Assembly (NCBI GenBank): GCA_020633495.1
Contig: JACKDR010000001.1
Location: forward strand, 246,105 to 310,104
Direction of reading: 5' to 3'
DNA length: 64,000 nt
DNA from: Kofleriaceae bacterium
GTDB lineage: Bacteria > Myxococcota_A > Polyangia > Haliangiales > Haliangiaceae
Part shown: positions 1 to 64,000 of the stretch, one piece after another
Layout of the letters: each line of letters opens with the position of its first letter
Position numbering within the stretch: the stretch's first letter is position 1
Translations under genes and position numbers: made by a program
The notes under the pieces: model-generated
Told to the model about the DNA's origin: nothing
What the model saw: only the letters and a program-made list of their open reading frames with translations
Databases searched by the model: none

Positions 1-633
1 CGGTGGATCTCGACGCTGTCGTAGTGGGCGACCAGCCGCAGCGGCGCGGCGATCGCGCCGGCGGCCTCGGTCGACGGGTGACCGGCCTCGTCGATCGCGA
101 TCGCGCACACCTCGAACGTCGCGCCGTCGATGACGAAGCGATCGCCCTCGCCGACGTCGCGGACCGCGGCGTCGCCGACCCGCAGCCGCCAGCCGTCGCC
201 GATCGACCACAGGTGGGCGATCGCCCCGGGCACGAAGCGCCCGGCCAGCCGCGGCGGCCGCGCCGCCACCACGCTCGACACCTGGGCCAGGGGCCGGACC
301 CCGAGGCCGGCGGCGCGCAGCGCCAGCACGCGCGCCGGGGTCACGACGTCCTCGACCGTCGCGGTGAAGCCCTCGGCGAGATCGATCGCGACGCCGCGGC
401 GCAGCCGGACCTCGCTGACGGGTCGGCCGTCGACCGCGACCAGCCGGCGCAGCGACAGCAGGAACAGCTCGCCCCGGCGCAGGCTGACCATCGCGTGGGC
501 CTCGGAGATCCGCGGATCGTCGAGCACCAGCGCCGCCGACGCGACCCGGCCCAGCAGGTCGCCGTGACCCAGCTCGGTCGTGGAGCCGTCGGGGAGCCGG
601 AGCCGGACGAACGCGCGCATCGCGGAGATCATG
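1..633 (-). CDS. FHA-domain protein, C-terminal part runs off the window
   Basis: Minus-strand frame with high GC3 (not in ORF track because it leaves the window). ATG at 633..631 gives MISAMRAFVRLRLPDGSTTELGHGDLLGRVASAALVLDDPRISEAHAMVSLRRGELFLLSL..., which resembles an FHA domain (G-R...D..VSR.HA). Lies 90 bp downstream of the EF-G paralog on the same strand. Confidence 0.45.
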
Positions 634-722
634 ACGCCCGGAACCGCGCCGCTATTGCCAGCGTCGTCGCCGAAAAAGGAACCGGGCCCGACGGACGAAC
701 CGTCGGGCCCGGGGACGACCGG

Positions 723-2753
723 TCAGGCGGCGAGGCCCGACCGTGGCGGCGCGGCGACCGCGGCGTACCGGCTCGCCTCCAGGACGAAGCGGCCGGCGCC
801 GTGGGTGAGCGCGCCGAGGGCGCCGGCGTAGCCGAACATCTCGGCCAGCGGGACCTCGGCGCGGACGACCCGGGCGCGATCGCGGACGTCGACGGCCTGG
901 ACCACGCCGCGCCGCCGGGCCAGATCGCCGAGCACCGCGCCGACCTCGACCTCGGGGCAGGTCACCTCGAGGCGCATGATCGGCTCGAGCCGGACGATCC
1001 CGACCGCCGCGGCAGCGTCGCGCAGGGCCCGGGCCCCGGCCAGCTGGAAGGCCAGCTCGCTGGAGTCCTTGACGTGGGTCGCGCCGTCGACCACGGCGAC
1101 GTGGACGTCGACCACCGGGTAGCCGTCGAGCACGCCGCCGCGCATGGCGTCGCGGACGCCGGCCTCGACCGCCGCGACGTACGGGCGCGGCACCGCGCCG
1201 CCGCGCACGCGGTCCTCGAAGACCAGCCCGGCGCCGCGCGGCGCCGGCCCGAGCTCGACGACGATCCGGGCGTACTGCCCCGGGCCGCCGGTCTGCCGGG
1301 CGTGCTCGACGTCGAGCCGGGTCGCGCCGGCGAGCGTGGTCCGGTACGCCACCGCGGGCCGGCCGATCGCGACCTGGACCCCGTGCTCGGTGGCCAGGCG
1401 CTCGGCCGCGATCTCGAGGTGCAGCTGGCCCATGCCGGCCAGCAAGGTCTGGCCGGTCTCGGGCTCGCTCTCGAGCCGCAGCGACGGGTCCGCCGCGATC
1501 ATCCGCGCCAGCGCGAGCGGCAGGCGCTCGCGATCGTCGCCGGTGACCGGCTCGACCGCGACCCGCACCACCGGCTCCGGCGTCGCGATCGCCTCGAGGA
1601 CGATCGGCTGCGCCGGCGCCGACAGCGTGTCGCCGCCGGTGATCGGCACCGCCAGGATCGCGCCCAGCTCGCCGGCCTCGAGCCGGTCGACGTCCTCGCG
1701 CTGGTCCGCGAACATGCGGACCAGGCGACCGACCCGCACGGTCCGGCCACCGCGGGCCAGGCGGACCTGGGCGCCGCGCGCCAGCACGCCGCTGTACACG
1801 CGCACGAACGTCAGCTGGCCGTGGCGATCGAAGACGACCTTGAACGCCAGCGCCGCCAGCGGCGCCGCCGCGTCGGGTGGACGGGCGCCGCCGTCGACGC
1901 CGTGGACGTCGCCGCGATCGCGCGGCGACGGCAGCAACGCCACGACCGCGTCGAGCAGCGGCTGGACGCCGACGTCCTTGTACGCGGCGCCGCACGCGAC
2001 GGGTACCACGCGACCGGCCAGGGTCGCGCGGCGCAGCGCCGCCCACAGCGTCGCCGAGGTGACCTCGCGGCCCTCGATCAGGGCCTCGAGGACCGCGGGA
2101 TCCTCGTCGGCGCAGGCGTCGAGGAGGCGCTCGCGCGCCGCCATCAGGTTGTCAGAGAGCTCGGTCGCCGGCCGGCGCTGATCGCCGCCGCCGGGATCCC
2201 AGCGCCGCTCCTCGAGCGCGACCAGATCGATCACGCCGACGAGGACGCCGTCGACCACGTGCGGCCACGTCACCGCCACCGCGCGCGCGCCGAGGCGCGC
2301 GTCGACCTCGCGCAGACAGCGCGCCAGGTCGGCCCCGGGGCGGTCCAGCTTGTTGACGAACACCAGGCGCGGCACGCCGTGGCGATCGGCCTGGCGCCAC
2401 ACCGTCTCGGTCTGGGCCTCGACCCCGGAGACCGCGTCGAGCACGACGACCGCGCCGTCGAGGACGCGGAGCGAGCGCTCGACCTCGATCGTGAAGTCGG
2501 CGTGGCCCGGGGTGTCGATCAGGTGGAGGCGGTGGTCGCGCCAGTCGCAGCTCACCGCCGCCGCCATGATCGTGATGCCCTTGGCCTGCTCGATCGGGTG
2601 GTGGTCGGTGTGGGCGGTGCCGTCGTGGACCTCGCCGGCGGCGTGGATGCGACCGGTGAACAGCAGGACCCGCTCGGTGAGCGTGGTCTTGCCGGCGTCG
2701 ACGTGGGCGATGATGCCGAGGTTGCGGATGCGTTCGATGGGTAAGCGGGTCAT
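723..2753 (-). CDS. Elongation factor G family GTPase (EF-G paralog, not in an rpsL-rpsG-fusA context)
   Basis: 676 aa. N-terminus MTRLPIERIRNLGIIAHVDAGKTTLTERVLLFTGRI...AKGITI (G1/G2 motifs of EF-G/EF-2 translational GTPases), with domains II-V following. The usual TMDWMEQE segment reads HTDHHPIEQ, suggesting an EF-G2-like paralog. Confidence 0.85.
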   Translation of the reverse strand: MTRLPIERIRNLGIIAHVDAGKTTLTERVLLFTGRIHAAGEVHDGTAHTDHHPIEQAKGITIMAAAVSCDWRDHRLHLIDTPGHADFTIEVERSLRVLDGAVVVLDAVSGVEAQTETVWRQADRHGVPRLVFVNKLDRPGADLARCLREVDARLGARAVAVTWPHVVDGVLVGVIDLVALEERRWDPGGGDQRRPATELSDNLMAARERLLDACADEDPAVLEALIEGREVTSATLWAALRRATLAGRVVPVACGAAYKDVGVQPLLDAVVALLPSPRDRGDVHGVDGGARPPDAAAPLAALAFKVVFDRHGQLTFVRVYSGVLARGAQVRLARGGRTVRVGRLVRMFADQREDVDRLEAGELGAILAVPITGGDTLSAPAQPIVLEAIATPEPVVRVAVEPVTGDDRERLPLALARMIAADPSLRLESEPETGQTLLAGMGQLHLEIAAERLATEHGVQVAIGRPAVAYRTTLAGATRLDVEHARQTGGPGQYARIVVELGPAPRGAGLVFEDRVRGGAVPRPYVAAVEAGVRDAMRGGVLDGYPVVDVHVAVVDGATHVKDSSELAFQLAGARALRDAAAAVGIVRLEPIMRLEVTCPEVEVGAVLGDLARRRGVVQAVDVRDRARVVRAEVPLAEMFGYAGALGALTHGAGRFVLEASRYAAVAAPPRSGLAA

Positions 2754-3145
2754 GACGATCTCCGGGCAGACGGATGCCGTCCCGCCGAGCCGGCAGGGCT
2801 CGCGCGGTCGCGGGGCGGCGTGGGGTGTGCGGCGCGCGCGGCGAGGCCGCGGCGCGTCACCCGCGTCGGCGCATCCCCGGCGTCACGGCACGCGACCGCG
2901 ACGCGAGGTCAGGACAGCGCCGGCGCGGGTGCGCCAGTCGCCGGCGTGAAGCACAGCTGCGCGTAGTCGCACGTGCGGACGCACGCGCGCTCGGCGGAGG
3001 CGAGCCGCCGATCGAACCGCGAGATGTGCCGTGACCACGTCATGGGCCTGGGGTGCAAATAGGGCATGCTCGACGCGGTTGTCAACGCCGACCTCGCAGC
3101 GCCGCGTGGTTGCTGGGAAACCGACGACGCACACTGGTGTCCAAC

Positions 3146-3730
3146 ATGGTGATGAAGCCGCACGCCTCCCTGCCCGCCCCCATCGCCGGCGCCGCCGCCG
3201 TCGTGATCGCCCTCGCCCTCGCGGCCTGCCCCGGCCCGGGGGCGCCCGGCGGCGCCGCGACCGCACCACCCGCGCCCGCCGCGCCGTCCAACCACGGCGG
3301 CGATCCCGACAGCCACACCCTGCTGGCCAGCCTGAGCCGCGGCGCCTGCTACGGCTGGTGCCCGGTCTACGAGGTGCGCGTCTACGCCGACGGCTCGGTC
3401 GAGTACCACGGCGACGACTTCGTCAAGGTCCAGGGCGACGCCACCGCGACCCTGGCCCCGGATCAGCGCAAGGCCATCGAGGAGCTGTTCATGGGCCACG
3501 GCTACTTCGACCTCGCCGACGCCTACACCGACGTCGACTGGACCGACGCGCCGTCGTCGACGACGTCGTTCCACCTCGACGGCCGCGACAAGACGATCCG
3601 TCACTACCACGGCGACCAGGACGCGCCCGCCGCGCTGTCCGAGATCGAGGACGGCCTCGACCAGATCGTCGGCATCGAGCGCTGGATCGGCACCGAGCAG
3701 GAGCGCCGCGACCACAAGGGCCGCTGGTAG
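3146..3730 (+). CDS. Hypothetical lipoprotein (GCYGWCPVYEVRVYADGSVEYHG motif)
   Basis: ORF 3053..3730. Best start at the ATG at 3146 (MVMKPHASLPAPIAGAAAVVIALALAAC, lipobox LAAC). Pro/Ala-rich linker, then a conserved-looking C-terminal domain. Confidence 0.5.
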   Translation: MVMKPHASLPAPIAGAAAVVIALALAACPGPGAPGGAATAPPAPAAPSNHGGDPDSHTLLASLSRGACYGWCPVYEVRVYADGSVEYHGDDFVKVQGDATATLAPDQRKAIEELFMGHGYFDLADAYTDVDWTDAPSSTTSFHLDGRDKTIRHYHGDQDAPAALSEIEDGLDQIVGIERWIGTEQERRDHKGRW

Positions 3731-3751
3731 CGCCCGGCCGGGGCGGCGCGG

Positions 3752-5812
3752 CTACTTCGCGACCGGCGCGAAGGTGTAGACGTGCTGCCCGGCGTCGAGG
3801 ATGAGCGGCGCGCGGCCGTCGTCGCCCGGCTCGCCGGGGCGCAAGGTCAGGCCGGCCAGCGGCGCGCGGGTCGTGATCAGCTGTGACACGCCGTCCTTGC
3901 CGACCAGCTGGGTGACCTCGCTCTGCCACTCGCCGGCGTCGAGGAGGAAGACCTTGCCCTTGCGCGTGATCTCGATGCGCCCGAGCCCGGGATCGACGTA
4001 GGCGCCCAGGCGCGCGGTCAGCCAGGCGTCATCGGGCGGCTCGGGCAGCTGCGTCTTCAGGTCGGCGAGGGACTCGCGCTGGCGATCCAGCGCCGCGTGC
4101 AGCTCGTCGCTGGCGCGGGCCTCACCGTCGAAGGCGATCTCGAGGAAGCGGCGCCGCACCGCGCCGCGGTAGGCGTTGGCGCCGCCGCCGTTGGTCAGGA
4201 GCACGACGCCGACGTCCTGCTCCGGCAGCATGAACATGTCGGCGGTGAAGCCGAGGGTGTTGCCGCCGTGGTGGACGATCTGCACGCCATGGTCGTTGGA
4301 CAGGAACAGGCCGAGCCCGTAGCTGTCGTCGTCGTTGATCTTGACCTGCGGCTCGCGCCGGTGCAGCAGGTTGGCCTCGGTGACCAGCTGCTTGCCGTCG
4401 GGCGTCTTGCCGCGCGCCAGCTCGAGCTCCATGAACCGGGCCATGTCGCGCACGCTCGACCACGCGGCGCCGGCCGGGCGGAGCGGCACCAGCGCGGTCT
4501 CGGCCGCGACCGGGATCGCGCCGTACTCGAGCGTCAGGCCGCGGCTGTGCGGCCCCGCGTGATCCGCCTTGGCGACCTTCTTGAAGTCGAACGTCGTCGA
4601 CTTCATCCCGAGCGGCTTGAACACCAGCGTCGCCATCGCGTCGTCGTAGGCGGGCCCGAGCTTCTTCTTGGGCGCCCACGCGTGGGCGCCGACGTAGCCG
4701 CCCGTCGCGACCAGCAGGTTGGAGTACTGGAAGGTCTCGCCGAAGCCGGTGGTCGGCACCATCGTCTTCATGCTGGCGAGGCGACGCTCGGCGTCCCAGC
4801 CCGCGTACTCGAAGATGAACTCGAGATCCTGGCGCGGCATGCCGGTGCACGCGCAGATCGTGTGGTGCAGCTGCAGCTGCTGGGTCATCGCGGCGTCGCC
4901 GAGCGCGAAGTCGGGCAGGACGTCGGTCACCGGCGTGTCCCAGGCCAGCTTGCCCTGGTCGACCAGCCTCGCCAGCATCAGCGTGGTCAGCGACTTGGTC
5001 GTCGAGCCGATCATGAACAGCGTCGAGGGATCGACCTTGTCCTTCTTGCCGAGAACCCGCACGCCGTGGCCGGCCTCGAGCACGATCTTGCCGCCGTGTA
5101 CCACCGCGATGGCCGCGCCGGGGACGCCGGCGAGCTGCCGCGCGTCCTCGACGAAGGCGTCGAACCGGGCGAGGTGGTCGGCGTCGAGGTTGGCGGGCTT
5201 GCCGGCGAACGACTCCTGGTCGACCCCCGGCACCTTCATGTCGAGGATGAGCGAGCCCAGCTGGGCGCCGCGGCGATCGATCGCGGCCTGCTCGCCCTGG
5301 ATCAGCACGATGTGCCAGACGGTGCCCTTGCGGCGCGCCACCGCCACCACGTCGCGGTGCTCGGCGGCGGGCGTGACGTAGATGATCTGGGCCACCTGGT
5401 CCCAGCCGTCGGTCGCCGGCAGGTCCACGGCCTGGTCGACCGCGAGCGAGAACGCGGGATCGACGACCAGCCAGGCGGCGGCGACCGCGGCGTCGCGATC
5501 CTTGGCCTCGAGCGCGAGCAGCGCCACGTGCAGGTCGCGCTCGGGATCGTCGACGCGCACCACGCCAGCGGCCTCGGCGACGAACCACGCGGCCGGGATC
5601 GTGACGATGGCCTGCCACGACGTCGTGATCGGGGTGTCGGCGTCGACCTGACGGTACGTCGGCCCCGCCGGCGTCACCGGCGGCGCGTCGACATCGGCGA
5701 CGGGCGCGACCGGCGTCGGGTCGACCGGGCGCGGCGAGGTGCCGCCGCCACACGAGATCAACAGGGCGGCCAGCCCGAGGGCGGTCGTGCGACGCGCTGG
5801 GTGCGTGTTCAT
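3752..5812 (-). CDS. Serine hydrolase of the beta-lactamase / penicillin-binding-protein (class C-like) family, lipoprotein
   Basis: 686 aa. Signal plus lipobox (LLISCGGG). Beta-lactamase-fold SxxK motif in ...STLFMIGSTTKSLTTLMLARLVDQGKL. Long N-terminal extension domain. Confidence 0.8.
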   Translation of the reverse strand: MNTHPARRTTALGLAALLISCGGGTSPRPVDPTPVAPVADVDAPPVTPAGPTYRQVDADTPITTSWQAIVTIPAAWFVAEAAGVVRVDDPERDLHVALLALEAKDRDAAVAAAWLVVDPAFSLAVDQAVDLPATDGWDQVAQIIYVTPAAEHRDVVAVARRKGTVWHIVLIQGEQAAIDRRGAQLGSLILDMKVPGVDQESFAGKPANLDADHLARFDAFVEDARQLAGVPGAAIAVVHGGKIVLEAGHGVRVLGKKDKVDPSTLFMIGSTTKSLTTLMLARLVDQGKLAWDTPVTDVLPDFALGDAAMTQQLQLHHTICACTGMPRQDLEFIFEYAGWDAERRLASMKTMVPTTGFGETFQYSNLLVATGGYVGAHAWAPKKKLGPAYDDAMATLVFKPLGMKSTTFDFKKVAKADHAGPHSRGLTLEYGAIPVAAETALVPLRPAGAAWSSVRDMARFMELELARGKTPDGKQLVTEANLLHRREPQVKINDDDSYGLGLFLSNDHGVQIVHHGGNTLGFTADMFMLPEQDVGVVLLTNGGGANAYRGAVRRRFLEIAFDGEARASDELHAALDRQRESLADLKTQLPEPPDDAWLTARLGAYVDPGLGRIEITRKGKVFLLDAGEWQSEVTQLVGKDGVSQLITTRAPLAGLTLRPGEPGDDGRAPLILDAGQHVYTFAPVAK

Positions 5813-5888
5813 GCGCAGTCATCCAACGGATCGGTCACGCCGTCAAGGCGACGGTCAGGGCGCGCCGGTCGTGTACGCTGCGCTCCAG

Positions 5889-6398
5889 ATGATGCCCTCC
5901 ATGAAGACGTCCGCGAGCGTGCTCGCGATCGCCCTGCTCGCCGCCACCGCGGCGTGCACCTCCTCGACGCCCGCCGCGGCCCCGGCGCACCCGGGCGACG
6001 GCACGACGCTCGCCGTCGGCGGCGCCGCGGATCCGACGCCGACCGGGCCGACCTGCGACGACGCCGGCCGCCACGCCGCCGAGCTCAGCGCCGAGGATGG
6101 CGAGCTCACGCCGGCCGAGCTCGACGCCCTGCACAGCGCGGTGACCTCCGCCTGCCAGGAGGACGCCTGGTCGGCCGAGCTGATCCGGTGCCTCGCCGAG
6201 GCCACCCCCCAGGGCAGCAACGACTGCGCGGCCAACCTGTCCGAGGCGCAGCAGAACGGGCTCATGCGCCGGATGATGCCGATCATCCAGAACCACGTCC
6301 CCGCCGCCGGCGCCACCGGCGCCTCGGACGACATGGAAGGTGGCACCGGCACCCGCAAGACCGAGGAGGCCGCCGATCCCTGCGAGGGCGGCGAGTAG
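5889..6398 (+). CDS. Small secreted 4-Cys lipoprotein, paralog family member A
   Basis: ORF 5739..6398; internal start MMPSMKTSASVLAIALLAATAAC (lipobox). Conserved with the 6513..7010 and 46272..46697 proteins: GPTCDDAGR, TSACQEDAWSAELIRCLAEAT, LSEAQQNGLMRRMMPI, C-terminal DPCEGGE. Confidence 0.55.
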   Translation: MMPSMKTSASVLAIALLAATAACTSSTPAAAPAHPGDGTTLAVGGAADPTPTGPTCDDAGRHAAELSAEDGELTPAELDALHSAVTSACQEDAWSAELIRCLAEATPQGSNDCAANLSEAQQNGLMRRMMPIIQNHVPAAGATGASDDMEGGTGTRKTEEAADPCEGGE

Positions 6399-6512
6399 CC
6401 CGCGACGGCGCCGTCGCCGCCTGTCGTCGGGCCCTGAAGGGCCGTACGCGCGCCATCGTGGGGATCACGGCGCACGGCACCGCCGCGTGCCCTCGTGTAC
6501 GATCCTCGGCAG

Positions 6513-7010
6513 ATGCCGCACGCTTCGCAGCCGTTCCCGTCCACGCTCACGCTCGCCCTGATCGCCGCGGCCGCCGCCGCGGCGGGCTGCGCCACCCGGT
6601 CCGCCGCCGCGCCGCGCGGGCCCGGTGACGCCGCCGGTGGAGGCGCGACGGCGAACGCCGGCCCGACCTGCGACGACGCCGGCCGCAACGCCGCGGCGCA
6701 GACCGGCAAGACCGACACGACCGGCATGTCGATGGACCAGCTCGACGCCGTCGGCGTCGCGGTCGCGACGGCGTGCGCCGAGGACGGCTGGTCCGCGGAC
6801 CAGATCCGGTGCATGGCCGAGGCCACCGCCGACGGCGGCACGGCGTGCTTCGACAAGCTGTCGGAGGCGCAGCGGAACGGGCTGGTCGAGCGGATGATGC
6901 CGATCTACGACGGCCACGGGGCCCCGGCCGGCGCCGACGGCGACGTCGACGCCGAGAGCGAGGACGCGGCCGACGACCTCGCGTCCGATCCCTGCGAGGG
7001 CGGCGAGTAG
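6513..7010 (+). CDS. Small secreted 4-Cys lipoprotein, paralog family member B (tandem to A)
   Basis: ORF 6495..7010. Start MPHASQPFPSTLTLALIAAAAAAAGC. Shares GPTCDDAGRNAA, ATACAEDGWSADQIRCMAEAT, LSEAQRNGLVERMMPI and DPCEGGE with member A. Confidence 0.55.
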   Translation: MPHASQPFPSTLTLALIAAAAAAAGCATRSAAAPRGPGDAAGGGATANAGPTCDDAGRNAAAQTGKTDTTGMSMDQLDAVGVAVATACAEDGWSADQIRCMAEATADGGTACFDKLSEAQRNGLVERMMPIYDGHGAPAGADGDVDAESEDAADDLASDPCEGGE

Positions 7011-7082
7011 TCGCCGCGGCGCACGCCACGGCGCGGAGGGCTCGCAGCGCCTGCACGGCGACCGCCTGGCGCAGACGCGCGC

Positions 7083-8420
7083 TCAGTCGACGACGTCGAG
7101 CGGGCGCGCCCGGAGCGCCCGCTGCGACAGCCCGTGCTGATGGACCTGGTACCGCCAGCCGAGATCGCCGATGAGCCGGTAGGCGACGTCGGGCAGCGGC
7201 GAGCGCGCCATCAGCCGCAGCGCTGCGCCCGGGACGACGTCGCCGCCGGCCAGCGGCGTCGCCGCGGCGACCAGCGCCTGGTGGACGTGCGCGGCCGGCC
7301 CGTGCTGCTCGTCGAGCGGGACGTCGGGCTTGACCACGCCGCCGCCGCCGAGCGGCAGGCCGCCGGCCCAGTGGTAGCGGGCCTGGGTCGCGAAGTGGTG
7401 CGCGATCCGCATCGCGGTGCGGGTCTGCTCGGGCTCCGGGAAGCCGCAGTTCACGACCGCCACGAAGCGCGCCGGCGGCGCGCTCGCGGCGCGCTCGCGG
7501 GCGACCAGCTCGAGCGCGTGGGTGGCCAGCGCCGGCAGCGCGTCGACGTACAGCGGCGTCACCATCACGAACAGATCGGCGTCGGCGATCGAGCGCGCGG
7601 CGGCGCGGGCGCGCCCGCGGTCGTGGATGAACTCGGTGGCGAAGTGCAGCTCGGCCTCGACGCCCTGGCACTGCAGCAGATCGCCGAGGTCGCGGGCGAT
7701 CCGCTCGGACGCGCTGGTGCCCTTGATCTTGGCGCTGCCGACGACGAGCGCGACCCGGCGGGTCGGCACCGGCGGATCGAGCAGTGGCGTCGGGCGGGCC
7801 GCGACGAACAGCGCGTCGCGCAGCGGATCGCGGCCGTGGATCGACGTCCCGGGGCGGGTCTCGGAGGCGAGCATGGCGCGGATCGCGGCGGGCCAGTCGT
7901 CGCGCGCGGTGTCGTCGACGACCGCGGAGCCGACCCGCGCCGCGAGCATGTTGAGCGCGTTGGCGTCGGCGAGGTCGTGCCAGGTCCGCGCCTGCGCCAG
8001 ATCCGGCGCCGGCAGCCAGCCGAGCGCGTAGAGGTCGGCGGCGTGGTCGTAGCGGTGGCCGTGGTGGGTCAGCCCGGCGCGCTTCTCGAAGAACGGCGTC
8101 AGCAGGCAGATCAGCCGGTCCTGGGCCCGCTTGAGCGTGTAGCCGTGACCGCCGAACGTCACCGCGTCGAGCAGCACGACGCGATCGGCGTCGTGGATCG
8201 CGCGCACGATGTCCTGCTCGGCGTCGTGCGCCCGGCACACCCCCGGGGTCTTGACCCAGCAGTCGAACTCCCCCTGGCAGTACGCCAGCTCCAGCGCGGC
8301 GAGCTCGAAGGTGCGGACCTCGCCGGGCCACACCCAGCGCAGCTCGTCCTCGAGCACGGCGCCCAGCGCCTGCAACGATGGCGTGGCCGCCGAGGCGGCC
8401 GACAGGATCACGGTGCCCAT
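7083..8420 (-). CDS. Tandem flavodoxin-like NAD(P)H-dependent FMN reductase family protein, N-terminal half carrying a Cys cluster
   Basis: ORF 7083..8606. The upstream part is R-rich junk, and the first plausible start is MGTVILSAASAATPSLQ (cat at 8418..8420). Two flavodoxin-like halves (MGTVILSAAS...; RRVALVVGSAKIKGTSASERIARDL...FVMVTPLY). First half contains CQGEFDCWVKTPGVC (Cx5Cx7C), reminiscent of iron-sulfur flavoproteins. Confidence 0.6.
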   Translation of the reverse strand: MGTVILSAASAATPSLQALGAVLEDELRWVWPGEVRTFELAALELAYCQGEFDCWVKTPGVCRAHDAEQDIVRAIHDADRVVLLDAVTFGGHGYTLKRAQDRLICLLTPFFEKRAGLTHHGHRYDHAADLYALGWLPAPDLAQARTWHDLADANALNMLAARVGSAVVDDTARDDWPAAIRAMLASETRPGTSIHGRDPLRDALFVAARPTPLLDPPVPTRRVALVVGSAKIKGTSASERIARDLGDLLQCQGVEAELHFATEFIHDRGRARAAARSIADADLFVMVTPLYVDALPALATHALELVARERAASAPPARFVAVVNCGFPEPEQTRTAMRIAHHFATQARYHWAGGLPLGGGGVVKPDVPLDEQHGPAAHVHQALVAAATPLAGGDVVPGAALRLMARSPLPDVAYRLIGDLGWRYQVHQHGLSQRALRARPLDVVD

Positions 8421-8631
8421 GGCCGGTCCAGAAGCACCATCCGTGCCGGCGGGCGCCCGGTGACGGCCGCGTCGCAGCCGGTCCGGCGACGCAAGTCCTG
8501 CGACGGCCAGCGATATCCGCGACCTCGCGGCGGGGCCGCGCGCCGGGGCGGCGGCGCGCCGAGCGGATCGCGTCAACTCTGCGGAACCGGCCGCGCGGCG
8601 CGACAAGGCTGCGCGGGGCCGCCGCCGCGGC

Positions 8632-10422
8632 TCACGCCGCCGGCGGCCGGCGGTGCATGCGGACCCGGATGCCGACAGGGGACACGGTGAAGGAGAACTT
8701 CTCGTGGACGGCGTCGGCGGCGCCGACCCGGGTGACGTCGAAGGCCTGGTAGACGGTGGCGAGGACGACCCGCATCTCGACCAGGGCCAGGGTCCGGCCC
8801 GGGCAGATCCGCGGCCCCGAGCCGAACGGCATGTGGACCGACGGGGCGTGGGCGCCGGGACCGCGCTCGGCGTCGAGCCAGCGCGCCGGGCGGAACGCGG
8901 CGGCGTCGGCGAAGTTGGCGTCGTCGACGGCGGCGGGGCGGATCAGGCCGGCGACGTTGGTGCCGGCCGGCAGCTCGAGGTCGCCGAGCACGACGTCGTG
9001 GTTGGCCTCGACGAACATCGACGGTGCCACCGGGTGCAGGCGCATCGCCTCCTGGGCGACGCCGGTGATCCGGTGCAGGCGGTTGGCGGTGTCGAGGTCG
9101 GCCGGGACCGCGGCGTCGCCGGCGACCGCGGCGATCTCGGCGCGGACCGCCGCGACCTCGTCGGGCAGGTCGATCAGGTGGTGGACCGCCCACGCCAGCG
9201 TGTTGGCGGTAGTGTCCTCACCGGCGAGCAGCATCGTGACCAGGTTGCCGAAGATGACGTCGTCGTCGAACGGCGCGCCGTCGTCGTCGCGCGCCGCCAG
9301 CATGGCCTCGAGGAAGTTGGCGGGCCGCGCCGCCCGCGCCGGCTCGGCGGCCAGCGCGGCGCGCGCCGCCACCACCAGCTCGCCGAGCCACGCCCGCAGC
9401 GCCGCGACCGCGCGATCGGTGCGACGGTCGGAGGGCATGCGCAGGACCCGCCACCACGGCACCACCGAGTTGAGGCGACGCGCGAAGGTCGGGAAGAACC
9501 GCTCGAGGTGACGCTGGATGACGTCGCGGCCGCCGCCGAGGGTGTCGACGTCGTGGCCGAACACCAGCAGGGTCGTGACGTCGACGGTGAACCGCATGAG
9601 ATCGTCGAGCAGGTCGATCTCGGCGCCGGCGTCGGCGGCGCGCTCCCAGCGGGCGCGCAGGTTGCCGGCGACCCGGTGCAGCGTCGGGTAGAACGTCCGC
9701 AGGTGCTTCTGCGACAGCGCGCCCATCGCCAGCTTGCGCTGCGGCCGCCACGCCTTGCCCTCGGCGGAGAACACGCCGGCGACCCCGAGCTCGGCGAAGA
9801 TCGGCTCGACCCGGCCGTCGCGGCGGAACGCCTCGGGCCGCTCGCGCAGGGTCTGCTCGATCAGCGCGGTGTCGGTGGTCACGACCATGTCGCGGCTGCC
9901 CAGCTTGAGCCGGTACAGCGGGCCGTACTCGCGGGCCCAGGCCTCGAGCTGCAGGTGCAACCGGTCCAGATCGATCTGCAGCGCGTTGCCCAAGAGCGGC
10001 AGGCCGCGCGGCCCGGGCAGATCCGCCAGCCGGCGCCGCGGCGGTGCCGCCTCGACCCGGGCCAGCGCCGACAGATCGGCCCACACCGCGCCGTCGCGCT
10101 CCTCGACCGGGCACGCGCGCAGGCACTGCGGGCCACCGTCGCGCTGCCCGGTGGCGGCGTCGAACCGCCAGCGGTGGTTGCGGCACACCAGCGCGCCGCC
10201 GTCGAGCTCGCCCTCGCCGAGCAGCGCGCCCTGGTGCGGGCACAGGCCCTCGAAGACCCGCAGCGCGCCGCCGGCGCGCACGATCACGACGTCGACGCCG
10301 TCGGCCGCGGCGGCGAACGGCCCGTCACCGGCGACCTCGTCGGTGCTGGCCAGCCGCGACCAGCGCGCGCGGTCGTCATCGGCGGTCGCGGCGGCGGCGG
10401 CGGGGCGCGCGGGCGTGCTCAT
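8632..10422 (-). CDS. Cytochrome P450 fused to an N-terminal Rieske [2Fe-2S] domain
   Basis: True start MSTPARPAAAA at 10422 (cat 10420..10422). The longer listed ORF (to 11541) is an off-frame shadow of the upstream MFS gene. Rieske motifs CPHQG...CRNHRW (CxH...CxxH). P450 part has the ExxR helix K and heme-binding loop FGSGPRICPG. Start overlaps the MFS stop (TGATG). Confidence 0.8.
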   Translation of the reverse strand: MSTPARPAAAAATADDDRARWSRLASTDEVAGDGPFAAAADGVDVVIVRAGGALRVFEGLCPHQGALLGEGELDGGALVCRNHRWRFDAATGQRDGGPQCLRACPVEERDGAVWADLSALARVEAAPPRRRLADLPGPRGLPLLGNALQIDLDRLHLQLEAWAREYGPLYRLKLGSRDMVVTTDTALIEQTLRERPEAFRRDGRVEPIFAELGVAGVFSAEGKAWRPQRKLAMGALSQKHLRTFYPTLHRVAGNLRARWERAADAGAEIDLLDDLMRFTVDVTTLLVFGHDVDTLGGGRDVIQRHLERFFPTFARRLNSVVPWWRVLRMPSDRRTDRAVAALRAWLGELVVAARAALAAEPARAARPANFLEAMLAARDDDGAPFDDDVIFGNLVTMLLAGEDTTANTLAWAVHHLIDLPDEVAAVRAEIAAVAGDAAVPADLDTANRLHRITGVAQEAMRLHPVAPSMFVEANHDVVLGDLELPAGTNVAGLIRPAAVDDANFADAAAFRPARWLDAERGPGAHAPSVHMPFGSGPRICPGRTLALVEMRVVLATVYQAFDVTRVGAADAVHEKFSFTVSPVGIRVRMHRRPPAA

Positions 10423-11663
10423 CACCGCGCATCGTAGCCCGGCGCGGGCAGCCAGGCGACGAGCGCCAGCGCCGGCACCGCGACCGCGGCGGTGGCCGCC
10501 CAGAACGCGGGCCAGCCGGCGGCGGCGACCAGCGCGGCGCCGGCGAAGCCGAGGACCCGGGCCAGCAGCGACGACAGGCTGGTCAGGAGCGCGTACTGGG
10601 TGGCGCTGAACGCGCGGTCGCACAGCGACATCAGGTAGGCGACGAACGCGCCGGTGCCCATCGCCGAGGCCAGGTTGTCGATCACGACCGCGGCGCCGAG
10701 CACCGGCAGCGACCGGCCGGTGACCGCCAGCGCCAGGTAGCACAGGTTGGTCGACGCCTGGGCGACGCCGAAGACGATCAGGCAGCGGCGCGCGCCCCAC
10801 CGCGCCACCAGCGCGCCGGCGGTCAGGCCGCCGACCACCGTGCCGGCGAAGCCGAGCACCTTGTACAGCGTCGCGATCTCGGTGAACGAGAAGCCGGCGC
10901 CGTCCTTGAGGAACGGGATCACCATCTGGTTGACCATCAGCTCGCCGAACCGGAACAGCGCGACGAAGCCGAGCACGATCGCGATGCGACGGCGCCGCAG
11001 CAGCGCCGCCAGCGGCCGCCACGCCGCCTCGACCAGCGACGCCGGGCGCGCGGCGGCCTCGGCGGGCTCGATCGCGAGCAGCGTGCCGACGACGCCGAGC
11101 CCCATCAGCGCCGCGACGATCAGGTAGATCGTCCGCCACGGCAGGTGATCGGCCAGGACCAGCGCCAGCGTGCCGCTGACCAGCATCGCGGTCCGGTAGC
11201 CGAGGACGTACATCGCGCTGCCGGCGGCGCGCTCCTCGGGGTGCAGCGTGTCGGCGTTGAACGCGTCGATGACGACGTCCTGGCTGGCCGACAGGGTGGC
11301 GACGAGCACCGCGAGCACCGCGAGCGCCGCCGGCTCGGTGCGGGGCTCGACCGTGCCCATCGCCGCGATCGCGGCGGCGAGCGCGAGCTGCAGGACCAGG
11401 ATCCAGCCGCGGCGCCGGCCCAGCAGCGGCAGCCGGTAGCGATCGAGCAGCGGCGCCCACGCCCACTTGAACGTGTACGGCAGCCCGACCAGGCTGAGCG
11501 TGCCGATCGTCGCGAGGTCGACGTGGGCGGCGGTGAGCCACGCGGTCAGGGTCTGGGCGGTGAGCAGCAGCGGCAGCCCCGAGGAGAAGCCGAGCAGCGC
11601 GAGCACCAGGACCCGCCGGGACCGGAAGACGTCGAGCAGACCGATCCGGACCGGCGGTGACAC
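10422..11663 (-). CDS. AmpG-family MFS permease (muropeptide/lysophospholipid transporter-like)
   Basis: ORF 10422..12137. The N-terminal 150 aa are low-complexity shadow. Chosen start is the GTG at 11663 (VSPPVRIGLLDVFRSRRVLVLALLGFSSGLPLLL). Contains the AmpG-like motif GLPYTFKWAWAPLLDRY and 12+ hydrophobic segments. Confidence 0.65.
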   Translation of the reverse strand: MSPPVRIGLLDVFRSRRVLVLALLGFSSGLPLLLTAQTLTAWLTAAHVDLATIGTLSLVGLPYTFKWAWAPLLDRYRLPLLGRRRGWILVLQLALAAAIAAMGTVEPRTEPAALAVLAVLVATLSASQDVVIDAFNADTLHPEERAAGSAMYVLGYRTAMLVSGTLALVLADHLPWRTIYLIVAALMGLGVVGTLLAIEPAEAAARPASLVEAAWRPLAALLRRRRIAIVLGFVALFRFGELMVNQMVIPFLKDGAGFSFTEIATLYKVLGFAGTVVGGLTAGALVARWGARRCLIVFGVAQASTNLCYLALAVTGRSLPVLGAAVVIDNLASAMGTGAFVAYLMSLCDRAFSATQYALLTSLSSLLARVLGFAGAALVAAAGWPAFWAATAAVAVPALALVAWLPAPGYDAR

Positions 11664-11699
11664 GTGCGGCGAGGCTACTGCACGGGGTAGCCTCGGGTC

Positions 11700-12236
11700 A
11701 TGGCCTCGAGCAACGCGTCCACCGTCGCGGCGTACCTGGCGTCGCTGCCGCCCGAGCGGCGCGCGCCGATCCAGGCGGTCCGCCAGCTGATCCGCTCGCA
11801 CCTGCCGCGCGGCTACGAGGAGCGCATGCAGTACGGGATGATCGGCTACGTCGTGCCGCCGGCGCGCAAGCCCGACACCTACAACGGACAGCCCCTGGCG
11901 ATCGTCTCGCTGGCGTCGCAGAAGCGGCACCTGGCCCTGTACCTGATGGGCCTGTACGGCGCGCCCGGTGTCGAGGCCCGGCTGCGCGCCGCGTACCAGG
12001 CCGCCGGCAAGCGCCTCGACCTCGGCAAGTGCTGCCTGCGCTTCCGCTCGCTCGACGACCTCGTGCTCGACGCCGTCGGCGACGTCCTCGGGGCGGTGTC
12101 GGTCGAAGCGTTCATCAAGCGCCACGACGCGGTCCACGGCGGCGCCGCGACCGCGACCCGGCGCACCGCGGCCAAGAAGGCGCCGCGGACCCCGGCCAAG
12201 AAGGCGCCGCGCGCGGTGGCGGCGGCCGCGCGCTGA
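11700..12236 (+). CDS. DUF1801 (YdhG-like) domain protein with Lys/Ala/Pro-rich tail
   Basis: 178 aa. STVAAYLASLPPERRAPIQAVRQLIR...YGMIGYVV is typical of the DUF1801/YdhG family. Tail AKKAPRTPAKKAPRAVAAAAR. Confidence 0.65.
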   Translation: MASSNASTVAAYLASLPPERRAPIQAVRQLIRSHLPRGYEERMQYGMIGYVVPPARKPDTYNGQPLAIVSLASQKRHLALYLMGLYGAPGVEARLRAAYQAAGKRLDLGKCCLRFRSLDDLVLDAVGDVLGAVSVEAFIKRHDAVHGGAATATRRTAAKKAPRTPAKKAPRAVAAAAR

Positions 12237-15200
12237 TCAGCGGCCGCCGGCGGCGCCGGCCGCGGCGAACGCGATCGCCTCGGCCGGGACGTAGGGCGCG
12301 GCCCCGAACCGCGCCGCGGCGGCGAGCACCTCGCGCAGCGTCGCGGCCAGCGCGTCGTCGCGGCGGCCGTCGCGCCACGCCGCCAGCGCGGGGCCACGCG
12401 CCGGTGCCCACGCGTAGCACGTCCCCGGCTCGACCACCGCGGCGAGGCGCTCGGCGTGGTGCGCCAGCAGCGCGTCGTCGCCGGCCTCGACCGCGCCCTC
12501 GACGACGTGACGGTGGAACGTGACGACGTTGAACAGCAGCGTGCCGGTGGCGATGATCCGCTCGGCCTCGGCGATGATCTCGCGCCGCTGCCCGGGATCC
12601 TCGGTCAGCCAGGCCAGCGCGCCCAGCGACATCGGGCCGCAGAACGCCTCGCCGTGGGCGCGCGCGATCGCGACCGCGCGCTCGGCGGCGGCCAGCGCGG
12701 CCGGGCGATCGCCGGCACGCGCCAGCGCCTCGGCCATGACCGCCTCGAGCTCGCCGGCGTAGCGGTGGGCGCCGAGCCGCTCGGCCTCGGCGCGGCCGCG
12801 CCGGGCCTGCTCGACGGCGTCGGCGGGGCGGCCGCGGTAGACCAGCACCAGCGCGCGCTGCATCTCGGTCAGCATCAGCGGGTAGCGCTCGCCCAGCCGC
12901 TCGGCGAGGCGGCTCAGCTCCTCGAAGGTGACGAGGACGTCGCGGTCGGCGTCGTGCCAGAAGTCGAGGAACGCCTGCATCAGGCGGTTAGGGATGGCGT
13001 AGCGCTCGAGGCCGACCTCGCCGCACAGCGCGACGCAGGCGGCGTAGCGGGCGCGGGCGGTCGGCAGCTCGCCGGCGGCGAAGTCGGCGTCGGCGAGGCC
13101 CGACAGGGCGCGGGCCTCGAGCTCGCGATCGCCGGCGCGCCGCGCCTCGGCCAGCGCCCGCTCGTGCTCGCGACGCGACGCCGCCTCCCGGCCGCACGCG
13201 AACAGCAGGCTGCCGCGGTGATAGGCGCACTGCGCCCGCTCGTGCGGCAGATCGAGCGCGGCGGCCAGCGGCTCGGCGACGTCGAGCGCGGCGAACGCGG
13301 GCTCGAAGACCGAGCGCAGGCGGTGGCCGGCGGCGACGCCGATCCACGCGCGGCAGCGGGCAGCGTCGTCGACCGCGGCCTCGACCGCGGCCTGGTAGGC
13401 CTCGACCGCGGCCGCGCCCTGGCCGGTCCGGCGCGCCAGCTCGCCGTGCAGCGACGCCAGCGCGTAGCGATCCGCGGCCGTGGTCGCCAGCTCGCGGCCG
13501 CGCGACGCCAGCGCGATCGCGCGGTCGAGCCGCAGCGCCTCGGCCTCGGCGTGCGCGGCGACGACGAAGGCGGCGGCCGCGGCCGGATCCTCGGCGCGCG
13601 CCAGGTGCTCGGCGCGCAGCACCGGGTCGCGGCCGTCGAACCAGGCGGCGGCGGCGCGGTGCAGCTCGGCGCGGCGGCCGCGGGTCAGCGACGCGTAGAC
13701 GCCGTCGCGGATCAGCGCGTGGTGGAACAGGTAGCCGTCGTCGACCGGCGCCACCAGGTGGCCGGCGACCAGCGCGTCGCAGCCGGCGGCGGGCGCGCCG
13801 AGGATCGCGCGCACCGCGGCCAGCTCGAAGCGCTGGCCGAGCACCGCGGCGGCCTGCAGCAGCCGCCGATCCGCGGCCGGCAGGCGATCGACGCGCGACA
13901 GCACCAGGCTCTGGATCGACGCCGGCACCCCGCCCTGGGTGGCGTCGCGGGCGTGCTCGAGCAGCTGCTCGAGGTACAGCGGGTTGCCGTTGGCGCGCTC
14001 GAGGCAGCCCCGGACCACGCCGTCGAGCTCGCCGAAGACCTCGCCGGCGAGCGCGCGCGCCTCCTCGGTGCGCAGCGGCGCCAGCGCCAGCGTCACCTGC
14101 GGCACGACGACGTCGTCGCCGCGGCCGCGCGCCTGCACCGGGTCGCCCTCGACCCGCGACGTCGACAGCACGACCGCGGCGCAGCCGGCGGCGGCGCGGG
14201 CCAGCGCGTCGAGCCGGCCCAGGGTCGCGGCGTCGGCCCAGTGGACGTCCTCGATCACCAGCAGCGTGGGCCGCCGCGCCGCCGCGGCGTGCAGCGCGGC
14301 GCCGAGCGCCCGCCGCTTGCCGGCCTCGCGGGCGTCGTCGGTCATCGCCTGGTACAGGGCGCGGTGGCGCTCGGCCGGCGCCAGGTCGAGCAGGTCGGCG
14401 AGGCACGGCTCGTCGTCGGGCGCGATCACCCCGGCGGCGACGACGCCGGCGACCGCGGCGGCCCGGGCCGCGACGTCGGCGCCGCCCTCGACGCCGAGCA
14501 GGTCCTCGACCGCGGCGCGCATCGCGCCGTGACCGCGGCCGGCGCCGAAGTCGAGGACCAGCGCGACGTGGCTGGCGAAGCCGAGGCCGTCGGCGCGATC
14601 GCGGACCTCGGCGACCAGCCGGGTCTTGCCGATGCCGGCGTCGCCGCGCAGGTGGACCCAGCCGCCGCGCCCGGCGTCGAGGCAGCCCTCGAGCACCGAG
14701 GTCAGCTGGCGCACCTCGGCGCGCCGGCCGACGAACGCGCGATCGCGCGGCGCCGCCCGCGCCGCGCGCAGGCCGAGCAGCTTGAACACCGGCACCGCGC
14801 CGGCGAGGCCCTTGATCGGGACCTCGCCCACCGCCTCGAACAGCGCGACCGCCTCGGTGGCGCGCCGGACCGCGTCCGACACCATGGTCTCGCCGGCGGT
14901 CGCCTTGTCCTGCAGGCGCGCCGCCAGGTTCACGGCGTCGCCGGTGACCGTGTACTCCTGGTGGTGGCGGCTGCCCAGCTCGCTGGCCACGACCTCGCCG
15001 GTGGCCAGCCCGATGTGGACCCGCAGCGGCACCGGCAGCTCGGCGGCGAGGGCCTCGACGCGGCGGTGGATCTCGACCGCGGCGCGCACCGCGCGCTCGG
15101 GATCGTTGTCGTGGGCGACGGGCGCGCCGAAGATGCCCATGACGTTATCGCCGATGTGCTTGTCGATCGCGCCGCCGTAGGCGAGGACGACGCCGTCGAC

Positions 15201-15509
15201 GGTCTCGAAGAAGCGGGTCAGCAGCGCCTGGACCTCCTCGGGATCCAGCGTCGAGCTCAGCCGGGTGTAGCCGGCGAGGTCGGCGAACAGCGCGGTGACC
15301 GGGCGCCGCTCGCTGGGTCGCGGCGGCGCGGCGACCGGGCGCGCCGTGGCGGCGCCGCCGCCGAGCGCGACGCCGCAGCCGCCGCAGAAGCGCTCGTCGG
15401 GCTGGTTGACGAAGCCGCACGCGACGCACGGCGCGGCCAGCGCGCCGCCGCACCCGGCGCAGAACCGGCGCCCCGCGCGGTTGTCGAGCTGACAGGCCGG
15501 ACACTCCAT
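12237..15509 (-). CDS. Multidomain signal transducer: double zinc ribbon + class III adenylate/guanylate cyclase + AAA/STAND ATPase + TPR-like repeats
   Basis: 1090 aa. N-terminal CPACQ..CAGCG..CVACG..CGGCG zinc ribbons. Cyclase core RPVTALFADLAGYTRLSS...IGDNVMGIFGAP...GLATGEVVA...TVTGDAVNLAARLQD. P-loop GDAGIGKTRL. Long helical repeat C-terminus. Confidence 0.8.
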   Translation of the reverse strand: MECPACQLDNRAGRRFCAGCGGALAAPCVACGFVNQPDERFCGGCGVALGGGAATARPVAAPPRPSERRPVTALFADLAGYTRLSSTLDPEEVQALLTRFFETVDGVVLAYGGAIDKHIGDNVMGIFGAPVAHDNDPERAVRAAVEIHRRVEALAAELPVPLRVHIGLATGEVVASELGSRHHQEYTVTGDAVNLAARLQDKATAGETMVSDAVRRATEAVALFEAVGEVPIKGLAGAVPVFKLLGLRAARAAPRDRAFVGRRAEVRQLTSVLEGCLDAGRGGWVHLRGDAGIGKTRLVAEVRDRADGLGFASHVALVLDFGAGRGHGAMRAAVEDLLGVEGGADVAARAAAVAGVVAAGVIAPDDEPCLADLLDLAPAERHRALYQAMTDDAREAGKRRALGAALHAAAARRPTLLVIEDVHWADAATLGRLDALARAAAGCAAVVLSTSRVEGDPVQARGRGDDVVVPQVTLALAPLRTEEARALAGEVFGELDGVVRGCLERANGNPLYLEQLLEHARDATQGGVPASIQSLVLSRVDRLPAADRRLLQAAAVLGQRFELAAVRAILGAPAAGCDALVAGHLVAPVDDGYLFHHALIRDGVYASLTRGRRAELHRAAAAWFDGRDPVLRAEHLARAEDPAAAAAFVVAAHAEAEALRLDRAIALASRGRELATTAADRYALASLHGELARRTGQGAAAVEAYQAAVEAAVDDAARCRAWIGVAAGHRLRSVFEPAFAALDVAEPLAAALDLPHERAQCAYHRGSLLFACGREAASRREHERALAEARRAGDRELEARALSGLADADFAAGELPTARARYAACVALCGEVGLERYAIPNRLMQAFLDFWHDADRDVLVTFEELSRLAERLGERYPLMLTEMQRALVLVYRGRPADAVEQARRGRAEAERLGAHRYAGELEAVMAEALARAGDRPAALAAAERAVAIARAHGEAFCGPMSLGALAWLTEDPGQRREIIAEAERIIATGTLLFNVVTFHRHVVEGAVEAGDDALLAHHAERLAAVVEPGTCYAWAPARGPALAAWRDGRRDDALAATLREVLAAAARFGAAPYVPAEAIAFAAAGAAGGR

Positions 15510-15533
15510 CCGGCCACCAGTGTATCGCGGCGG

Positions 15534-16568
15534 CTACGCCGACGGCGCGGCGACGGGATCGGCGGCGGCGGCGGCGGCGGCCGGCTGGGGCCGGGCGGCG
15601 GCGGCGGCGAACCGGGCGACGATCGCGCCGGCCGGCTCGACCGCGTGGATGCCGTCGACGCTCTTGCCGGCCTGGAAGTAGTCCTTGTACGACATGCCCT
15701 GCAGCGACGCCCGCTTGAGCTGCCACACCGACTTGAGCGAGTAGTACATGCGCGCGTAGTGCTTGGCCCGCGGGTGCTGCAGCAGCCGCCGCATGATCGG
15801 GTTGGCCTGGGTGCCGACCCGCTGCACGTAGGGCGTCCGGATCACCGACACCGGGACGCCGCTGATCTTGTCGGTGAGGACGATCTGATCGGCGGCGGCG
15901 TCGACGATCGCGCGCTTGTAGTCGTCGTGGGCGCGGCACTCGGTGGTGGCGATGAAGCGGGTGCCGAGCTGGACCCCGGCGTAGCCGAGATCCAGGGCGC
16001 GGACGAAGTCGGCCTCGTCGCCGACGCCGCCCGCGCAGATCAGCGGCACGCCGAGGTCGCCGAGCTCGGTCATCAGCGCCTCGGGCGAGCGCGCGCCGGC
16101 GTGGCCGCCGGCGCGATCGTTGACGCAGATCAGGCCGTCGACGCCGCCGGCCAGGGCCTTGTCGGCGAACCGGCGCTCGGTGACGTCGTGGTAGACGACG
16201 CCGCCGACCGCGTGGACCCGCTCGACCACCCAGCGCGGATCGCCGAGCGCGGTGATGAAGAAGCGGACGCCCTCCTCGAGCGCGACGTCGATCCACCGCC
16301 GCATGCGGTCCATGTAGACCCGCGACGACTGCTCGACGATCGCGTTGAAGCCGATCGGCCTGGCGGTCGCGGCGCGGATCTTGCGCAGGCCCTCGCGCAG
16401 GTCGTGGCCGTGGACGTAGGTCAGCGAGATGGGCTGGACGATGCCGATGCCGCCCGCCTCGGAGACCGCGGCGATCAGCTCGGGGTTCGAGCACGGGTAC
16501 ATCGCGCCGCAGATGAGCGGCACCTCGATCCCGACCTGGGTGGTGAACGGCGTGGCGATCGTCGACAT
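15534..16568 (-). CDS. Nitronate monooxygenase / NAD(P)H-dependent flavin oxidoreductase (NMO, 2-nitropropane dioxygenase family)
   Basis: ORF 15534..16604; start taken at MSTIATPF. TIM-barrel FMN motifs PLICGAMYPCSNPELIAAVSEAGGIG and GGVDGLICVNDRAGGHAG...LICAGGVGD. Confidence 0.8.
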   Translation of the reverse strand: MSTIATPFTTQVGIEVPLICGAMYPCSNPELIAAVSEAGGIGIVQPISLTYVHGHDLREGLRKIRAATARPIGFNAIVEQSSRVYMDRMRRWIDVALEEGVRFFITALGDPRWVVERVHAVGGVVYHDVTERRFADKALAGGVDGLICVNDRAGGHAGARSPEALMTELGDLGVPLICAGGVGDEADFVRALDLGYAGVQLGTRFIATTECRAHDDYKRAIVDAAADQIVLTDKISGVPVSVIRTPYVQRVGTQANPIMRRLLQHPRAKHYARMYYSLKSVWQLKRASLQGMSYKDYFQAGKSVDGIHAVEPAGAIVARFAAAAARPQPAAAAAAADPVAAPSA

Positions 16569-16659
16569 CGCGCCACGATAGACGGTGGCCGCCGCGCGGC
16601 CCAAGCGCGAAATCGCCGAGGACGCTTCACCCGCGACGCGCCGGCGCTATGCTGCGCGG

Positions 16660-17118
16660 ATGACGCCGCCCCGCCTGTCCGGCCACGCCCTGCGCAGCCT
16701 GGCGCGCGCGCTGTGCCACCGCGGCGCGGCGCGGGCGCTGCCGCCCCGGCTGCGCGAGCGCCTGATCCTGCACGTCTCGGCGACCAACCGGTGCCCGGTG
16801 TGCGCGGACGTCCACGTGCCGCGGGCGCGCGCCGCCGGCCTCGACGACGCCGCGATCGGCGCCGCGTGCGCCCGCGACCTCGGCGGCGACGACGACGCGA
16901 CCCGGGCGATGCTGCGCTACGCCGAGGTCCGCACCCTCGACGCCGAGGCCGCCCACCCCGAGGCCGCCGAGGCGCTGGCCCGTCACTTCGACGCCGCCAC
17001 CCGCGCCGGCATCCGCGCCACGATCGACATGTTCACGTTCACCAACCGGTTCAACAACACCTGGGAGGCGATCCTGCCGGGCGCGGCGCGCCGGCGCCGC
17101 CGCTTCGACCCCGCGTGA
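16660..17118 (+). CDS. Carboxymuconolactone decarboxylase (AhpD-like) family protein
   Basis: ORF 16585..17118; ATG at 16660 (MTPPRLSG). CMD/AhpD-like core ILHVSATNRCPVCADVH. Confidence 0.65.
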   Translation: MTPPRLSGHALRSLARALCHRGAARALPPRLRERLILHVSATNRCPVCADVHVPRARAAGLDDAAIGAACARDLGGDDDATRAMLRYAEVRTLDAEAAHPEAAEALARHFDAATRAGIRATIDMFTFTNRFNNTWEAILPGAARRRRRFDPA

Positions 17119-17192
17119 CCACCGCGCGGGCACGTTTTCTCGATCGCTGAGCCCGCTTCTGGGTGATCCTGGGCGGGCTCGCGCCGTACCCG

Positions 17193-18595
17193 ATGAAGCC
17201 GTCGTCTCGCATCCGCCCCGCTCGCCCCGCCCGCGCCCACGTCGCGCGCGGACTCGGCGCCGCCGGCGTCGCGGTGGCCGTGGCCTGGGCCGCGGCCGGC
17301 TGCGTCTTCGATCCGACCGGCGCCGCGCTCGGTGGCGGCGTCGGCGACGGCGGCGTCATCGGCGACGATCAGCCGATCCCCGACGGCGCCGTCGATCCGG
17401 TGTGCGGCTGCGCGCTCGGCTGCGGCGACGACGGCGTGACCTGCCTGGCGTTCGATCCGTCGAACCTCGACGATCTCACCGCGCTCGACGGCGTCACCAC
17501 CGACCTCGTGCTCGCCGGCGGCACCTACCTGCTCGACACCAGCGCGCAGCAGCTGGCCGATCCGGACGGCGTGGTCGTCGACGGCCTGCGGTTCGTGCCG
17601 CTCGACGACGGCGGCCCCGGCCTGCTGGTGCTGGCCGTGGCACGGCTCGAGATCGCCGCCGACGCGACCCTGCGCGCGGTCGGCGATCGGGCGCTGCTGC
17701 TGCTCAGCCGCGACCAGATCACCGTCGCCGGCACGATCGACGTCGCCGGCGGCTGCGAGGTCGACCCCGCGACGCCCGGCCGCGACCGGGTGTGGTGCGG
17801 CGGCCCCGGCGCCGGCGACGGCGGCCACCGCGACGGCGGCAACGGCCGCACCGGCGCCACCGGGTGCGCGCCGGCGGCAGCGGCGACGCTGGCTCGACCA
17901 CGCCCGAGCACGGCGGCGGCGGCGGCGGCTTCGGCACCCCCGGCGGCGACGGCGGCGGCGTCGACGGCATCGGCGGCGACAGCGAGGGCGGCGGCCGCTG
18001 CGGCGCCGACACCCTGGAGCCGCTGCAGGGCGGCTCGGGCGGCGGGGTCGCCGGCTACCGCGCCAACAGCGGCGACGACAACCGCACCGCCGGCGGCGGC
18101 GGCGGCGGCGGGCTGCAGCTGACCTCGACGATCGCGATCGTCGTCACCGGCGTGATCGACGCCTCGGGCGAGGGCGGCGCCGGCACCGCGCAGGCGTCGA
18201 CGTACACCCCGCCCGGCACCGACGGCGGCGGCGGCGGCGGCGCCGGCGGCGGCGTCCTACTCGAGGCGCCCGCGGTGACGCTGACCGACGAGGCCATCGT
18301 CGTCGCCAACGGCGGCGGCGGCGGCGCCGGCGTCACGATCGATCGCCACGGCTCGCGCGGCCTGCGCAGCCACATCCGCGCGCCGGGTGGCCTCAACGAC
18401 GACGGCACCGGCGGCGGCCTCGGCGCGGTCGGCGACGGCGTCGACGAGGGCGCGACCGCCGGCGCGGCGCCCGGCGACGGCGGCTCGGGCGGCGGCGGCG
18501 GCGCCGGCCGCGTCGTCGTGCGCGCGGCGGCGCCCACCCTCGGCGGCGTGGTGTCGCCGGCGGCGACCGCGCGCACGCTCGAGCCGCTGCCCTGA
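17193..18595 (+). CDS. Secreted Gly-rich repeat lipoprotein, reading frame interrupted near 17862-17870 (frameshift or sequencing error)
   Basis: Frame of ORF 17163..18122 is protein-like from MKPSSRIRP...AVAWAAAGC (lipobox) to ...DGGNGRTGATG. From ~17865 the coding signal continues in the frame of ORF 17402..18595 (AGGSGDAGSTTPEHGGGGGGFGTPGGDGGG...ANGGGGGAGVTIDRHG...GGSGGGGGAGRVVVRAAAPTLGGV). The upstream part of that second frame is R-rich junk. Confidence 0.4.
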
Positions 18596-18641
18596 CCGGC
18601 GCGGGATTCCCGATCCCGGCGCCGCCGACTACACTGGCGAG

Positions 18642-19466
18642 GTGCCCCCGTCGCTGGTCGACGTCCTGTCCGATCCGCTGCCGTGCGCGTGCGCGTGTCA
18701 CGACACGCTCACCGTCGCGCAGCGCGCGCGCGACGTCGCGGCGATGTACCGCTTCGACGACGCGATGCACGGCTGGGGCTACCAGCCGATCTACGAGGTC
18801 GGCGCCGACCGGCTGTGGCGCGCCGCCCAGGCCCGCAACGACGCCGGCTACCGCGGCGTCGCGGTCCGCGACCACGCGTGCCTGCACCGGCGCCTGGTCG
18901 GGTTCGCGGTCCACGAGCTGATCCACGCGCTGGTCGGCGACCCCACCCAGGCCAACTTCGGCGTCCCGTTCGGCCTGCCCTACGGCGTCCCGGTCGAGAT
19001 CGCGCCCGCCGACGAGAAGGCCTACCTGGCCGAGTTCAACGCCCAGGAGGCGCGCGCGTTCGTCGGTGTCGGCGCCATGGCGCGCGCGCTGTACGACATC
19101 GACTGGGCCGTCTACACCGCGCGCGACGTCGGCACCTACGGCTTCGCCGGCGGCTGGGCCACGGTCGAGGTGCCGCCCGGGTTCCGGCCGGTGCCCCACG
19201 TCGATCGCCAGCACCAGCCCGATCGCTACTACGCGCTGGCGCGCCGGCTCGAGGCCGACGCCGCGGCGTGGTTCACCGAGGCCCGGATCGCCGAGCTGGT
19301 GGCGCGGGTCGAGGCCGCCGAGGCCGCCGGCCGCGCCGCACGGCCGACCCGGCGGCCGCCGCCCGAGCAGCTCGCGGCGCTGCGGCCGCGGGCGCCGTCG
19401 CGCAACGATCCGTGCCCGTGCGGCTCGCGCCTCAAGTACAAGCGCTGCTGCGGCGCGAGCGCCTGA
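18642..19466 (+). CDS. HExxH putative zinc-dependent protein with C-terminal SEC-C metal-binding motif
   Basis: ORF 18387..19466. The upstream part is low-complexity, and a GTG at 18642 (VPPSLVDVL) is the first plausible start (uncertain). Motifs VGFAVHELIHALVGDP and C-terminal NDPCPCGSRLKYKRCCG. 3' end overlaps the convergent rhomboid gene by ~35 bp. Confidence 0.5.
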   Translation: MPPSLVDVLSDPLPCACACHDTLTVAQRARDVAAMYRFDDAMHGWGYQPIYEVGADRLWRAAQARNDAGYRGVAVRDHACLHRRLVGFAVHELIHALVGDPTQANFGVPFGLPYGVPVEIAPADEKAYLAEFNAQEARAFVGVGAMARALYDIDWAVYTARDVGTYGFAGGWATVEVPPGFRPVPHVDRQHQPDRYYALARRLEADAAAWFTEARIAELVARVEAAEAAGRAARPTRRPPPEQLAALRPRAPSRNDPCPCGSRLKYKRCCGASA

Positions 19467-19998
19467 GCGCGGCGGCGACGCCGAAGCCGACGCCGATCGC
19501 CGCGCCCACCGCGTGCGCCAGCGGCGCCTGGCGGATGCCGTGGCCCAGCGCCATCGGGAACGCCGGCGCGCCGGTGATCAGCTCGTAGCCGACCTTGATC
19601 GCGCCGAGCGCGGCCAGCGCCGCGACGTAGGCGCGGCCGCGGCCGCGCCGCGCGCCCAGCTCGTAGGCCAGCGCCGCGGCGAGCAGCGCGTGCGACACGC
19701 CCGACAGGCCGTAGTACGCGGGCGCGCCGTCGACGACGATCACCGCCAGCGTCGGCAGCACCAGCGCCGACGCCAGCAGCGCGACGAAGCCGCGGCGCAG
19801 CGGCTGCTCGTAGGCGACGCCGGCGATCAGCATCAGCGCCAGGTCGCGCACCAGGTGGCCCCAGGTGGCGTGGACCAGCGGCCCGGTGGCCGCGCGCCAC
19901 CACTGCCCGGCGTCGAGGCGCGCGGCGTCGGCGACCAGCCAGCCGGCGAGCGCGCGCGGGCCCGGCGCCGTCGCCTGCGCCGCGGCGGTCGCGACCAC
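19432..19998 (-). CDS. Rhomboid-family intramembrane serine protease, rhombosortase-like (~188 aa)
   Basis: MVATAAAQATAPGPRALAGWLVADAARLDAGQWWRAATGPLVHATWGHLVRDLALMLIAGVAYE...YYGLSGVSHALLAAALAYE...LAHAVGAAIGVGFGV. Small size; GLSG catalytic-Ser motif and AHxxGxxxG His motif match rhomboid TM4/TM6. Sits immediately 3' of, and co-oriented with, a GlyGly-CTERM-like substrate candidate. Confidence 0.55.
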   Translation of the reverse strand: MVATAAAQATAPGPRALAGWLVADAARLDAGQWWRAATGPLVHATWGHLVRDLALMLIAGVAYEQPLRRGFVALLASALVLPTLAVIVVDGAPAYYGLSGVSHALLAAALAYELGARRGRGRAYVAALAALGAIKVGYELITGAPAFPMALGHGIRQAPLAHAVGAAIGVGFGVAAALRRSRRSSACT

Positions 19999-20097
19999 CG
20001 CGGCGACCGCGACCGCCAGCGTCCACGGGTAGTCGACGCCGGCCCACGGCCGGCGCGCGCGCCGCCGCCACCGCCGCGCCCGGTGCGCCCGCCGCGT

Positions 20098-22398
20098 TCA
20101 CGCCGCGCGCCGCCGTCGCAGCTGCCAGACCAGCGGCGCCAGCGCGACCGCCAGCAGCAGCGTCAGCGGATCGGCGTCGCCGCCGCCGCCGCCGCCGCCG
20201 CCCCAGCCGCCGCCGCCGCCCCACGACGAGTGGTGCGACGACGACGAGCTCGACGAGCTCGACGAGCCGCCGTACGCCGGCGCGTCGTCGTCGGCCCCCA
20301 CCGCCGCGGCCAGGTTGACGCCCTCGGGCGCCAGCGCCGGCTGCTCGATGGTCTCGGTGGCGCCGCCCGGCTGCACGACCCGGGTCCGGTCGACCGCGAC
20401 GAACGAGGTGAACTCGGTGACCAGGTGGTAGCGCAGGCCGAGCCCGGTGACCTCCTGCTCGACGTCGGACGGCACCACGCCGTCACGCGCGGCCAGCATC
20501 AGCTCGTCGATGCGGCGCCGCGCCCACGTCGCCGGCACCGCCGGCAGCTCGACGTGGCTGGGCAGTGACACGTCGACCGGGATCGTGACCCGACGGCCGC
20601 CGGTGGTCGCGCTCACGGTCACGGTGGCGCGGCCGGCCTTGCCGTAGCGACCGCTGACGATCAGCGGCTGGCCGGCGTAGACGTCGGGGATCAGCGCCGG
20701 CGTCACGTCGCGGACGTCGAGCCCGTTCCAGTCGACGCTGATGTCGGTGAGGTAGGGGTACGCGGACCGCCGCACCAGCTCGAGCGCGACCGGCTCGGCG
20801 CGCTCGGTCACGCCGAGGTAGCTGGCGTAGCCGCGCCCGGCGAGGCCGAGCTGGTCGAGCAGGTAGCGGTTGGGCGCCGAGCCGATGCCGACCGGGAAGA
20901 TCCGGTTGTGCCCGAGCTTGCCGCGCACCGCCTCGATGATGACGTCGTCGTTGCCGACGTAGCCGTCGCTGATGACGTAGACGACGCGGACGCGATCGCC
21001 GCCCGGCGGGGTCGCCAGCGATCGCAGCATGCCGAGCTCGAGCTCGGTGCCGCCGGTGGCGTCGAGCGCGTGGACGAAGTCGTGGCCGAGGCGGCGGCCG
21101 TCGGCGTCGCCGGCGATCGGGGCCTCGGCGAGCTGCGCGACGCCGTCGGCGAACGCCAGGACGTCGAAGGTGTCGCGATCGGTGAGCGTGCCGAGGACCG
21201 CGTCGGCGACCGCCTTGGCCTGGCGCAGCGGCTCGCCATCCATCGACCCCGAGTGATCGATCAGCAGGATGACCTCGCGCGGCGTGACGTCGCCGGTGTG
21301 GTAGGTGGCCTTGGGCTGGATCGTCAGCACGAAGGTGCCGTCGTCGGCGCCGGCCGCGGCCTCGGCGTGGTCGGCGAGCAGGCCGACCATCGTCTGGCCC
21401 CCGGTCGCGCCGTAGCGGACGATCAGATCGCGGTTCGGGACCTCGTCGGCGTGGGCGAGCGTGACGTGGACGTGGATCGGCGACACCTCGTCGACCTGGA
21501 GGTCGTGCGACGGGCTCTCGACGCCGGTGATCGGCATCGGCGCGGTGATGTCGGCGCTGAAGCTGACCGTGCTGGCGGCGACGGTCGACGCCACGTACGG
21601 GATCGACGTCGTGCCGGCGCGGCCGGTGGCGCCGGCGGCCCGGCCCTCGACGGGGCGGCGCCCGACGCGATCGGCGGGCAGGTAGCGCGGGCCGACCACC
21701 AGCGGGAACACCAGCTGGTAGTGGTCGTCCTTCCAGGTCATCAGCTCGCTGTAGGCGAAGCGGACCTTGATCGTCTCGTGCGGCGCGATGTTGGCGATGC
21801 GCTGGGCGAAGACGTTGGGCTTGTCCTGCTCGACCAGCGCCGCGGTGTGGCCGGCGTCCTTGGCGGCCTGGTAGGTGGCGCGGGCCTGGTCGCGCTGCTG
21901 GATCTCGCCGGCGATGACGCGCTCGCCGATCGTGATCTGGTACGACGACACCGCCGCCTCGTCGCCGAGCGGGAAGACGTAGACCGCCTCGACCGGCCGG
22001 TCGAACGGGTTCTCGAACTCCTGCTCGACGGTGTAGACCGCCATCATGCCGGCGACGTCGGCGTGGACGTCGGTGTGGCGGAGCGGGAACGCGATCACGT
22101 GCCGGACGCGATCGTCGCCGGGCACGCCGACGAGGTCGGGCTCGGCCACGGCATCGGGATCGGCGTCGGCGTCGACGTCGACGTCGACGTCGAGATCCAG
22201 CGCGACCGCGAGCCGCAGCTCGCCGCCGACCGCGGGTAGCTCGTCCATCGCGGCGTAGCCGCCGCTGGACGTGATCTGAGGAGAGACGAGGGAAGAGTCG
22301 GCGCCGGCGCCGCTGGCAGCGTGTAGCTGACACGCGCCGAGCGCGAGCAAGACTCCCCCGATCGCCAGCGTCATCGACGCAGCTGACGTGCGGTGCAT
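20098..22398 (-). CDS. VIT + von Willebrand factor A domain secreted protein with C-terminal GlyGly-CTERM-like sorting tail
   Basis: ORF 20098..22581; start at 22398 (MHRTSAASMTLAIGGVLLALGAC; SD-like GAGGTGG upstream). VIT region (VYVFPLGDEAAVSSYQITIGERVIAGEI...). VWA with MIDAS DxSxS (VILLIDHSGSMDG...TELELGM...YVISDG). C-terminal SSSSSSSSSSHHSSWGGGGGWGGGGGGGGDADPLTLLLAVALAPLVWQLRRRRAA. Confidence 0.8.
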   Translation of the reverse strand: MHRTSAASMTLAIGGVLLALGACQLHAASGAGADSSLVSPQITSSGGYAAMDELPAVGGELRLAVALDLDVDVDVDADADPDAVAEPDLVGVPGDDRVRHVIAFPLRHTDVHADVAGMMAVYTVEQEFENPFDRPVEAVYVFPLGDEAAVSSYQITIGERVIAGEIQQRDQARATYQAAKDAGHTAALVEQDKPNVFAQRIANIAPHETIKVRFAYSELMTWKDDHYQLVFPLVVGPRYLPADRVGRRPVEGRAAGATGRAGTTSIPYVASTVAASTVSFSADITAPMPITGVESPSHDLQVDEVSPIHVHVTLAHADEVPNRDLIVRYGATGGQTMVGLLADHAEAAAGADDGTFVLTIQPKATYHTGDVTPREVILLIDHSGSMDGEPLRQAKAVADAVLGTLTDRDTFDVLAFADGVAQLAEAPIAGDADGRRLGHDFVHALDATGGTELELGMLRSLATPPGGDRVRVVYVISDGYVGNDDVIIEAVRGKLGHNRIFPVGIGSAPNRYLLDQLGLAGRGYASYLGVTERAEPVALELVRRSAYPYLTDISVDWNGLDVRDVTPALIPDVYAGQPLIVSGRYGKAGRATVTVSATTGGRRVTIPVDVSLPSHVELPAVPATWARRRIDELMLAARDGVVPSDVEQEVTGLGLRYHLVTEFTSFVAVDRTRVVQPGGATETIEQPALAPEGVNLAAAVGADDDAPAYGGSSSSSSSSSSHHSSWGGGGGWGGGGGGGGDADPLTLLLAVALAPLVWQLRRRRAA

Positions 22399-22608
22399 TT
22401 CCACCTCGCGTGTTGGTCGCCGGGTGCCTACGCAACGCGCGTGCCCGATCGCCAAGTCGCGACAAAGACGTCCGACCATTCGACCAGTGGGTCGGCACGT
22501 ACGCACCAGGTGTCGAAGTCCTGGCACCCGCCGCGCGCGATCTCGCGTGGTTGCCCCGCGCGGGGTGCGTCGACGGTTCACCGTGGCGCGCGCGCCACGC
22601 GTCGGGCG

Positions 22609-23353
22609 CTACGCGGTCTCGCGCTGGAACGTTCGGGTCGCGACCGCGAGCCCGACGATCGCCAGCAAGGTCGCCGAGATCAGGCCGGCGAGCAGCGACG
22701 TCGTGCCGTAGTCGCCGCGGAACGCGGCGCGCGCGCCGTCGACGACGTGGCTGAACGGGTTGGCGCGCGACAGCCGGTACAGCCACCGCGGCGCCAGCGA
22801 CATCGGCAGCAGGATCCCCGACAGCAGCATCGCCGGTACCGCGACCATGTTGAGCAGCGGCGCCAGCGCGTCCTCGCTCTTGAGCCACATGCCGGCGGCG
22901 TACGACAGCGACGACAGCGCGACCCCCAGCAGCCCGACGATCGCGACCGTGATCAGCGCGCCGACCAGCGGCACGCGCAGGCCGAACGCGACCGCCACCG
23001 CGGTCAGCAGCGCGGCCTGGACCAGCAGCACGAGGGTGTCGCGCAGGACCCGACCGAGCAGCAGCCCGAGCCGGCTCGCCGGCGTCACCCGCATGCGCTC
23101 GACGACGCCGTAGCGGACCTCGGCGATCAGCCCGAAGCCGACGAACATGCTGCCGAACATGCCGAGCTGGATCAGCAGCCCGGGCACGAACACCGACCAG
23201 GCGTCGCCCTCGGGGAAGCCCGGGGTGTCGGTGATGCGATCGAGCAGCGGCGCGAACAGCGCCAGGTACAGGAGCGGCTGGACCAGCGCGATCACGAACC
23301 ACACCGGCTCGCGGATCAGCAGCCGCAGCTGGTAGCGGAAGATCGTGCCGGCG

Positions 23354-23370
<17 letters not shown>
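22609..23370 (-). CDS. ABC-2 type transporter permease
   Basis: 253 aa, six hydrophobic segments. MSVLRDAGTIFRYQLRLLIREPVWFVIALVQPLLYLALFAPLL. Start overlaps the ATPase stop by 17 nt. Confidence 0.8.
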
Positions 23371-24349
<979 letters not shown>

Positions 24350-24435
24350 GGTCGCGAGCGACTATTCTACTTGGACTATTCCAAGTCAAGCGGGTTCCGC
24401 CGGCGGCCGCGGCTTGCCGGCCGCCGTGGCCGCGA

Positions 24436-25245
24436 TCACCGCGCGGGGCGGCGCTTCGCCTTCGGCTTGGTCGGCGCCTTCGGCTTGGTCGGCGCCTTCG
24501 GCTTGGTCGGCGCCTTCGGCTTGGTCGGCGCCTTCGGCTTCGCGAGCGCCTTCGGCTTCGCGGGCGCCTTCGCCTTCGCCCTGCCCTTGTCACGAGTCGG
24601 CGCGGCGGCGGCCCCGGCCGGCGCCGTCGCCGACCCGCCCGGGCGGTTGATCACCGCGCGCCGACCCGCCACCGGGTGCCACGGCGGATCGTCGGCGGTG
24701 ACGTAGCCGCCGCCCTCGAGCCGGCCGATCAGCGCCTGGCCCCACGCGATCTCGGCGGCGAGCCGCGCCTCCATCAGCCACAGCATCTCCTTGACGTGCT
24801 CCGGCGAGGTGTCGGGCTGGAAGTGCTCGATCGCGAACCGCATGTGCTCCTGCATGCCGCCGATCTGGGTGATGCGGTGGCGCAGCGCCGCGATCAGCTC
24901 GTCGCGCCGCATCGCCGACATCATGCTGAGCGCCGGCATCAGCGGATCGAGCGGCTGGCCCACGGTCCACCAGGTCTCGCGCAGCAGCTGGCCGAACTCC
25001 TGCTCGCCCTCGGCGGTGAGCTGGTAGCTGGTGCGCTCGGGCCGGCCGCCGACCTGCGCGGTGCCGACGATCTCGATCAGGCCGTCGCGGGTCAGGCTCT
25101 TGAGCGCGTTGTAGATCGAGCCCGGTGACACGTTGCCCCACTCGTCGGCACGCCAGGACAGGAGCTCGCGGCGCACGTCGTAGCCGTGCACCGGCTGGAA
25201 CATGCGCACGACCCCGAGGACCAGCAGGCGGGTGGACGACGACAC
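24436..25245 (-). CDS. PadR-family transcriptional regulator with histone-H1-like KPKAPT repeat tail
   Basis: N-terminal winged helix LLVLGVVRMFQPVHGYDVRRELLSW...SIYNALKSLTRDGLIE (PadR). C-terminal AKAKAPAKPKALAKPKAPTKPKAPTKPKAPTKPKAPTKPKAKRRPAR, encoded by 18-bp tandem DNA repeats. Confidence 0.8.
   Translation of the reverse strand: MSSSTRLLVLGVVRMFQPVHGYDVRRELLSWRADEWGNVSPGSIYNALKSLTRDGLIEIVGTAQVGGRPERTSYQLTAEGEQEFGQLLRETWWTVGQPLDPLMPALSMMSAMRRDELIAALRHRITQIGGMQEHMRFAIEHFQPDTSPEHVKEMLWLMEARLAAEIAWGQALIGRLEGGGYVTADDPPWHPVAGRRAVINRPGGSATAPAGAAAAPTRDKGRAKAKAPAKPKALAKPKAPTKPKAPTKPKAPTKPKAPTKPKAKRRPAR
24458..24565. repeat. 18-bp tandem repeat (gccttcggcttggtcggc x4 perfect, plus degenerate copies) encoding the KPKAPT tail of PadR
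   Basis: Perfect units at 24458..24475, 24476..24493, 24494..24511 and 24512..24529, then diverged copies. Confidence 0.8.
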
Positions 25246-25260
25246 CTGCCGGTTCTACCA

Positions 25261-26592
25261 TCACGCCGCCCGCAGGCCGCCGGCCGCGGCCCAGCCGCGC
25301 TCGAGCCCGGCCCAGTCGGCGACCGCGCCGAGCCGCGCCAGCACCGCGTAGAGCCCGAAGCGGAGCCGGAACAGGAACAGCACCCGGCCCGGCAGGCCGA
25401 GCTTCATGATCGCGCGCTTGTCGCGCAGGACGTCGGCGCCGGCGAGCCCGGCGCCGGGCTCGACCGCGCGGGCGCCGTCGACCAGCAGCGGCGCGAAGAA
25501 CGCGCGCAAGAGGCCCCGCAGGTGCGCGACCGCGGCGTCGCCGCGCGGCGGCGTCGCGCCCAGCCCGCGCATCGCGTCGGCGATCGCCGCGGCGTCGTCG
25601 GCGCGCACCGCCGCGACCAGCGCCGCCAGCGCCGCGACCATCTCCGGCTCGAAGCGCCGGACGCAGCCGAAGTCGTAGATCACGACCTTGCCGTCGTCAC
25701 GGAACGCGTAGTTGCCCGGGTGCGGGTCGGCGTGGAACACGCCGTGCCGGTACAGCGTCGCGACGTAGAGCTCGAACAGCGCGACGCCGGCGCGATCGCG
25801 CGCGGCCTGCGACGGCGCCGCGGCGAGGAAGGCGTCGAGGGTCCGGCCCGGCAGCCAGCGCGTGGTCAGCACCGCGGTCGCCGAGTACGCGCGCACGACC
25901 TCGGGGATGACGATCGTCGGGTGGCCGGCGAACAGGCGGCGCAGCTCGTCCTGGCGGTCGGCCTCGAGCCCGAGGTCGCACTCCTCGAGGAACGCCTGGC
26001 GGGCCTCGTCGATCATGCCGCGCACCGCGCCGCCGGCGCCGAACAGCGTCGCCATCACCGGCCCGATGCGGGCGGCGCGGAAGTCGGCGCGCATCGCGGC
26101 CTCGATGCCGCGGTGGCGGACCTTGACCGCGACCTCGGTGCCGTCGGGCAGGCGGCCGTGGTGGACCTGCCCGATGCTGGCCACCGCGATCGGCTCGCGG
26201 TCGAGCCCGGCCAGGAGCGCGTCGGCGCGGTCGCCGAGGGCCTCGCGCACGGTGGCCTCGACCACCGGCCACGGGCTGGCCGGCGCCTGGGTCTGCAGCA
26301 GCGCCAGCAGGCCCCGCACCTCGGGCGGCAGCGACGCGTCGACGTAGCCGAGGATCTGGCCGGCCTTCATCGCGATGCCCTTGAGCTCGCCGAGCTGGGT
26401 GGCGAGGCCGGCGATCTTCGCGAGGTCGGCGTCGTCGGGGCCGGCGCCATCGTCATCGCCGCGGCGACCGAGCAGCGCGCCGGCGGCGCCCATCGCGCCC
26501 CGGCCGGTCTTCCACAGCCGGCGCAGCGCGGAGGTCGGGACGTCGCGGGCGGGGGTGGCGCGGAAGCGAGCGCGAAGGTCGTCGGGGGTCAT
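25261..26592 (-). CDS. ABC1/UbiB-family atypical protein kinase
   Basis: 443 aa. ABC1 motifs IAVASIGQVHHGRLPDGTEVAVKVRHRGIE...HGVFHADPHPGNYAF...VIYDFG. Confidence 0.8.
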   Translation of the reverse strand: MTPDDLRARFRATPARDVPTSALRRLWKTGRGAMGAAGALLGRRGDDDGAGPDDADLAKIAGLATQLGELKGIAMKAGQILGYVDASLPPEVRGLLALLQTQAPASPWPVVEATVREALGDRADALLAGLDREPIAVASIGQVHHGRLPDGTEVAVKVRHRGIEAAMRADFRAARIGPVMATLFGAGGAVRGMIDEARQAFLEECDLGLEADRQDELRRLFAGHPTIVIPEVVRAYSATAVLTTRWLPGRTLDAFLAAAPSQAARDRAGVALFELYVATLYRHGVFHADPHPGNYAFRDDGKVVIYDFGCVRRFEPEMVAALAALVAAVRADDAAAIADAMRGLGATPPRGDAAVAHLRGLLRAFFAPLLVDGARAVEPGAGLAGADVLRDKRAIMKLGLPGRVLFLFRLRFGLYAVLARLGAVADWAGLERGWAAAGGLRAA

Positions 26593-26610
26593 GACGGGAT
26601 CTCCAGGAAG

Positions 26611-26642
26611 TGATAGTCTCTATCATATGAGAGGTTCTATCA
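26611..26642. promoter_or_regulatory. AT-rich palindromic operator-like site (TGATAG-TCT-CTATCA plus a third CTATCA half-site) in the 34-bp divergent intergenic region
   Basis: TGATAGTCTCTATCA at 26611..26625 is a perfect 6-3-6 inverted repeat. A further CTATCA lies at 26637..26642. Local GC drops sharply (aggaagtgatagtctctatcatatgagaggttctatcaaaagg) in a 74% GC background. It sits between a TetR gene and a divergent gene. Confidence 0.5.
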
Positions 26643-27274
26643 AAAGGCAAGCCCCGGCCGCCGCGGCCCCGGCGCCGGACGCGGGCGACGGCCGCTCCCG
26701 CCGCAAGATCGCGGCGATGCGCCGGGTCCAGGCCGCCGCCCTCGACCTGTTCGAGGCCCGCGGCTACGACGCCGTGACGATCGAGGACATCGCCCGCGCC
26801 GCCGAGGTGTCGGCGCCCACCGTCTACCGCAACTTCGGCAGCAAGGAGCGGATCGTCCTGTGGGACGAGTACGACCCGTCGCTGCTCGACGACGTCGCGG
26901 CGCGCCTGGCCACCGCGCCGCCGCTGGCCGCGGTGCGCGACGCCCTCGAGGCCGCGCTCGACCGCATCTACGCCGACGACCGCGACCGCATCCTGCGCCG
27001 GACCCGGCTGCTGATGCGGCACCCCGCCCTGCGCGCCGCCTCGGCCGGCGACCAGACCGGCTTCCGCGACGCCCTGGCCGCGGTCCTGCGCGGCCGCCGC
27101 GCCGTGCCCGACGAGCTCGACGCCGCCGTGCTGGCCGCGGCCGTCGTCGGCGCGCTCGCGGTCGCCGTCGAGCACTGGGAGCGCCAGGACGGCAAGGTCG
27201 CCCTCGGCACCATCCTGCGGCGCGCGTTCGCGCGCCTCGAGGCCCCGGCGGCGCCGCGCCGCCGCGGCCGGTGA
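26627..27274 (+). CDS. TetR-family transcriptional regulator
   Basis: ORF 26375..27274; ATG at 26627 (MRGSIKRQ). HTH TIEDIARAAEVSAPTVYRNFGSKE. Divergent from the ABC1 kinase gene, with an AT-rich palindromic operator between them. Confidence 0.8.
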   Translation: MRGSIKRQAPAAAAPAPDAGDGRSRRKIAAMRRVQAAALDLFEARGYDAVTIEDIARAAEVSAPTVYRNFGSKERIVLWDEYDPSLLDDVAARLATAPPLAAVRDALEAALDRIYADDRDRILRRTRLLMRHPALRAASAGDQTGFRDALAAVLRGRRAVPDELDAAVLAAAVVGALAVAVEHWERQDGKVALGTILRRAFARLEAPAAPRRRGR

Positions 27275-27345
27275 ACCGGCCTCCCGCCCAGAACAGGCGC
27301 TCCGGCGGCTTGCCCCGGCCGGCCGGCCCCGCGACAGTCGGGGCG

Positions 27346-29103
27346 ATGAGCCAGAGCCACGGTGGAAGCATCATCGCCGACGTGCTGTCGCGCCACGGCG
27401 TCCAGCACCTCTTCGCCCTGTGCGGCGGCCACATCTCGCCGATCCTGACCGGCTGTCAGGATCGCGGCATCCGCGTCGTCGACGTCCGCGACGAGGGCAA
27501 CGCGGTGTTCGCCGCCGACGCGGTCGCGCGCATGAGCGGCGTCGTCGGCGTCGCCGCGGTCACCGCCGGCCCCGGCGTGACCAACGCGATCACCGCGCTC
27601 AAGAACGCGCAGATGGCGCAGTCGCCGCTCTTGCTGCTGGGCGGCGCCACCGCGACCCTGCTCAAGGGCCGCGGCGCGCTCCAGGACATCGACCAGCTCG
27701 CGCTGGTCAAGGCCGCGACCAAGTGGTCGACCTCGGTCAAGAGCGTGCCGGCGCTGGCCGCGACGATCGAGCGCGCGATCGCGATCGCCACCGGCGGCGT
27801 GCCCGGCCCGGTCTTCGTCGAGGTCCCGGTCGACCTGCTCTACCCCGAGGAGATCGTCCGCGGCTGGTACGAGAAGGAGGTCGGCCTCGGCAAGGCCAAG
27901 GGCCTGAGCGCGCGCGCCCTCGAGCTGTACGTCCGCGGCCACCTGTACCGGCAGTTCAAGGCGCCGGTGCTGCCCGAGGTGACGCTGCCCGAGATCCACC
28001 TGCCGACCCTGCGCAGCGCCGCCGACGGCCTCGCCGACGCGGCGCGCGCGCTGCGCAACGCCGAGCGCCCGGTGATCGTCGTCGGCAGCCAGACCCTGGT
28101 CGGCGTCAAGGACCCCGAGCGGGTGGCCCAGGCGCTGCGCGACCTCGGCGTCCCGGTCTACCTCGGCGGCATGGCGCGCGGCCTGCTGGGCCGGCACAGC
28201 GACCTGCAGTTCCGCCACGCCCGCGGCGCCGCGCTCAAGGACGCCGACGTCGTGATCGTCTGCGGCTTCCCGTTCGACTTCCGCCTCGGCTACGGCCGCG
28301 GCATCCCCAAGCGCGCCACGCTGATCGCCGCCAACCTGTCGCTGCACGAGCTGCGCAAGAACCGCCGCCCCGAGATCGCGGTGCAGATGCACGCCGGCGA
28401 GTTCCTGATCGGCCTCGCCGCCCAGGCCGGCGGCGCCGGCGCCGGCGCGACCCGCTGGCAGCCCTGGTTCGACGCGCTCCGCGTCCGCGAGGCCGCGCGC
28501 GACGCCGAGATCGCCGGCAAGGCCAAGCCGGCCGGCGAGCTGATCGATCCGCTGCACTTCTTCCTGCGCCTCGAGGACAAGATGGCCGCGGACGCGGTGC
28601 TGGCGGTCGACGGCGGCGACTTCGTCGCGACCTGCAGCTACATCGTGCGGCCGCGGGCGCCGCTGTCGTGGCTCGACCCCGGCGTCTTCGGCACGCTGGG
28701 CGTCGGCGGCGGCTTCGCGCTCGGCGCCGCGCTGCTGCGCCCGGGCTCCGAGGTCTGGCTGATCTGGGGCGACGGCTCCAGCGCCTACAGCCTGGCCGAG
28801 ATGGACACCTTCGCGCGCCACGGCGTCGCGCCGATCGCGGTGATCGGCAACGACGGGTCGTGGGCGCAGATCGCCCGCGAGCAGGTCGAGATCCTCGGCA
28901 CCCCGCTGGGCACCGAGCTGCGGCGCAGCGACTACCACGTGGTCGCCCAGGGCTACGGCGCGGTCGGGCTGCTCCTGACCGACCCGGCCAAGGTCGACGA
29001 GACCATCGCCGAGGCCCAGGCGATCGCGAGGAGCGGCCGCCCGGTGTGCCTCAACGTGCACCTGCGGGCCACCGACTTCCGCAAGGGCTCGATCTCGATC
29101 TAG
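27346..29103 (+). CDS. Thiamine-pyrophosphate-dependent enzyme of the acetolactate synthase large-subunit family
   Basis: ORF 26860..29103; ATG at 27346 ([33 protein letters not shown]). TPP-binding [32 protein letters not shown]. Central FAD-like domain. Confidence 0.8.
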
Positions 29104-29157
29104 GACCGCCGCGACGGCGCGGTGGCGCGCCGCCGCGATCGCGCCAAGGTGGATGCC

Positions 29158-29583
29158 ATGCGCTACTTGCACACGATGATCCGGGTGCTCGACCTCGACG
29201 CCGCGCTGCGCTTCTTCGGCGACGGCCTCGGCCTGGTCGAGCTGCGCCGCCGCGACCACGAGGGCGGCCGGTTCACGCTGGTCTTCCTCGGCACCGAGGC
29301 CGACCCCGACGTGCCCCAGCTCGAGCTGACCCACAACTGGGACCAGCAGGAGCCGTACCCGGGCGGCCGCAACTTCGGCCACGTCGCCTACGAGGTCGAC
29401 GACATCTACGCCGCGTGCCAGCGCTTCATCGACCTGGGCTACCCGATCAGCCGGCCGCCGCGCGACGGCCGCATGGCGTTCGTCCGGTCGCCGGACCAGA
29501 TCTCGGTCGAGCTGCTGCAGCGCGGCGCCGCGCTGCCGCCGCGCGAGCCGTGGACCTCGATGCCCAACGTCGGCGAGTGGTAG
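29158..29583 (+). CDS. gloA: Lactoylglutathione lyase (glyoxalase I)
   Basis: [20 protein letters not shown]...ELTHNW...[17 protein letters not shown]...[10 protein letters not shown] aligns along its length with E. coli GloA (MRLLHTMLRVGDL...ELTYNW...GHIALSVDN...PDGYKIELIE). Confidence 0.85.
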
Positions 29584-29586
29584 CGG

Positions 29587-30063
29587 TCACGCCAGCGGCA
29601 GCGGCTGCGACGGCGCCGCCGGCGGCGTGACGCCGGCCTGATCGACGAGCTGGCCGGGGGCGCCGGCCTCGAGCGCGCGCCGGCTGGCGTCCGGGACCGG
29701 GCGCTTGCCGCCGGCGTCGGGATCGACCGCGACGTAGACGGTCTCGGCGGTGACCAGCGCCGCGCCGTCGGGCCAGCGCACGAACTCGGTGGCCAGCGTG
29801 AACGACGTCGTGCCGACCGCGACGGTGCGGACCCGGGCCTCGAGGACGTCGTCGAAGCGGGCCGGCGCGCGCCACTCGAGGACCTGGCGGACCAGGCGCC
29901 AGTCCATGCCCGCGGCCGCGGCGTCGACGCCGCCGAACACGGCGCGGGTGTACTCGGTGGCGGCGACGTCGACGTAGTCGCCCCAGCGGGCGTTGAACAC
30001 GATGTGCTGCGCGTCGCACTCGCCGTAGCGGACGCGGAGCAGGACCCGGAACGGTGCGCTCAC
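29587..30063 (-). CDS. Hotdog-fold acyl-CoA thioesterase (4HBT/YbgC-like)
   Basis: C-terminal end of ORF 29587..31143; a GTG at 30063 (VSAPFRVLLRVRYGECDAQHIVFNARWGDYVDVAATEY...) is the chosen start. The upstream part of the ORF is Gly/Asp/Arg junk. Confidence 0.55.
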   Translation of the reverse strand: MSAPFRVLLRVRYGECDAQHIVFNARWGDYVDVAATEYTRAVFGGVDAAAAGMDWRLVRQVLEWRAPARFDDVLEARVRTVAVGTTSFTLATEFVRWPDGAALVTAETVYVAVDPDAGGKRPVPDASRRALEAGAPGQLVDQAGVTPPAAPSQPLPLA

Positions 30064-30135
30064 CCCGTCATCGTACGCGGACTCGCGCACCGCCGAGCGG
30101 CGCGCTGCGGTACCATCGCCCGGCCTGGAGGGTCC

Positions 30136-31206
30136 ATGAAGCTCGCCGTCACGATCTGTCTCGCCGCCGCGCTGGTCGCCGCTCCCACCGCGGCCCGCGC
30201 CCAGGACGCCAAGAAGGGCGCCGCCGAGCTGCTGTTCAAGGATGGCCAGCAGCTGCTCGCCGACGGCAAGACCGCCGAGGCCTGCGGCAAGTTCGAGGAG
30301 AGCCAGCGCCTCGATCCCGCGATCGGCACGCTGCTCAACCTGGCCCGCTGCTACGAGCTCGACGGCCGGCTCGCCACCGCGTGGCAGACCTACCTGGCCG
30401 CCGAGAAGATGGCGCGGGTCGGCAAGGACAAGAAGCGGGCGAACGCGGCCAAGGACCTGGCCGGCAAGCTCGAGGGCCGGCTGCCCAAGCTGATCATCTC
30501 GGTCACCGACCGGCCGGCCGGGCTCGCGGTCCAGGACGGCGGCGTCGCGTTCGATCTCGGCCTGCTCGATCTGCCGGTGCCGGTCGATCCCGGGCCGCAT
30601 CGCATCGAGGCCACCGCGCCCGGCTACCAGCCGTTCACCACCGAGGTCGACCTGCCCGAGGGCCAGGCCGTCACCGTGACGGTGTCGCTGTCGAAGGCCG
30701 CCGAGGTCAAGGTCAAGGTCGAGCCGACGCTGACCACCGACACCACCAAGGGCGACGGCAAGGACGGCGGCAAGGACGCGCGCCCGCCGCCGCCCCCGCC
30801 CGACGACGACGACGACGAGATCATCGACGACGACGCCACCGCGGGATCGCCGGGCCGCGGCCGTCGCATCCTCGGCCTGTCGGTCGGCGCCGCCGGCGTC
30901 GTGGCGTTCGGCGCCGCGACCTACCTGGGGCTCGCCGCCAAGGGCGACTACGACGGCGCCTTCGACGACGGCCACTGCAACAACGACACCCTGGTCTGCG
31001 ACCCCACCGGCCAGCAGATCACCGACGACGCCCGCGGCAAGGCCAACGTCGCGACCATCATCGGCGGCGTCGGGCTGGCCGCGGCGGCCGCCGGCCTGGT
31101 CCTGTACCTGACCGCGCCGTCGGGCAGCGACGTCGCCGAGCACGCCTACGTCGTGCCGGTCGTCGGCGGCGACGCGATCGGCATCGCGTTCGGAGGTCGG
31201 CTGTGA
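30136..31206 (+). CDS. Secreted protein with TPR-like N-terminal region, PEGA-like domain and C-terminal membrane anchor
   Basis: ATG at 30136 with GGAGGG SD. Signal MKLAVTICLAAALVAAPTAARAQDA. PEGA-like block PGPHRIEATAPGYQPFTTEVDLPEGQAVTVTVSL. PPPPPPDDDDDEIIDDD linker. Hydrophobic C-terminal segment. Confidence 0.6.
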   Translation: MKLAVTICLAAALVAAPTAARAQDAKKGAAELLFKDGQQLLADGKTAEACGKFEESQRLDPAIGTLLNLARCYELDGRLATAWQTYLAAEKMARVGKDKKRANAAKDLAGKLEGRLPKLIISVTDRPAGLAVQDGGVAFDLGLLDLPVPVDPGPHRIEATAPGYQPFTTEVDLPEGQAVTVTVSLSKAAEVKVKVEPTLTTDTTKGDGKDGGKDARPPPPPPDDDDDEIIDDDATAGSPGRGRRILGLSVGAAGVVAFGAATYLGLAAKGDYDGAFDDGHCNNDTLVCDPTGQQITDDARGKANVATIIGGVGLAAAAAGLVLYLTAPSGSDVAEHAYVVPVVGGDAIGIAFGGRL

Positions 31207-31964
31207 ACCGCGCCCTGTGGATGACCACCCTGATCGTCGCGAGCGTGGCGATCGCCGCGGCCGCGGCAGGCTGCGCCCAGATCTTCGGGCTCGACGAGAC
31301 CCACTCCGGCACCGGCGATCCGATCGACGGCTCGGTCGACGGGCCGGCGGCGCCCGACGCCCGCACCGGCGTGTGCAGCCCGGTCCTGCAGGACGGCTGC
31401 GACTCGCCCAACGTCTGCGACATCGACTACGCCGCCGGTGGACCGGCGTACTGCCGCCTCGGCAACACCCGCCCGGCGCTGTCGCCGTGCGCCCAGAACG
31501 AGGACTGCGGCGGCGGCACGACCTGCGTCGGGGGCGCGTGCCGCAGCTTCTGCGACGCCTCGCACCCCTGCACGGGCTCCGAGAACGACTGCCACCTCGA
31601 CGACTACTCGGCCCAGATCTGCGACACGGTGTGCGATCTACGCGCGCCCGACACCGGCGGCTGTCCGTCCGGCATGCACTGCGCCCTGACCATTTCGCCG
31701 AGCAACCCGGACCAGTTCGGCGCGTTCTGCAACCCCGGCAGCGGCGGCACCCTCGGGATCGGGGCCGAGTGCTCGAGCAACCCCGAGGGCTGCCGCAACG
31801 GGGCGCTGTGCCTGTCGACCGACGGCACCAGCTTCACCTGCCTGCAGCTCTGCTACACCGACCTGGCCTCGAACTGCACCGCGCCGCAGCAGTGCCTGCC
31901 GCTCGGCTCGCAGACCGCCCAGGCCGAGTTCCACGGCCACTCGCTCGGCGCCTGCGCGCAGTAG
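31203..31964 (+). CDS. Cys-rich secreted lipoprotein (about 28 Cys in ~250 aa)
   Basis: GTG at 31203 overlaps the upstream stop (GTGA), with GGAGG six nt upstream. VNRALWMTTLIVASVAIAAAAAGC lipobox. Repeated C..C..C patterns (GVCSPVLQDGCDSPNVCD..., CRSFCDASHPCTGSENDCH...). Confidence 0.55.
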   Translation: MNRALWMTTLIVASVAIAAAAAGCAQIFGLDETHSGTGDPIDGSVDGPAAPDARTGVCSPVLQDGCDSPNVCDIDYAAGGPAYCRLGNTRPALSPCAQNEDCGGGTTCVGGACRSFCDASHPCTGSENDCHLDDYSAQICDTVCDLRAPDTGGCPSGMHCALTISPSNPDQFGAFCNPGSGGTLGIGAECSSNPEGCRNGALCLSTDGTSFTCLQLCYTDLASNCTAPQQCLPLGSQTAQAEFHGHSLGACAQ

Positions 31965-31993
31965 CCGCGCGACCGCGCGCTCCGGCGGCCGCG

Positions 31994-33512
31994 CTACTCG
32001 CGGCTGCCGAAGATGTCGTCGCCGCCGCCGGGCTTGGTCTTGGTCGTCTTGGTCGTCTTGGTCGTCTTGTGGGACGACTTGCTCGACGACTTGCTCGACG
32101 ACTTGCTCGACGAGCCGTCGTCGGTGGTCGCGGTCGCGGCCGCCGCGTCCGGCGCCACGCCGGCGTCGATCGCGACGGCGACCGCCGCCGCCGCGTCAGG
32201 CGGCGCCGCCGCGGTCTCGACCCCGGCGTCGACGGCCACCGCCGCCGCGGTTCCGGACGGCCCCTCGGGGCCCGGATCGGTGGCGCCGCTGCCCGGATCG
32301 CTCGCCGCCGGCGTCGACGCGCCCGCGCCGCCGCCGCCGCCCTTGCCGCCGCCGACCACGACCACCGTCGCCGCGATCGCGCCGCCGGCGACCACGACGG
32401 CGCCGATGATCAGCCCGAGCTTGCTCTTCTTCGGCGCGGCCATCGCGGTGCCGGTCATGACCTGCGCCGCGGTGCCGGTCACGCTGGACGGCCCGGGGTG
32501 GTACGACGGGTGCTGCGACGGCGGCGGCGTGTGGTAGCCGGGCACCGGCGTCGACGGCGACGACGGCATCGCCATCGTCGGCACGCTGGCGGCGCGCGCC
32601 ACGCCGGGGCGCACGCCCAGGGTCCGCGCGCAGCGCTCCGCGATCGCCGCCGCGGTCGCCGGATCGCTGGCGTACGGCACCAGCGCCGCCGCCAGCTCGG
32701 CGACGTTCTGGGTCCGCTGCTCGGGCTCCTTCTCGAGGCACCGCGCCACGACCACGTCGAGGCCGCCGGGCAGCGGCACCTGCAGCGGCGGCAGCGGATC
32801 CATCGCGACCTTGAGGCACATCTCGCTGAAGGCCTCGGACTCGAAGGGGCGGCGCCCGCCCAGGATCTCGTAGATCACGACCCCGAGCGACCACACGTCG
32901 GAGCGGGCGTCGACGGTGCGGGTCGAGCGCATCTGCTCCGGCGACATGTACGCCGGCGTGCCCATGACCGCCTGGGTCCGGGTCAGGCCGGCGTCGACGG
33001 TCATCGGCGCCTTGGAGATGCCGAAGTCGAGGACCTTGAGCAGCAGCGAGCCGTCGCGACGCCGGGTCACGAAGAAGTTCGACGGCTTGATGTCGCGATG
33101 GACGATGCCCAGCGAGTGCGCCTCGGCCAGGCCGTCGCACGCCTGCAGCATCAGGTCGGCGGCGACCGCGGGGTTGAACGGCCCGTAGTGGCGCAGCATC
33201 GCGCCCAGGTCGCCGCCGTCGAGGTACTCCATCACCATGTAGGGCGCGCCGTCGGGCAGCGTGCCGACGTCGATGACCCGGGCGACGTGCTCGCTCTTGA
33301 GCTTGACCGCCGCCTGGGCCTCGCGCAGGAAGCGCTGCACCACCTCGACGTTGCCGAGCACCTGCGGCAGCAGGAACTTGATGGCCACCGGCTGGTCGAG
33401 CTGGAGGTGGTGGGCCTTGGCGACCACGCCCATGCCGCCCTCGCCCAGCACGCTCTCGATCCGGTACTTGCCCAGCAGGATCGTGCCCGGGGCCGGCGCG
33501 CCGTGCGTCATC
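31994..33512 (-). CDS. Ser/Thr protein kinase with TM segment and low-complexity C-terminal tail
   Basis: Start MTHGAPAPGTILLGKYRI at 33512 with GGAGG SD. Hanks motifs GEGGMGVV, VAIK, HRDIKPSN, DFG, GTPAYMSPE. Tail SSSKSSSKSSSKSSHKTTKTTKTTKTKPGGG, from 12-bp tandem repeats near 32030..32110. Confidence 0.85.
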
Positions 33513-33601
33513 GAGAGACCTCCACCGGTTGACGCTAGCCGATGCGCCGCGGCGCGGCAACGGCCGCGGCGGCCGGGGTGGTACCGTCCCGCCAGCGTGT
33601 G

Positions 33602-34717
33602 ATGACCGACACCGCGCCCGCCACCGAGCTCGACCCCGGCGTCGAGCTGCTGCCCGACGTCCCCATCCCCGGCCCGGACGCCGACGCCCTCGGGCGCGGC
33701 CCGGTCGCGGCCCGCCTGGTCGAGCTGGCCTGCGCCCAGCCGGTCGAGCAGCCCCGGGTCGTGGCCCTCGTCGCCAGCGCCGGCGCCGGCAAGACCTCGG
33801 TGCTGCGCCTGGTCGCCGCGCGCCTCGACGGCCGGGGCGACTGCGGCGCGGTCCACCTCGACGCCGCCGACCACGCCACCGGCGAGGCCCTGCGCACCGC
33901 GCTGGTCGAGCAACTGCTGGCGTTCTTCACCGCCGCCGGCGTCGTCGAAGCCAAGGACGCGGTGCGCGACAAGCTGGCCAGGCACGGCACGGTGGTGTCG
34001 GGGGTGGCGCGGCTCGCCGGCGTCAAGGTCGACGTCGGCACCGCGCTGCGCCGGTCGTCGCAGGAGGCGGTCGACGAGATCGCCGGCCTGACCCACGCGG
34101 TCGGCCGCCGGCTCGCGATCGTGATCGACCACCTCGACCGGATGGCGATCGACGAGGTGGCCGCGGCGCTGGCAGCGCTGCGGCCCTACGCGACGCTGCC
34201 GTACGTCACGATCGTGCTCGCGATCGATCGCCGCGCCACGCGCCTCCGGCTCGCCGCCCGGGGCGGCGGCGAGGCGCTCGACCGGCTGGTCGGCGTCGAG
34301 CTCGCCGTGCCCCCGGCCGATCCGCGGCGGCTGGCGCGGCTGGTCGGCCGCGGCCTGGCCCGGGCCAGCAACCGCCTCGATCGCGACCTCGACGCCGCGC
34401 TCGCGCTGTTCGATCCCGACGGCGACGATCCCGTCGCGCTCGCGCTGCTCGACACCCCGCGGGACGCCCTGCGCGTGGTCAACGCGCTGACCGCCGCGCT
34501 GCCGCTGATCGCGCCTGACGTCGACCTGCGCGATGCCTGCCTCGAGCTCGTGCTACGGCTGCTGGTCCCCGAGCTCGACACGCCGCGCCTCGACGCTGAT
34601 CGCCGGCGCCACCCCGCCGGGCGCGCCGCGGCGCGCGCCGAGCTGATCCCGCTGGTCGCCGCCAGCCCGCGAGCCGCCGCCGCATGCCACGCGCTGCGCG
34701 CGCTGCTGGGAGGCTGA
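33602..34717 (+). CDS. KAP-family P-loop NTPase (soluble, no TM insertion)
   Basis: ATG at 33602 (MTDTAPATELD). KAP N-terminal signature DADALGRGPVAARLVELACAQPVEQPRVVALVASAGAGKTSVLRLV. Walker B-like LAIVIDHLDR. Stop lies 1 nt before the next gene's GTG. Confidence 0.65.
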   Translation: MTDTAPATELDPGVELLPDVPIPGPDADALGRGPVAARLVELACAQPVEQPRVVALVASAGAGKTSVLRLVAARLDGRGDCGAVHLDAADHATGEALRTALVEQLLAFFTAAGVVEAKDAVRDKLARHGTVVSGVARLAGVKVDVGTALRRSSQEAVDEIAGLTHAVGRRLAIVIDHLDRMAIDEVAAALAALRPYATLPYVTIVLAIDRRATRLRLAARGGGEALDRLVGVELAVPPADPRRLARLVGRGLARASNRLDRDLDAALALFDPDGDDPVALALLDTPRDALRVVNALTAALPLIAPDVDLRDACLELVLRLLVPELDTPRLDADRRRHPAGRAAARAELIPLVAASPRAAAACHALRALLGG

Positions 34718-34718
34718 G

Positions 34719-36370
34719 GTGGACGTCGCCGCCTTCAACCAGGCGAGCGCCCAGATCGCGCTCGGCATCCTGGCGCTGTGCGCCGCGATGTTCGCGCTGG
34801 CGTGGGCGCTCGACCGCCGCCCCGCCGACGGCCTGTTCGCGATCCAGGCGGTCGGCGCGGCGATCGCGTTCCCCGGCCTGCCGCTCGGCTTCGCCGCACC
34901 GTTCGGCCGGCTCGAGCTGCCGCTCAACCTCGCGGTCACCGCGCTGACCGCGGCCGGCGCGGTCGAGTTCACGCGCGTCCACCTCGGCCGCGCCGCGCCG
35001 CCGCGGCTGGTCCGGGCCGCGACCCTGGCCGCGCTCGTGCTGATCGCGGTGGTCACCGCGGCGGGACCGTCGACGCGGATCGCCGCCGCGACCTCGATGG
35101 TGGTGAGCTGGATGTGCATCGTCTACGCGATCGTCGCGCACCGTCCGTACCTGCGCGGGCCGCGCGCGGTCGACGCCTGGGTGCTCCTGGCGGCGTGGAA
35201 CCTGGTGGCGTTGGGCAGCGCGCCGCGCACGCTGCGCTTCCTCGACCTCGCCGACCTCGGCCACGGCATCGATCCGCTGCCGCTGGCGGCCGCGATGTTC
35301 GCCGCGCTGCACGCGTTCGTGCTGGTCGGCGAGCGGGTCCGCGCCCAGCGCACCGCCGAGGCGCTCGGCCACAGCCTCGGCCACAAGCTGGCCACGATCG
35401 AGGCCCAGGCCCGCGAGCTCGAGGCGCTCGACGCCGAGCTGCGACGCCAGATCCGCAAGCGCGCCGAGGACCTCGCCGCCGGCGCCGGTCGCCTGCTCGC
35501 CGCGCTGCGCGGCCCACCGCAGGGGCCGCCGGCGATCGGCGAGACGATCGACGGCCGCTACCGGCTCGAGGCGCTGCTCGGCAAGGGCGGCATGGGCGTG
35601 GTCTACGCCGCGCGCGCCGGCGACGTCGCGCCGGTCGCGCTCAAGCTCCTGCGCACGGTGCCGGACGCCGCCGACGCGGCACGGTTCGCCCGCGAGGCGC
35701 GCCTGGCCGCCCAGGTCCGCCACCCCAACGTCGTGCGGCTGCACGACCTCGGGCTCACCGACGACGGCCTGATGTTCCTGGTGCTCGAGCTGGTCGACGG
35801 CCCGTCGCTGGGCGAGCTGGCGCCGACGACCTCGCCAGCCCAGGCGCTGGCGATCGCGGGCGGCATCGCCGACGGCCTCGCCGCGATCCACGAGCTCGGC
35901 ATCGTCCATCGCGACCTGAAGCCGTCGAACGTGCTGGTCGCCCGCGGCGTCACGCCCAAGATCACCGACTTCGGGATCGCGGCGCTCGGCGACCGGCAGC
36001 GCCTGCTCGACACCCAGTCGACCGCGGCGTCGCAGCTGGCGGCGATCACGGACACCCGCGAGGCGCTGGGCACGCCGCTGTACATGGCGCCCGAGCAGGC
36101 GCGCCTCGGCGTCGAGCCGGCGACCTCGGCCGACGTCTTCGCGCTCGGGCTGGTGCTGTTCGAGCTGCTGGTCGGGCGCCGGGCGTTCACGGCGCCGCCG
36201 GTGTTCGCACCGGCCGAGCTCGACGCCAGCGCCCGCGACGAGCTCCGGGCGCGGGCCGGCGACGACGTCGCCGCGACGATCGTCGCGTGCCTGGCGCTGG
36301 CGCCGGCCGCGCGCCGACCGCGGCGCGGGTCGCCGAGCAGCTGGCCGCGGCCGCCGCGCGACGCGCCTGA
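34719..36370 (+). CDS. Membrane Ser/Thr protein kinase with N-terminal multi-TM sensor-like domain; apparent frameshift near 36310-36316
   Basis: GTG at 34719 (GGGAGG SD). Six or seven hydrophobic segments (FNQASAQIALGILALCAAMFALAWAL...). Coiled-coil linker. Kinase GKGGMGVVY...VALK...HRDLKPSN...DFG...GTPLYMAPE. The last ~20 aa (PTAARVAEQLAAAAARRA, stop 36368..36370) continue in the +2 frame of ORF 34778..36370. Confidence 0.7.
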
Positions 36371-36399
36371 CCGGGCGCGCCGCGCGATCCTCGTGGCGC

Positions 36400-38067
36400 T
36401 CAGGGCGCGGCGGCGAGGTCGCCGCGCACGACGACGAAGCCGTCGCGGCTCGACACGCCTGGGTTGGCGACCGTCGCGCCGGCGATCGTCGGCATCGGCA
36501 CGGCGCCGATGACGTCGTCGATCATCGGGCCCATCAGGCCGAACAGCGTGCCGACCAGATCCTCGAGCTGGGGCCCGGTGAACGGCGGCTGGTCGGCGGC
36601 CTGGGTCAGGACCTGGGCGAAGACCTCGGGCGCGCCCAGCGCCAGCCGGATGCGGTCGCCGGGCTCGGCGTCGAGCGTGGTCGCCAGCGACAGCGCGATC
36701 GTCGCGACCTCGACGCCGTCGGCGTCGCGGAGGTGGAGGATCGCGTCGCCGATCATGACCCGGAGCCCGCCCTCGGGCCCGACCGTGACCGTCGGCGGCA
36801 GCGCCATCGCGACGTCGACGCGGCGGGCGCGATCGCCGAGCACCAGCTGCAGCGGGTGGCCGCGCTCGAGATCGACGCCGAGGTCGAGCGCGCCGCTGGC
36901 CCACATGCCGGCGAACGCCTGGTTGAGGGTGTCGTCGGCGAGCGCGACGCCGAAGCCGCCGTCGGCGCCCATCATGCCGGCGCTGGCCCGCGCCGGGCTC
37001 GCCAGGTAGACCGCGCCGTCGCCGCCGGCGACGCCGAGCGTGCCGTCGAGCGCGACGAACGCGCCACCGGCGTCGATCGTCACGGTGGTGGGCCGGACCT
37101 GGACGCTGACGTCGCGGCCCAGCGCCGGGACCACGAACGCCCGCGAGGTGAGGTCGGCGAGCGTCGCCTCGACCAGGCCGGGGACCGCGTCGGCGATCGC
37201 GCCCTCGATGGCCTCCTCGACCTTGCGCTCGATCGTGCCCGAGAACAGGTCGAAGACGGCGTCGGGCACGCCGCTGGCGTCGACGTCGAGGTTGTCGATC
37301 TGGACCGACAGCCCGGCGATCGCGGCGTGGAGGTCACCGCCGGTGACGCCGAGCCCGAGGTCGCCGGTGACGCGGACCTGATCGGCGCGGACGGTGACGT
37401 GCGACGAGCCGCCCAGGCACGCCAGCTTGTAGTCGGCGCGCAGGTCGATGACGACGTCGTCGATGCGGACGCCGGTGGCCAGGGCGCCGGGCACCGGGGC
37501 CAGGCTGACCGCGACGTCGGACTTCTGCAGGTCGAGGAAGCTGACGTCGACGCCCAGGCAGCTGCCACCGGTCGAGTAGATCGGGTTGAGGGCGCGCGCG
37601 GTGGCGGCCAGGTCCATGCCGTCGACGGTGTCGCCGACGATCTCGCCGACGGTGTGCAGCGCGGCGGGGCCGACGCGGGCGGCCAGGGCGTCGCCGACCG
37701 GGGTCGCGACCGGCACCAGCTCGCCCGCCAGCACGGCGCGGACGTCGCGGGTCTGGTTGCCGGCGGCGTCGGTGGCCAGGGTCTCGATGACGTCGATGCC
37801 AGCGCCGACCTCGACCGTCGCCGCGAAGCTGCCGTCGGCGGCGACCGGTGCCTCGACGCCGGCGACGGTGACCCGCACCGTGCCGCCGTCGTCGCGGACC
37901 TGGCCGGTGACCGTGACCGTGGTGCCGTCGGCGATCGAGCCGCGCACCGGCGACGTCACCACCAGCTCCGGCGCGGTGTCGTCGCCGCCGGCGCAGGCGC
38001 CGAGCAGCGGGACCAGCGCGAGGGGCCACAGGAGGAGGCGGGCGGCGCGAGCGGCGGATCGGGGCAT
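36400..38067 (-). CDS. Hypothetical large secreted lipoprotein
   Basis: ORF 36400..38118; start MPRSAARAARLLLWPLALVPLLGAC (lipobox). 555 aa, no recognisable catalytic motif. Confidence 0.55.
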   Translation of the reverse strand: MPRSAARAARLLLWPLALVPLLGACAGGDDTAPELVVTSPVRGSIADGTTVTVTGQVRDDGGTVRVTVAGVEAPVAADGSFAATVEVGAGIDVIETLATDAAGNQTRDVRAVLAGELVPVATPVGDALAARVGPAALHTVGEIVGDTVDGMDLAATARALNPIYSTGGSCLGVDVSFLDLQKSDVAVSLAPVPGALATGVRIDDVVIDLRADYKLACLGGSSHVTVRADQVRVTGDLGLGVTGGDLHAAIAGLSVQIDNLDVDASGVPDAVFDLFSGTIERKVEEAIEGAIADAVPGLVEATLADLTSRAFVVPALGRDVSVQVRPTTVTIDAGGAFVALDGTLGVAGGDGAVYLASPARASAGMMGADGGFGVALADDTLNQAFAGMWASGALDLGVDLERGHPLQLVLGDRARRVDVAMALPPTVTVGPEGGLRVMIGDAILHLRDADGVEVATIALSLATTLDAEPGDRIRLALGAPEVFAQVLTQAADQPPFTGPQLEDLVGTLFGLMGPMIDDVIGAVPMPTIAGATVANPGVSSRDGFVVVRGDLAAAP

Positions 38068-38310
38068 GGGGCGACGAGTTGCAACCACGGTGCCCTGCCC
38101 GGCGTCCGCCCAGGCCACCGGAGTGGCTCGCTTTACGCGGTGCGCCGTGACGCAGCCGAGCTAGCCGCGGCCACCGCGGTGGTCAGGGACACGTGTCCCC
38201 AGCGTGCCCACCACGGTCCCCAGCGCCGGCGCGCGCGGCGGCGGAAGCGGACCCGAGGTTGGCGCGATCGGCCCTGGCCAGGCGGGCCCGGCCACGCGAT
38301 CGTGACCGCC

Positions 38311-38814
38311 ATGAGCGAGGCGTCCCCCCGTACCCGCACCGTGTCGTGGCAGGACCCGGCGATCGCGATCGCCGGCGTCGACGGCAGGACCGGCCTGGCG
38401 TTCCTGCGCGCGATCGTCGCCGGCGACCTGCCGCAGGCGCCGATCAGCGCCACCCTCGACTTCGCGCTGGTCGCCGCCGACGACGGCGCGGTGCGCTTCG
38501 CCGGCACGCCCGGCGAGAGCCAGTACAACCCGATGGGCACGGTGCACGGCGGCTGGGCCGCGACCCTGCTCGACTCGGCGATGGGCGCTGCGGTCATGAG
38601 CACCCTCGACGCCACCCAGGCCTACACGACCGCGCAGCTGTCGGTGCACCTGGTGCGGCCGATCACCGCCGCCACCGGCGAGGTGGTCGCCGAGGGCCGC
38701 GTCGTCAACCGCGGCAGCCGCCTGGCCACCGCGGAGGCGACGCTCGAGGACGGCGCCGGCCGCCTGCTGGCCCACGGCACCACGACCTGCGCGATCGTGC
38801 CGCGGCGCGCCTGA
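38311..38814 (+). CDS. PaaI/4HBT-family hotdog thioesterase
   Basis: C-terminal part of ORF 36733..38814; ATG at 38311 (MSEASPRTRTVSWQD...). Typical YNPMGTVHGGWAATLLDSAMGAAV...RGSRLATAEATL. Confidence 0.75.
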   Translation: MSEASPRTRTVSWQDPAIAIAGVDGRTGLAFLRAIVAGDLPQAPISATLDFALVAADDGAVRFAGTPGESQYNPMGTVHGGWAATLLDSAMGAAVMSTLDATQAYTTAQLSVHLVRPITAATGEVVAEGRVVNRGSRLATAEATLEDGAGRLLAHGTTTCAIVPRRA

Positions 38815-38839
38815 GCGCCCGCCACCGGCGCCGCGCGCC

Positions 38840-39685
38840 CTACTCGCCGGGCCGCGCGAACAGCGGCGCGATCGTCGGGTTGGTCGCGGACAGGATCTCG
38901 TCGCCGCGGTGCTTCACCGCGCCCATGAAGTGCGGGTGGGTCAGCACCCAGAACCGGTCGTGCGTGATCGCGTCGACGATCTGCGCCGCGACCTCGCTGG
39001 CCGGCAGGCCGTCGGCGATCAGCCTGGCCATGGCGTCGGCCATCTCGCTGGTCTGCTGGGTCTCGGCCAGGGCGGCGGGGCGGTTGCGGCCCGACCGGTT
39101 GATCTGGGTCGCGACCCAGCCCGGGCACACGACCGTGGCCTTGAGCGCCGGCACGAACAGCGCCAGGTCGTGGTGCAGGGTCTCGGTCAGGGTCACGACG
39201 CCGTGCTTGGTGACGTTGTACGCGCCCATCAGCGGGTTGCTGGTCAGCCCCGCCATCGACGCGATGTTGACGACGTGGCCGGGCTCGCCGCCGGCGATCA
39301 TCCGGGGCACGAACGTGCGGACGCCGTGGATCACGCCCCACAGGTTGACGCCCAGGATCCACTCCCAGTCCTGCAGCGTGTGCTCCCAGACCCGCCCCGA
39401 CAGCGCGACGCCGGCGTTGTTGACGATCACGTGGACCGCGCCGAACGCCTCGTACGCGCGCTCGGCCAGCGCCGCGACCTCGTCGGCCGACGCGACGTCG
39501 GTGCGCACCGCGATCGCCTCGCCGCCGGCGGCGGTCAGCGCGGCGACGGTGTCGTCGAGCGCCGCGACGTCGACGTCGGCGGCGACGACGCGCATGCCCT
39601 CGGCGACGAAGCGCTCGGCGAGGGCGCGGCCGATGCCGCTGGCGGCGCCGGTGACGACGGCGGTGCGGGTGCGGAGGTCTTGCAT
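38840..39685 (-). CDS. Short-chain dehydrogenase/reductase (SDR) family oxidoreductase
   Basis: TGAASGIGRA (NAD(P)-binding), NNAG, and catalytic YNVTK (YxxxK). Confidence 0.85.
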   Translation of the reverse strand: MQDLRTRTAVVTGAASGIGRALAERFVAEGMRVVAADVDVAALDDTVAALTAAGGEAIAVRTDVASADEVAALAERAYEAFGAVHVIVNNAGVALSGRVWEHTLQDWEWILGVNLWGVIHGVRTFVPRMIAGGEPGHVVNIASMAGLTSNPLMGAYNVTKHGVVTLTETLHHDLALFVPALKATVVCPGWVATQINRSGRNRPAALAETQQTSEMADAMARLIADGLPASEVAAQIVDAITHDRFWVLTHPHFMGAVKHRGDEILSATNPTIAPLFARPGE

Positions 39686-39716
39686 CCCGTGATCTAACCC
39701 GGTCGCGGGCCGGCGA

Positions 39717-41624
39717 TCACGGCGGCAGGACGACGATCGTGCCGTCGGCCTCGCCGGCCGCGATCCGGACCCACAGGACGTGGGTCGCGGGGTCGAACGC
39801 CCAGCCGTCGCCGGCGCCGCCCAGCGCGGCGTCGACGCTGGCGGCGGCCGTGACCGTGGCGCCGTCGTGGAGCACGGTGCCGGGCGCGGCGTCGGCGTGC
39901 AGCCGCAGCACGACCGCGTGATCGGCGAGGCTGGTCAGGCGCACGTACAGATCGGCGCCGATCGTCTCGACCTCGACGGTCCCGGTGACGCCGCGATCGC
40001 GGTGCACCGTGAACGACGACGTCGTCGGCGTCGGCCAGATCGCCAGGGTCAGCGCGTCGGACGACGCCGCGGTGCCGAGCGGGGTCGCGGCGTTGTGGAC
40101 CTCGGCCGGGATGATCGCGCCTTGCCGCACGTACAGCGGCACCTGCGCGCGATCCGGCATCGCCACCGCGGTCAGCGTGGTCGGCCCGACGATCGCGGGC
40201 GCCGCCGGATCCCACCAGTCGAACCAGGTGCCGGCCGGCAGCGCGACGTCGCGCACGCCGGTGTCGTCGAGGACCGGCGCCACCAGCAGGGCGTCGCCGA
40301 GCATCCACCGGTAGTCGCCGGCCCAGTCGGCCGGCCCGGCCCCGATCGGCCGCATGATCGGCGCCGCGCCCGCGTAGGCCTCCTCGGCCAGCGAGTAGAA
40401 GAACGGCACCAGCTGGTCGTGCAGCGTCGCCCAGTAGCGGTACAGCGCGACGGTCTCGTCGACGTGGTCGGGCACGGTCCACGGCGCGATGTTGGCGCGG
40501 CCGTGCAGCTGCATGAACGGCGACAGCGCGCCGACCGCGGTCCACCGCGCGAACACCAGGGTGTCGAACGGCACCAGGATGTCGAAGTCGAGGTCGTCGC
40601 GGTCGAGGTAGCCGCCGACGTCGGAGCCGATCGCGACGTAGCCGGCGGCCGCCGACCGGAACAGGTGATCGAGCGCGTCGGCGAGGCCGACCCAGTCGCG
40701 GCGGTTGTCGCCGACCCAGGCCACCGGCGCGTCCTCGGGGCGGGCGTAGAACCGGCCCGGGAAGCCGTAGGACTCGTCCCACGGCCGCACCATCGTCACG
40801 AACTGGTCGCCGCGGCGGGCGACGCCGTAGGCGTGGAAGTCGGCGTAGTACGCCTCGGAGTAGGCCTGCAGCGTGACCTCGCCGGCGGCGGTGTCGAACG
40901 GCGGGTTCTGCAGGTACTGCTCGCCGAAGTCGAGCTTCCAGCCGTCGACGCCGAGGTCGAGCAGCGGATCCTGCTGGCGGTGCCACCACGCCACCGCCTC
41001 GGGGTTGAAGAAGTCGACGCCGGAGCCGGTGCCCTTCCACCACAGGTAGTCGGCGCCGTCGTCGACGTAGAAGCCGCAGTCGTGGCCCTCGCGGTAGTTG
41101 GCGGCCTCGCCGTCGTAGCGATCGCCGCCCGGCTCGAGATCGAGGCCGGAGGTGTTGACCATCTGGGTCACCCACAGGACCAGCTTGATGTCGGCGGCGT
41201 GGAGGTCGGCGACCAGCTGATCGAAGCCGGGATAGCGATCCGGGTTGGGGACGAAGGTGTTGTAGTGGGTCTCCCACGGCGAGTCGATCACCAGCGCGCC
41301 CACCGGGATGTCGCGGCTGGCGAAGCCGTCGATGAACGCGCGCGAGTCGGCGTCGTCGGAGATGTCCTTCGAGATCCACGGCCGGAACGCCCACTTCGGG
41401 GTGTAGCCGCCGGGGGCGTCGATCTCGTCGGCGGCGCTGCGGAAGTCGCACGCGCGGGCGTCGACGCCGGCGTCGGGCGCCAGGGCGTCGTCGCCGCAGG
41501 CGATCGCGGTGAGGCTGAGGGCGGCGGCGGCGGCGGCGGCGACGAGCGGGGATCTCACGGCGCGAGGGTACCCGGCCGGGATGGCGGCCCGCCAGGATTG
41601 CCGGGATCGACCGCCGGCGCGCAC
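39717..41624 (-). CDS. Glycoside hydrolase family 31 (alpha-glucosidase/alpha-xylosidase-like) lipoprotein
   Basis: Lipobox LSLTAIAC. GH31 blocks KLVLWVTQMVN, GVDGWKLDFGEQY (catalytic-nucleophile region), GSDVGGY. Start is GTG-type (41624, or alternative 41558). Confidence 0.8.
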   Translation of the reverse strand: MRAGGRSRQSWRAAIPAGYPRAVRSPLVAAAAAAALSLTAIACGDDALAPDAGVDARACDFRSAADEIDAPGGYTPKWAFRPWISKDISDDADSRAFIDGFASRDIPVGALVIDSPWETHYNTFVPNPDRYPGFDQLVADLHAADIKLVLWVTQMVNTSGLDLEPGGDRYDGEAANYREGHDCGFYVDDGADYLWWKGTGSGVDFFNPEAVAWWHRQQDPLLDLGVDGWKLDFGEQYLQNPPFDTAAGEVTLQAYSEAYYADFHAYGVARRGDQFVTMVRPWDESYGFPGRFYARPEDAPVAWVGDNRRDWVGLADALDHLFRSAAAGYVAIGSDVGGYLDRDDLDFDILVPFDTLVFARWTAVGALSPFMQLHGRANIAPWTVPDHVDETVALYRYWATLHDQLVPFFYSLAEEAYAGAAPIMRPIGAGPADWAGDYRWMLGDALLVAPVLDDTGVRDVALPAGTWFDWWDPAAPAIVGPTTLTAVAMPDRAQVPLYVRQGAIIPAEVHNAATPLGTAASSDALTLAIWPTPTTSSFTVHRDRGVTGTVEVETIGADLYVRLTSLADHAVVLRLHADAAPGTVLHDGATVTAAASVDAALGGAGDGWAFDPATHVLWVRIAAGEADGTIVVLPP

Positions 41625-41690
41625 CCGTTGCGCGCCACGGGGCCTCCGTCAAGCCAAAAGGCCGGCACGGCGCTCGCACTACCCCGCGGC

Positions 41691-42101
41691 ATGACGTCCC
41701 ACTTCCTCTCCGTGAGCGACCTCATGACCACCGCGGTGGTCAGCGTCCGCGCCACCGAGCCCCTGCGGGAGGCCCACGCCGACATGCAGATGGGTGCGTT
41801 CCGCCACATGCCGGTGGTCGACGACCGGGGCCGGCTGGTCGGCATCATCTCGGACCGCGACGTCCTGCGCGCGATCAGCCGCCACAAGGCGACCCTGGTC
41901 GGCGAGGTCATGACCCGCCAGCCGGTGACCGTGAAGCCGGACACCGTGGCCCACGCCGCGGCGCTGGTCATGCTCGAGCGCAAGATCGGCGGCCTGCCGG
42001 TGGTCGACGAGGACGGTCACCTGGTCGGGCTGATCACCCAGACCGACTTCCTCGAGGTCGCGCGCCGGGCCCTGCTCGGCCTGCCGCTCGCGCGCGAGTA
42101 G
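41691..42101 (+). CDS. CBS-domain pair protein
   Basis: ATG at 41691. Two CBS repeats (VSDLMTTAVVSVRATEPLREAHADM...HMPVVDDRGRLVGIISDRDVL; VGEVMTRQPVTVKPDTV...LPVVDEDGHLVGLITQTDFL). Confidence 0.8.
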   Translation: MTSHFLSVSDLMTTAVVSVRATEPLREAHADMQMGAFRHMPVVDDRGRLVGIISDRDVLRAISRHKATLVGEVMTRQPVTVKPDTVAHAAALVMLERKIGGLPVVDEDGHLVGLITQTDFLEVARRALLGLPLARE

Positions 42102-42130
42102 CCACCCCGGGCGCGGCGCGACCATCGACG

Positions 42131-44140
42131 TCACCGCGCCGGCGTCACGAAGACGTCGACGCGGCGGTTGCGATCGCGCCCGGCGGCGGTCGTGTTGGTG
42201 CCGACCGGCGCGTCGGCGCCGGACGACTCGACCGTGACGTGATCGCGCGGCACGCCGGCGCCGATCAGCCAGGCCGCGGTGGCGCGGGCGCGCCGCGCCG
42301 CGACCTCGACGTTGTCACGCGGGTCGCCGTCGGCGTCGGCGTGGCCGACGACCAGGATCCGGGCGCCGTCGCCGCGGGCCCGCTGCGCGAGCGGCGCCAG
42401 CTCGACCCGCGCCGCCTCCGACAGGGTCGCCGAGGCCCGCCCGAACGGCAGGCGCGCCACCAGCTCGCCGCGCGCCGCGGCGTCGCCGGGATCGTCGGCG
42501 GCCAGCGCGGCCAGGACCTCGGCCGGGGTGTCGCCGGGGACGAAGCCGCTGGCGGCGACCAGCTCCTGACCGGCCGGCGACAGCGCGAACCGCAGGAAGT
42601 CGGCGACGGCGCCGCGCGGCGCGCCGGCGCTGTAGATCAGGAGCGCGCGGTAGATCGGGTAACGGCCGTCGCGGACGGTCGCCGCCGAGGGGGCGATCGC
42701 CGCCGCGCCGGCGCCCGGCGAGATCGCGACGGCGCGGACGCCGGCGTCGACCCAGCCCAGCCCGACGTAGCCGATCGCGTCGGGGTCGGCGGCGACCGCG
42801 GCGACCAGCGCGTCGCTGTGCTCGATCTCGCGGGCGCCGGCGTCGATCGTCGCCGGGTCGTGGCCATCGCCGCGCCGCACCACCTTGTCGACGAAGAAGT
42901 CGTGGGTGCCGGAGTAGCCGGGCCGGCTCAGCAGGTGGACCGGGCGGTCGGGGCCGCCGAGCTCGGACCAGCGCGTGATCTCGCCGCGGAACAGCCGCGA
43001 CGCCTCGTCGATCGTCAGCGCCGCGATCGGGTTGTCGGGGTGGACGACGAGCGCGAGGCCGTCGTAGCCGAGCACGAGCTCGTCGAAGCGGACGCCGAGC
43101 CGCGCGGCGTCGTCGAGCTCGGCCGGCTTGACCGGGCGCGACGCCGCGCCGAGGTCGGCGGTGCCGTCGAGCAGGCCGACGAACGCGGTCGCCGAGCCCA
43201 GCGCCTCGACGGTGACCTCGACGTCGGGCCGGCGCGCCATGAACGCCTGCGCCAGCGCCGGGCCGAGGGCGCCGCCGATCGTGTCGCTGCCCTTGATGCG
43301 GACCCGCGCGGTCGCCGTGGTGCCGGCGAAGCTGACCGGCAGGTTGACCCACGCCGCCACCGGCGCGCCGCCCTGGCGCGCCGGCGCGAACCGCCACCCC
43401 CGCACCGCGTCCACCGCCGCCGCCTCGAACGCGGCCAGCTCGAGCCGCGACCGGTAGACGCTGACCTCGCGGACCCGCCCGTCGCGATCGACGAGCGCAC
43501 GGCACACGATCGTCGGCGTCAGCGCCAGGTCGCTGACCGGCCGCGCCGGCGCCGCGCCGTCGAGCCGCGCCGGCGGCTGGTCGTCGGGGCCGGTGAGGTC
43601 GGCGGCCTCGACCGCCGGCCCGTCGACGACCGCCGCGCCGCCGCGATCGGCCGGCGCCGCGACCACCGCCGCCGGCGTCACCGCGCGGCCGCCGCCGCGC
43701 TGCAGCCACAGCACCAGCGTCGACGCCACCGCCGCCGCGGTCACCGCCGCCAGCAGCGCCACCGCGGCGACCCGGCGCCGCGACGGCAGGCCCAGCTGTG
43801 GCGCCGACGGCCGCGCCGCGACGTGCGGCAGCGAGCCCTCGTCGAGGCGCTGCGCCGCCTCGAGCAGCAGGTGCGGCACGCTCGCGTCGACGGTGCGGCG
43901 CGGCGGCGCGACGCCGGGATCGACGGTGTAGGCCAGCCCGCGCGCGCCGAGCGCGGCGTGGGCGGCGTCGCGCCCGATCAGCGGGCCGAGCTCGGCGTGG
44001 ACCAGCTCGCCGTCGACCAGGTACAGCGCGCCGGTCACGGTGCCGGCGCGCATGCGCACCCGCAGCGAGCGCCGGCCGGCCGCCGAGACCTGCAACAGGT
44101 CGGCGAGGGGAAGCACGTCAGCGTCACCGGAAAGGGACAT
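42131..44140 (-). CDS. Multidomain envelope protein: DUF4388-like N-domain + TM + TonB C-terminal-like + PstS-like phosphate-binding periplasmic domain + OmpA-like peptidoglycan-binding domain
   Basis: ATG at 44140 (MSLSGDADVLPLADLLQVSAAGRRSLRV...YLVDGELVHAELG). TM AVALLAAVTAAAVASTLVLWL. TonB_C-like RALVDRDGRVREVSVYRS...AAVDAVRGWRFAP. PBP block IKGSDTIGGAL...LSRPGYSGTHDFF. OmpA-like ILVVGHADADGDPRDNVEVAARRARATAAWLIGAGV...RNRRVDVFV. Confidence 0.65.
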   Translation of the reverse strand: MSLSGDADVLPLADLLQVSAAGRRSLRVRMRAGTVTGALYLVDGELVHAELGPLIGRDAAHAALGARGLAYTVDPGVAPPRRTVDASVPHLLLEAAQRLDEGSLPHVAARPSAPQLGLPSRRRVAAVALLAAVTAAAVASTLVLWLQRGGGRAVTPAAVVAAPADRGGAAVVDGPAVEAADLTGPDDQPPARLDGAAPARPVSDLALTPTIVCRALVDRDGRVREVSVYRSRLELAAFEAAAVDAVRGWRFAPARQGGAPVAAWVNLPVSFAGTTATARVRIKGSDTIGGALGPALAQAFMARRPDVEVTVEALGSATAFVGLLDGTADLGAASRPVKPAELDDAARLGVRFDELVLGYDGLALVVHPDNPIAALTIDEASRLFRGEITRWSELGGPDRPVHLLSRPGYSGTHDFFVDKVVRRGDGHDPATIDAGAREIEHSDALVAAVAADPDAIGYVGLGWVDAGVRAVAISPGAGAAAIAPSAATVRDGRYPIYRALLIYSAGAPRGAVADFLRFALSPAGQELVAASGFVPGDTPAEVLAALAADDPGDAAARGELVARLPFGRASATLSEAARVELAPLAQRARGDGARILVVGHADADGDPRDNVEVAARRARATAAWLIGAGVPRDHVTVESSGADAPVGTNTTAAGRDRNRRVDVFVTPAR

Positions 44141-44335
44141 GGGACCTCTCGGAGGCCGCGAGCACCGCGCTCGCCAGGGGCTCCGACCGCGCAGCCTGCC
44201 AGGCGCGCGTGACCGTCCCGCGCCAGGGCGGTGACGACCGACGGGTCGAGGCCGCGACCGCGGTTCGCCGCGGTTCGATCGACGTTCTGCACGTAGGGGT
44301 TCCCACGCGCGCCGACTCGCGTGTCTGCTCTGGTG

Positions 44336-45358
44336 ATGCCGCCCACCTGCTCCTGGCCCGGACTCCCCGCGGCGGTGGCCGCGACCGCCGCCGTGGCGTC
44401 CGCCGCGTGCGTGGTCGAGATGGACACCGAGCGCCCGGCGAGCCCGATCGGCGCGGTCACGACCGACTGTGTCGTGCCCCTGCCCGATCGCGGCGCCCCG
44501 GCCGCGCTCGAGTACCCCGACGGGACCCTGTGGATCTTCGACGATGGCGGCGCCGCGTTCGTGGCGTCGATCGACGACGCCTGCGCCGGCGTCGTCGCCG
44601 CGTGGCCCGACCCGGTGCTGGCGCTGACCGCGGAGGAGGAGGCGGACGACCAGACCCGCACCGACGGCCGCGCCTGGGCGCTGCGGCCGCGGGGCGGCGT
44701 GGTCGCCGCGGGCGTCGGCTACCTCTACTACGATCGGGTGCTGACCGGCCCCGGCGTCTTCGACGTCGAGGTCATCGACACCGGCGTGTGCACGATCGCG
44801 GATCGTCCCGGACCGTGCGCGCGCGCGCCGGCGCCGCTGTGGCCGGGCGGCGCCCGGTCGTGGGGCGACGCCGGCTTCGTCGAGGACGGCGTCGCGTACG
44901 TCTACGGCTGCGATCACCTGGCCGCGTTCACCGATCTGTGCGCGCTGGCGCGGGTGCCGGTCGCCGACGTCACCGACGCCGCCGCCTACGCGTACCTCGG
45001 CTGGGACGACGCCTGGCGGCCGCGCGGCGACGACACCGTGACCCTGTTCGAGGCGCCCGGCGCGATCAGCGCCAGCCGCCACGCGCCGTCGGGGCGGGTG
45101 ATGGTCACCGTCGCCGATCTGTGGGACTCGCGGCTCGAGCTGCGGACCGCGGCCGGCCCGGCCGGCGGCTTCGACGATCCGCTGGTGCTGTTCGACGTCG
45201 CGTCGCCGCCGGACTGGTTCTTCGCCGGCGGTCGCGAGCACGCCGGGCTGCGCGAGCCGGGCGCGCTGGCGTTCAGCTACGCGACGACCGCGGCGCCGGC
45301 GCCGGGGCTGCACGTGGTCCGGTTCCAGGTCGCCGACGAGGGGCTGCAGCCGTGGTGA
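44336..45358 (+). CDS. Hypothetical lipoprotein
   Basis: ORF 44321..45358; MPPTCSWPGLPAAVAATAAVASAAC lipobox. Stop overlaps the GTG of the next gene (GTGA). Confidence 0.5.
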   Translation: MPPTCSWPGLPAAVAATAAVASAACVVEMDTERPASPIGAVTTDCVVPLPDRGAPAALEYPDGTLWIFDDGGAAFVASIDDACAGVVAAWPDPVLALTAEEEADDQTRTDGRAWALRPRGGVVAAGVGYLYYDRVLTGPGVFDVEVIDTGVCTIADRPGPCARAPAPLWPGGARSWGDAGFVEDGVAYVYGCDHLAAFTDLCALARVPVADVTDAAAYAYLGWDDAWRPRGDDTVTLFEAPGAISASRHAPSGRVMVTVADLWDSRLELRTAAGPAGGFDDPLVLFDVASPPDWFFAGGREHAGLREPGALAFSYATTAAPAPGLHVVRFQVADEGLQPW

Positions 45359-46218
45359 CGCCGCGCGCCGCGGTCGTCGCCGTCGCGGTCGTCGCCGTCG
45401 TCGGCGCCGGCGCCACGCCGGCGCGGGCCGGCGAGCTGACCTTCCTGGGGCCGGCCCGCGAGATCAGCCACTCCAGCTCGGCGTCGCGCGACACCGCGCT
45501 GCCCGCGCTGCAGCTCGGCCCGCACCGCGTGCTCACCGGCGGCGCCGAGGCCGCGCTGGCCGCGCTGCCCGCCGGCGGCGTGACCTGGCGGCTCGGCTTC
45601 TTCGGCATGCTCGAGCTCGAGAGCGAGGGCGAGACCACGGCGTGGGCGCCGTTCCCGCAGGCCGACATCCGGTTCTGGCGCGGCCACTACGGCTACGCGG
45701 TCGCGGCGTCGCTCGATCGCCTGGCGGCGCGGTGGTGCGACGGCTGCGCGGTCGAGGCCACGCTGTCGGCGCGCCACGAGAGCGAGCACTACACCGGCGC
45801 CAACGACGGCGGCCCCGGCACCGACTACTCCGACCGGCCCCACGTCGGCAACTACCTCATGCTCGACGTCGCCGCGCGCCGCCCGCTGGGGGCCGTCGAG
45901 CTGACGGCGCGCGTGCAGTACCGGCAGTTCCTCCCCGGGCAGTCGGGCTGGGCCGAGGCGCCCGGCGCCGATCTGATCGCGCGGTGGCGACGGTGGCCGC
46001 GGCTGCACCCGTTCGGGTCCGCCTTCGGCGAGTACGCGTTCGGCACGCGCGGCTTCCCCGACGCCTACCGGGTCCGCGTCTTGATCGGCGTCATGCTGCC
46101 GTCGCCGCGCGGCGACCTGCAGCTGTACGTGTCGGGGGATGTGGGGCACCGCCAGGGCCTGGCGGTGTTCACCGAGGAGCGGGCCCTCGGCGGGGGCGTG
46201 CGACTCGCGTTCTGGTGA
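45355..46218 (+). CDS. Putative outer-membrane beta-barrel protein (C-terminal ...VRLAFW)
   Basis: GTG at 45355 overlaps the upstream stop. Signal VTPRAAVVAVAVVAVVGAGATPARAGE. Alternating amphipathic strands with aromatic girdle residues. Terminal aromatic residue (W) typical of BAM substrates. Confidence 0.5.
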   Translation: MTPRAAVVAVAVVAVVGAGATPARAGELTFLGPAREISHSSSASRDTALPALQLGPHRVLTGGAEAALAALPAGGVTWRLGFFGMLELESEGETTAWAPFPQADIRFWRGHYGYAVAASLDRLAARWCDGCAVEATLSARHESEHYTGANDGGPGTDYSDRPHVGNYLMLDVAARRPLGAVELTARVQYRQFLPGQSGWAEAPGADLIARWRRWPRLHPFGSAFGEYAFGTRGFPDAYRVRVLIGVMLPSPRGDLQLYVSGDVGHRQGLAVFTEERALGGGVRLAFW

Positions 46219-46271
46219 CCTGGCGGCCAGGGGGCGGGACCTGGTAGCGTCGCCAGCCGGAGGAACCCCAC

Positions 46272-46697
46272 GTGAAGCTCACCACTGCGTTTCTGTTCGC
46301 GTCGTCGATCACCCTGGCTGCCTGCGGCTCGAAGAGCTCCGGCGGCAGCACCATGGCCGCCGGCCCCACCTGTGACGGCGCCGCCGCCAACCTGTCGGCG
46401 GAGATGAACTCCCAGTCCGGCGGCGACATGGGCGCCGACGGGATCGCCAAGGTGTCGTCGCTGATCTCGCAGGCGTGCACCGAGGACGGCTGGTCGAGCG
46501 AGGCCGTCAAGTGCTTCGCCGAGTCCCAGGGCGAGGCCCTGCAGGGCTGCGAGAGCATGCTGACCCCGGAGGCCAAGGACTCGCTGGGCGAGCGCATGGC
46601 CAAGATGATGGGCAGCGAAGGCGGCATGGAGGGCGGCGACGACGGCATGGGCGAGGACGACGGCATGGGCGACGAGGGTGGCGGCGAGGACTACTAG
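46272..46697 (+). CDS. Small secreted 4-Cys lipoprotein, paralog family member C
   Basis: MKLTTAFLFASSITLAAC lipobox; shares GPTCDGAAANLSAE and QACTEDGWSSEAVKCFAE with members A and B. Acidic Gly/Met-rich tail. Its stop codon lies inside the left terminal inverted repeat of the adjacent repeat element. Confidence 0.55.
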   Translation: MKLTTAFLFASSITLAACGSKSSGGSTMAAGPTCDGAAANLSAEMNSQSGGDMGADGIAKVSSLISQACTEDGWSSEAVKCFAESQGEALQGCESMLTPEAKDSLGERMAKMMGSEGGMEGGDDGMGEDDGMGDEGGGEDY

Positions 46698-47330
46698 AGC
46701 GCATCTCACAACCGGGTCGCGCCGCACGCTTCGCTTGGAGCGCATCTCACAACCGGGTCGCGCCGCACGCTTCGCTCACGCCGAGCGGAGCCCGAGCGGC
46801 GAAGCCGCGAGGGCGCAGTCGAGGCGGCGGGCCGCGGCCGGAACCCCGTCGGCGACGGCGGAACGTCTCGGCGCCCGCCCCCTCGACTTCGGGGTCGCGG
46901 CTCCGCCGCTCCCCCTCCGCTCCTAACGAACCGCTGGGCCAAGCCGCTGATCTTGCGTGGCGCAGCGATCGGCTGACCGCCGGTTTGGGCCTGACCGCAC
47001 TCACCCCGAGCGGAGGGGGAGGTGCGCAGCACCGACCCCGGAGTCGAGGGGGCGGGCACCGGTGCGCCGCCGAGACCGCACCGATCCACGCCCTCTCGAC
47101 TACGCCCTCGCGGCTGCGCCGCTCGGGCTCCGCTCGAGGTGAGCGAACCATGTCGACCAGGCGACCTGACCCGGTTCGTCTTGCGGCAGATCTCCGACGG
47201 CCGTCGGTCGAGCGCTCGAGGTGAGCGAACCACGTCGACCCGGCGACCTGACCCGGTTCGTCTTGTGGCAAATCTCCGACGGCCGTCGGTCGAGCGCTCG
47301 GGGTGAGCGAGGTTGTGAGATGCGCTCTAG
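46694..47330. mobile_element. MITE-like non-coding palindromic repeat element with 20-bp perfect terminal inverted repeats (CTAGAGCGCATCTCACAACC ... GGTTGTGAGATGCGCTCTAG)
   Basis: Left TIR 46694..46713, right TIR 47311..47330. The interior is a long imperfect inverted repeat; for example, ccgagcggagcccgagcggcgaagccgcgagggcg on the left pairs with the reverse complement of ccctcgcggctgcgccgctcgggctccgctcga on the right. A 39-bp direct repeat occurs twice on the left (46697..46735, 46738..46776). An ~82-bp direct repeat occurs twice on the right (~47140..47305). GC is lower than in flanking DNA and there is no coherent coding frame. Confidence 0.5.
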
Positions 47331-47366
47331 CGTCGCGTGACGCCGCGGCGGCGCCCGCCGCCGCGG

Positions 47367-48884
47367 TCACCGGCTGCCGTACAGCACGGTCAGATCGGTG
47401 GGCACGAACGGCGACGCGACCTCGTCCTGGCCGGGCGCGAGGTCGCAGACGAAGCCGTCGAGCAGCGCGCCAGGCTCCCACGTGATGTCGCACGACAGCC
47501 GCAGGCGCTGCGCGGCCAGCCCGGTGTCGAGCTGGATCAGCTGGTACTCGAAGGTGACCAGCGTGAGGCTCGGGATCACCGGCGGGCCGCCGCCGTCACC
47601 GCCCGACGGCTCGGTGAGGTAGCCGGCGGCGACGACGATCGCCGCGTGCTCGCCGTCGGGCAGGATCGCCAGCCGCGACGCCGCCGCGAGGTCCGAGGTC
47701 ATGACGATCAGGACGGTCTGGCCCTGGCCGTCGAGCGTGGTGGCGCGGGCGCGGCCCTCGAGCGTCGGCAGCGCCACCACCGTCGGCGTCCCGCCGGTGG
47801 CCGGCACCGACGCCAGGGTCAGGTGGGCGTCGGCGCCGTCGACGTGACCGGTCGCCCAGACCCGGCCCCGCGCCGCCGCCACCGCCGACGCGCCGGGCAG
47901 CTCGAGCAGCGTCGTCGGTGCCGCCGCGCCGGGCGCGACGCGGACCACGCGATCGCCGCACGGCAGGACCACCAGCACGGCGCCGTCGTCACCGACCGCG
48001 ACGTCGCCGGCGGGGCCGCCGAGGTCGAGCGTCGTCGGCGCGGCGCCGGCGTCGGCCAGCGCGATGCCGCGCAGGCGGGACGCGCCGCCGCAGAACAGGT
48101 TGTCGAGCGGCGCCTCGACGACCCACGCGGTGGCGTCGTCGACCGCGACCGCGCCCGCCGGTCCGGTCGCGACGAAGCGCGCCGGCGTCGCGGCGTGGGC
48201 GCGCAGGGCCGCGACATCGACGATCGAGACCCCGGTCGGCGGCTCGCGGTGGCTCGCCACCGCCCAGCGCCCGTCGGTCGACAGCGCCAGGTCGTCGACC
48301 GGCCCGGCCAGCGTCACCGCGTCGGCGCCGTCGAGCGCGTGGGTCGCGGTCGACACCACGCGCAGCGCGTCGCCGGCGACGACGACCACGCCGGCGCCGT
48401 CCGGCAGCGCCGCGGCCGCGTCGACCGGGCCGGCCGCCGCGATCGTCGTGGCGTAGGCGTCGCCGGGCGCGCCGCCGGCGTCGGCGGCGAGCAACTCGGC
48501 GCCGCCGGCGACATAGGTGAACGGGCGCCGCAGGTGGATCGGCACCTCGACCTGCGCCCCGGCGACGACGTCGACCGGCGCCGCGGCGCGCCCGTAGGCG
48601 ACGACGCGGCCCGACGCCACCACGCCGGTGAGCGCGAAGCGGACGTCGTCGCCGACCGGCAGGTCGCCGAAGTCGAGGTCGGCGCCGCGGCCGGGGTCGC
48701 GCACGGTCGCGGCGTGCACCACCGCGCCGTCGCGCTCCGACGTCAGCGTCAGCGCCGCCACCGGCCGGGTCAGCGGATCGAGCGCCGGGTCGTCGGGCAC
48801 GTCGACCCGCACCGCGACGCCGCCGGGGTCGGCGCAGCCGGCGGCCAGCAGCAGGCAGCCCAGGACCTGGCGTCGCGCCGGCAT
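47367..48884 (-). CDS. Hypothetical secreted lipoprotein (possible beta-propeller/repeat fold)
   Basis: MPARRQVLGCLLLAAGC lipobox; 505 aa; repeated ...G.VVVAGDALRVVS.../...VAVGDDGAVLVVL... strand-like blocks. Confidence 0.55.
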   Translation of the reverse strand: MPARRQVLGCLLLAAGCADPGGVAVRVDVPDDPALDPLTRPVAALTLTSERDGAVVHAATVRDPGRGADLDFGDLPVGDDVRFALTGVVASGRVVAYGRAAAPVDVVAGAQVEVPIHLRRPFTYVAGGAELLAADAGGAPGDAYATTIAAAGPVDAAAALPDGAGVVVVAGDALRVVSTATHALDGADAVTLAGPVDDLALSTDGRWAVASHREPPTGVSIVDVAALRAHAATPARFVATGPAGAVAVDDATAWVVEAPLDNLFCGGASRLRGIALADAGAAPTTLDLGGPAGDVAVGDDGAVLVVLPCGDRVVRVAPGAAAPTTLLELPGASAVAAARGRVWATGHVDGADAHLTLASVPATGGTPTVVALPTLEGRARATTLDGQGQTVLIVMTSDLAAASRLAILPDGEHAAIVVAAGYLTEPSGGDGGGPPVIPSLTLVTFEYQLIQLDTGLAAQRLRLSCDITWEPGALLDGFVCDLAPGQDEVASPFVPTDLTVLYGSR

Positions 48885-48920
48885 GCGTCGCGATCGTACA
48901 CCCCGGCCCGCGATCGCCGG

Positions 48921-49499
48921 TCAGGTTCCGTCGACCGCGATCGTCGGGCCGCCGATCGCGGCGACCGCCGCGGCGGTCTCGGCCGCGAGGCTCGCGGCGC
49001 GGGCGCGGCCGTAGCAGACCGCGACCGGCCGGGTGGCGCCGTCGTCGAGCTCGGCGACCACCGCGACCCGCACCGACGGCCGCCCCGGGACCAGCTTGAC
49101 CCGCGCCCCGCCGCGCTCGACGCGCAGCCGGCGCAGCCGCGCGGTGTCGAACCGGACCGTGCGGGTCGGCGCCGGCGCGCTGGTCGCCGCGATCTCGCCG
49201 GCGGTGATCCGCAGCTCGACCCGGGCCATCGCGACCCGCACGAACGCCCACGCCACCAGGCCGTCCATGAGCAAGGTCGCCGCCGCGACCCCGGCCGCCA
49301 TGATCGGCGGCACGAGCGCGAACAGCGCCGCCGCCAGCAGCAGCGTGGGAATCGCCGACATCGCGGCGACCGCGCCGATGCGCGCGACCAGCGGCCCCTG
49401 GGCGATCACCACCGCGGTGGCGGCGCGCTGGATCGTCAGCTCGGGGTCGGCGGGCGCGGGCATCGGCGGCATCCTGCCCTGCGCCCGACATCGCGGCAA
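48921..49499 (-). CDS. Hypothetical small membrane protein (two TM helices, possible bacterial PH-like domain)
   Basis: 192 aa. TM pair AIPTLLLAAALFALVPPIMAAGVAAATLLMDGLVAWAFV, then a soluble domain. Confidence 0.4.
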   Translation of the reverse strand: MPRCRAQGRMPPMPAPADPELTIQRAATAVVIAQGPLVARIGAVAAMSAIPTLLLAAALFALVPPIMAAGVAAATLLMDGLVAWAFVRVAMARVELRITAGEIAATSAPAPTRTVRFDTARLRRLRVERGGARVKLVPGRPSVRVAVVAELDDGATRPVAVCYGRARAASLAAETAAAVAAIGGPTIAVDGT

Positions 49500-49640
49500 G
49501 GCGCCGTCGTCCTACGTGTCGGTGTCGGTGTCTCGACGGCCTGACGCGACGGATCTCGCACGATCCGGCACGGCGCGACGCGGCGAACCGTGACGATCCG
49601 CGGGCCTGGCCGTGGCACGCTGGTTGAACCACCGGGGCCC

Positions 49641-50192
49641 ATGACCACGAACCTCGCCTCGCGCCGCGCCGCCCTGACCCTGTCGCTGCTCGTCTCCACC
49701 GGCGTGGCCGGGTGCGGCGCCACCGGCGACTGGTTCCCCTCCGACGTCGACGAGGCCAAGTCGCTGGCCGCCGACACCCAGGCGGTCGGCCGGGTCTGCG
49801 ACGCCTTCGCCGACTGGGTCTACGACCAGTACCGCGACTCCCTCGCGGTCGAGATCGCGTGCACCGCGTCCGGCATCGAGCAGAGCGCCGACGCCGCCGC
49901 CTGCGGCGCCTTCGTCCGCGACTGCATCGACGACCCGCCCGCCGAGGTCGCGGCGGCCGCCGATGCGCTGATCGCCGCCGTCGGCTGCGGCGCGATCTCG
50001 TACCAGCCCAGCGGCTGCGGCCAGACCATCTCGGATCTGCGGATCTGCCTCGACGACGTCAGCGTCGAGCTCGACCAGCTGCGCTACACCGTCGAGTGCA
50101 CCGCCGCCGGCCAGCCGCTGTCGCCGGCGGCGCTGACGATCGATGTGCCGGCGTCGTGCCTGGCGATCGAGAACGCGTGCCCGACGCCGTGA
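49641..50192 (+). CDS. Hypothetical Cys-rich lipoprotein
   Basis: ORF 49590..50192; start MTTNLASRRAALTLSLLVSTGVAGC (lipobox). Ten Cys. Confidence 0.5.
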   Translation: MTTNLASRRAALTLSLLVSTGVAGCGATGDWFPSDVDEAKSLAADTQAVGRVCDAFADWVYDQYRDSLAVEIACTASGIEQSADAAACGAFVRDCIDDPPAEVAAAADALIAAVGCGAISYQPSGCGQTISDLRICLDDVSVELDQLRYTVECTAAGQPLSPAALTIDVPASCLAIENACPTP

Positions 50193-50290
50193 CCGGCGCC
50201 GCACCGGGCCGCGACCGCGCCACCGTAACTCGCGTGGTCGGGCTCACCTCCGCCGGCTTTCGGTCGTCGCCGTCGCCTTCGCCCTGCCCT

Positions 50291-52270
50291 ATGATCCAGG
50301 CTCCGGTGTCCGCCCAGCCCGAGCTCGCCACCCCCACCGACGACCCCGACCGCGACCCGGCCGGCGCCAAGCGGGCCGGCGACTACGTCCTGGTCCGGCG
50401 CATCGGCTCGGGCGGCATGGGCGAGGTCTGGCTGGGGCGGCACGTCCTCAGCGGCTCGCTCGGCGCGGTCAAGCGGATCGGGCGCGCCGGCCAGCGCACC
50501 GCGATCGTCGGCGCCTACTTCGCGCGCGAGGGCCGCGCGATCACCCGGCTCGATCACCCGCACATCGTGCCGCTGATCGACATCGGCGCCGACTACCTGG
50601 TGACCGCGTTCGTCGACGGCGGCGACCTCGCGCGGCGGCTGCAGACGCCGATCGCGCCGGCCGCGGCGCTCCACCTGGCCCGGCAGATCGCCGACGCGCT
50701 GGTCCACGCCCACGACCGCGGCGTCGTCCACCGCGACGTCAAGCCGTCGAACGTGCTGGTCGACCGCCGCGGCAACGCCTACCTGACCGACTTCGGCCTG
50801 GCCGCGCTCGTCGACGACCCCGACGACCCGCGCCCCGGCGCCGGCACGCCGCTGTTCATGGCGCCCGAGCAGCGCCGCGGCGAGCCCGCCGGGCCCGCCG
50901 CCGACCAGTACGCGCTCGGCCGCACGCTGCTGGAGATGCTGATCGGCGGCCGCGTCCCGCTCGATCGCGAGAGCGCCCTCGCCGAGCTGCCCGCGGGCCT
51001 GCCCGACCCGCTGCGGGCGCTGCTCGAGCGCGCCACCGCGGCGCGCGCCGAGGACCGGTTCCCGTCGATGCGCGCCCTCGCCGACGCGCTGGCCGCGATC
51101 GTCGCCGATCACGCGACGCCGCCGCGGCGCCTGGCGCCGATCCTGCGCGACCCCGACGCCTTCCGCTGGGCCGCGGGCGCCCACGCCGTCGTCGACGTCG
51201 GCCCCGACGTCAGCCGCGCCGACTACCGCCTGCGCGACCTGGTCGCCGCCGGCCTGCTGCCGCGCGACGACGTCGACGAGGTCCTCGATCGCGCCGGCCT
51301 CGCCGACATCGGGTTCGCGGCGTGGGGCGATCGCGGCCGGCTCGGCGCGCTGACCGCGGCCGACGCGCTGACCCGCGCCACCGACGTCGTGATCCTGCTG
51401 CACGGCTTCGGCCACACCCGGGAGGCGTGGGGCAGCCTGGCCCGCGCGGTGTGCCGCGACAACGCGCAGGCGCTGGTGCTGGCGCCCGACGTCCACGGCT
51501 TCGGCGAGACCCGGTTCCGGCGGACCCCGACGATCGCGCAGGCCAGCATGGTCGGGCTGGCCCGCGCCGTCGACGACTGGCGCCGCCTGCTCGGGGTCGC
51601 GACGATCCCGACCGCGCTGGTCGGCCACTCGATGTGCGGGCTGGCGCTGCTGACGATCGACGACGACGGCGCCGGCCTGCGGGTGGCGCGGATCGCGGTG
51701 ACCCCGACGCTGGCGAGCCACGATCCGGCGCTGTGCCGGCGGTTCCGCAACCAGGCGCGCCTCGCGGCGACGATCGGACGCATCGCGCCGCTGCGGCGCT
51801 GGTTCATCCGGCGCTCGGCGACGCGCGTCGAGCAGAACCGCCACCTCGTGCCCGAGGCGGCCAGGCTGATGGCCGAGGAGATCGCGCGCATGCCGGGCGG
51901 CGTGCTGCACCGCGTGGCCCGCGCGATCGGCGACGCGCCGCCGCGGCTGGGCCGCCAGAGCCGGGTCGCGGTCGTGGTCGCGGTCGACGATCCGCTGATG
52001 GACTTCGCGGCGCTCGATCGCGCGATCGCCGACGTCGGGATCGCGCCCGAGCACGTCCACCGCTTCCCCGACGGCGGCCACCACCCGCACGTCGAGAGCG
52101 CCGCGCACCCCGAGTGGAGCGCGCGCAACGGCCTCGATCTGGCGCGCGTGATCGACGCGATGCTGGTGTCGGCGGCCGAGGCGCCGGTGCTCGACGGTGA
52201 CTCGCCGGTCGGGCTCGACTCGACGGTGCAGCTGCACACCACGGTCGCCGGCTCGAGCGACAGCGTCTGA
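50291..52270 (+). CDS. Ser/Thr protein kinase fused to a C-terminal alpha/beta-hydrolase fold domain
   Basis: ATG at 50291 (MIQAPVSAQPELATP). Kinase GSGGMGEVW, HRDVKPSN, DFG, GTPLFMAPE. C-terminal VVILLHGFGHTREAW...LVGHSMCGLALL (GxSxG nucleophile elbow), with Asp/His candidates downstream. Confidence 0.8.
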   Translation: MIQAPVSAQPELATPTDDPDRDPAGAKRAGDYVLVRRIGSGGMGEVWLGRHVLSGSLGAVKRIGRAGQRTAIVGAYFAREGRAITRLDHPHIVPLIDIGADYLVTAFVDGGDLARRLQTPIAPAAALHLARQIADALVHAHDRGVVHRDVKPSNVLVDRRGNAYLTDFGLAALVDDPDDPRPGAGTPLFMAPEQRRGEPAGPAADQYALGRTLLEMLIGGRVPLDRESALAELPAGLPDPLRALLERATAARAEDRFPSMRALADALAAIVADHATPPRRLAPILRDPDAFRWAAGAHAVVDVGPDVSRADYRLRDLVAAGLLPRDDVDEVLDRAGLADIGFAAWGDRGRLGALTAADALTRATDVVILLHGFGHTREAWGSLARAVCRDNAQALVLAPDVHGFGETRFRRTPTIAQASMVGLARAVDDWRRLLGVATIPTALVGHSMCGLALLTIDDDGAGLRVARIAVTPTLASHDPALCRRFRNQARLAATIGRIAPLRRWFIRRSATRVEQNRHLVPEAARLMAEEIARMPGGVLHRVARAIGDAPPRLGRQSRVAVVVAVDDPLMDFAALDRAIADVGIAPEHVHRFPDGGHHPHVESAAHPEWSARNGLDLARVIDAMLVSAAEAPVLDGDSPVGLDSTVQLHTTVAGSSDSV

Positions 52271-52290
52271 GAGGTCGTGAAACGACCTCG
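52271..52290 (+). terminator. Hairpin immediately after the kinase-hydrolase stop codon (GAGGTCGT-GAAA-ACGACCTC)
   Basis: Perfect 8-bp stem with a GAAA tetraloop starting 1 nt after the TGA at 52268..52270. No U-tract follows, as is common in high-GC genomes. A 330-bp non-coding gap with further inverted repeats follows. Confidence 0.35.
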
Positions 52291-52602
52291 TCCCGTGCAG
52301 GCAGGTCGGACGTTCCTCGTCGGAGCCGCCGATCATGCGGCGCGCGAGACGCGAAGGCTTCTCACGCGCTGACCGGCGCGGCGCGCTGACCGCGCCTCGG
52401 TGACGCGCGATCGCCGAGGCGGCGTCACCGCGCCGGGTGGCAGCTCGGCTGGCCGGTGTCGCCACCGGCGACGCCGGTGACGTCCGCTCGTCGGACGACG
52501 CGCGCCACGACGGCGCCAGGGCCGCGGCGCCTGGTCCGGACGCCGGACGCCGCGGTTGGTCCGCGCCCTGCAACCGTGGGCGCGGCGAAAGGCAGGCTGA
52601 CC

Positions 52603-53307
52603 ATGAAGCGAAGCGCAATCGGATTCACGCGCACCTTGGTGCTGTCCGCGACCACCGTCGCGGTCGGCGCCGGCTGCGCGACGGTGGACGGCGGCGGCGA
52701 CGACGGCGACGCCGACGCGCTGATCACGACCCTCGCCGCCGGCGAACGGCTCGTGATCGATCCCGCGGGCAGCGCGATCGAGCTGCGCGCCGCGCTCGAC
52801 CGCGGCGATCACGTCGACGTCGCCGACGTCGAGCTGCGGGTCGAGCACGGCGCGATCACGGTGCGCGCGGTCGCGCCGGCCCCGGCGCCCGGCGCCGACC
52901 CCGGCGCCCCGACGCCCGCCACCGACCTCGTCCTCGACGCCGAGCTGGCGTTCGCGCCGGTGGCGCTGCCCGACGACCTCGGCCCGGGCGACCTCCGCCT
53001 GGTCGACGTCGCGGTCGCGACCGCCGCGCCGGCCCGCTGCACGCCGCGGTGGACCGCGGATCAGGTCGCGTGCGACCTCGACCTCGAGCTCGACCTGCGC
53101 TGGAGCCTGGCCCGGGACGGCTGGACCTACCCGCTGGGCGGCCAGGCGCTGCGACCGATCGCCGTCGCCACGACGGTGACGCGCACCGCGGACGGCCTGC
53201 GGGTCGACGCCGCCGGCGGCGCCGACGGCACGGTGTGGCGCTGGGCCGGCGTCGCCGAGCTCGACGAGGTCGCGGTCGTGCTCGCCGCCGGCGCGGACGT
53301 CGACTGA
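52603..53307 (+). CDS. Hypothetical lipoprotein
   Basis: ORF 52456..53307; ATG at 52603 (MKRSAIGFTRTLVLSATTVAVGAGC, lipobox). Confidence 0.5.
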   Translation: MKRSAIGFTRTLVLSATTVAVGAGCATVDGGGDDGDADALITTLAAGERLVIDPAGSAIELRAALDRGDHVDVADVELRVEHGAITVRAVAPAPAPGADPGAPTPATDLVLDAELAFAPVALPDDLGPGDLRLVDVAVATAAPARCTPRWTADQVACDLDLELDLRWSLARDGWTYPLGGQALRPIAVATTVTRTADGLRVDAAGGADGTVWRWAGVAELDEVAVVLAAGADVD

Positions 53308-53358
53308 CCGCGGGCGCCGTCGCCGCGGCGCCCGGCATCCGGGCTACCATCGCCGCGG

Positions 53359-54702
53359 ATGAGGCAGTGGCCCGGCAACGTCGTCCGCTTCCTGGCGATC
53401 GTGCTGGTCGTGGTGGTCGGCGCGATCGCCTACGGCGTGGCGCGCCTGGCGACGCTGCTGCTGTACTGGCGCCGCGCCCGCCGCCGCGCCGCGGTGGCCC
53501 GGCTGCGCGGCCGCCTGCTGCGCTGGGCCATGACGCTGCTGGGCGCCACCTTCATCAAGCTCGGCCAGGTCCTCAGCACCCGCCCCGACCTGCTCGAGCC
53601 CGAGACGATCGACGAGCTCCGGCACCTGCAGGACCGGCTGCACGCGTTCGGCTACCGCAAGGTGCGGCGCATCATCGAGGCCGACCTCGGCGGCCGCGTC
53701 GAGGACCACTTCGCCGAGCTCGACCGCCGTCCGGTCGCCGCCGCCAGCGTCGCGCAGGTCCACCGCGGCCTCCTCCACGACGGCACCGAGGTCGCGGTCA
53801 AGGTCGTGCGCCCCGAGGTCCGCGGCACGATCGAGCGTGACGGCCGCCTGCTCCACTTCTTCGCCCGCATCGCCGAGCTGTCGCGGACCGCGCGGCTGTC
53901 GCGACCGGTCGATCACTGTCGCGAGCTCATCGACGGCATCCTGATGCAGACCGACCTGCGCGGCGAGGCCGCCCACTACGAGCGCTTCCGCGCCAACTTC
54001 GCCGGCGTCCCGGGCCTACGCTTCCCGACGGTGTTCCCGGCGCAGTCGAGCGAGCGGGTCCTGACCATGAGCTTCGAGCGCGGCCGCAAGATCGACGCGC
54101 TCGGCGCGGGCGGCCACCCCGAGCTGGCGCTGGTCACCCGCCGGACCTTCTTCAAGATGTGCTTCGAGGACGGCTTCGTCCACGCCGACCTCCACCCCGG
54201 CAACATGCTGGTCGGCGACGACGGTGACCTCGTGATCTTCGACGTCGGCCTGGTCAAGCACCTCGACGCCGAGCTGCTCTTGCAGCTGGTCGACTTCTCG
54301 CGCTGCGTCGCGATGGGCACCAGCGCCGACTTCGTCGGTCACCTGCGCCGCTTCCACACCTACATGGGCGACGTCGACTGGGACGAGGTCCAGCGCGACG
54401 CCGAGGCCTTCGTGGCCCGGTTCCGCGATCGGACCTCGGCGGAGCTGGAGATGGGCGTCTTCATCCGCGACGTCTTCGCGATCGGGCGCAAGCACAAGAT
54501 CCAGCCCCTGCCGGAGATGACGCTGATCCTGGTCGGCGTCGTCACCTCCGAGGGCATCGCCAAGATGCTCGACCCCGGCGTCAACACGTTCCACGAGATG
54601 GCCGCGTTCCTGATGCCGCTCGCGCAGCGGCTCGGGCTCGGGCCGGCCGCGCCGGCGCCCGCGCCGGGCGCGGGCGCGGTCACGACGCCCGATCCAGCCT
54701 GA
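53359..54702 (+). CDS. ABC1/UbiB-family atypical protein kinase with N-terminal TM helix (second copy in window)
   Basis: N-terminal TM FLAIVLVVVVGAIAYGVARLA. ABC1 motifs LGQVLSTRPDLLEPETIDELRHLQD, AAASVAQVHRGLLHDGTEVAVKVVRP, FVHADLHPGNMLV, IFDVG. Confidence 0.8.
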   Translation: MRQWPGNVVRFLAIVLVVVVGAIAYGVARLATLLLYWRRARRRAAVARLRGRLLRWAMTLLGATFIKLGQVLSTRPDLLEPETIDELRHLQDRLHAFGYRKVRRIIEADLGGRVEDHFAELDRRPVAAASVAQVHRGLLHDGTEVAVKVVRPEVRGTIERDGRLLHFFARIAELSRTARLSRPVDHCRELIDGILMQTDLRGEAAHYERFRANFAGVPGLRFPTVFPAQSSERVLTMSFERGRKIDALGAGGHPELALVTRRTFFKMCFEDGFVHADLHPGNMLVGDDGDLVIFDVGLVKHLDAELLLQLVDFSRCVAMGTSADFVGHLRRFHTYMGDVDWDEVQRDAEAFVARFRDRTSAELEMGVFIRDVFAIGRKHKIQPLPEMTLILVGVVTSEGIAKMLDPGVNTFHEMAAFLMPLAQRLGLGPAAPAPAPGAGAVTTPDPA

Positions 54703-54725
54703 CCGGCCGCGCCGGGTGTGCGAGG

Positions 54726-55277
54726 ATGCGCCGGCCCATGACACCGCTCTTCATCGACGGGACCGAGGAACGCGCCGCCGAGCTGCGCCGCATCGTGCCG
54801 GCGCTGCGCTTCGAGCTCGCCGGCCTCCCGGTGGGGTACTCGACCAGCGCGCCGGATCCGGCGACCCGCGCCCACGACATGGTGGTCGCCGCCGAGCACG
54901 TCGAGCCGTGCTTCGCCGAGGCCGTCGATCTCACGACGATGGAGGGCAAGAGCCTGCGGCTCGAGCTCGACTCCGAGAACGACAACCGGTTCTGCCGCTG
55001 GTTCCGCGAGACCCCGGTGCGGCTGCACCTGTGCGTCGCGCTGCGCCGCGCGCCGGGCGCCGAGATCGAGCTGTTCGGCGCCGAGTGCGAGGGCCGGATC
55101 GCCGACCAGCCCGCGGGGCCGCGGCCGTTCGGATGGGATCGCCTGTTCGTCCCCGACGGCTACACCCGCACGCTCGCCGAGCTGGCCGAGGCGCCGGGCG
55201 GCGACGATCCCGACCCGGTCGGCCTGCGCGGCCTGGTCTACGGCGATCTGGCGCGCGCGCTCGGCTTCACCGCCTGA
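54726..55277 (+). CDS. Ham1/Maf-like non-canonical NTP pyrophosphatase family protein (divergent)
   Basis: C-terminal FGWDRLFVPDGYTRTLAEL resembles the Ham1/RdgB FGYDPIFxPxGxxxTxAEM motif. N-terminus is divergent (alternative ATG at 54738). Confidence 0.45.
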   Translation: MRRPMTPLFIDGTEERAAELRRIVPALRFELAGLPVGYSTSAPDPATRAHDMVVAAEHVEPCFAEAVDLTTMEGKSLRLELDSENDNRFCRWFRETPVRLHLCVALRRAPGAEIELFGAECEGRIADQPAGPRPFGWDRLFVPDGYTRTLAELAEAPGGDDPDPVGLRGLVYGDLARALGFTA

Positions 55278-55313
55278 GCCGGCGGCCCCGGCCTGCCCGC
55301 GCGGCGCGGCGCG

Positions 55314-56378
55314 CTACGGCGCCGCGGTGATGGCCTCGTGCAGCGCCACCAGGCGCCACTCGTCGCCGTCGCGCAGGTAGACGTAGAACACCCGCTCGGG
55401 CAGCGGCGTGTCGCGGTCGGCGGTGACGTCGACGTTGACGCACACCCAGCCGAGGCGACCGTCGCCGGTCAGCGCGGCCCGCGGCTCGCCGCGCACGAGG
55501 GCGGCCGGCGGCTCCGCCGGCGGCGGCGCGGCGGCGGCGCCAGCCTCGTCGTCGGCGTCGGCATCGTCGCCGCCCTTCTTCTTGGCCTTCTTCTTCTTGG
55601 CCTTCTTCTTCTCGGCCTGCTTCTGCTTCGCCTTGGCGTCGGCCCGGGCCTTCTTGAGCTCCTTCTTCCACGCCTTGTAGACGGCGTCGACCCCGACCGT
55701 CGGCCGGGTCGCGCCGCGCGCGATCACCATGACGTCGTCGCGCTCGGCGAGCTGATCGATGAGGTCGTCGCGATCGACGGTCGCCTCCTCGACGAGCGCC
55801 ACCACCGGCTGGCTCGCCGGGGTCGCGCCGCCCGGCACGGCGGGCAGGACCGCGAGCTTGCCGTCGCCCTGCAGCTTCGCGGCGCGCTTGGCGGTGACCG
55901 GGCGCCCGAGCTGGACCGCGCGGATCACCCACAGGCCGTCGCTGTCGACCAGCACGAAGGTCGCCAGGTAGCTCTGGCCGTCGAAGTCGACCTGATCGGT
56001 GGCCCACGCCGAGTGGCCTCCCGGCGCCGCCGCCACGGTCAGGGCCCGCGACTTCAGCCGGTGCTTCTTGCCGCCGCCGGCCTCGAGCGCGTCGGCCAGC
56101 GCGAGCAGCGCGGCGCTGCGCTCGGCCCACACCTGCGGTCCGGGACCGGCGACGAAGACGTCGGGCGCCAGCAGCGACAGCAGGCCGTCGTGGCTGCCCA
56201 GCTCCAGCGATCGGTAGGCCTCCTCGATGACGTCGCGGGCGTTGCCCGCGGCCTCCTCGACGTCGACCGGCGCCGGCCTGCGCACCTTGGCCCCGCCGCC
56301 GCCGCCGCACGCCGTCACCGCCACCAGGATCAGCACCGAGGCGGCGACGCCGCCCCACACGCGTCGCCGAGGCTTCAT
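55314..56378 (-). CDS. Hypothetical lipoprotein with Lys-rich (AKKKKAKKK) segment; co-translated with upstream MYXO-CTERM metalloprotein
   Basis: ATG at 56378 overlaps the upstream stop (ATGA). MKPRRRVWGGVAASVLILVAVTAC lipobox. KKARADAKAKQKQAEKKKAKKKKAKKKGGDDADADDE. The longer listed ORF (to 57668) is a shadow. Confidence 0.55.
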   Translation of the reverse strand: MKPRRRVWGGVAASVLILVAVTACGGGGGAKVRRPAPVDVEEAAGNARDVIEEAYRSLELGSHDGLLSLLAPDVFVAGPGPQVWAERSAALLALADALEAGGGKKHRLKSRALTVAAAPGGHSAWATDQVDFDGQSYLATFVLVDSDGLWVIRAVQLGRPVTAKRAAKLQGDGKLAVLPAVPGGATPASQPVVALVEEATVDRDDLIDQLAERDDVMVIARGATRPTVGVDAVYKAWKKELKKARADAKAKQKQAEKKKAKKKKAKKKGGDDADADDEAGAAAAPPPAEPPAALVRGEPRAALTGDGRLGWVCVNVDVTADRDTPLPERVFYVYLRDGDEWRLVALHEAITAAP

Positions 56379-57928
56379 CCGCCCATGGTCGCCCGGGCCG
56401 CCGGACACCGCAAGCGGCGCCGCCGCAGGCTCGCGAGCACGCCCAGCGCCAGCAGCGCCGACGTGCCGGCGCCGGCGGCGCCGCCGCCGGTCGAGCAGCA
56501 GCCGCCGTCGTCGATGACCGGCGGATCGGGGTCGGGATCGGGATCGGGATCCGGATCCGGATCCGGATCCGGCGCCGGGCCCTGCCGGTAGCGGACGCCG
56601 AAGGTCTCGTCGACGTCGCGGCTGGTCGAGGTCACGGCGATCGACAGCCACGCCGTCGGCTCGTCGGCGGGCAACGTCACCGCGATCGCGCCGGCGCCGT
56701 CGGTCAGCGCGACGCCGTCGGCGCCGTCGCGCACCAGCGTGGCGTGGCCGACGGCGGCGCCGCCGCGGCTGCCCACCGCGTCGACCTCGACGCCGAGATC
56801 GAGGACGCCGTCGGCCGGGCGCGCCAGCTCGATCGTGACGTAGCCGAAGGCGTGCGGCGCCCGGTCGGTCAGCGTCGCCCAGCCGGTGGTGCCGGCGGCG
56901 CCGACCCGCGCCGCCACCGGGTCGTGGCCGGGGTACGCCGCGACGTAGGCGTCGATCCACGGCGCGACGGCGTCGCCGTGCAGGCCGTCGAGCCGGACCG
57001 CGCGGGCGGCGAAGTCGCCGAACGCGTCGGCGAGGTCGACGTCTCCGGCGACCGCGTCGAGGACGTCGAGCGGATCGTCGCCGGGGCTCGCGGTCGACCA
57101 CGACCGCGGCACCAGCGTCGGATCGGCGGCGGTCTCGGTGACGAAGCGCGGGAACAGCGACGCGCCGTACTGGTGGACGCCGGCCACCGGGTCGGCGCCG
57201 AACGGATCGGCGTGGAGGAACACCGCCAGCTCCGCGGTCAGCGCGTAGGCGCCGACGAACGCGAACGCGACGTCGAGGTCGGGCAACAGCTCCTGCGACG
57301 CCCACTCGGCGGTGGCCTCGTAGTACCAGAACGCGGCGTCCTCGAAGTAGACCGGGAAGGTGAACTGGAAGTCGTGGTACAGCTCGTGCGAGGTGACGTG
57401 GCGGATCGTGGCGGCGTCGCCGCCGGCGCCGACCAGGTTCTTGCTCATGACGAAGAACGGATAGCCGTCGTCGTCGAGGTAGGCGTAGCCGCCGTCGTAG
57501 TCGATCGCCGGCTCGTCGGTGGGCCCGGCGACGTAGGCGTTGATCTTGTAGGTGTCGGCGCCGATCGGCGGGGCCTGGCCGAGGCCGTCGACGTAGAAGA
57601 CGTAGGCCTCCTCGAGCGCGTCGAGGACCTGCTGCGCGTCGGCGTCGCTGAGCGCCGCGCTCTGCCACTTGACCGCGAAGTTCGCCGACTCGCGGACCTG
57701 GAAGGTCCCGGGGAAGCCCTCGCGGACCAGCTTCGTCGCGGTGGGGCCGAGCGCGACCCGGGGCGCGCGCCGCGCCGTGCGCAGCGCCGGCAGCCGCGCC
57801 GGGGTGCCGCAGCGGATCGTCGGCGGCGCCGTCGGCGCGGCCGCGGCGGTGGCGGCGACGCCGGTGGTGGTGAGCAGCGCGACGCCGGCGGCGAGCGCGA
57901 TCGAGGCGGTGGTGGGGCGGTGGGACAT
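56375..57928 (-). CDS. Secreted HExxH zinc-metallopeptidase-like protein with C-terminal MYXO-CTERM sorting signal
   Basis: ATG at 57928 (MSHRPTTASIALAAGVALLTTTGVAATAAAA signal). HVTSHELYHDFQ. PD-repeat linker (PDPDPDPDPDPDPD, 6-bp DNA repeats). C-terminal VIDDGGCCSTGGGAAGAGTSALLALGVLASLRRRRL (Gly-Cys-Cys motif, TM, Arg cluster). Confidence 0.65.
   Translation of the reverse strand: MSHRPTTASIALAAGVALLTTTGVAATAAAAPTAPPTIRCGTPARLPALRTARRAPRVALGPTATKLVREGFPGTFQVRESANFAVKWQSAALSDADAQQVLDALEEAYVFYVDGLGQAPPIGADTYKINAYVAGPTDEPAIDYDGGYAYLDDDGYPFFVMSKNLVGAGGDAATIRHVTSHELYHDFQFTFPVYFEDAAFWYYEATAEWASQELLPDLDVAFAFVGAYALTAELAVFLHADPFGADPVAGVHQYGASLFPRFVTETAADPTLVPRSWSTASPGDDPLDVLDAVAGDVDLADAFGDFAARAVRLDGLHGDAVAPWIDAYVAAYPGHDPVAARVGAAGTTGWATLTDRAPHAFGYVTIELARPADGVLDLGVEVDAVGSRGGAAVGHATLVRDGADGVALTDGAGAIAVTLPADEPTAWLSIAVTSTSRDVDETFGVRYRQGPAPDPDPDPDPDPDPDPDPPVIDDGGCCSTGGGAAGAGTSALLALGVLASLRRRRLRCPAARATMGG
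56524..56571. repeat. 6-bp tandem repeat (gggatc/ggatcc) encoding the (PD)n linker of the MYXO-CTERM metalloprotein
   Basis: gggatcgggatcgggatccggatccggatccggatcc read directly from the sequence. Confidence 0.8.
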
Positions 57929-58045
57929 GGGGGCTCCAGGGTCGGCGCGGCCGGGCCGCCGGGGCAACGGTCGCACGCTGACAGCGACGGCGGGTCGCGG
58001 CGACCGTGGGTATCGGTCCGTGACCGGGTTGGGTACAACCGACGC

Positions 58046-58834
58046 ATGTCGTGCCGCCTGCTGCCCGCCGCCGTGATCGGGATCGCGCTGGTCCTGATCG
58101 CGGCTCCCCGCCCCGCCGCCGCCCAGATCGTCAACGTCCAGGGCGTGCTCGCCGGCGACCCCGAGCCCGGCTGGTCGGGACAGGTCACGGTCACCGCCGA
58201 CTGGCGGACCGGCAACACCGACCTGGCGCTGATCGGCGGCTCGGTGACGACGCTGTACCGCCACGATCGCTGGCTCGGCCTCGGCATCGTCCGCGGCGAG
58301 TACGCCGAGGCCACCGGCGCCCGGCTGTCGGAGAAGACGTTCGAGCACCTGCGCGGCCGGGTCGAGCTCGACCGACGCTGGATGTGGGAGGCCTTCGGCC
58401 AGCACGAGTACGACGCGTTCCGCCGCCTGTCGGTGCGCGCGCTGGCCGGGACCGGCCCGGCGGTGCGGCTGGTCCGGGGCGAGCGCGCCCGCCTGATCGC
58501 CGGCCTCGCCTACATGCTCGAGTACGAGGCGCTCGACGATCGGATGGGCGTCGCCGACGCCGGCGAGACCTCGATCGAGCACCGGCTGTCGAGCTACCTC
58601 ACCGGCAGCTACAAGGTCGACGCCAAGATCGCCGTGACCCAGACGGTCTACGTCCAGCCCCGGATCGACGACCCCGCCGACCTGCGCCTGCTGTCGGAGA
58701 CCGCGCTGACCAGCAAGCTGTCGTCGTGGCTGGCCGTGACCACCAGCCTGATCGTCGCGCGCGACGCGTCGCCGCCGGACGGCATCGAGCCGCTCGACAG
58801 CGCGCTCAAGGTCCAGCTCGGCGTCACGTTCTGA
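58046..58834 (+). CDS. DUF481 (YdiY-like) outer-membrane beta-barrel protein
   Basis: ATG at 58046. Signal MSCRLLPAAVIGIALVLIAAPRPAAAQ. Alternating beta-strand pattern. C-terminal ...LKVQLGVTF (aromatic terminus). Confidence 0.6.
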   Translation: MSCRLLPAAVIGIALVLIAAPRPAAAQIVNVQGVLAGDPEPGWSGQVTVTADWRTGNTDLALIGGSVTTLYRHDRWLGLGIVRGEYAEATGARLSEKTFEHLRGRVELDRRWMWEAFGQHEYDAFRRLSVRALAGTGPAVRLVRGERARLIAGLAYMLEYEALDDRMGVADAGETSIEHRLSSYLTGSYKVDAKIAVTQTVYVQPRIDDPADLRLLSETALTSKLSSWLAVTTSLIVARDASPPDGIEPLDSALKVQLGVTF

Positions 58835-58863
58835 GCCGCGGCGCGGCGCGCCGCGGCCGCGGG

Positions 58864-60702
58864 CTACAGCCCCTCGGCGACCAGCGCGGCGTCGCTGGCG
58901 ACGACGTCCTCGCGGTTGCGGCCGCCGTCGCGGACGATGAAGTAGATCCAGCCGTCCGAGCGGAAGTGCGGGTACAGCGCGTACTGGTTCGGCGCCATGT
59001 TGGTGATCCGGACCCGCTGCCCGGTGCGCAGGCTCATCAGGTAGATGTTGGACGCGCCCGAGGTCCGGTAGCCGGCGAAGCCGGGGTCGTTGCGATCGGC
59101 GAAGCCGAGCTCCTGCGCGTCGGCGTCGGTGTCCTCGAGGTAGTGGTGGAAGACCAGCCACTCCTCGTCGTAGCTGAACGCCGGCTTGCCGCCCGAGTAG
59201 CAGTAGCGGGCGGCGACCTGCGCGGTGATCTGGTAGCTGTTGCCCTGGGGCGCGTAGTTCAGCGCGCGCATCGTGAAGCCGTTCTGCTCGCCGGACGGCC
59301 CCGACACCCGGCTGATCAGGAGCCCGGCCGACGGCGACAGCACGGCGTCGCCCTCGTACGGCGTCGACACCGCGACCGGGATCCGGGCCTGGAAGGTGGT
59401 GCCGTCGAAGACCATCGGGGTCAGCGACGCGCCCGAGTTCTGCGCGAAGTTGGCCGACGGGTCGCCGTGGGTGACGAAGTGGCCGCCGTCGTCGCTGACG
59501 AACGGGCCGTCGACCGCGAAGTAGTCGCCGCCGCCGGGCAGCGCGCCGACGTGCTGGTACAGCCCGACCTCGCCGAGATCGGCGCAGCCGGCCTCGGTCA
59601 TGCTGATCGACGCCGGGCCCGCGGTCAGCACCGACATCGCGCAGACGTTGCGGGCGCCGCCCTGCATGACGAAGCCGGAGTTGTCGGGGAAGAAGCCGGG
59701 GTCGTACGAGGCGTCGACCGGGATCACCCGGTCGGCCTGGAGATCGATGATCGCGGCGTTGGGGCTGGTGTAGCGGCCGTGGCCGACGAAGCGGCCGTCG
59801 GCCGAGCTGCGGGTCCAGTACGCCGACGCGTAGGTGACCTCGTGCAGGACGCGCAGCACGCCGTGGCCGCTGACCGCCCAGCTCGCGCCGAACCCGGTCG
59901 ACGCGGCGTCGGTCTCGTCGGTCAGGCAGTCGCGCGGCCCGGCGGCGCCGGCGCAGCCGTACATCAGCAGGCCGCTGGCGACGTTGCTGGCGCGCCAGCC
60001 GGTGGTCGCGATGGCGTCGAGGTGGGCGCCGACCGACGGCGTGATCAGCGCGTCGCACTGGCCCGGCGGCGGGGTCTCGTCGAGCATCTCGTCGAGCAGC
60101 GGCTGGCCGCGCACGAACCACTCGGCGACGACGTCGTAGTCGTCGTCGGGCAGCGCCGGCAGGCCGCCGGGCGGCATCTTGACCTGGCTCTGGAACGTCG
60201 CCCACTGCGCGGCGCCGTCCTCGGGGTAGGCGCGGGCGAAGGTGTACGCCCACCAGTCGCGGCCGGCGCCGGCGGCCCAGAAGCCCAGCGCCGGGGTCGC
60301 GAACTTGGTGCCCGACACCGCCGAGCGGTTCTTGACGCAGTCGATCATCGCCAGCGCCGAGGCCTGGCTGGACACCGCGAGGTCGGTCAGGCAGCCGGCC
60401 AGCGCGTCGCTGGTGTACTCGCCCCACTCGCGGAGCTTGCTCTCCGACAGCGAGTGGCACGGCACGCACGCCGACTCGGCGCCGTCGACGTCGGCGCCGA
60501 GGATCTGCAGCGCGCGCAGCGCGAGCTGGTCGTCGGGCAGGTCGACGGGGGTGCGGAACGCCGGCGCGACGTCGGCGTCGGGCGCCGCGGCGTCGGGATC
60601 GGCGCCGCCGTTGTCGCCGCAGGCGGCGAGCGCGGCGAGCGCGGCGCAGGTGAGGGCGGCCAGGGCGACCGCGTGGCGGGAGGGGCGGGGGGGACGAGGC
60701 AT
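58864..60702 (-). CDS. Hypothetical lipoprotein with a CxxCH (c-type heme-binding-like) motif
   Basis: MPRPPRPSRHAVALAALTCAALAALAAC lipobox; ESACVPCHSLSESKL contains CxxCH; 612 aa. Confidence 0.5.
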   Translation of the reverse strand: MPRPPRPSRHAVALAALTCAALAALAACGDNGGADPDAAAPDADVAPAFRTPVDLPDDQLALRALQILGADVDGAESACVPCHSLSESKLREWGEYTSDALAGCLTDLAVSSQASALAMIDCVKNRSAVSGTKFATPALGFWAAGAGRDWWAYTFARAYPEDGAAQWATFQSQVKMPPGGLPALPDDDYDVVAEWFVRGQPLLDEMLDETPPPGQCDALITPSVGAHLDAIATTGWRASNVASGLLMYGCAGAAGPRDCLTDETDAASTGFGASWAVSGHGVLRVLHEVTYASAYWTRSSADGRFVGHGRYTSPNAAIIDLQADRVIPVDASYDPGFFPDNSGFVMQGGARNVCAMSVLTAGPASISMTEAGCADLGEVGLYQHVGALPGGGDYFAVDGPFVSDDGGHFVTHGDPSANFAQNSGASLTPMVFDGTTFQARIPVAVSTPYEGDAVLSPSAGLLISRVSGPSGEQNGFTMRALNYAPQGNSYQITAQVAARYCYSGGKPAFSYDEEWLVFHHYLEDTDADAQELGFADRNDPGFAGYRTSGASNIYLMSLRTGQRVRITNMAPNQYALYPHFRSDGWIYFIVRDGGRNREDVVASDAALVAEGL

Positions 60703-60851
60703 GCCGCATCCTCACCCGGCCGGGGGCCCCGGGGCCACGACAACCTTGGCTGTCAGCGCTATCCGCGGCTGACCCGACGCGGAGCGCGGGCGTCGCGGCG
60801 TGCGCCGCCGCACGCCCGGCGCTCGGCCGCCGCCTCGCGCGCCGGCGCGGC

Positions 60852-61871
60852 TCAGGTGGCAGGGGCGCGGCGCGCCAGCCAGCGATCGCCGAGCGCGGCG
60901 GCGCCGACGACGGCGCGCAGGGCCAGGCGGTGCGCGGCCGTCGGCGTGCCGCGCGGGAACAGGAACCCGTTGAGCGCGTGCTGGCCGCCCTTCGAGACCT
61001 CGAACAGGCCCTTGACCGCGGCGCCGTCGGCGCCCCGGTCGGCGCCGTGGTGGGCGCGCATCCGGCGCAGCACGTCGTCGTGGAGCCGGAAGGCGTGGCG
61101 CTCCATCTCCGCCTGATCGACGCCGAGGGTCGCGAACGACTCGCGCAGGGTCATGCCCCCGGCCAGCATGGTCAGCTGGATGCGGGTCTGGAACCACCAC
61201 AGCGCGCGGGCCTCGCGATTCGACAGCCCGGCCAGCACGCTCGGCAAGGTCAGCACGCCGAGGCCGACGTGGCGGGCCTCGTCGCGCTCGAAGTAGTACA
61301 GGAGGTCGCTGAGCACCGGCTCGAGCCGGGCCTCGCCGATCATCTTGAACAGCACGACCGCGGTGTTCTCGACCATCAGCTGCATGCCGACGACCTTGTA
61401 GAGGAGGTTGTCGGTCTCGAGCAGCTCGACCAGCAGCGTGCGGCTGAAGCCGCCGAGCTTCTGGATCGGCACGCCCGCGCGCCACAGGTAGTCGCGCAGG
61501 ACGTAGAAGTGGCGGGCCTCGTCGAAGACCTGGCTCGACGCCGCCATCTTGGCCGGGGTGTCGTCGAGCTTGAGCGCGAGGTCGGCGCTGATCGACCACG
61601 CCGCCAGCTCGCCCCACAAGAGCACCGCCGCGACCTGGGCGAACGCGGCCTTCTTGTCGTCGGGGAAGTGGATGCCGCCGTGCTTGGCGATCAGCTCGTC
61701 GAGGACGGCGCGGCCGTCCCACGCCTGCTCCTGGCTCTTGTGGTAGATGCGCGCCAGCGTGCTGGTCCGGGCCTCGGCCTGATCGACCAGCGACGGATCG
61801 CCGAACGCGTAGGGCGGGAACTGCGCGGCGGGGCGACGAGGGTGGAGCCACTGCGTGCTCGGAGCTGCCAT
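60852..61871 (-). CDS. Ferritin-like diiron-carboxylate protein (putative diiron oxygenase)
   Basis: ATG at 61871 with a perfect AGGAGG SD. Two ExxH motifs in helical context (QVFDEARHFYVL and YYFERDEARHVGL), plus additional Glu ligand candidates. Confidence 0.6.
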   Translation of the reverse strand: MAAPSTQWLHPRRPAAQFPPYAFGDPSLVDQAEARTSTLARIYHKSQEQAWDGRAVLDELIAKHGGIHFPDDKKAAFAQVAAVLLWGELAAWSISADLALKLDDTPAKMAASSQVFDEARHFYVLRDYLWRAGVPIQKLGGFSRTLLVELLETDNLLYKVVGMQLMVENTAVVLFKMIGEARLEPVLSDLLYYFERDEARHVGLGVLTLPSVLAGLSNREARALWWFQTRIQLTMLAGGMTLRESFATLGVDQAEMERHAFRLHDDVLRRMRAHHGADRGADGAAVKGLFEVSKGGQHALNGFLFPRGTPTAAHRLALRAVVGAAALGDRWLARRAPAT

Positions 61872-61891
61872 CGGGTCCTCCTGGGCTGAGA

Positions 61892-62527
61892 TCACTCGGG
61901 ACGTACGCGATCCGAGAGCACGCCGACGGCGTGCAGGTGGGCGGCCTCGCGGGCCAGGGCGTCGAGATCGACCGGGGCGTCGCTGCGCAGCGCGGCCAGC
62001 GCCAGCTTCTCGACGCCGCCGACGATGATCGTCGCGACCATGCGGGCGTCGAGGTCGCGGGTGATGCCGGCGTCGCGGACCGCGATCAGGCCGCGCTCGA
62101 CGATGCCGATGAAGACGTCGTCGATCTCGGCGAGCAGGGTCTCGATGTCGACGTCGAGCCCGACCGCCTCGCGCAGCACGATGCGCAGCGTGTCCTCGTC
62201 GTCGAACACCACCGCGAGGACCTCGCGCAGCTGGGCGGCCGAGAACTCGATCGCCTGGGTCCGCGTGAGCCGCTCGGGCGCCGGGAACCGCTGACCGGCG
62301 ACGGTCTGGCGCTCCATCAGCGCCCGCACCCGGTCCAGGGTCTCGCGCAGGATCGCGGTGAACACCGACTTCTTGTTGCGGAAGTACTGGTAGAGCGTGC
62401 CGCGGCCGATGCCGGCGGCCTCGCAGATGTCGGCGATGCTGGCCGCGTGGAAGCCGCGGGTCGCGAAGACCCGCTTGGCGCAGTCGAGGATCTGGCGCTG
62501 CCGCGCCGGGGAACGCATATAACTCAT
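61892..62527 (-). CDS. TetR-family transcriptional regulator (20 bp upstream of the diiron protein gene)
   Basis: HTH ASIADICEAAGIGRGTLYQYFRNKKSVF. An operator-like palindrome lies immediately upstream. Confidence 0.8.
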   Translation of the reverse strand: MSYMRSPARQRQILDCAKRVFATRGFHAASIADICEAAGIGRGTLYQYFRNKKSVFTAILRETLDRVRALMERQTVAGQRFPAPERLTRTQAIEFSAAQLREVLAVVFDDEDTLRIVLREAVGLDVDIETLLAEIDDVFIGIVERGLIAVRDAGITRDLDARMVATIIVGGVEKLALAALRSDAPVDLDALAREAAHLHAVGVLSDRVRPE

Positions 62528-62532
62528 TGAAA

Positions 62533-62564
62533 CACTACAGAACTGACGTGTCGGTTCTGTAGTG
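62533..62564. promoter_or_regulatory. Perfect 11-bp inverted repeat CACTACAGAAC-N10-GTTCTGTAGTG, 6 bp upstream of the TetR start codon
   Basis: Arms at 62533..62543 and 62554..62564; AT-richer than surrounding DNA. Typical TetR operator architecture overlapping its own promoter. Confidence 0.5.
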
Positions 62565-62621
62565 TGGCAGCGCCCCGCGGAGCGGTCAAGGCGCGGATGA
62601 CGCCGCCGTGGCGCGGGCGGC

Positions 62622-63965
62622 CTACGAGGCGACGAGCCCGCGGAGGCGCTCGATCACCGCCGGGCCGTGCGGCCCCTCGAGGATGCGGGGCACGGCGGCC
62701 TCGATCCAGTCCGACCACGGCCAGCGCTTCCCGAGATCGGAGAGCCCGTCGATCACCAGCTCCAGCGCCCAGACCTCGGACGGTTCGGTGAGCGCGGCGA
62801 CCACCTCGGGGAGGCGTGCCCGCAGCGCCTCCACCTGCGACCCGGTGAGGTCGGCCCGGGTCACCACGACGCCCACCGCGTCGAGCCACGGCGCCGGGGA
62901 CGTGCGGGCGGGCGCCGGCGCGAGCAGCGCGTCGACGAGCTCCGGCTGGGTCGCCCACACCTCGAACAGCGAGGCGGGCAGCGGCATGTTCGCCAGCGCG
63001 TAGTCGCGGCACTCCGGCGTGAACGGACAGCGCGCGAGGATCGGCGCGGTCTCGCCGTGGTCGCGCTCGCTCGCGGCTTCGACGCGCAGCTGCTCGATCG
63101 CCACCGTGGCCCAGCGCGGATCCAGGGTCGCGGCGGCGCCGATCGACGCCAGGAGCGCGCTGACCTCCTGTCCCGACGCGATCCACGGCGCCGCCAGGTC
63201 GAAGAGCTCGGTGGGGCTCACGAGGGTGGCCGCGGCCTTGATGATCGCGCGCTCGTCGGCGCCGCCGAAGGACGTCCGCGCGCGCAGGACGCGGCCGGCG
63301 ACCTCGACCGCGCCGGGCACGTCGGCGCCGAGCATCGTCAACACCAGGCGCGGATCGTCGGTCCGCCTCGCCTCGTCGAGCGCGGGCGGGTAGCCGCGCC
63401 GGACCAGCGTGGCCAGCAGGGCGCCGTCGACATCGGCGTCGGCGTGCTCGCGCGCCGCCTGCAACCACGCGTCGGGCAGCGGCGACCCGAACAGCAGCGA
63501 CGAGACCTTGCCGTGCGCGACGCACGCGACGAGCACCTCGCTCACCACGGGGTGCGCGTGGTGCGGGGCGAGCACGGCGAGCCAGGGCGCGTAGTCTCGC
63601 GCGCCCACGCTCGGGTCGTCGAGGTACTTGCTCGCGCTGGCCAGCGCGTCGCGGACCGCCGCGGCCAGGTCGGCGGATGCCGCCGTCGCGGCCGCGGTGG
63701 GTGCCGGCGGCGTGACGGCGGCCGGCAGCTCGACGGCGACGCCGCGCAGGCGCGGGCTGGCCGCGAGCGCCGCGATGCCGCGCTCGGACAGCTCGTTGCG
63801 TCGGAGATCGAGGCGTTCGAGGCGGGCGAGCGTCGGGATCGTCGCGAGCTCGGTGGCGCCGGCGTCGTCGACGGCACAGCCGGAGAGGCGGAGGTCGGTG
63901 AGCGCACCGAGCCCGGGGGCCCGCGCCAGCGCGAGCGCGCCCGCCGAGCCGATCGGGTCCGTCAC
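62622..63965 (-). CDS. Leucine-rich-repeat-like N-terminal domain protein (hypothetical)
   Basis: LALARAPGLGALTDLRLSGCAVDDAGATELATIPTLARLERLDLRRNELSERGIAALAASPRL resembles RNI-type LRRs. Remainder is helical. The N-terminus could extend beyond the window end. Confidence 0.45.
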   Translation of the reverse strand: MTDPIGSAGALALARAPGLGALTDLRLSGCAVDDAGATELATIPTLARLERLDLRRNELSERGIAALAASPRLRGVAVELPAAVTPPAPTAAATAASADLAAAVRDALASASKYLDDPSVGARDYAPWLAVLAPHHAHPVVSEVLVACVAHGKVSSLLFGSPLPDAWLQAAREHADADVDGALLATLVRRGYPPALDEARRTDDPRLVLTMLGADVPGAVEVAGRVLRARTSFGGADERAIIKAAATLVSPTELFDLAAPWIASGQEVSALLASIGAAATLDPRWATVAIEQLRVEAASERDHGETAPILARCPFTPECRDYALANMPLPASLFEVWATQPELVDALLAPAPARTSPAPWLDAVGVVVTRADLTGSQVEALRARLPEVVAALTEPSEVWALELVIDGLSDLGKRWPWSDWIEAAVPRILEGPHGPAVIERLRGLVAS

Positions 63966-64000
63966 GCTCAGGACCTGGAGCGACGGCAGCGCGGTGCCGG

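Follow-up and report, generated by a model that had tools for sequence, protein, structure and literature searches.

TonB energy transducers carry an N-terminal transmembrane (TM) helix with a conserved His in an SHLS-type motif, through which they are known to be coupled to ExbB/ExbD, and they act together with a TonB-dependent outer-membrane receptor. The Myxococcus gliding proteins GltG and GltJ (PglI/AgmX) are bitopic inner-membrane proteins with a TonB_C-like periplasmic end, and YfiB is part of the YfiBNR envelope signalling system. In binding-protein-dependent sensors, such as LuxPQ, TorTS and CtpL-PstS, a periplasmic binding protein docks on a membrane protein with a cytoplasmic output. 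For instance, in Pseudomonas aeruginosa, PstS loaded with phosphate (Pi) stimulates the chemoreceptor CtpL (PMC4926252). Binding proteins have also been connected to TonB itself: a passage of PMC3813593 (citing its references 55 and 56) reports that Escherichia coli TonB binds the periplasmic binding proteins FhuD and BtuF. [quoted passage not shown] Here we describe a myxobacterial gene that combines PATAN, TonB_C, PstS-type and OmpA-like domains in one polypeptide.

The gene occupies positions 42131-44140 on the minus strand of the window, that is, the 64,000-nucleotide stretch of a Kofleriaceae bacterium contig (JACKDR010000001.1) that was analysed. Its 669 codons run from an ATG (44138-44140), which has an RBS-like GAGAGG 4 nt upstream, to a TGA stop (42131-42133). 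The GC content at codon positions 1, 2 and 3 is 0.82, 0.58 and 0.98, respectively, which is typical of real coding sequence in a window of ~75% GC. The window contains many overlapping long ORFs, and at such GC content long ORFs are expected by chance, so that the evidence for the gene is homology rather than ORF length. Translation of the minus strand across 42131-44140 gives 669 codons without an internal stop, and 34 homologues of the same architecture, 40-62% identical, align from residue 1 to the C-terminal end, lending support to the start codon as well as to the fusion and confirming that the region encodes a single uninterrupted polypeptide, as had been read from the sequence alone. 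An exact-sequence look-up of the protein returned no record. A near-identical public protein (P0001) is named 'TonB family protein' and is only 458 aa long; its start is an internal GTG within the first TonB_C strand, indicating a mis-called start rather than a separate gene, and the 669-residue reading corrects this truncated annotation. A scan of the locus for promoters and terminators found none, which is the expected result for a region of 79% GC.

The product is a genuine membrane protein of 669 residues, in which a cytoplasmic PATAN signalling domain is linked to a wall-anchored periplasmic module for which phosphate binding is predicted. All four Pfam domains proposed by the sequence-only reading, namely, DUF4388, TonB_C, PstS-type PBP_like_2 and OmpA, scored above their curated cut-offs in the domain search, and Pfam, the AF2 model and hydrophobicity yield exactly the order first proposed, PATAN-TM-TonB_C-PstS-OmpA. 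The topology stands as well: Pfam, the AF2 model and a hydrophobic peak after an RRR motif place the PATAN domain inside (N-in), followed by one TM helix and a periplasmic TonB_C-PstS-OmpA portion. The helix (residues ~122-147; 43700..43777, minus strand) corresponds to a Kyte-Doolittle peak at residues 126-144, the single hydrophobic peak in the whole protein, and to an AF2 helix at 122-147. It is followed by an Ala/Pro-rich disordered periplasmic spacer (residues ~148-175; 43616..43699, minus strand), in which pLDDT falls below 50 at residues 149-172 and which varies in both length and sequence among the homologues. In the AF2 model, pLDDT averages 87.4 overall and is above 90 for every domain, and residues 110-123, 149-172 and 550-556 are disordered linkers. 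Its pTM of 0.51 means that the relative placement of the domains is uncertain.

The PATAN domain (DUF4388/PatA_N, PF14332; residues 5-101; 43838..44128, minus strand) matches Pfam with 43.4 bits against a cut-off of 25 and is of a short form. Its 97 residues cover profile positions 2-120 with a gap, and in the AF2 model it is a compact fold of six beta-strands and three alpha-helices; the alpha-helical insertion of PatA-type members is absent from both the Pfam alignment and the model. This insertion is not universal within the PATAN family. PF14332 is carried by the homologues too, according to precomputed annotation, and in the nearest other PATAN proteins the domain follows a REC, FHA or cNMP-binding input domain.

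On the periplasmic side, the pre-TonB segment (residues 176-209) and the TonB_C domain (residues 210-271) together span 43325..43615 on the minus strand. TonB_C is recognized by both PF03544 (38.6 bits, cut-off 24.6) and TIGR01352, tonB_Cterm (37.4 bits, cut-off 27.1), whereas the match to the AgmX/PglI tail model NF033768 is sub-threshold (22.9 bits, cut-off 40). The pre-TonB segment contains a conserved LTGxxDxPPxLLxGxxPxxP motif, with P190, P201 and P209 invariant in the homologue alignment, and the whole region is modelled with pLDDT of 84-97. By contrast, the sequence of the TM helix is not conserved among the 35 members of the alignment, and none of them has a His/SHLS motif or a conserved polar residue in its hydrophobic core. 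Judged by this helix without a conserved His motif, the window protein is not a canonical TonB. TonB_C is missing from some family members (P0080, L036) and is thus not essential.

The PstS-type Venus-flytrap domain (residues 274-535; 42536..43321, minus strand) matches PBP_like_2 (PF12849) over residues 274-522 with 129.1 bits (cut-off 27). In a Foldseek comparison of the AF2 model with the PDB, the best 39 matches are all phosphate-binding proteins, with E values of 1e-23 to 1e-12 against solved PstS structures and target-normalised TM-scores of 0.7-0.89 for the closest, so that the block initially taken for a substrate-binding fold is indeed one. The closest PDB sequence matches are 4omb and 4pqj (E about 1e-31), the former deposited as 'Phosphate binding protein' and sharing a GSDT loop motif with the window domain. 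The score against the PstS-family model TIGR02136 (186.7 bits) is under the 206.6 cut-off; the canonical PstS of locus L038 reaches 236.6 bits. The nine Pi-contact residues of Clostridium perfringens PBP-1 (PMC5381212) map to S285, D286, T287, S316, S334, R406, S410, G411 and T412, eight of them identical in the window protein and the ninth changed from Thr to Asp, matching the GSDT motif of 4omb. All nine positions are invariant or nearly so in 35 homologues. The Pi pocket appears intact, and the domain is predicted to bind phosphate. The OmpA-like domain (residues 566-659; 42164..42445, minus strand; PF00691, 55.2 bits, cut-off 27.2) has PDB matches that include Rv0899, PA0833, YfiB and Pal. 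It contains the motifs GHAD...N-x6-RRA and NRRVD, with G599, R617 and R659 invariant, and is predicted to bind peptidoglycan through this retained Asp/Asn/Arg motif.

The same parts also occur as two adjoining genes. The fused form was found at 12 loci, every labelled one from Myxococcota, and the split form at ~24 loci, mostly from Acidobacteriota/Thermoanaerobaculia, with the two genes co-directional in about 21 and divergent in 3. Split loci consist of a PATAN-TM-TonB_C gene, the upstream one, which ends exactly where the TonB_C domain ends, and a signal peptide-PstS-OmpA gene; the stop codons are genuine, the genes lie 16-60 nt apart and the signal peptides are of the Sec type. Nannocystaceae strain ST9 is a carrier of the fused form and Anaeromyxobacter one of the split form. 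The window protein is, on account of these two-gene loci, a Rosetta-stone fusion. Mimicry of a TonB box by DTVRIKG, the mature N-terminus of the split PstS-OmpA protein, was considered and set aside, given that this stretch forms the first beta-strand of the PstS fold and is buried. An exhaustive profile search yielded about 72 clusters at 50% identity, with ~25 fused and ~45 split representatives, and a word-indexed search with the N-terminal half alone gave 3 matches only. The architecture was rightly described from the sequence as not a textbook one, but it is recurrent rather than isolated. Literature searches returned nothing relevant on PstS-OmpA fusions, on the name 'substrate-binding OmpA family' or on PATAN combined with TonB; the family is undescribed in the literature found, being fused in myxobacteria and encoded by two adjacent genes in Acidobacteriota. 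In paralogues, a Hanks-type Ser/Thr kinase takes the place of PATAN in front of the same periplasmic cassette, both in fused kinase-TM-TonB_C-PstS-OmpA proteins (P0033, P0036, P0185, P0212) and in split versions (L041, P0172). This kinase keeps the HRD and DFG motifs and is predicted to be active.

Clustering of ORFs within +/-8 kb of about 40 loci revealed no conserved neighbour gene beyond the split partner. The largest neighbour clusters are generic sigma-54 activators (8 loci), ABC ATPases (7 loci) and an M24 peptidase confined to Thermoanaerobaculia. The ABC ATPases were considered as candidate PstB proteins and rejected as MacB/LolD-like, with a true PstB in L038 only. Across the same +/-8 kb intervals of about 40 loci, no exbB/exbD or TonB-dependent receptor genes are conserved, nor are motility genes conserved nearby; ExbB/ExbD or receptor partners may be encoded in other parts of the genome. 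The pstCAB genes are absent from the neighbourhood in the window and adjoin the family gene in 1 of ~40 loci, L038, where it lies directly downstream of phoU-pstSCAB.

Overall, the window protein is a bitopic inner-membrane, envelope-spanning protein and most likely a binding-protein-type phosphate sensor, an assignment in which we have moderate confidence. The PstS domain would bind orthophosphate in a closed Venus-flytrap pocket, and the OmpA-like domain would anchor the module to peptidoglycan. TonB_C would serve as the docking interface between the membrane protein and PstS-OmpA, which are separate polypeptides in the split systems and covalently linked here. Pi occupancy may alter the association of TonB_C with PstS or the clustering of the membrane protein, and such a change would in turn alter the action of the cytoplasmic PATAN domain on its partner. 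Cyanobacterial PATAN proteins suggest that this partner may be machinery for motility or polarity, for instance the type IV pilus motor. In the kinase paralogues, the same periplasmic cassette would drive the Hanks-type Ser/Thr kinase. Given the disordered spacer and the non-conserved TM helix, classical conformational signalling through the helix is unlikely, and hence any signal would act by association, clustering or localisation. Fusion and fission of the parts and exchange of PATAN and kinase outputs, that is, the genetic signature of binding-protein-dependent sensors, are both seen in the family. Coupling of the cytoplasmic end to a partner in signalling or motility, as suggested from the sequence alone, has independent comparative support in the kinase swap, the REC-, FHA- and cNMP-linked PATAN relatives and the Synechocystis precedent, from which we infer such coupling. 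Against the sensor assignment, no conserved neighbour at about 40 loci identifies the PATAN partner, the TIGR02136 score is below the cut-off, TonB_C is missing in some members and the pTM is only 0.51.

The intact pocket predicted for the PstS domain would also suit a nutritional scaffold, in which a wall-anchored PstS captures and concentrates Pi in the periplasm or passes it to PstCA, with TonB_C and the TM helix as a tether and PATAN positioning the complex. The release of PstS-OmpA as a free secreted protein in the split systems, the position of the L038 gene directly downstream of pstSCAB and the reported binding of FhuD and BtuF by TonB (PMC3813593, in the passage mentioned above) are all compatible with such a role. 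However, pstCAB is adjacent in just that one of ~40 loci, a protein anchored to peptidoglycan should be hampered in docking on a permease of the inner membrane, and storage or hand-off of Pi does not account for the connection of the cassette to a Ser/Thr kinase that is predicted to be active or to PATAN, a domain otherwise found behind REC, FHA and cNMP-binding inputs; we consider the scaffold rather unlikely. The kinase replacement also fits signalling better than mechanics, which bears on a further possibility, namely, an envelope anchor or stator that links the cytoplasm mechanically to peptidoglycan for a PATAN-associated machine (type IV pili or gliding), the PstS domain being structural or modulatory. 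The combination of an OmpA-like anchor, a TM helix and a cytoplasmic interaction domain does resemble MotB/Pal-type anchoring, and the bitopic GltG/GltJ with their TonB_C-like ends, together with the weak AgmX/PglI tail match (22.9 versus 40 bits), are compatible with it. Yet Pi-contact residues that stay invariant or nearly so over 40-62% identity point to selection on ligand binding and not on the fold alone, a disordered spacer transmits force poorly, and motility genes are not conserved near the about 40 loci, all of which make a stator unlikely.

Two further explanations were considered. The above-cut-off TonB_C, the name 'TonB family protein' given by NCBI to homologues and the TonB-like succession of a TM helix, a spacer rich in Pro and Ala and a C-terminal domain would suit a true energy transducer of the TonB type, one that has its binding protein fused to it and opens a TonB-dependent transporter in the outer membrane to a phosphorus compound. 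This is improbable, considering that 35 of 35 members have neither the His nor a conserved polar residue in the TM helix, that no exbB/exbD or TonB-dependent receptor gene is conserved at about 40 loci, and that the N-terminus, instead of a short tail, consists of a PATAN domain of 100 residues or a kinase of 300; moreover, TonB_C is internal, with ~400 residues fused C-terminally to it, and is absent from some members. Finally, the two-gene versions and the 458-aa public call could be taken to indicate a frameshift or assembly error that merged two truly separate neighbouring genes. The same continuous ORF is nevertheless present in 11 other independent assemblies (the labelled ones all from Myxococcota) and ~25 cluster representatives are fused; the junction, ...NLPVSFAGTTATARVRIKGSDT..., has no stop or signal peptide, unlike that of the split forms, and the 458-aa call (P0001) is a mis-called start at an internal GTG, not a separate gene. 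An artefact is thus exceedingly improbable.

Returning to the phosphate sensor, we tentatively propose a broader version, namely, that the family could be a PhoR/PstSCAB-independent periplasmic Pi receptor of non-flagellated, surface-motile Myxococcota and Thermoanaerobaculia, in which a wall-anchored PstS docks on TonB_C, and PATAN directly steers type IV pilus or polarity machinery, or the kinase a phosphorylation cascade. Such a receptor would be a switch for phosphate taxis or foraging that involves neither a chemoreceptor nor a two-component system. Phosphate is often limiting in soil and sediment. If the proposal is true, TonB_C would gain a second job as the docking or receiver domain for a periplasmic binding protein, PATAN, which is widespread but has few assigned functions outside cyanobacteria, would gain a defined extracytoplasmic input, and two phyla of soil and sediment bacteria would possess a route of external phosphate sensing that bypasses PstSCAB-PhoU-PhoR. 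Since the family occurs naturally in split, fused and kinase-swapped versions, purified parts would allow a direct test of the hypothesis.

The window protein shares PF14332 with the response regulators PixG, PixE and PatA, in which PATAN is the output domain contacting a membrane-associated machine (10.1101/2021.06.11.447907); those regulators are soluble, have a PATAN-REC organisation and respond to phosphorylation or photoreceptors, whereas here PATAN lacks the alpha-helical insertion, precedes a TM helix and presumably receives a periplasmic input. With E. coli-type TonB, it shares the TM anchor, flexible spacer and TonB_C, but it has no His/SHLS motif and no exbBD nearby, carries a large cytoplasmic domain and has an internal rather than C-terminal TonB_C. 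The fusion or adjacency of TonB_C and a binding protein in the family mirrors the contacts of TonB with FhuD and BtuF reported in the cited passage (PMC3813593). GltG and GltJ are, like the window protein, bitopic and myxobacterial, and combine a regulatory domain in the cytoplasm with a TonB_C-like end in the periplasm; the window protein differs in its cytoplasmic domain, in the added PstS and OmpA domains and in the location of its gene outside any glt/agl cluster. The peptidoglycan-binding OmpA-like domain is shared with YfiB, Pal and MotB, and YfiB provides a precedent for a peptidoglycan-bound OmpA-like protein in a trans-envelope signalling relay, but the window protein has neither a lipid anchor nor YfiR/YfiN partners, and it carries a PstS domain in addition.

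Related to part of the window protein are also proteins annotated by NCBI as 'phosphate ABC transporter substrate-binding/OmpA family protein' (for instance, P0082 from Anaeromyxobacter), which are 48-53% identical to the C-terminal two-thirds of the window protein. They carry a signal peptide, are about 413 aa long and are secreted, and a PATAN- or kinase-TM-TonB_C gene lies next door in every sampled member of the clade with enough flanking sequence, whereas in the window protein both halves are covalently fused. The nearest analogy in mechanism is PstS/CtpL, a precedent for PstS as a signalling ligand-presenter: in both systems, the periplasmic part of a transmembrane signalling protein that controls motility would learn of phosphate status from a PstS-type protein. 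In the window family, however, the receiver would be TonB_C rather than a chemoreceptor ligand-binding domain and the output PATAN or a Ser/Thr kinase rather than CheA/CheW, and its PstS, compared to that of P. aeruginosa, brings a peptidoglycan anchor with it, shares a polypeptide or an operon with the receptor and does not belong to a pst operon.

The gene at 42131–44140 on the reverse strand translates into 669 residues without any internal stop, so that the domains proposed in the sequence-only reading do form a single polypeptide. Given that the window has a GC content of ~75% and long ORFs are frequent in all frames, ORF length by itself proves nothing. The frame is assigned as coding from its GC content at the three codon positions (0.82/0.58/0.98), as usual for genuine coding sequence in the window, and from strong homology. 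Translation starts at an ATG at 44140, with GAGAGG located 4 nt 5' of it. Judging from the orientation of the flanking genes, a convergent CBS-pair gene (41700–42101, forward strand) and a divergent DUF4185-like gene (forward strand, starting near 44321–44336), the target gene is probably transcribed alone, as its own unit. Among the neighbours, a GH31 gene, a short-chain dehydrogenase, the DUF4185-like gene and a kinase-hydrolase fusion are shared only with a close relative (loci L001/L004), indicating lineage synteny. The fusion (49628–52270, forward strand), in which a Ser/Thr protein kinase domain is linked to an alpha/beta-hydrolase domain (Abhydrolase_6) at the C-terminus, recurs on the syntenic contig (L001, 106–2043). 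The intergenic region that separates the target from the divergent DUF4185-like gene contains a 33-nt block, GAGCAGACACGCGAGTCGGCGCGCGTGGGAACC (44298–44330, reverse strand), with the palindrome CACGCG-N8-CGCGTG. The block is kept in L004, unlike the remaining intergenic sequence; it lies shortly before the probable ATG (44336) of the divergent gene, which is lipoprotein-like, and could act as an operator or form a hairpin in the 5'-UTR. A tandem 10-bp direct repeat, GAACCGCGGC GAACCGCGGT (44257–44276, reverse strand; perfect but one), ~120 nt upstream of the target start codon, is not conserved in L004 and could be due to chance.

All four Pfam families named in the earlier reading exceed the gathering cut-offs: DUF4388, since renamed PatA_N (PATAN domain; residues 5–101, 43.4 bits), TonB_C (210–271, 38.6 bits), PBP_like_2 (274–522, 129.1 bits) and OmpA (566–659, 55.2 bits). 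TonB_C is also supported by NCBIfam TIGR01352, above cut-off, and NCBIfam assigns the binding domain to the PstS family with 186.7 bits, a little under the model cut-off of 206.6. The sole hydrophobic segment (residues 126–144) is immediately preceded by RRR, predicting an N-in, C-out topology with one TM helix after the cytoplasmic module, as had been suggested. The multidomain AlphaFold model envisaged at that stage (AF2, full length, 35 homologues) has a mean pLDDT of 87.4, with each domain above 90 and disordered linkers at residues 110–123, 149–172 and 550–556; the pTM of 0.51 is consistent with domains arranged as beads on a string. The presumed substrate-binding fold was recovered by Foldseek, with phosphate-binding proteins occupying all of the first 39 places against the PDB. 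In Clostridium perfringens PBP-1, Pi is contacted by Ser11, Thr12, Ser13, Ser41, Ser59, Arg125, Ser129, Gly130 and Thr131 (PMC5381212), which map, via HMMER alignment to 4gd5 and 4omb, to S285, D286, T287, S316, S334, R406, S410, G411 and T412. Eight of the nine are identical, and the ninth, Thr to Asp, recreates the GSDT motif of 4omb, the top PDB sequence match. These residues are invariant among 35 family members (40–62% identity), with D286 at least 90% conserved. The OmpA-like domain retains GHAD...N-x6-RRA and NRRVD, with G599, R617 and R659 invariant. Conservation of both sites makes phosphate binding and peptidoglycan binding well-founded predictions.

A homologue search over 5.8 billion proteins yielded ~45 full-length homologues sharing the four Pfam domains. 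The alignment to one hit, P0001 from a Kofleriaceae MAG, shows 100% identity with a single residue different; in the public annotation this protein is a "TonB family protein" of 458 aa. This gene call, corresponding to window 42131–43507, starts at an internal GTG (V211) within the first TonB_C strand; the start is mis-called, and the truncated annotation lacks PATAN, the TM helix and the first strand of TonB_C. In a scan of species-representative genomes, relatives fell into two groups by the taxa that submitters had assigned: Myxococcota (Haliangiales, Polyangiales, Nannocystaceae and Anaeromyxobacter) and Acidobacteriota/Thermoanaerobaculia MAGs. The MAG of Polyangiaceae bacterium LLY-WYZ-14_1 contains two family loci, L009 and L019, one with a kinase-TM-TonB_C-PstS-OmpA gene and the other, on a short contig, with a TonB_C-PstS gene; thus, paralogous receptors seem to coexist within one genome.

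Two short PstS-OmpA homologues (~413 aa) have a PatA_N + TonB_C gene (~300 aa) directly upstream, 23–27 nt apart. Four domain HMMs built from the family alignment were then scanned over all ORFs of all fetched loci. A single fused ORF is found in the window and in L002, L004–L008, L010–L012, L015 and L016, which are Myxococcota wherever labelled; ~21 loci, mostly from Acidobacteriota/Thermoanaerobaculia plus one Anaeromyxobacter, carry two co-directional ORFs, the first of which stops exactly at the TonB_C end, and three from Thermoanaerobaculia (L027, L029 and L035) carry two adjacent divergent ORFs. The first gene of a split pair closes with a genuine stop codon, and the second begins 16–60 nt further on, opening with a Sec-type signal peptide (e.g., MWKKLVLTIGIVLGAAATVATGESVRIKGSDT). 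An exhaustive profile search with the PATAN-TM-TonB_C half against 1.84 billion cluster representatives retrieved 139 proteins at E ≤1e-30, ~72 of which cover the whole profile, including ~25 of fused (620–715 aa) and ~45 of split (263–347 aa) length. By the Rosetta-stone principle, the existence of both forms suggests that the secreted PstS-OmpA protein works in concert with the membrane protein, with TonB_C being the obvious candidate for a docking domain. In a few members (P0080 and L036), PATAN-TM is joined straight to PstS-OmpA without TonB_C, which fits a role of TonB_C as an adaptor. A different break point is seen in a Nannocystaceae MAG (L014, 7290–10244), where one ORF contains PATAN and the next, ~120 nt further on, encodes TM-TonB_C-PstS-OmpA (P0045); this is another type of split, or else a frameshift in the MAG sequence.

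In some relatives, both fused (P0033, P0036, P0185 and P0212) and split (L041 and P0172), the place of PATAN is taken by a Hanks-type Ser/Thr kinase that has its HRD and DFG motifs, the TM-TonB_C-PstS-OmpA part being 47–52% identical. The closest PATAN domains outside the family belong to multi-PATAN proteins or follow REC, FHA-REC or cNMP-binding domains. Together, these features mark the cytoplasmic end as a putative output module, with the periplasmic cassette providing the input, in line with the signalling coupler proposed previously. Conservation of the genome neighbourhood, offered as a check with that proposal, was not observed: clustering of all flanking ORFs of 40 loci revealed no conserved partner gene, and no exbBD, TonB-dependent receptor, pilus or mgl genes conserved nearby. 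Recurrent ABC ATPases near the loci were considered as PstB and rejected as MacB/LolD-like, with L038 as the sole exception. In this Thermoanaerobaculaceae locus (1796–7560), phoU(-LMWPc)-pstS-pstC-pstA-pstB lie directly upstream of the split pair on the same strand; being the only one of ~40 loci with adjoining pst genes, it lends anecdotal support to the phosphate connection.

Several other explanations were weighed. That the protein is a phosphate-scavenging scaffold appears unlikely, as this leaves the kinase/PATAN wiring unexplained; a peptidoglycan anchor for a PATAN-associated machine is somewhat less probable still, given that the invariant Pi pocket would be unaccounted for. A true TonB energy transducer seems quite improbable. 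True TonB couples to ExbB/ExbD, whereas here the TM helix sequence is not conserved, and the aligned family members all lack a His and any conserved polar residue within the helix, which argues against such coupling; ExbBD or receptor context is also absent at the loci. An assembly artefact is hardly credible in the face of 11 independent fused loci and a fused junction without a signal peptide.

Each single domain, the principle of SBP-dependent signalling and an NCBI name for the PstS-OmpA half are already known; full-text literature searches found no paper on this architecture, its split form or the TonB_C-PstS pairing. The architecture, predicted topology, conservation of the ligand and peptidoglycan sites, genetic coupling of the halves and exchangeable output module are computed. 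The family, kept across two phyla, points to a concrete and testable route for phosphate sensing in which both the receiver (TonB_C) and the output (PATAN) would be unusual. In the mechanism that we infer, PstS would bind Pi while fixed to the cell wall and be bound or retained by TonB_C; Pi occupancy might then change how TonB_C and PstS associate, or how the membrane protein clusters or moves, and PATAN would next act on a cytoplasmic partner. The disordered spacer and variable TM helix speak against piston- or scissor-type signalling, making a recruitment- or clustering-based mechanism more plausible. In cyanobacterial PatA-type regulators, PATAN is an output domain that binds PilB1 and PilC and suffices to reverse phototaxis (10.1101/2021.06.11.447907), and STRING records co-occurrence of Myxococcus xanthus PATAN proteins with the pilus regulator SgmX; by analogy, motility or polarity machinery is the leading guess for the PATAN target. 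On the periplasmic side there are two precedents: TonB, reported in work referenced in PMC3813593 to bind the periplasmic proteins FhuD and BtuF, themselves binding proteins, and Pi-loaded PstS, which binds the chemoreceptor CtpL (PMC4926252). Whereas in the CtpL system PstS binds a chemoreceptor, here it would be received by TonB_C.

Follow-up and report, generated by a model that had tools for sequence, protein, structure and literature searches.

Bacterial non-autonomous transposable elements (MITEs) of the IS630/Tc1-mariner type are flanked by TA within CTAG and have a short, palindromic, non-coding body. Within the IS5 family, the IS427 group includes elements captured in Paracoccus (IS1248, ISPaes1, and ISPpa6) that are 832–865 bp long and have inverted repeats of 13–21 bp, a 2-bp duplication, and frameshifted ORFs (PMC3281130). 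BrickBuilt of Porphyromonas gingivalis is a MITE with tandem repeats in its body, no transposase remnant, and terminal repeats like those of IS5-family elements in its host (PMC4596501). No paper on the IS5-type insertion sequence (IS) and MITE family presented below was found for myxobacteria in the literature searched.

Here, we analyzed a 64-kb stretch of Kofleriaceae DNA (the window, to which all coordinates refer unless a locus is named), in which a palindromic element lies between two convergent genes. The original prediction had offered three readings of it: a non-autonomous transposable element, a structured antisense or small RNA locus, or a recombination hot spot. The first is favored by ends that are those of an IS, by the TA/CTAG flanks, by a related locus that lacks the element, and by a partial copy elsewhere; nothing was found to support the recombination hot spot. 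Judged on its sequence features, the element is probably (at about 80%) a MITE that would be mobilized in trans by the DDE transposase of an IS of the IS5 family, IS427 group, which is widespread in Myxococcota. It belongs with a known kind of element, the IS5/IS427-derived MITEs, and what is unusual is its size, its foldback of ~300 bp, and its duplicated terminus. The nearest published analogue that we found for a MITE combining IS5-type ends with internal tandem repeats is BrickBuilt, which differs by its 23-nt minisatellite, its variable target duplications, and its other phylum and base composition (PMC4596501), whereas the window element has 41- and 82-bp repeats in two to three copies and a foldback body.

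Position and ends of the element

The upstream gene (46272–46697, forward strand) codes for a putative lipoprotein of 141 amino acids with a signal peptide and a LAAC lipobox. The convergent gene on the other side (47367–48884, reverse strand) codes for a 505-aa hypothetical protein that is 100% identical to a protein of an NCBI Kofleriaceae MAG; an exact look-up of this protein in the contig indexes found nothing on record. The 669-bp gap between them is almost wholly filled by the element, which spans 631 bp (46697–47327) between two TA dinucleotides (46695–46696 and 47328–47329). The left terminal repeat had been predicted to overlap the stop codon of the lipoprotein gene, and this is the case, the TAG stop at 46695–46697 being composed of the left TA flank and the first base of the element. 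As this base is a G, the stop codon is rebuilt and the gene stays intact.

Two features of the immediate surroundings were also recorded. The C-terminus of the lipoprotein (46610–46694) is an acidic tail rich in Gly, Asp, Glu, and Met that derives from imperfect 18–21-bp tandem repeats and is not alignable with the tail of the orthologue. A stretch of 36 bp (47330–47366) separates the element from the stop codon of the 505-aa gene and contains a small palindrome (GCGTCGCGTGACGC) with no counterpart in the relative described below (L062), where the two genes abut.

The perfect 20-bp terminal inverted repeats of the original prediction were recovered: CTAGAGCGCATCTCACAACC at 46694–46713 is the exact inverted match of 47311–47330. 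The core of this repeat is the 17-nt sequence GAGCGCATCTCACAACC, found at 46697–46713 on the forward strand and, without any mismatch, at 47311–47327 on the reverse strand, so that the two ends agree at 17 of 17 positions in the core and at 20 of 20 when the flanks are counted. Three sites in the 64-kb window match this core (46697 and 46738 on the forward strand, 47311 on the reverse strand), all of them within the element, where 0.2 would be expected; no other was found in the window even with three mismatches allowed. Likewise, the window holds only two pairs of perfect 20-bp inverted repeats separated by at most 1 kb, both in the element, compared to a mean of 0.03 pairs in 30 dinucleotide shuffles.

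The left TA, a putative target-site duplication, is part of a CTAG (46694–46697), and the right TA, its putative counterpart, is followed by a G, a flank pattern shared with other family members and with the full IS. The chance of a 2-bp TA flank taken alone is 1/16. Without the element, the site would read GACTAC-TA-GCGTCG and would itself be a CTAG, the reconstructed junction being GACTACTA joined directly to GCGTCG. CTAG had been proposed as the duplicated target. Since several family members are flanked by CTA...TAA or CTA...TAC, what was duplicated is most likely only the TA of a CTAR-like site and not the whole CTAG; duplications in the IS427 group are likewise 2 bp long (PMC3281130). 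A 4-bp CTAG duplication is the alternative way to parse the window element.

Internal architecture of the element

The two internal duplications predicted for the element, a 39-bp unit on the left and a unit of ~82 bp on the right, are both present. The left end is tandemly duplicated with a period of 41 bp (46697–46776; 39 of 39 positions identical; 2.0 copies at 100% in Tandem Repeats Finder). As a result, the left terminal repeat is present in full a second time, at 46738–46754. On the right side lies an 82-bp repeat (47131–47310) in 2.2 copies that are 94–95% identical (94% in Tandem Repeats Finder), and every copy opens with the motif CGCTCGRGGTGAGCGA.

Between these repeats, the interior had been described as one imperfect inverted repeat able to form a hairpin of ~300 bp, and the arms bear this out. 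The left arm (46766–46922, with sub-arms at 46766–46829 and 46869–46922) and the right arm (47008–47152, with sub-arms at 47008–47061 and 47089–47152) are separated by a mostly unpaired central region that would form the hairpin apex (46923–47007), and over 226 positions the left arm matches the reverse-complemented right arm at 85%. The best pairings are from arm to arm (88% and 87%), each arm alone being a weaker palindrome (~75%), which makes the body a single long foldback.

The element is slightly poorer in GC than the window as a whole (0.729 compared to a mean of 0.755), a dip that is not significant, as it falls at the 19th percentile of 631-bp windows; the lower GC content noted in the original prediction is thus not a distinguishing feature. 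The GC content at third codon positions is 0.72–0.75 in all six frames of the element, compared to 0.96–0.97 for the flanking genes. This flat profile, without codon periodicity in any of the six frames, indicates that the element is non-coding. The predicted absence of a coding frame hence stands in substance; there are long ORFs across the element, but at 75% GC this is the case everywhere. No real protein homologue of the element translations was found, the only matches being translations of repeats. No tblastn match to a transposase query was obtained in the window, element included. At 631 bp, the element is under 1 kb and has neither a transposase nor coding capacity.

An insertion sequence and short MITEs with the same ends

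An exact scan for the 17-mer in one genome per GTDB species returned 58 loci (L004–L061), mostly in Myxococcota MAGs (Kofleriaceae, Polyangiales, Nannocystaceae, and others), with several loci per genome. TA stands directly before the 17-mer in 24 of the 33 Myxococcota matches (CTA in 21 of them) and in 2 of the 17 matches in other phyla, and the latter look like chance matches for this reason.

A transposase with matching ends, the search for which had been suggested as a check, is encoded by an 880-bp IS that was found twice in a single Polyangiales MAG (L013 and L035). The ends of this IS are GAGCGCATCTCACAACC and GAACGCATCTCATAACC, and its flanks are CTA...TAG. Its terminal repeats are 17 bp long, begin with GAG, and are identical to each other at 15 of 17 positions. 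The left core of the window element is identical to one end of this IS. Two overlapping ORFs are present, matching DUF4096 (1e-27) and DDE_Tnp_1 (2e-14) in Pfam and the IS5-family transposase model transpos_IS5_3 in NCBIfam (9e-30 and 6e-35). In Kofleriaceae, another IS (L008) also carries the exact 17-mer, and the N-terminus of its transposase is 73% identical to that of L013; the IS of a further Kofleriaceae MAG (L068) ends with GGTTATGAGACGCGCTC followed by TAG.

The sequence of the 880-bp IS matches the IS5 family, IS427 group, the choice of this group over the IS1031 group being based on its features: a DDE_Tnp_1 domain with an N-terminal DUF4096, a length of ~800–1000 bp, short repeats, and 2-bp TA flanks. 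It resembles IS1248, ISPaes1, and ISPpa6 of Paracoccus in size, repeats, 2-bp duplication, and ORFs (PMC3281130). The window element, in contrast, lacks a transposase and shares with the 880-bp IS nothing but its ends and its target signature. Because the repeat goes with an IS5-family transposase, the element is not an IS630-type MITE, and the IS630/mariner origin that the TA-in-CTAG setting had suggested was rejected. The transposase family is large, with 5,946 database matches at E < 1e-30 in many phyla, and none of the matches listed could be assigned to the host MAG.

The same 17-nt ends also bound TA-flanked non-coding elements of 97–204 bp, mostly 158–163 bp. Within single genomes, these short MITEs are 89–96% identical at different loci (L021/L042, L039/L048, L041/L051/L056, and L015/L030), and their presence in multiple copies indicates that the 17-nt terminal repeat drives MITE amplification in Myxococcota. 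Several of them (L017, L019, L021/L042, L034, L039/L048, L041/L051/L056, and L047) share with the window element the ends, the CTA...TAG flanks, the lack of coding sequence, and the intergenic position. The window element differs from them by being about four times larger (631 bp compared to ~160 bp), by its unrelated interior, and by its long palindrome, its duplicated left end, and its 82-bp tandem repeat. Beyond the ends, no similarity was found between the interior of the window element and the 880-bp IS or the ~160-bp MITEs.

Another family member, of 188 bp, in a groundwater Deltaproteobacteria MAG (L025:244–431) has a long GC-rich internal hairpin (with CCGTTCGTCCTGAGCGAGCG and CGCTCAGGGCGAACGG along it) that resembles the arms of the window element in style, with no alignable similarity found. 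The exact 17-nt end is kept across several Myxococcota families, and the linked transposases that were compared are only ~60–73% identical; such an exact end alongside diverged transposases hints at either a strong constraint on the ends or a horizontal spread of the IS.

A partial second copy at an unrelated site

No further copy of the element was found in the 64-kb window by blastn and motif searches, so that it is present there once. We searched a protein collection with the translations of the element, to catch ORFs mis-called on other copies. The minus-strand frame found one real partial copy, within H6699_11165 of another myxobacterial MAG (GCA_020633575.1). At this locus (L064, contig JACKDI010000038.1), positions 5192–5511 are 93% identical (300/321) to positions 47–367 of the element. 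The flanks are unrelated to the window and the adjoining genes differ. The similarity breaks off no more than 2 nt from the outer edge of a terminal repeat that has decayed (GCGCGTCTCACGACC); this copy has a single 41-bp unit, and its other side is truncated. As the copy is not orthologous and its homology ends at the terminal repeat, the body moved together with the ends at least once.

The other searches for copies added nothing to this. A metagenome scan for the repeat followed by nine degenerate subterminal bases gave 0 matches, and a scan for the interior 21-mer common to all arms gave three, all short and due to chance. Exact look-ups of three other element ORFs in the contig indexes found nothing on record, and the protein search with the plus-strand frame found only a weak match (E = 1e-4) to an unrelated repeat translation (P0146). 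The latter, a protein of 296 aa from the representative library, consists of four tandem units of ~70 aa (with IVIPTGARRAAAGGAEESCRSRPEPRRGRQDPSASLGMTGGV in the repeated part) and looks like the translation of another GC-rich repeated DNA element.

Two further observations concern the L064 locus. Residues ~65–167 of H6699_11165 (P0025, L064:5001–5504), which make up most of its C-terminal two-thirds, come from translating the partial MITE copy. The N-terminal part resembles the end of a genuine ORF upstream, now continuing into the element, and the protein probably reflects either a truncated gene or an artefact of annotation. Moreover, other mobile DNA is present in this neighborhood: a gene of 490 aa whose product has Mu-transposase C-terminal and Y4rL_C domains (L064:7343–8815) lies 2 kb from the partial copy.

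These results bear on the best-surviving alternative, in which the element would be a dead, single-copy relic: what is left, after internal rearrangement, of one inserted IS, without any amplification or movement as a MITE. The window does hold just one copy, the database searches gave a single additional one that is partial and decayed, and neither tblastn of the window nor the matches listed tied a partner IS to the host genome. However, a remnant of this kind is at odds with an interior that is unrelated to the IS and keeps no trace of its transposase, with ends that have stayed perfect (17/17, and 20/20 with the flanks) while the arms diverged to 85%, and with a 93%-identical copy at a non-orthologous site whose homology ends at the terminal repeat. 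We consider this origin unlikely.

The orthologous locus and the fold of the element

The closest available orthologous locus (L062, from Logan SRR10580904) has the same convergent gene pair and no element. It comes from a distant relative, the 505-aa protein being 62% identical and the lipoprotein 44%, both at the amino acid level, and its junction is not alignable with that of the window; the locus thus bears on the presence/absence polymorphism at the orthologous site and not on the exact TA duplication. In L062, the genes abut with zero spacing at 2738–2743, where TAG is directly followed by TCA (GACTGGTAG joined to TCACCGGCTGCC). This arrangement leaves no room for a terminator between the two genes.

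The folding of the whole element that had been proposed as a check was performed on the single-stranded DNA and gave −255 kcal/mol (z = −14.9). A fold this extreme, placed exactly between two convergent genes that abut without a spacer in L062, where a separator could thus be useful, might suggest that the palindrome evolved in the host and was kept for its function, as a bidirectional terminator, a 3′-UTR stabilizer, or a small or antisense RNA, the IS-like ends being secondary. Yet the covariance models of Rfam gave 0 matches at the gathering score in the whole window, no sigma-70 promoter motif or U-tract terminator was found in the element, and the orthologous site lacks it altogether; these same results speak against the small or antisense RNA locus of the original prediction. 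A host structure would also have to account for ends identical to those of a transposon within the TA/CTAG flanks of the family, and for the same body lying beside unrelated genes in L064. A host origin is hence improbable.

The left junction in independent assemblies

Three Logan contigs, assembled from the short reads of independent runs, contain the exact lipoprotein and reproduce the left junction without change. All three contigs stop 25–26 nt into the element, that is, 3–4 nt before the point at which the internal duplication alone would force a break at k = 31. Because the contigs break this early, further copies in these samples are suggested, the sequences concerned sharing CTAG and the left end.

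Long-read assembly is known to fail at long palindromes. That the element would be a palindromic chimera of this sort, within a MAG contig as long as 662,764 bp, is nevertheless very improbable, given that the left junction and 25–26 nt of the element are exact in three independent short-read assemblies and that half of the body recurs at 93% identity in a separate MAG (L064).

Proposed history of the element

Under the MITE reading, one end region would first have been duplicated in inverted orientation, giving a palindromic, non-autonomous body. Replication slippage might then have enlarged this body through duplications of the 41-bp left end and of the 82-bp right subterminal unit. The left-end duplication would be recent, as its copies are 100% identical and it is absent from the L064 copy. 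A transposase of the IS427 group would have bound both terminal repeats and inserted the element in the CTAG overlapping the lipoprotein stop, duplicating the TA. More speculatively, the ~300-bp hairpin may also end or stabilize the transcripts of the two convergent genes.

A bolder interpretation, which we hold only tentatively, is that the 17-nt end could define an undescribed MITE superfamily of Myxococcota driven by the IS427 group. The window copy could then represent a rare "giant foldback" stage that captures the birth and growth of an element, by an inverted duplication of one end followed by the duplication of an entire functional end, which would leave two alternative left termini; or else the hairpin could have been recruited to separate the two convergent genes or to act as their terminator.

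The value of these results is mainly practical, as they imply no new mechanism. They account for the 669 bp that separate the two genes, and at least one annotated "hypothetical protein" (H6699_11165) is partly the translation of a repeat. TA followed by GAGCGCATCTCACAACC can serve as a search key for IS5-type insertion sequences and MITEs across Myxococcota. In addition, the oversized palindromic copy with its perfectly duplicated end is a case from nature in which MITE growth through internal duplication can conveniently be followed.

Other repeats in the window

Inverted repeats at ~19.4–20.2 kb and 25.3–26.2 kb of the window were considered as further elements and rejected, as they are GC-rich, low-complexity coding sequence. 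The strongest short-period tandem repeat of the window is an 18-bp unit (CGCCTTCGGCTTGGTCGG) present in 6.7 copies at 93% identity (24457–24576), and it is probably coding.
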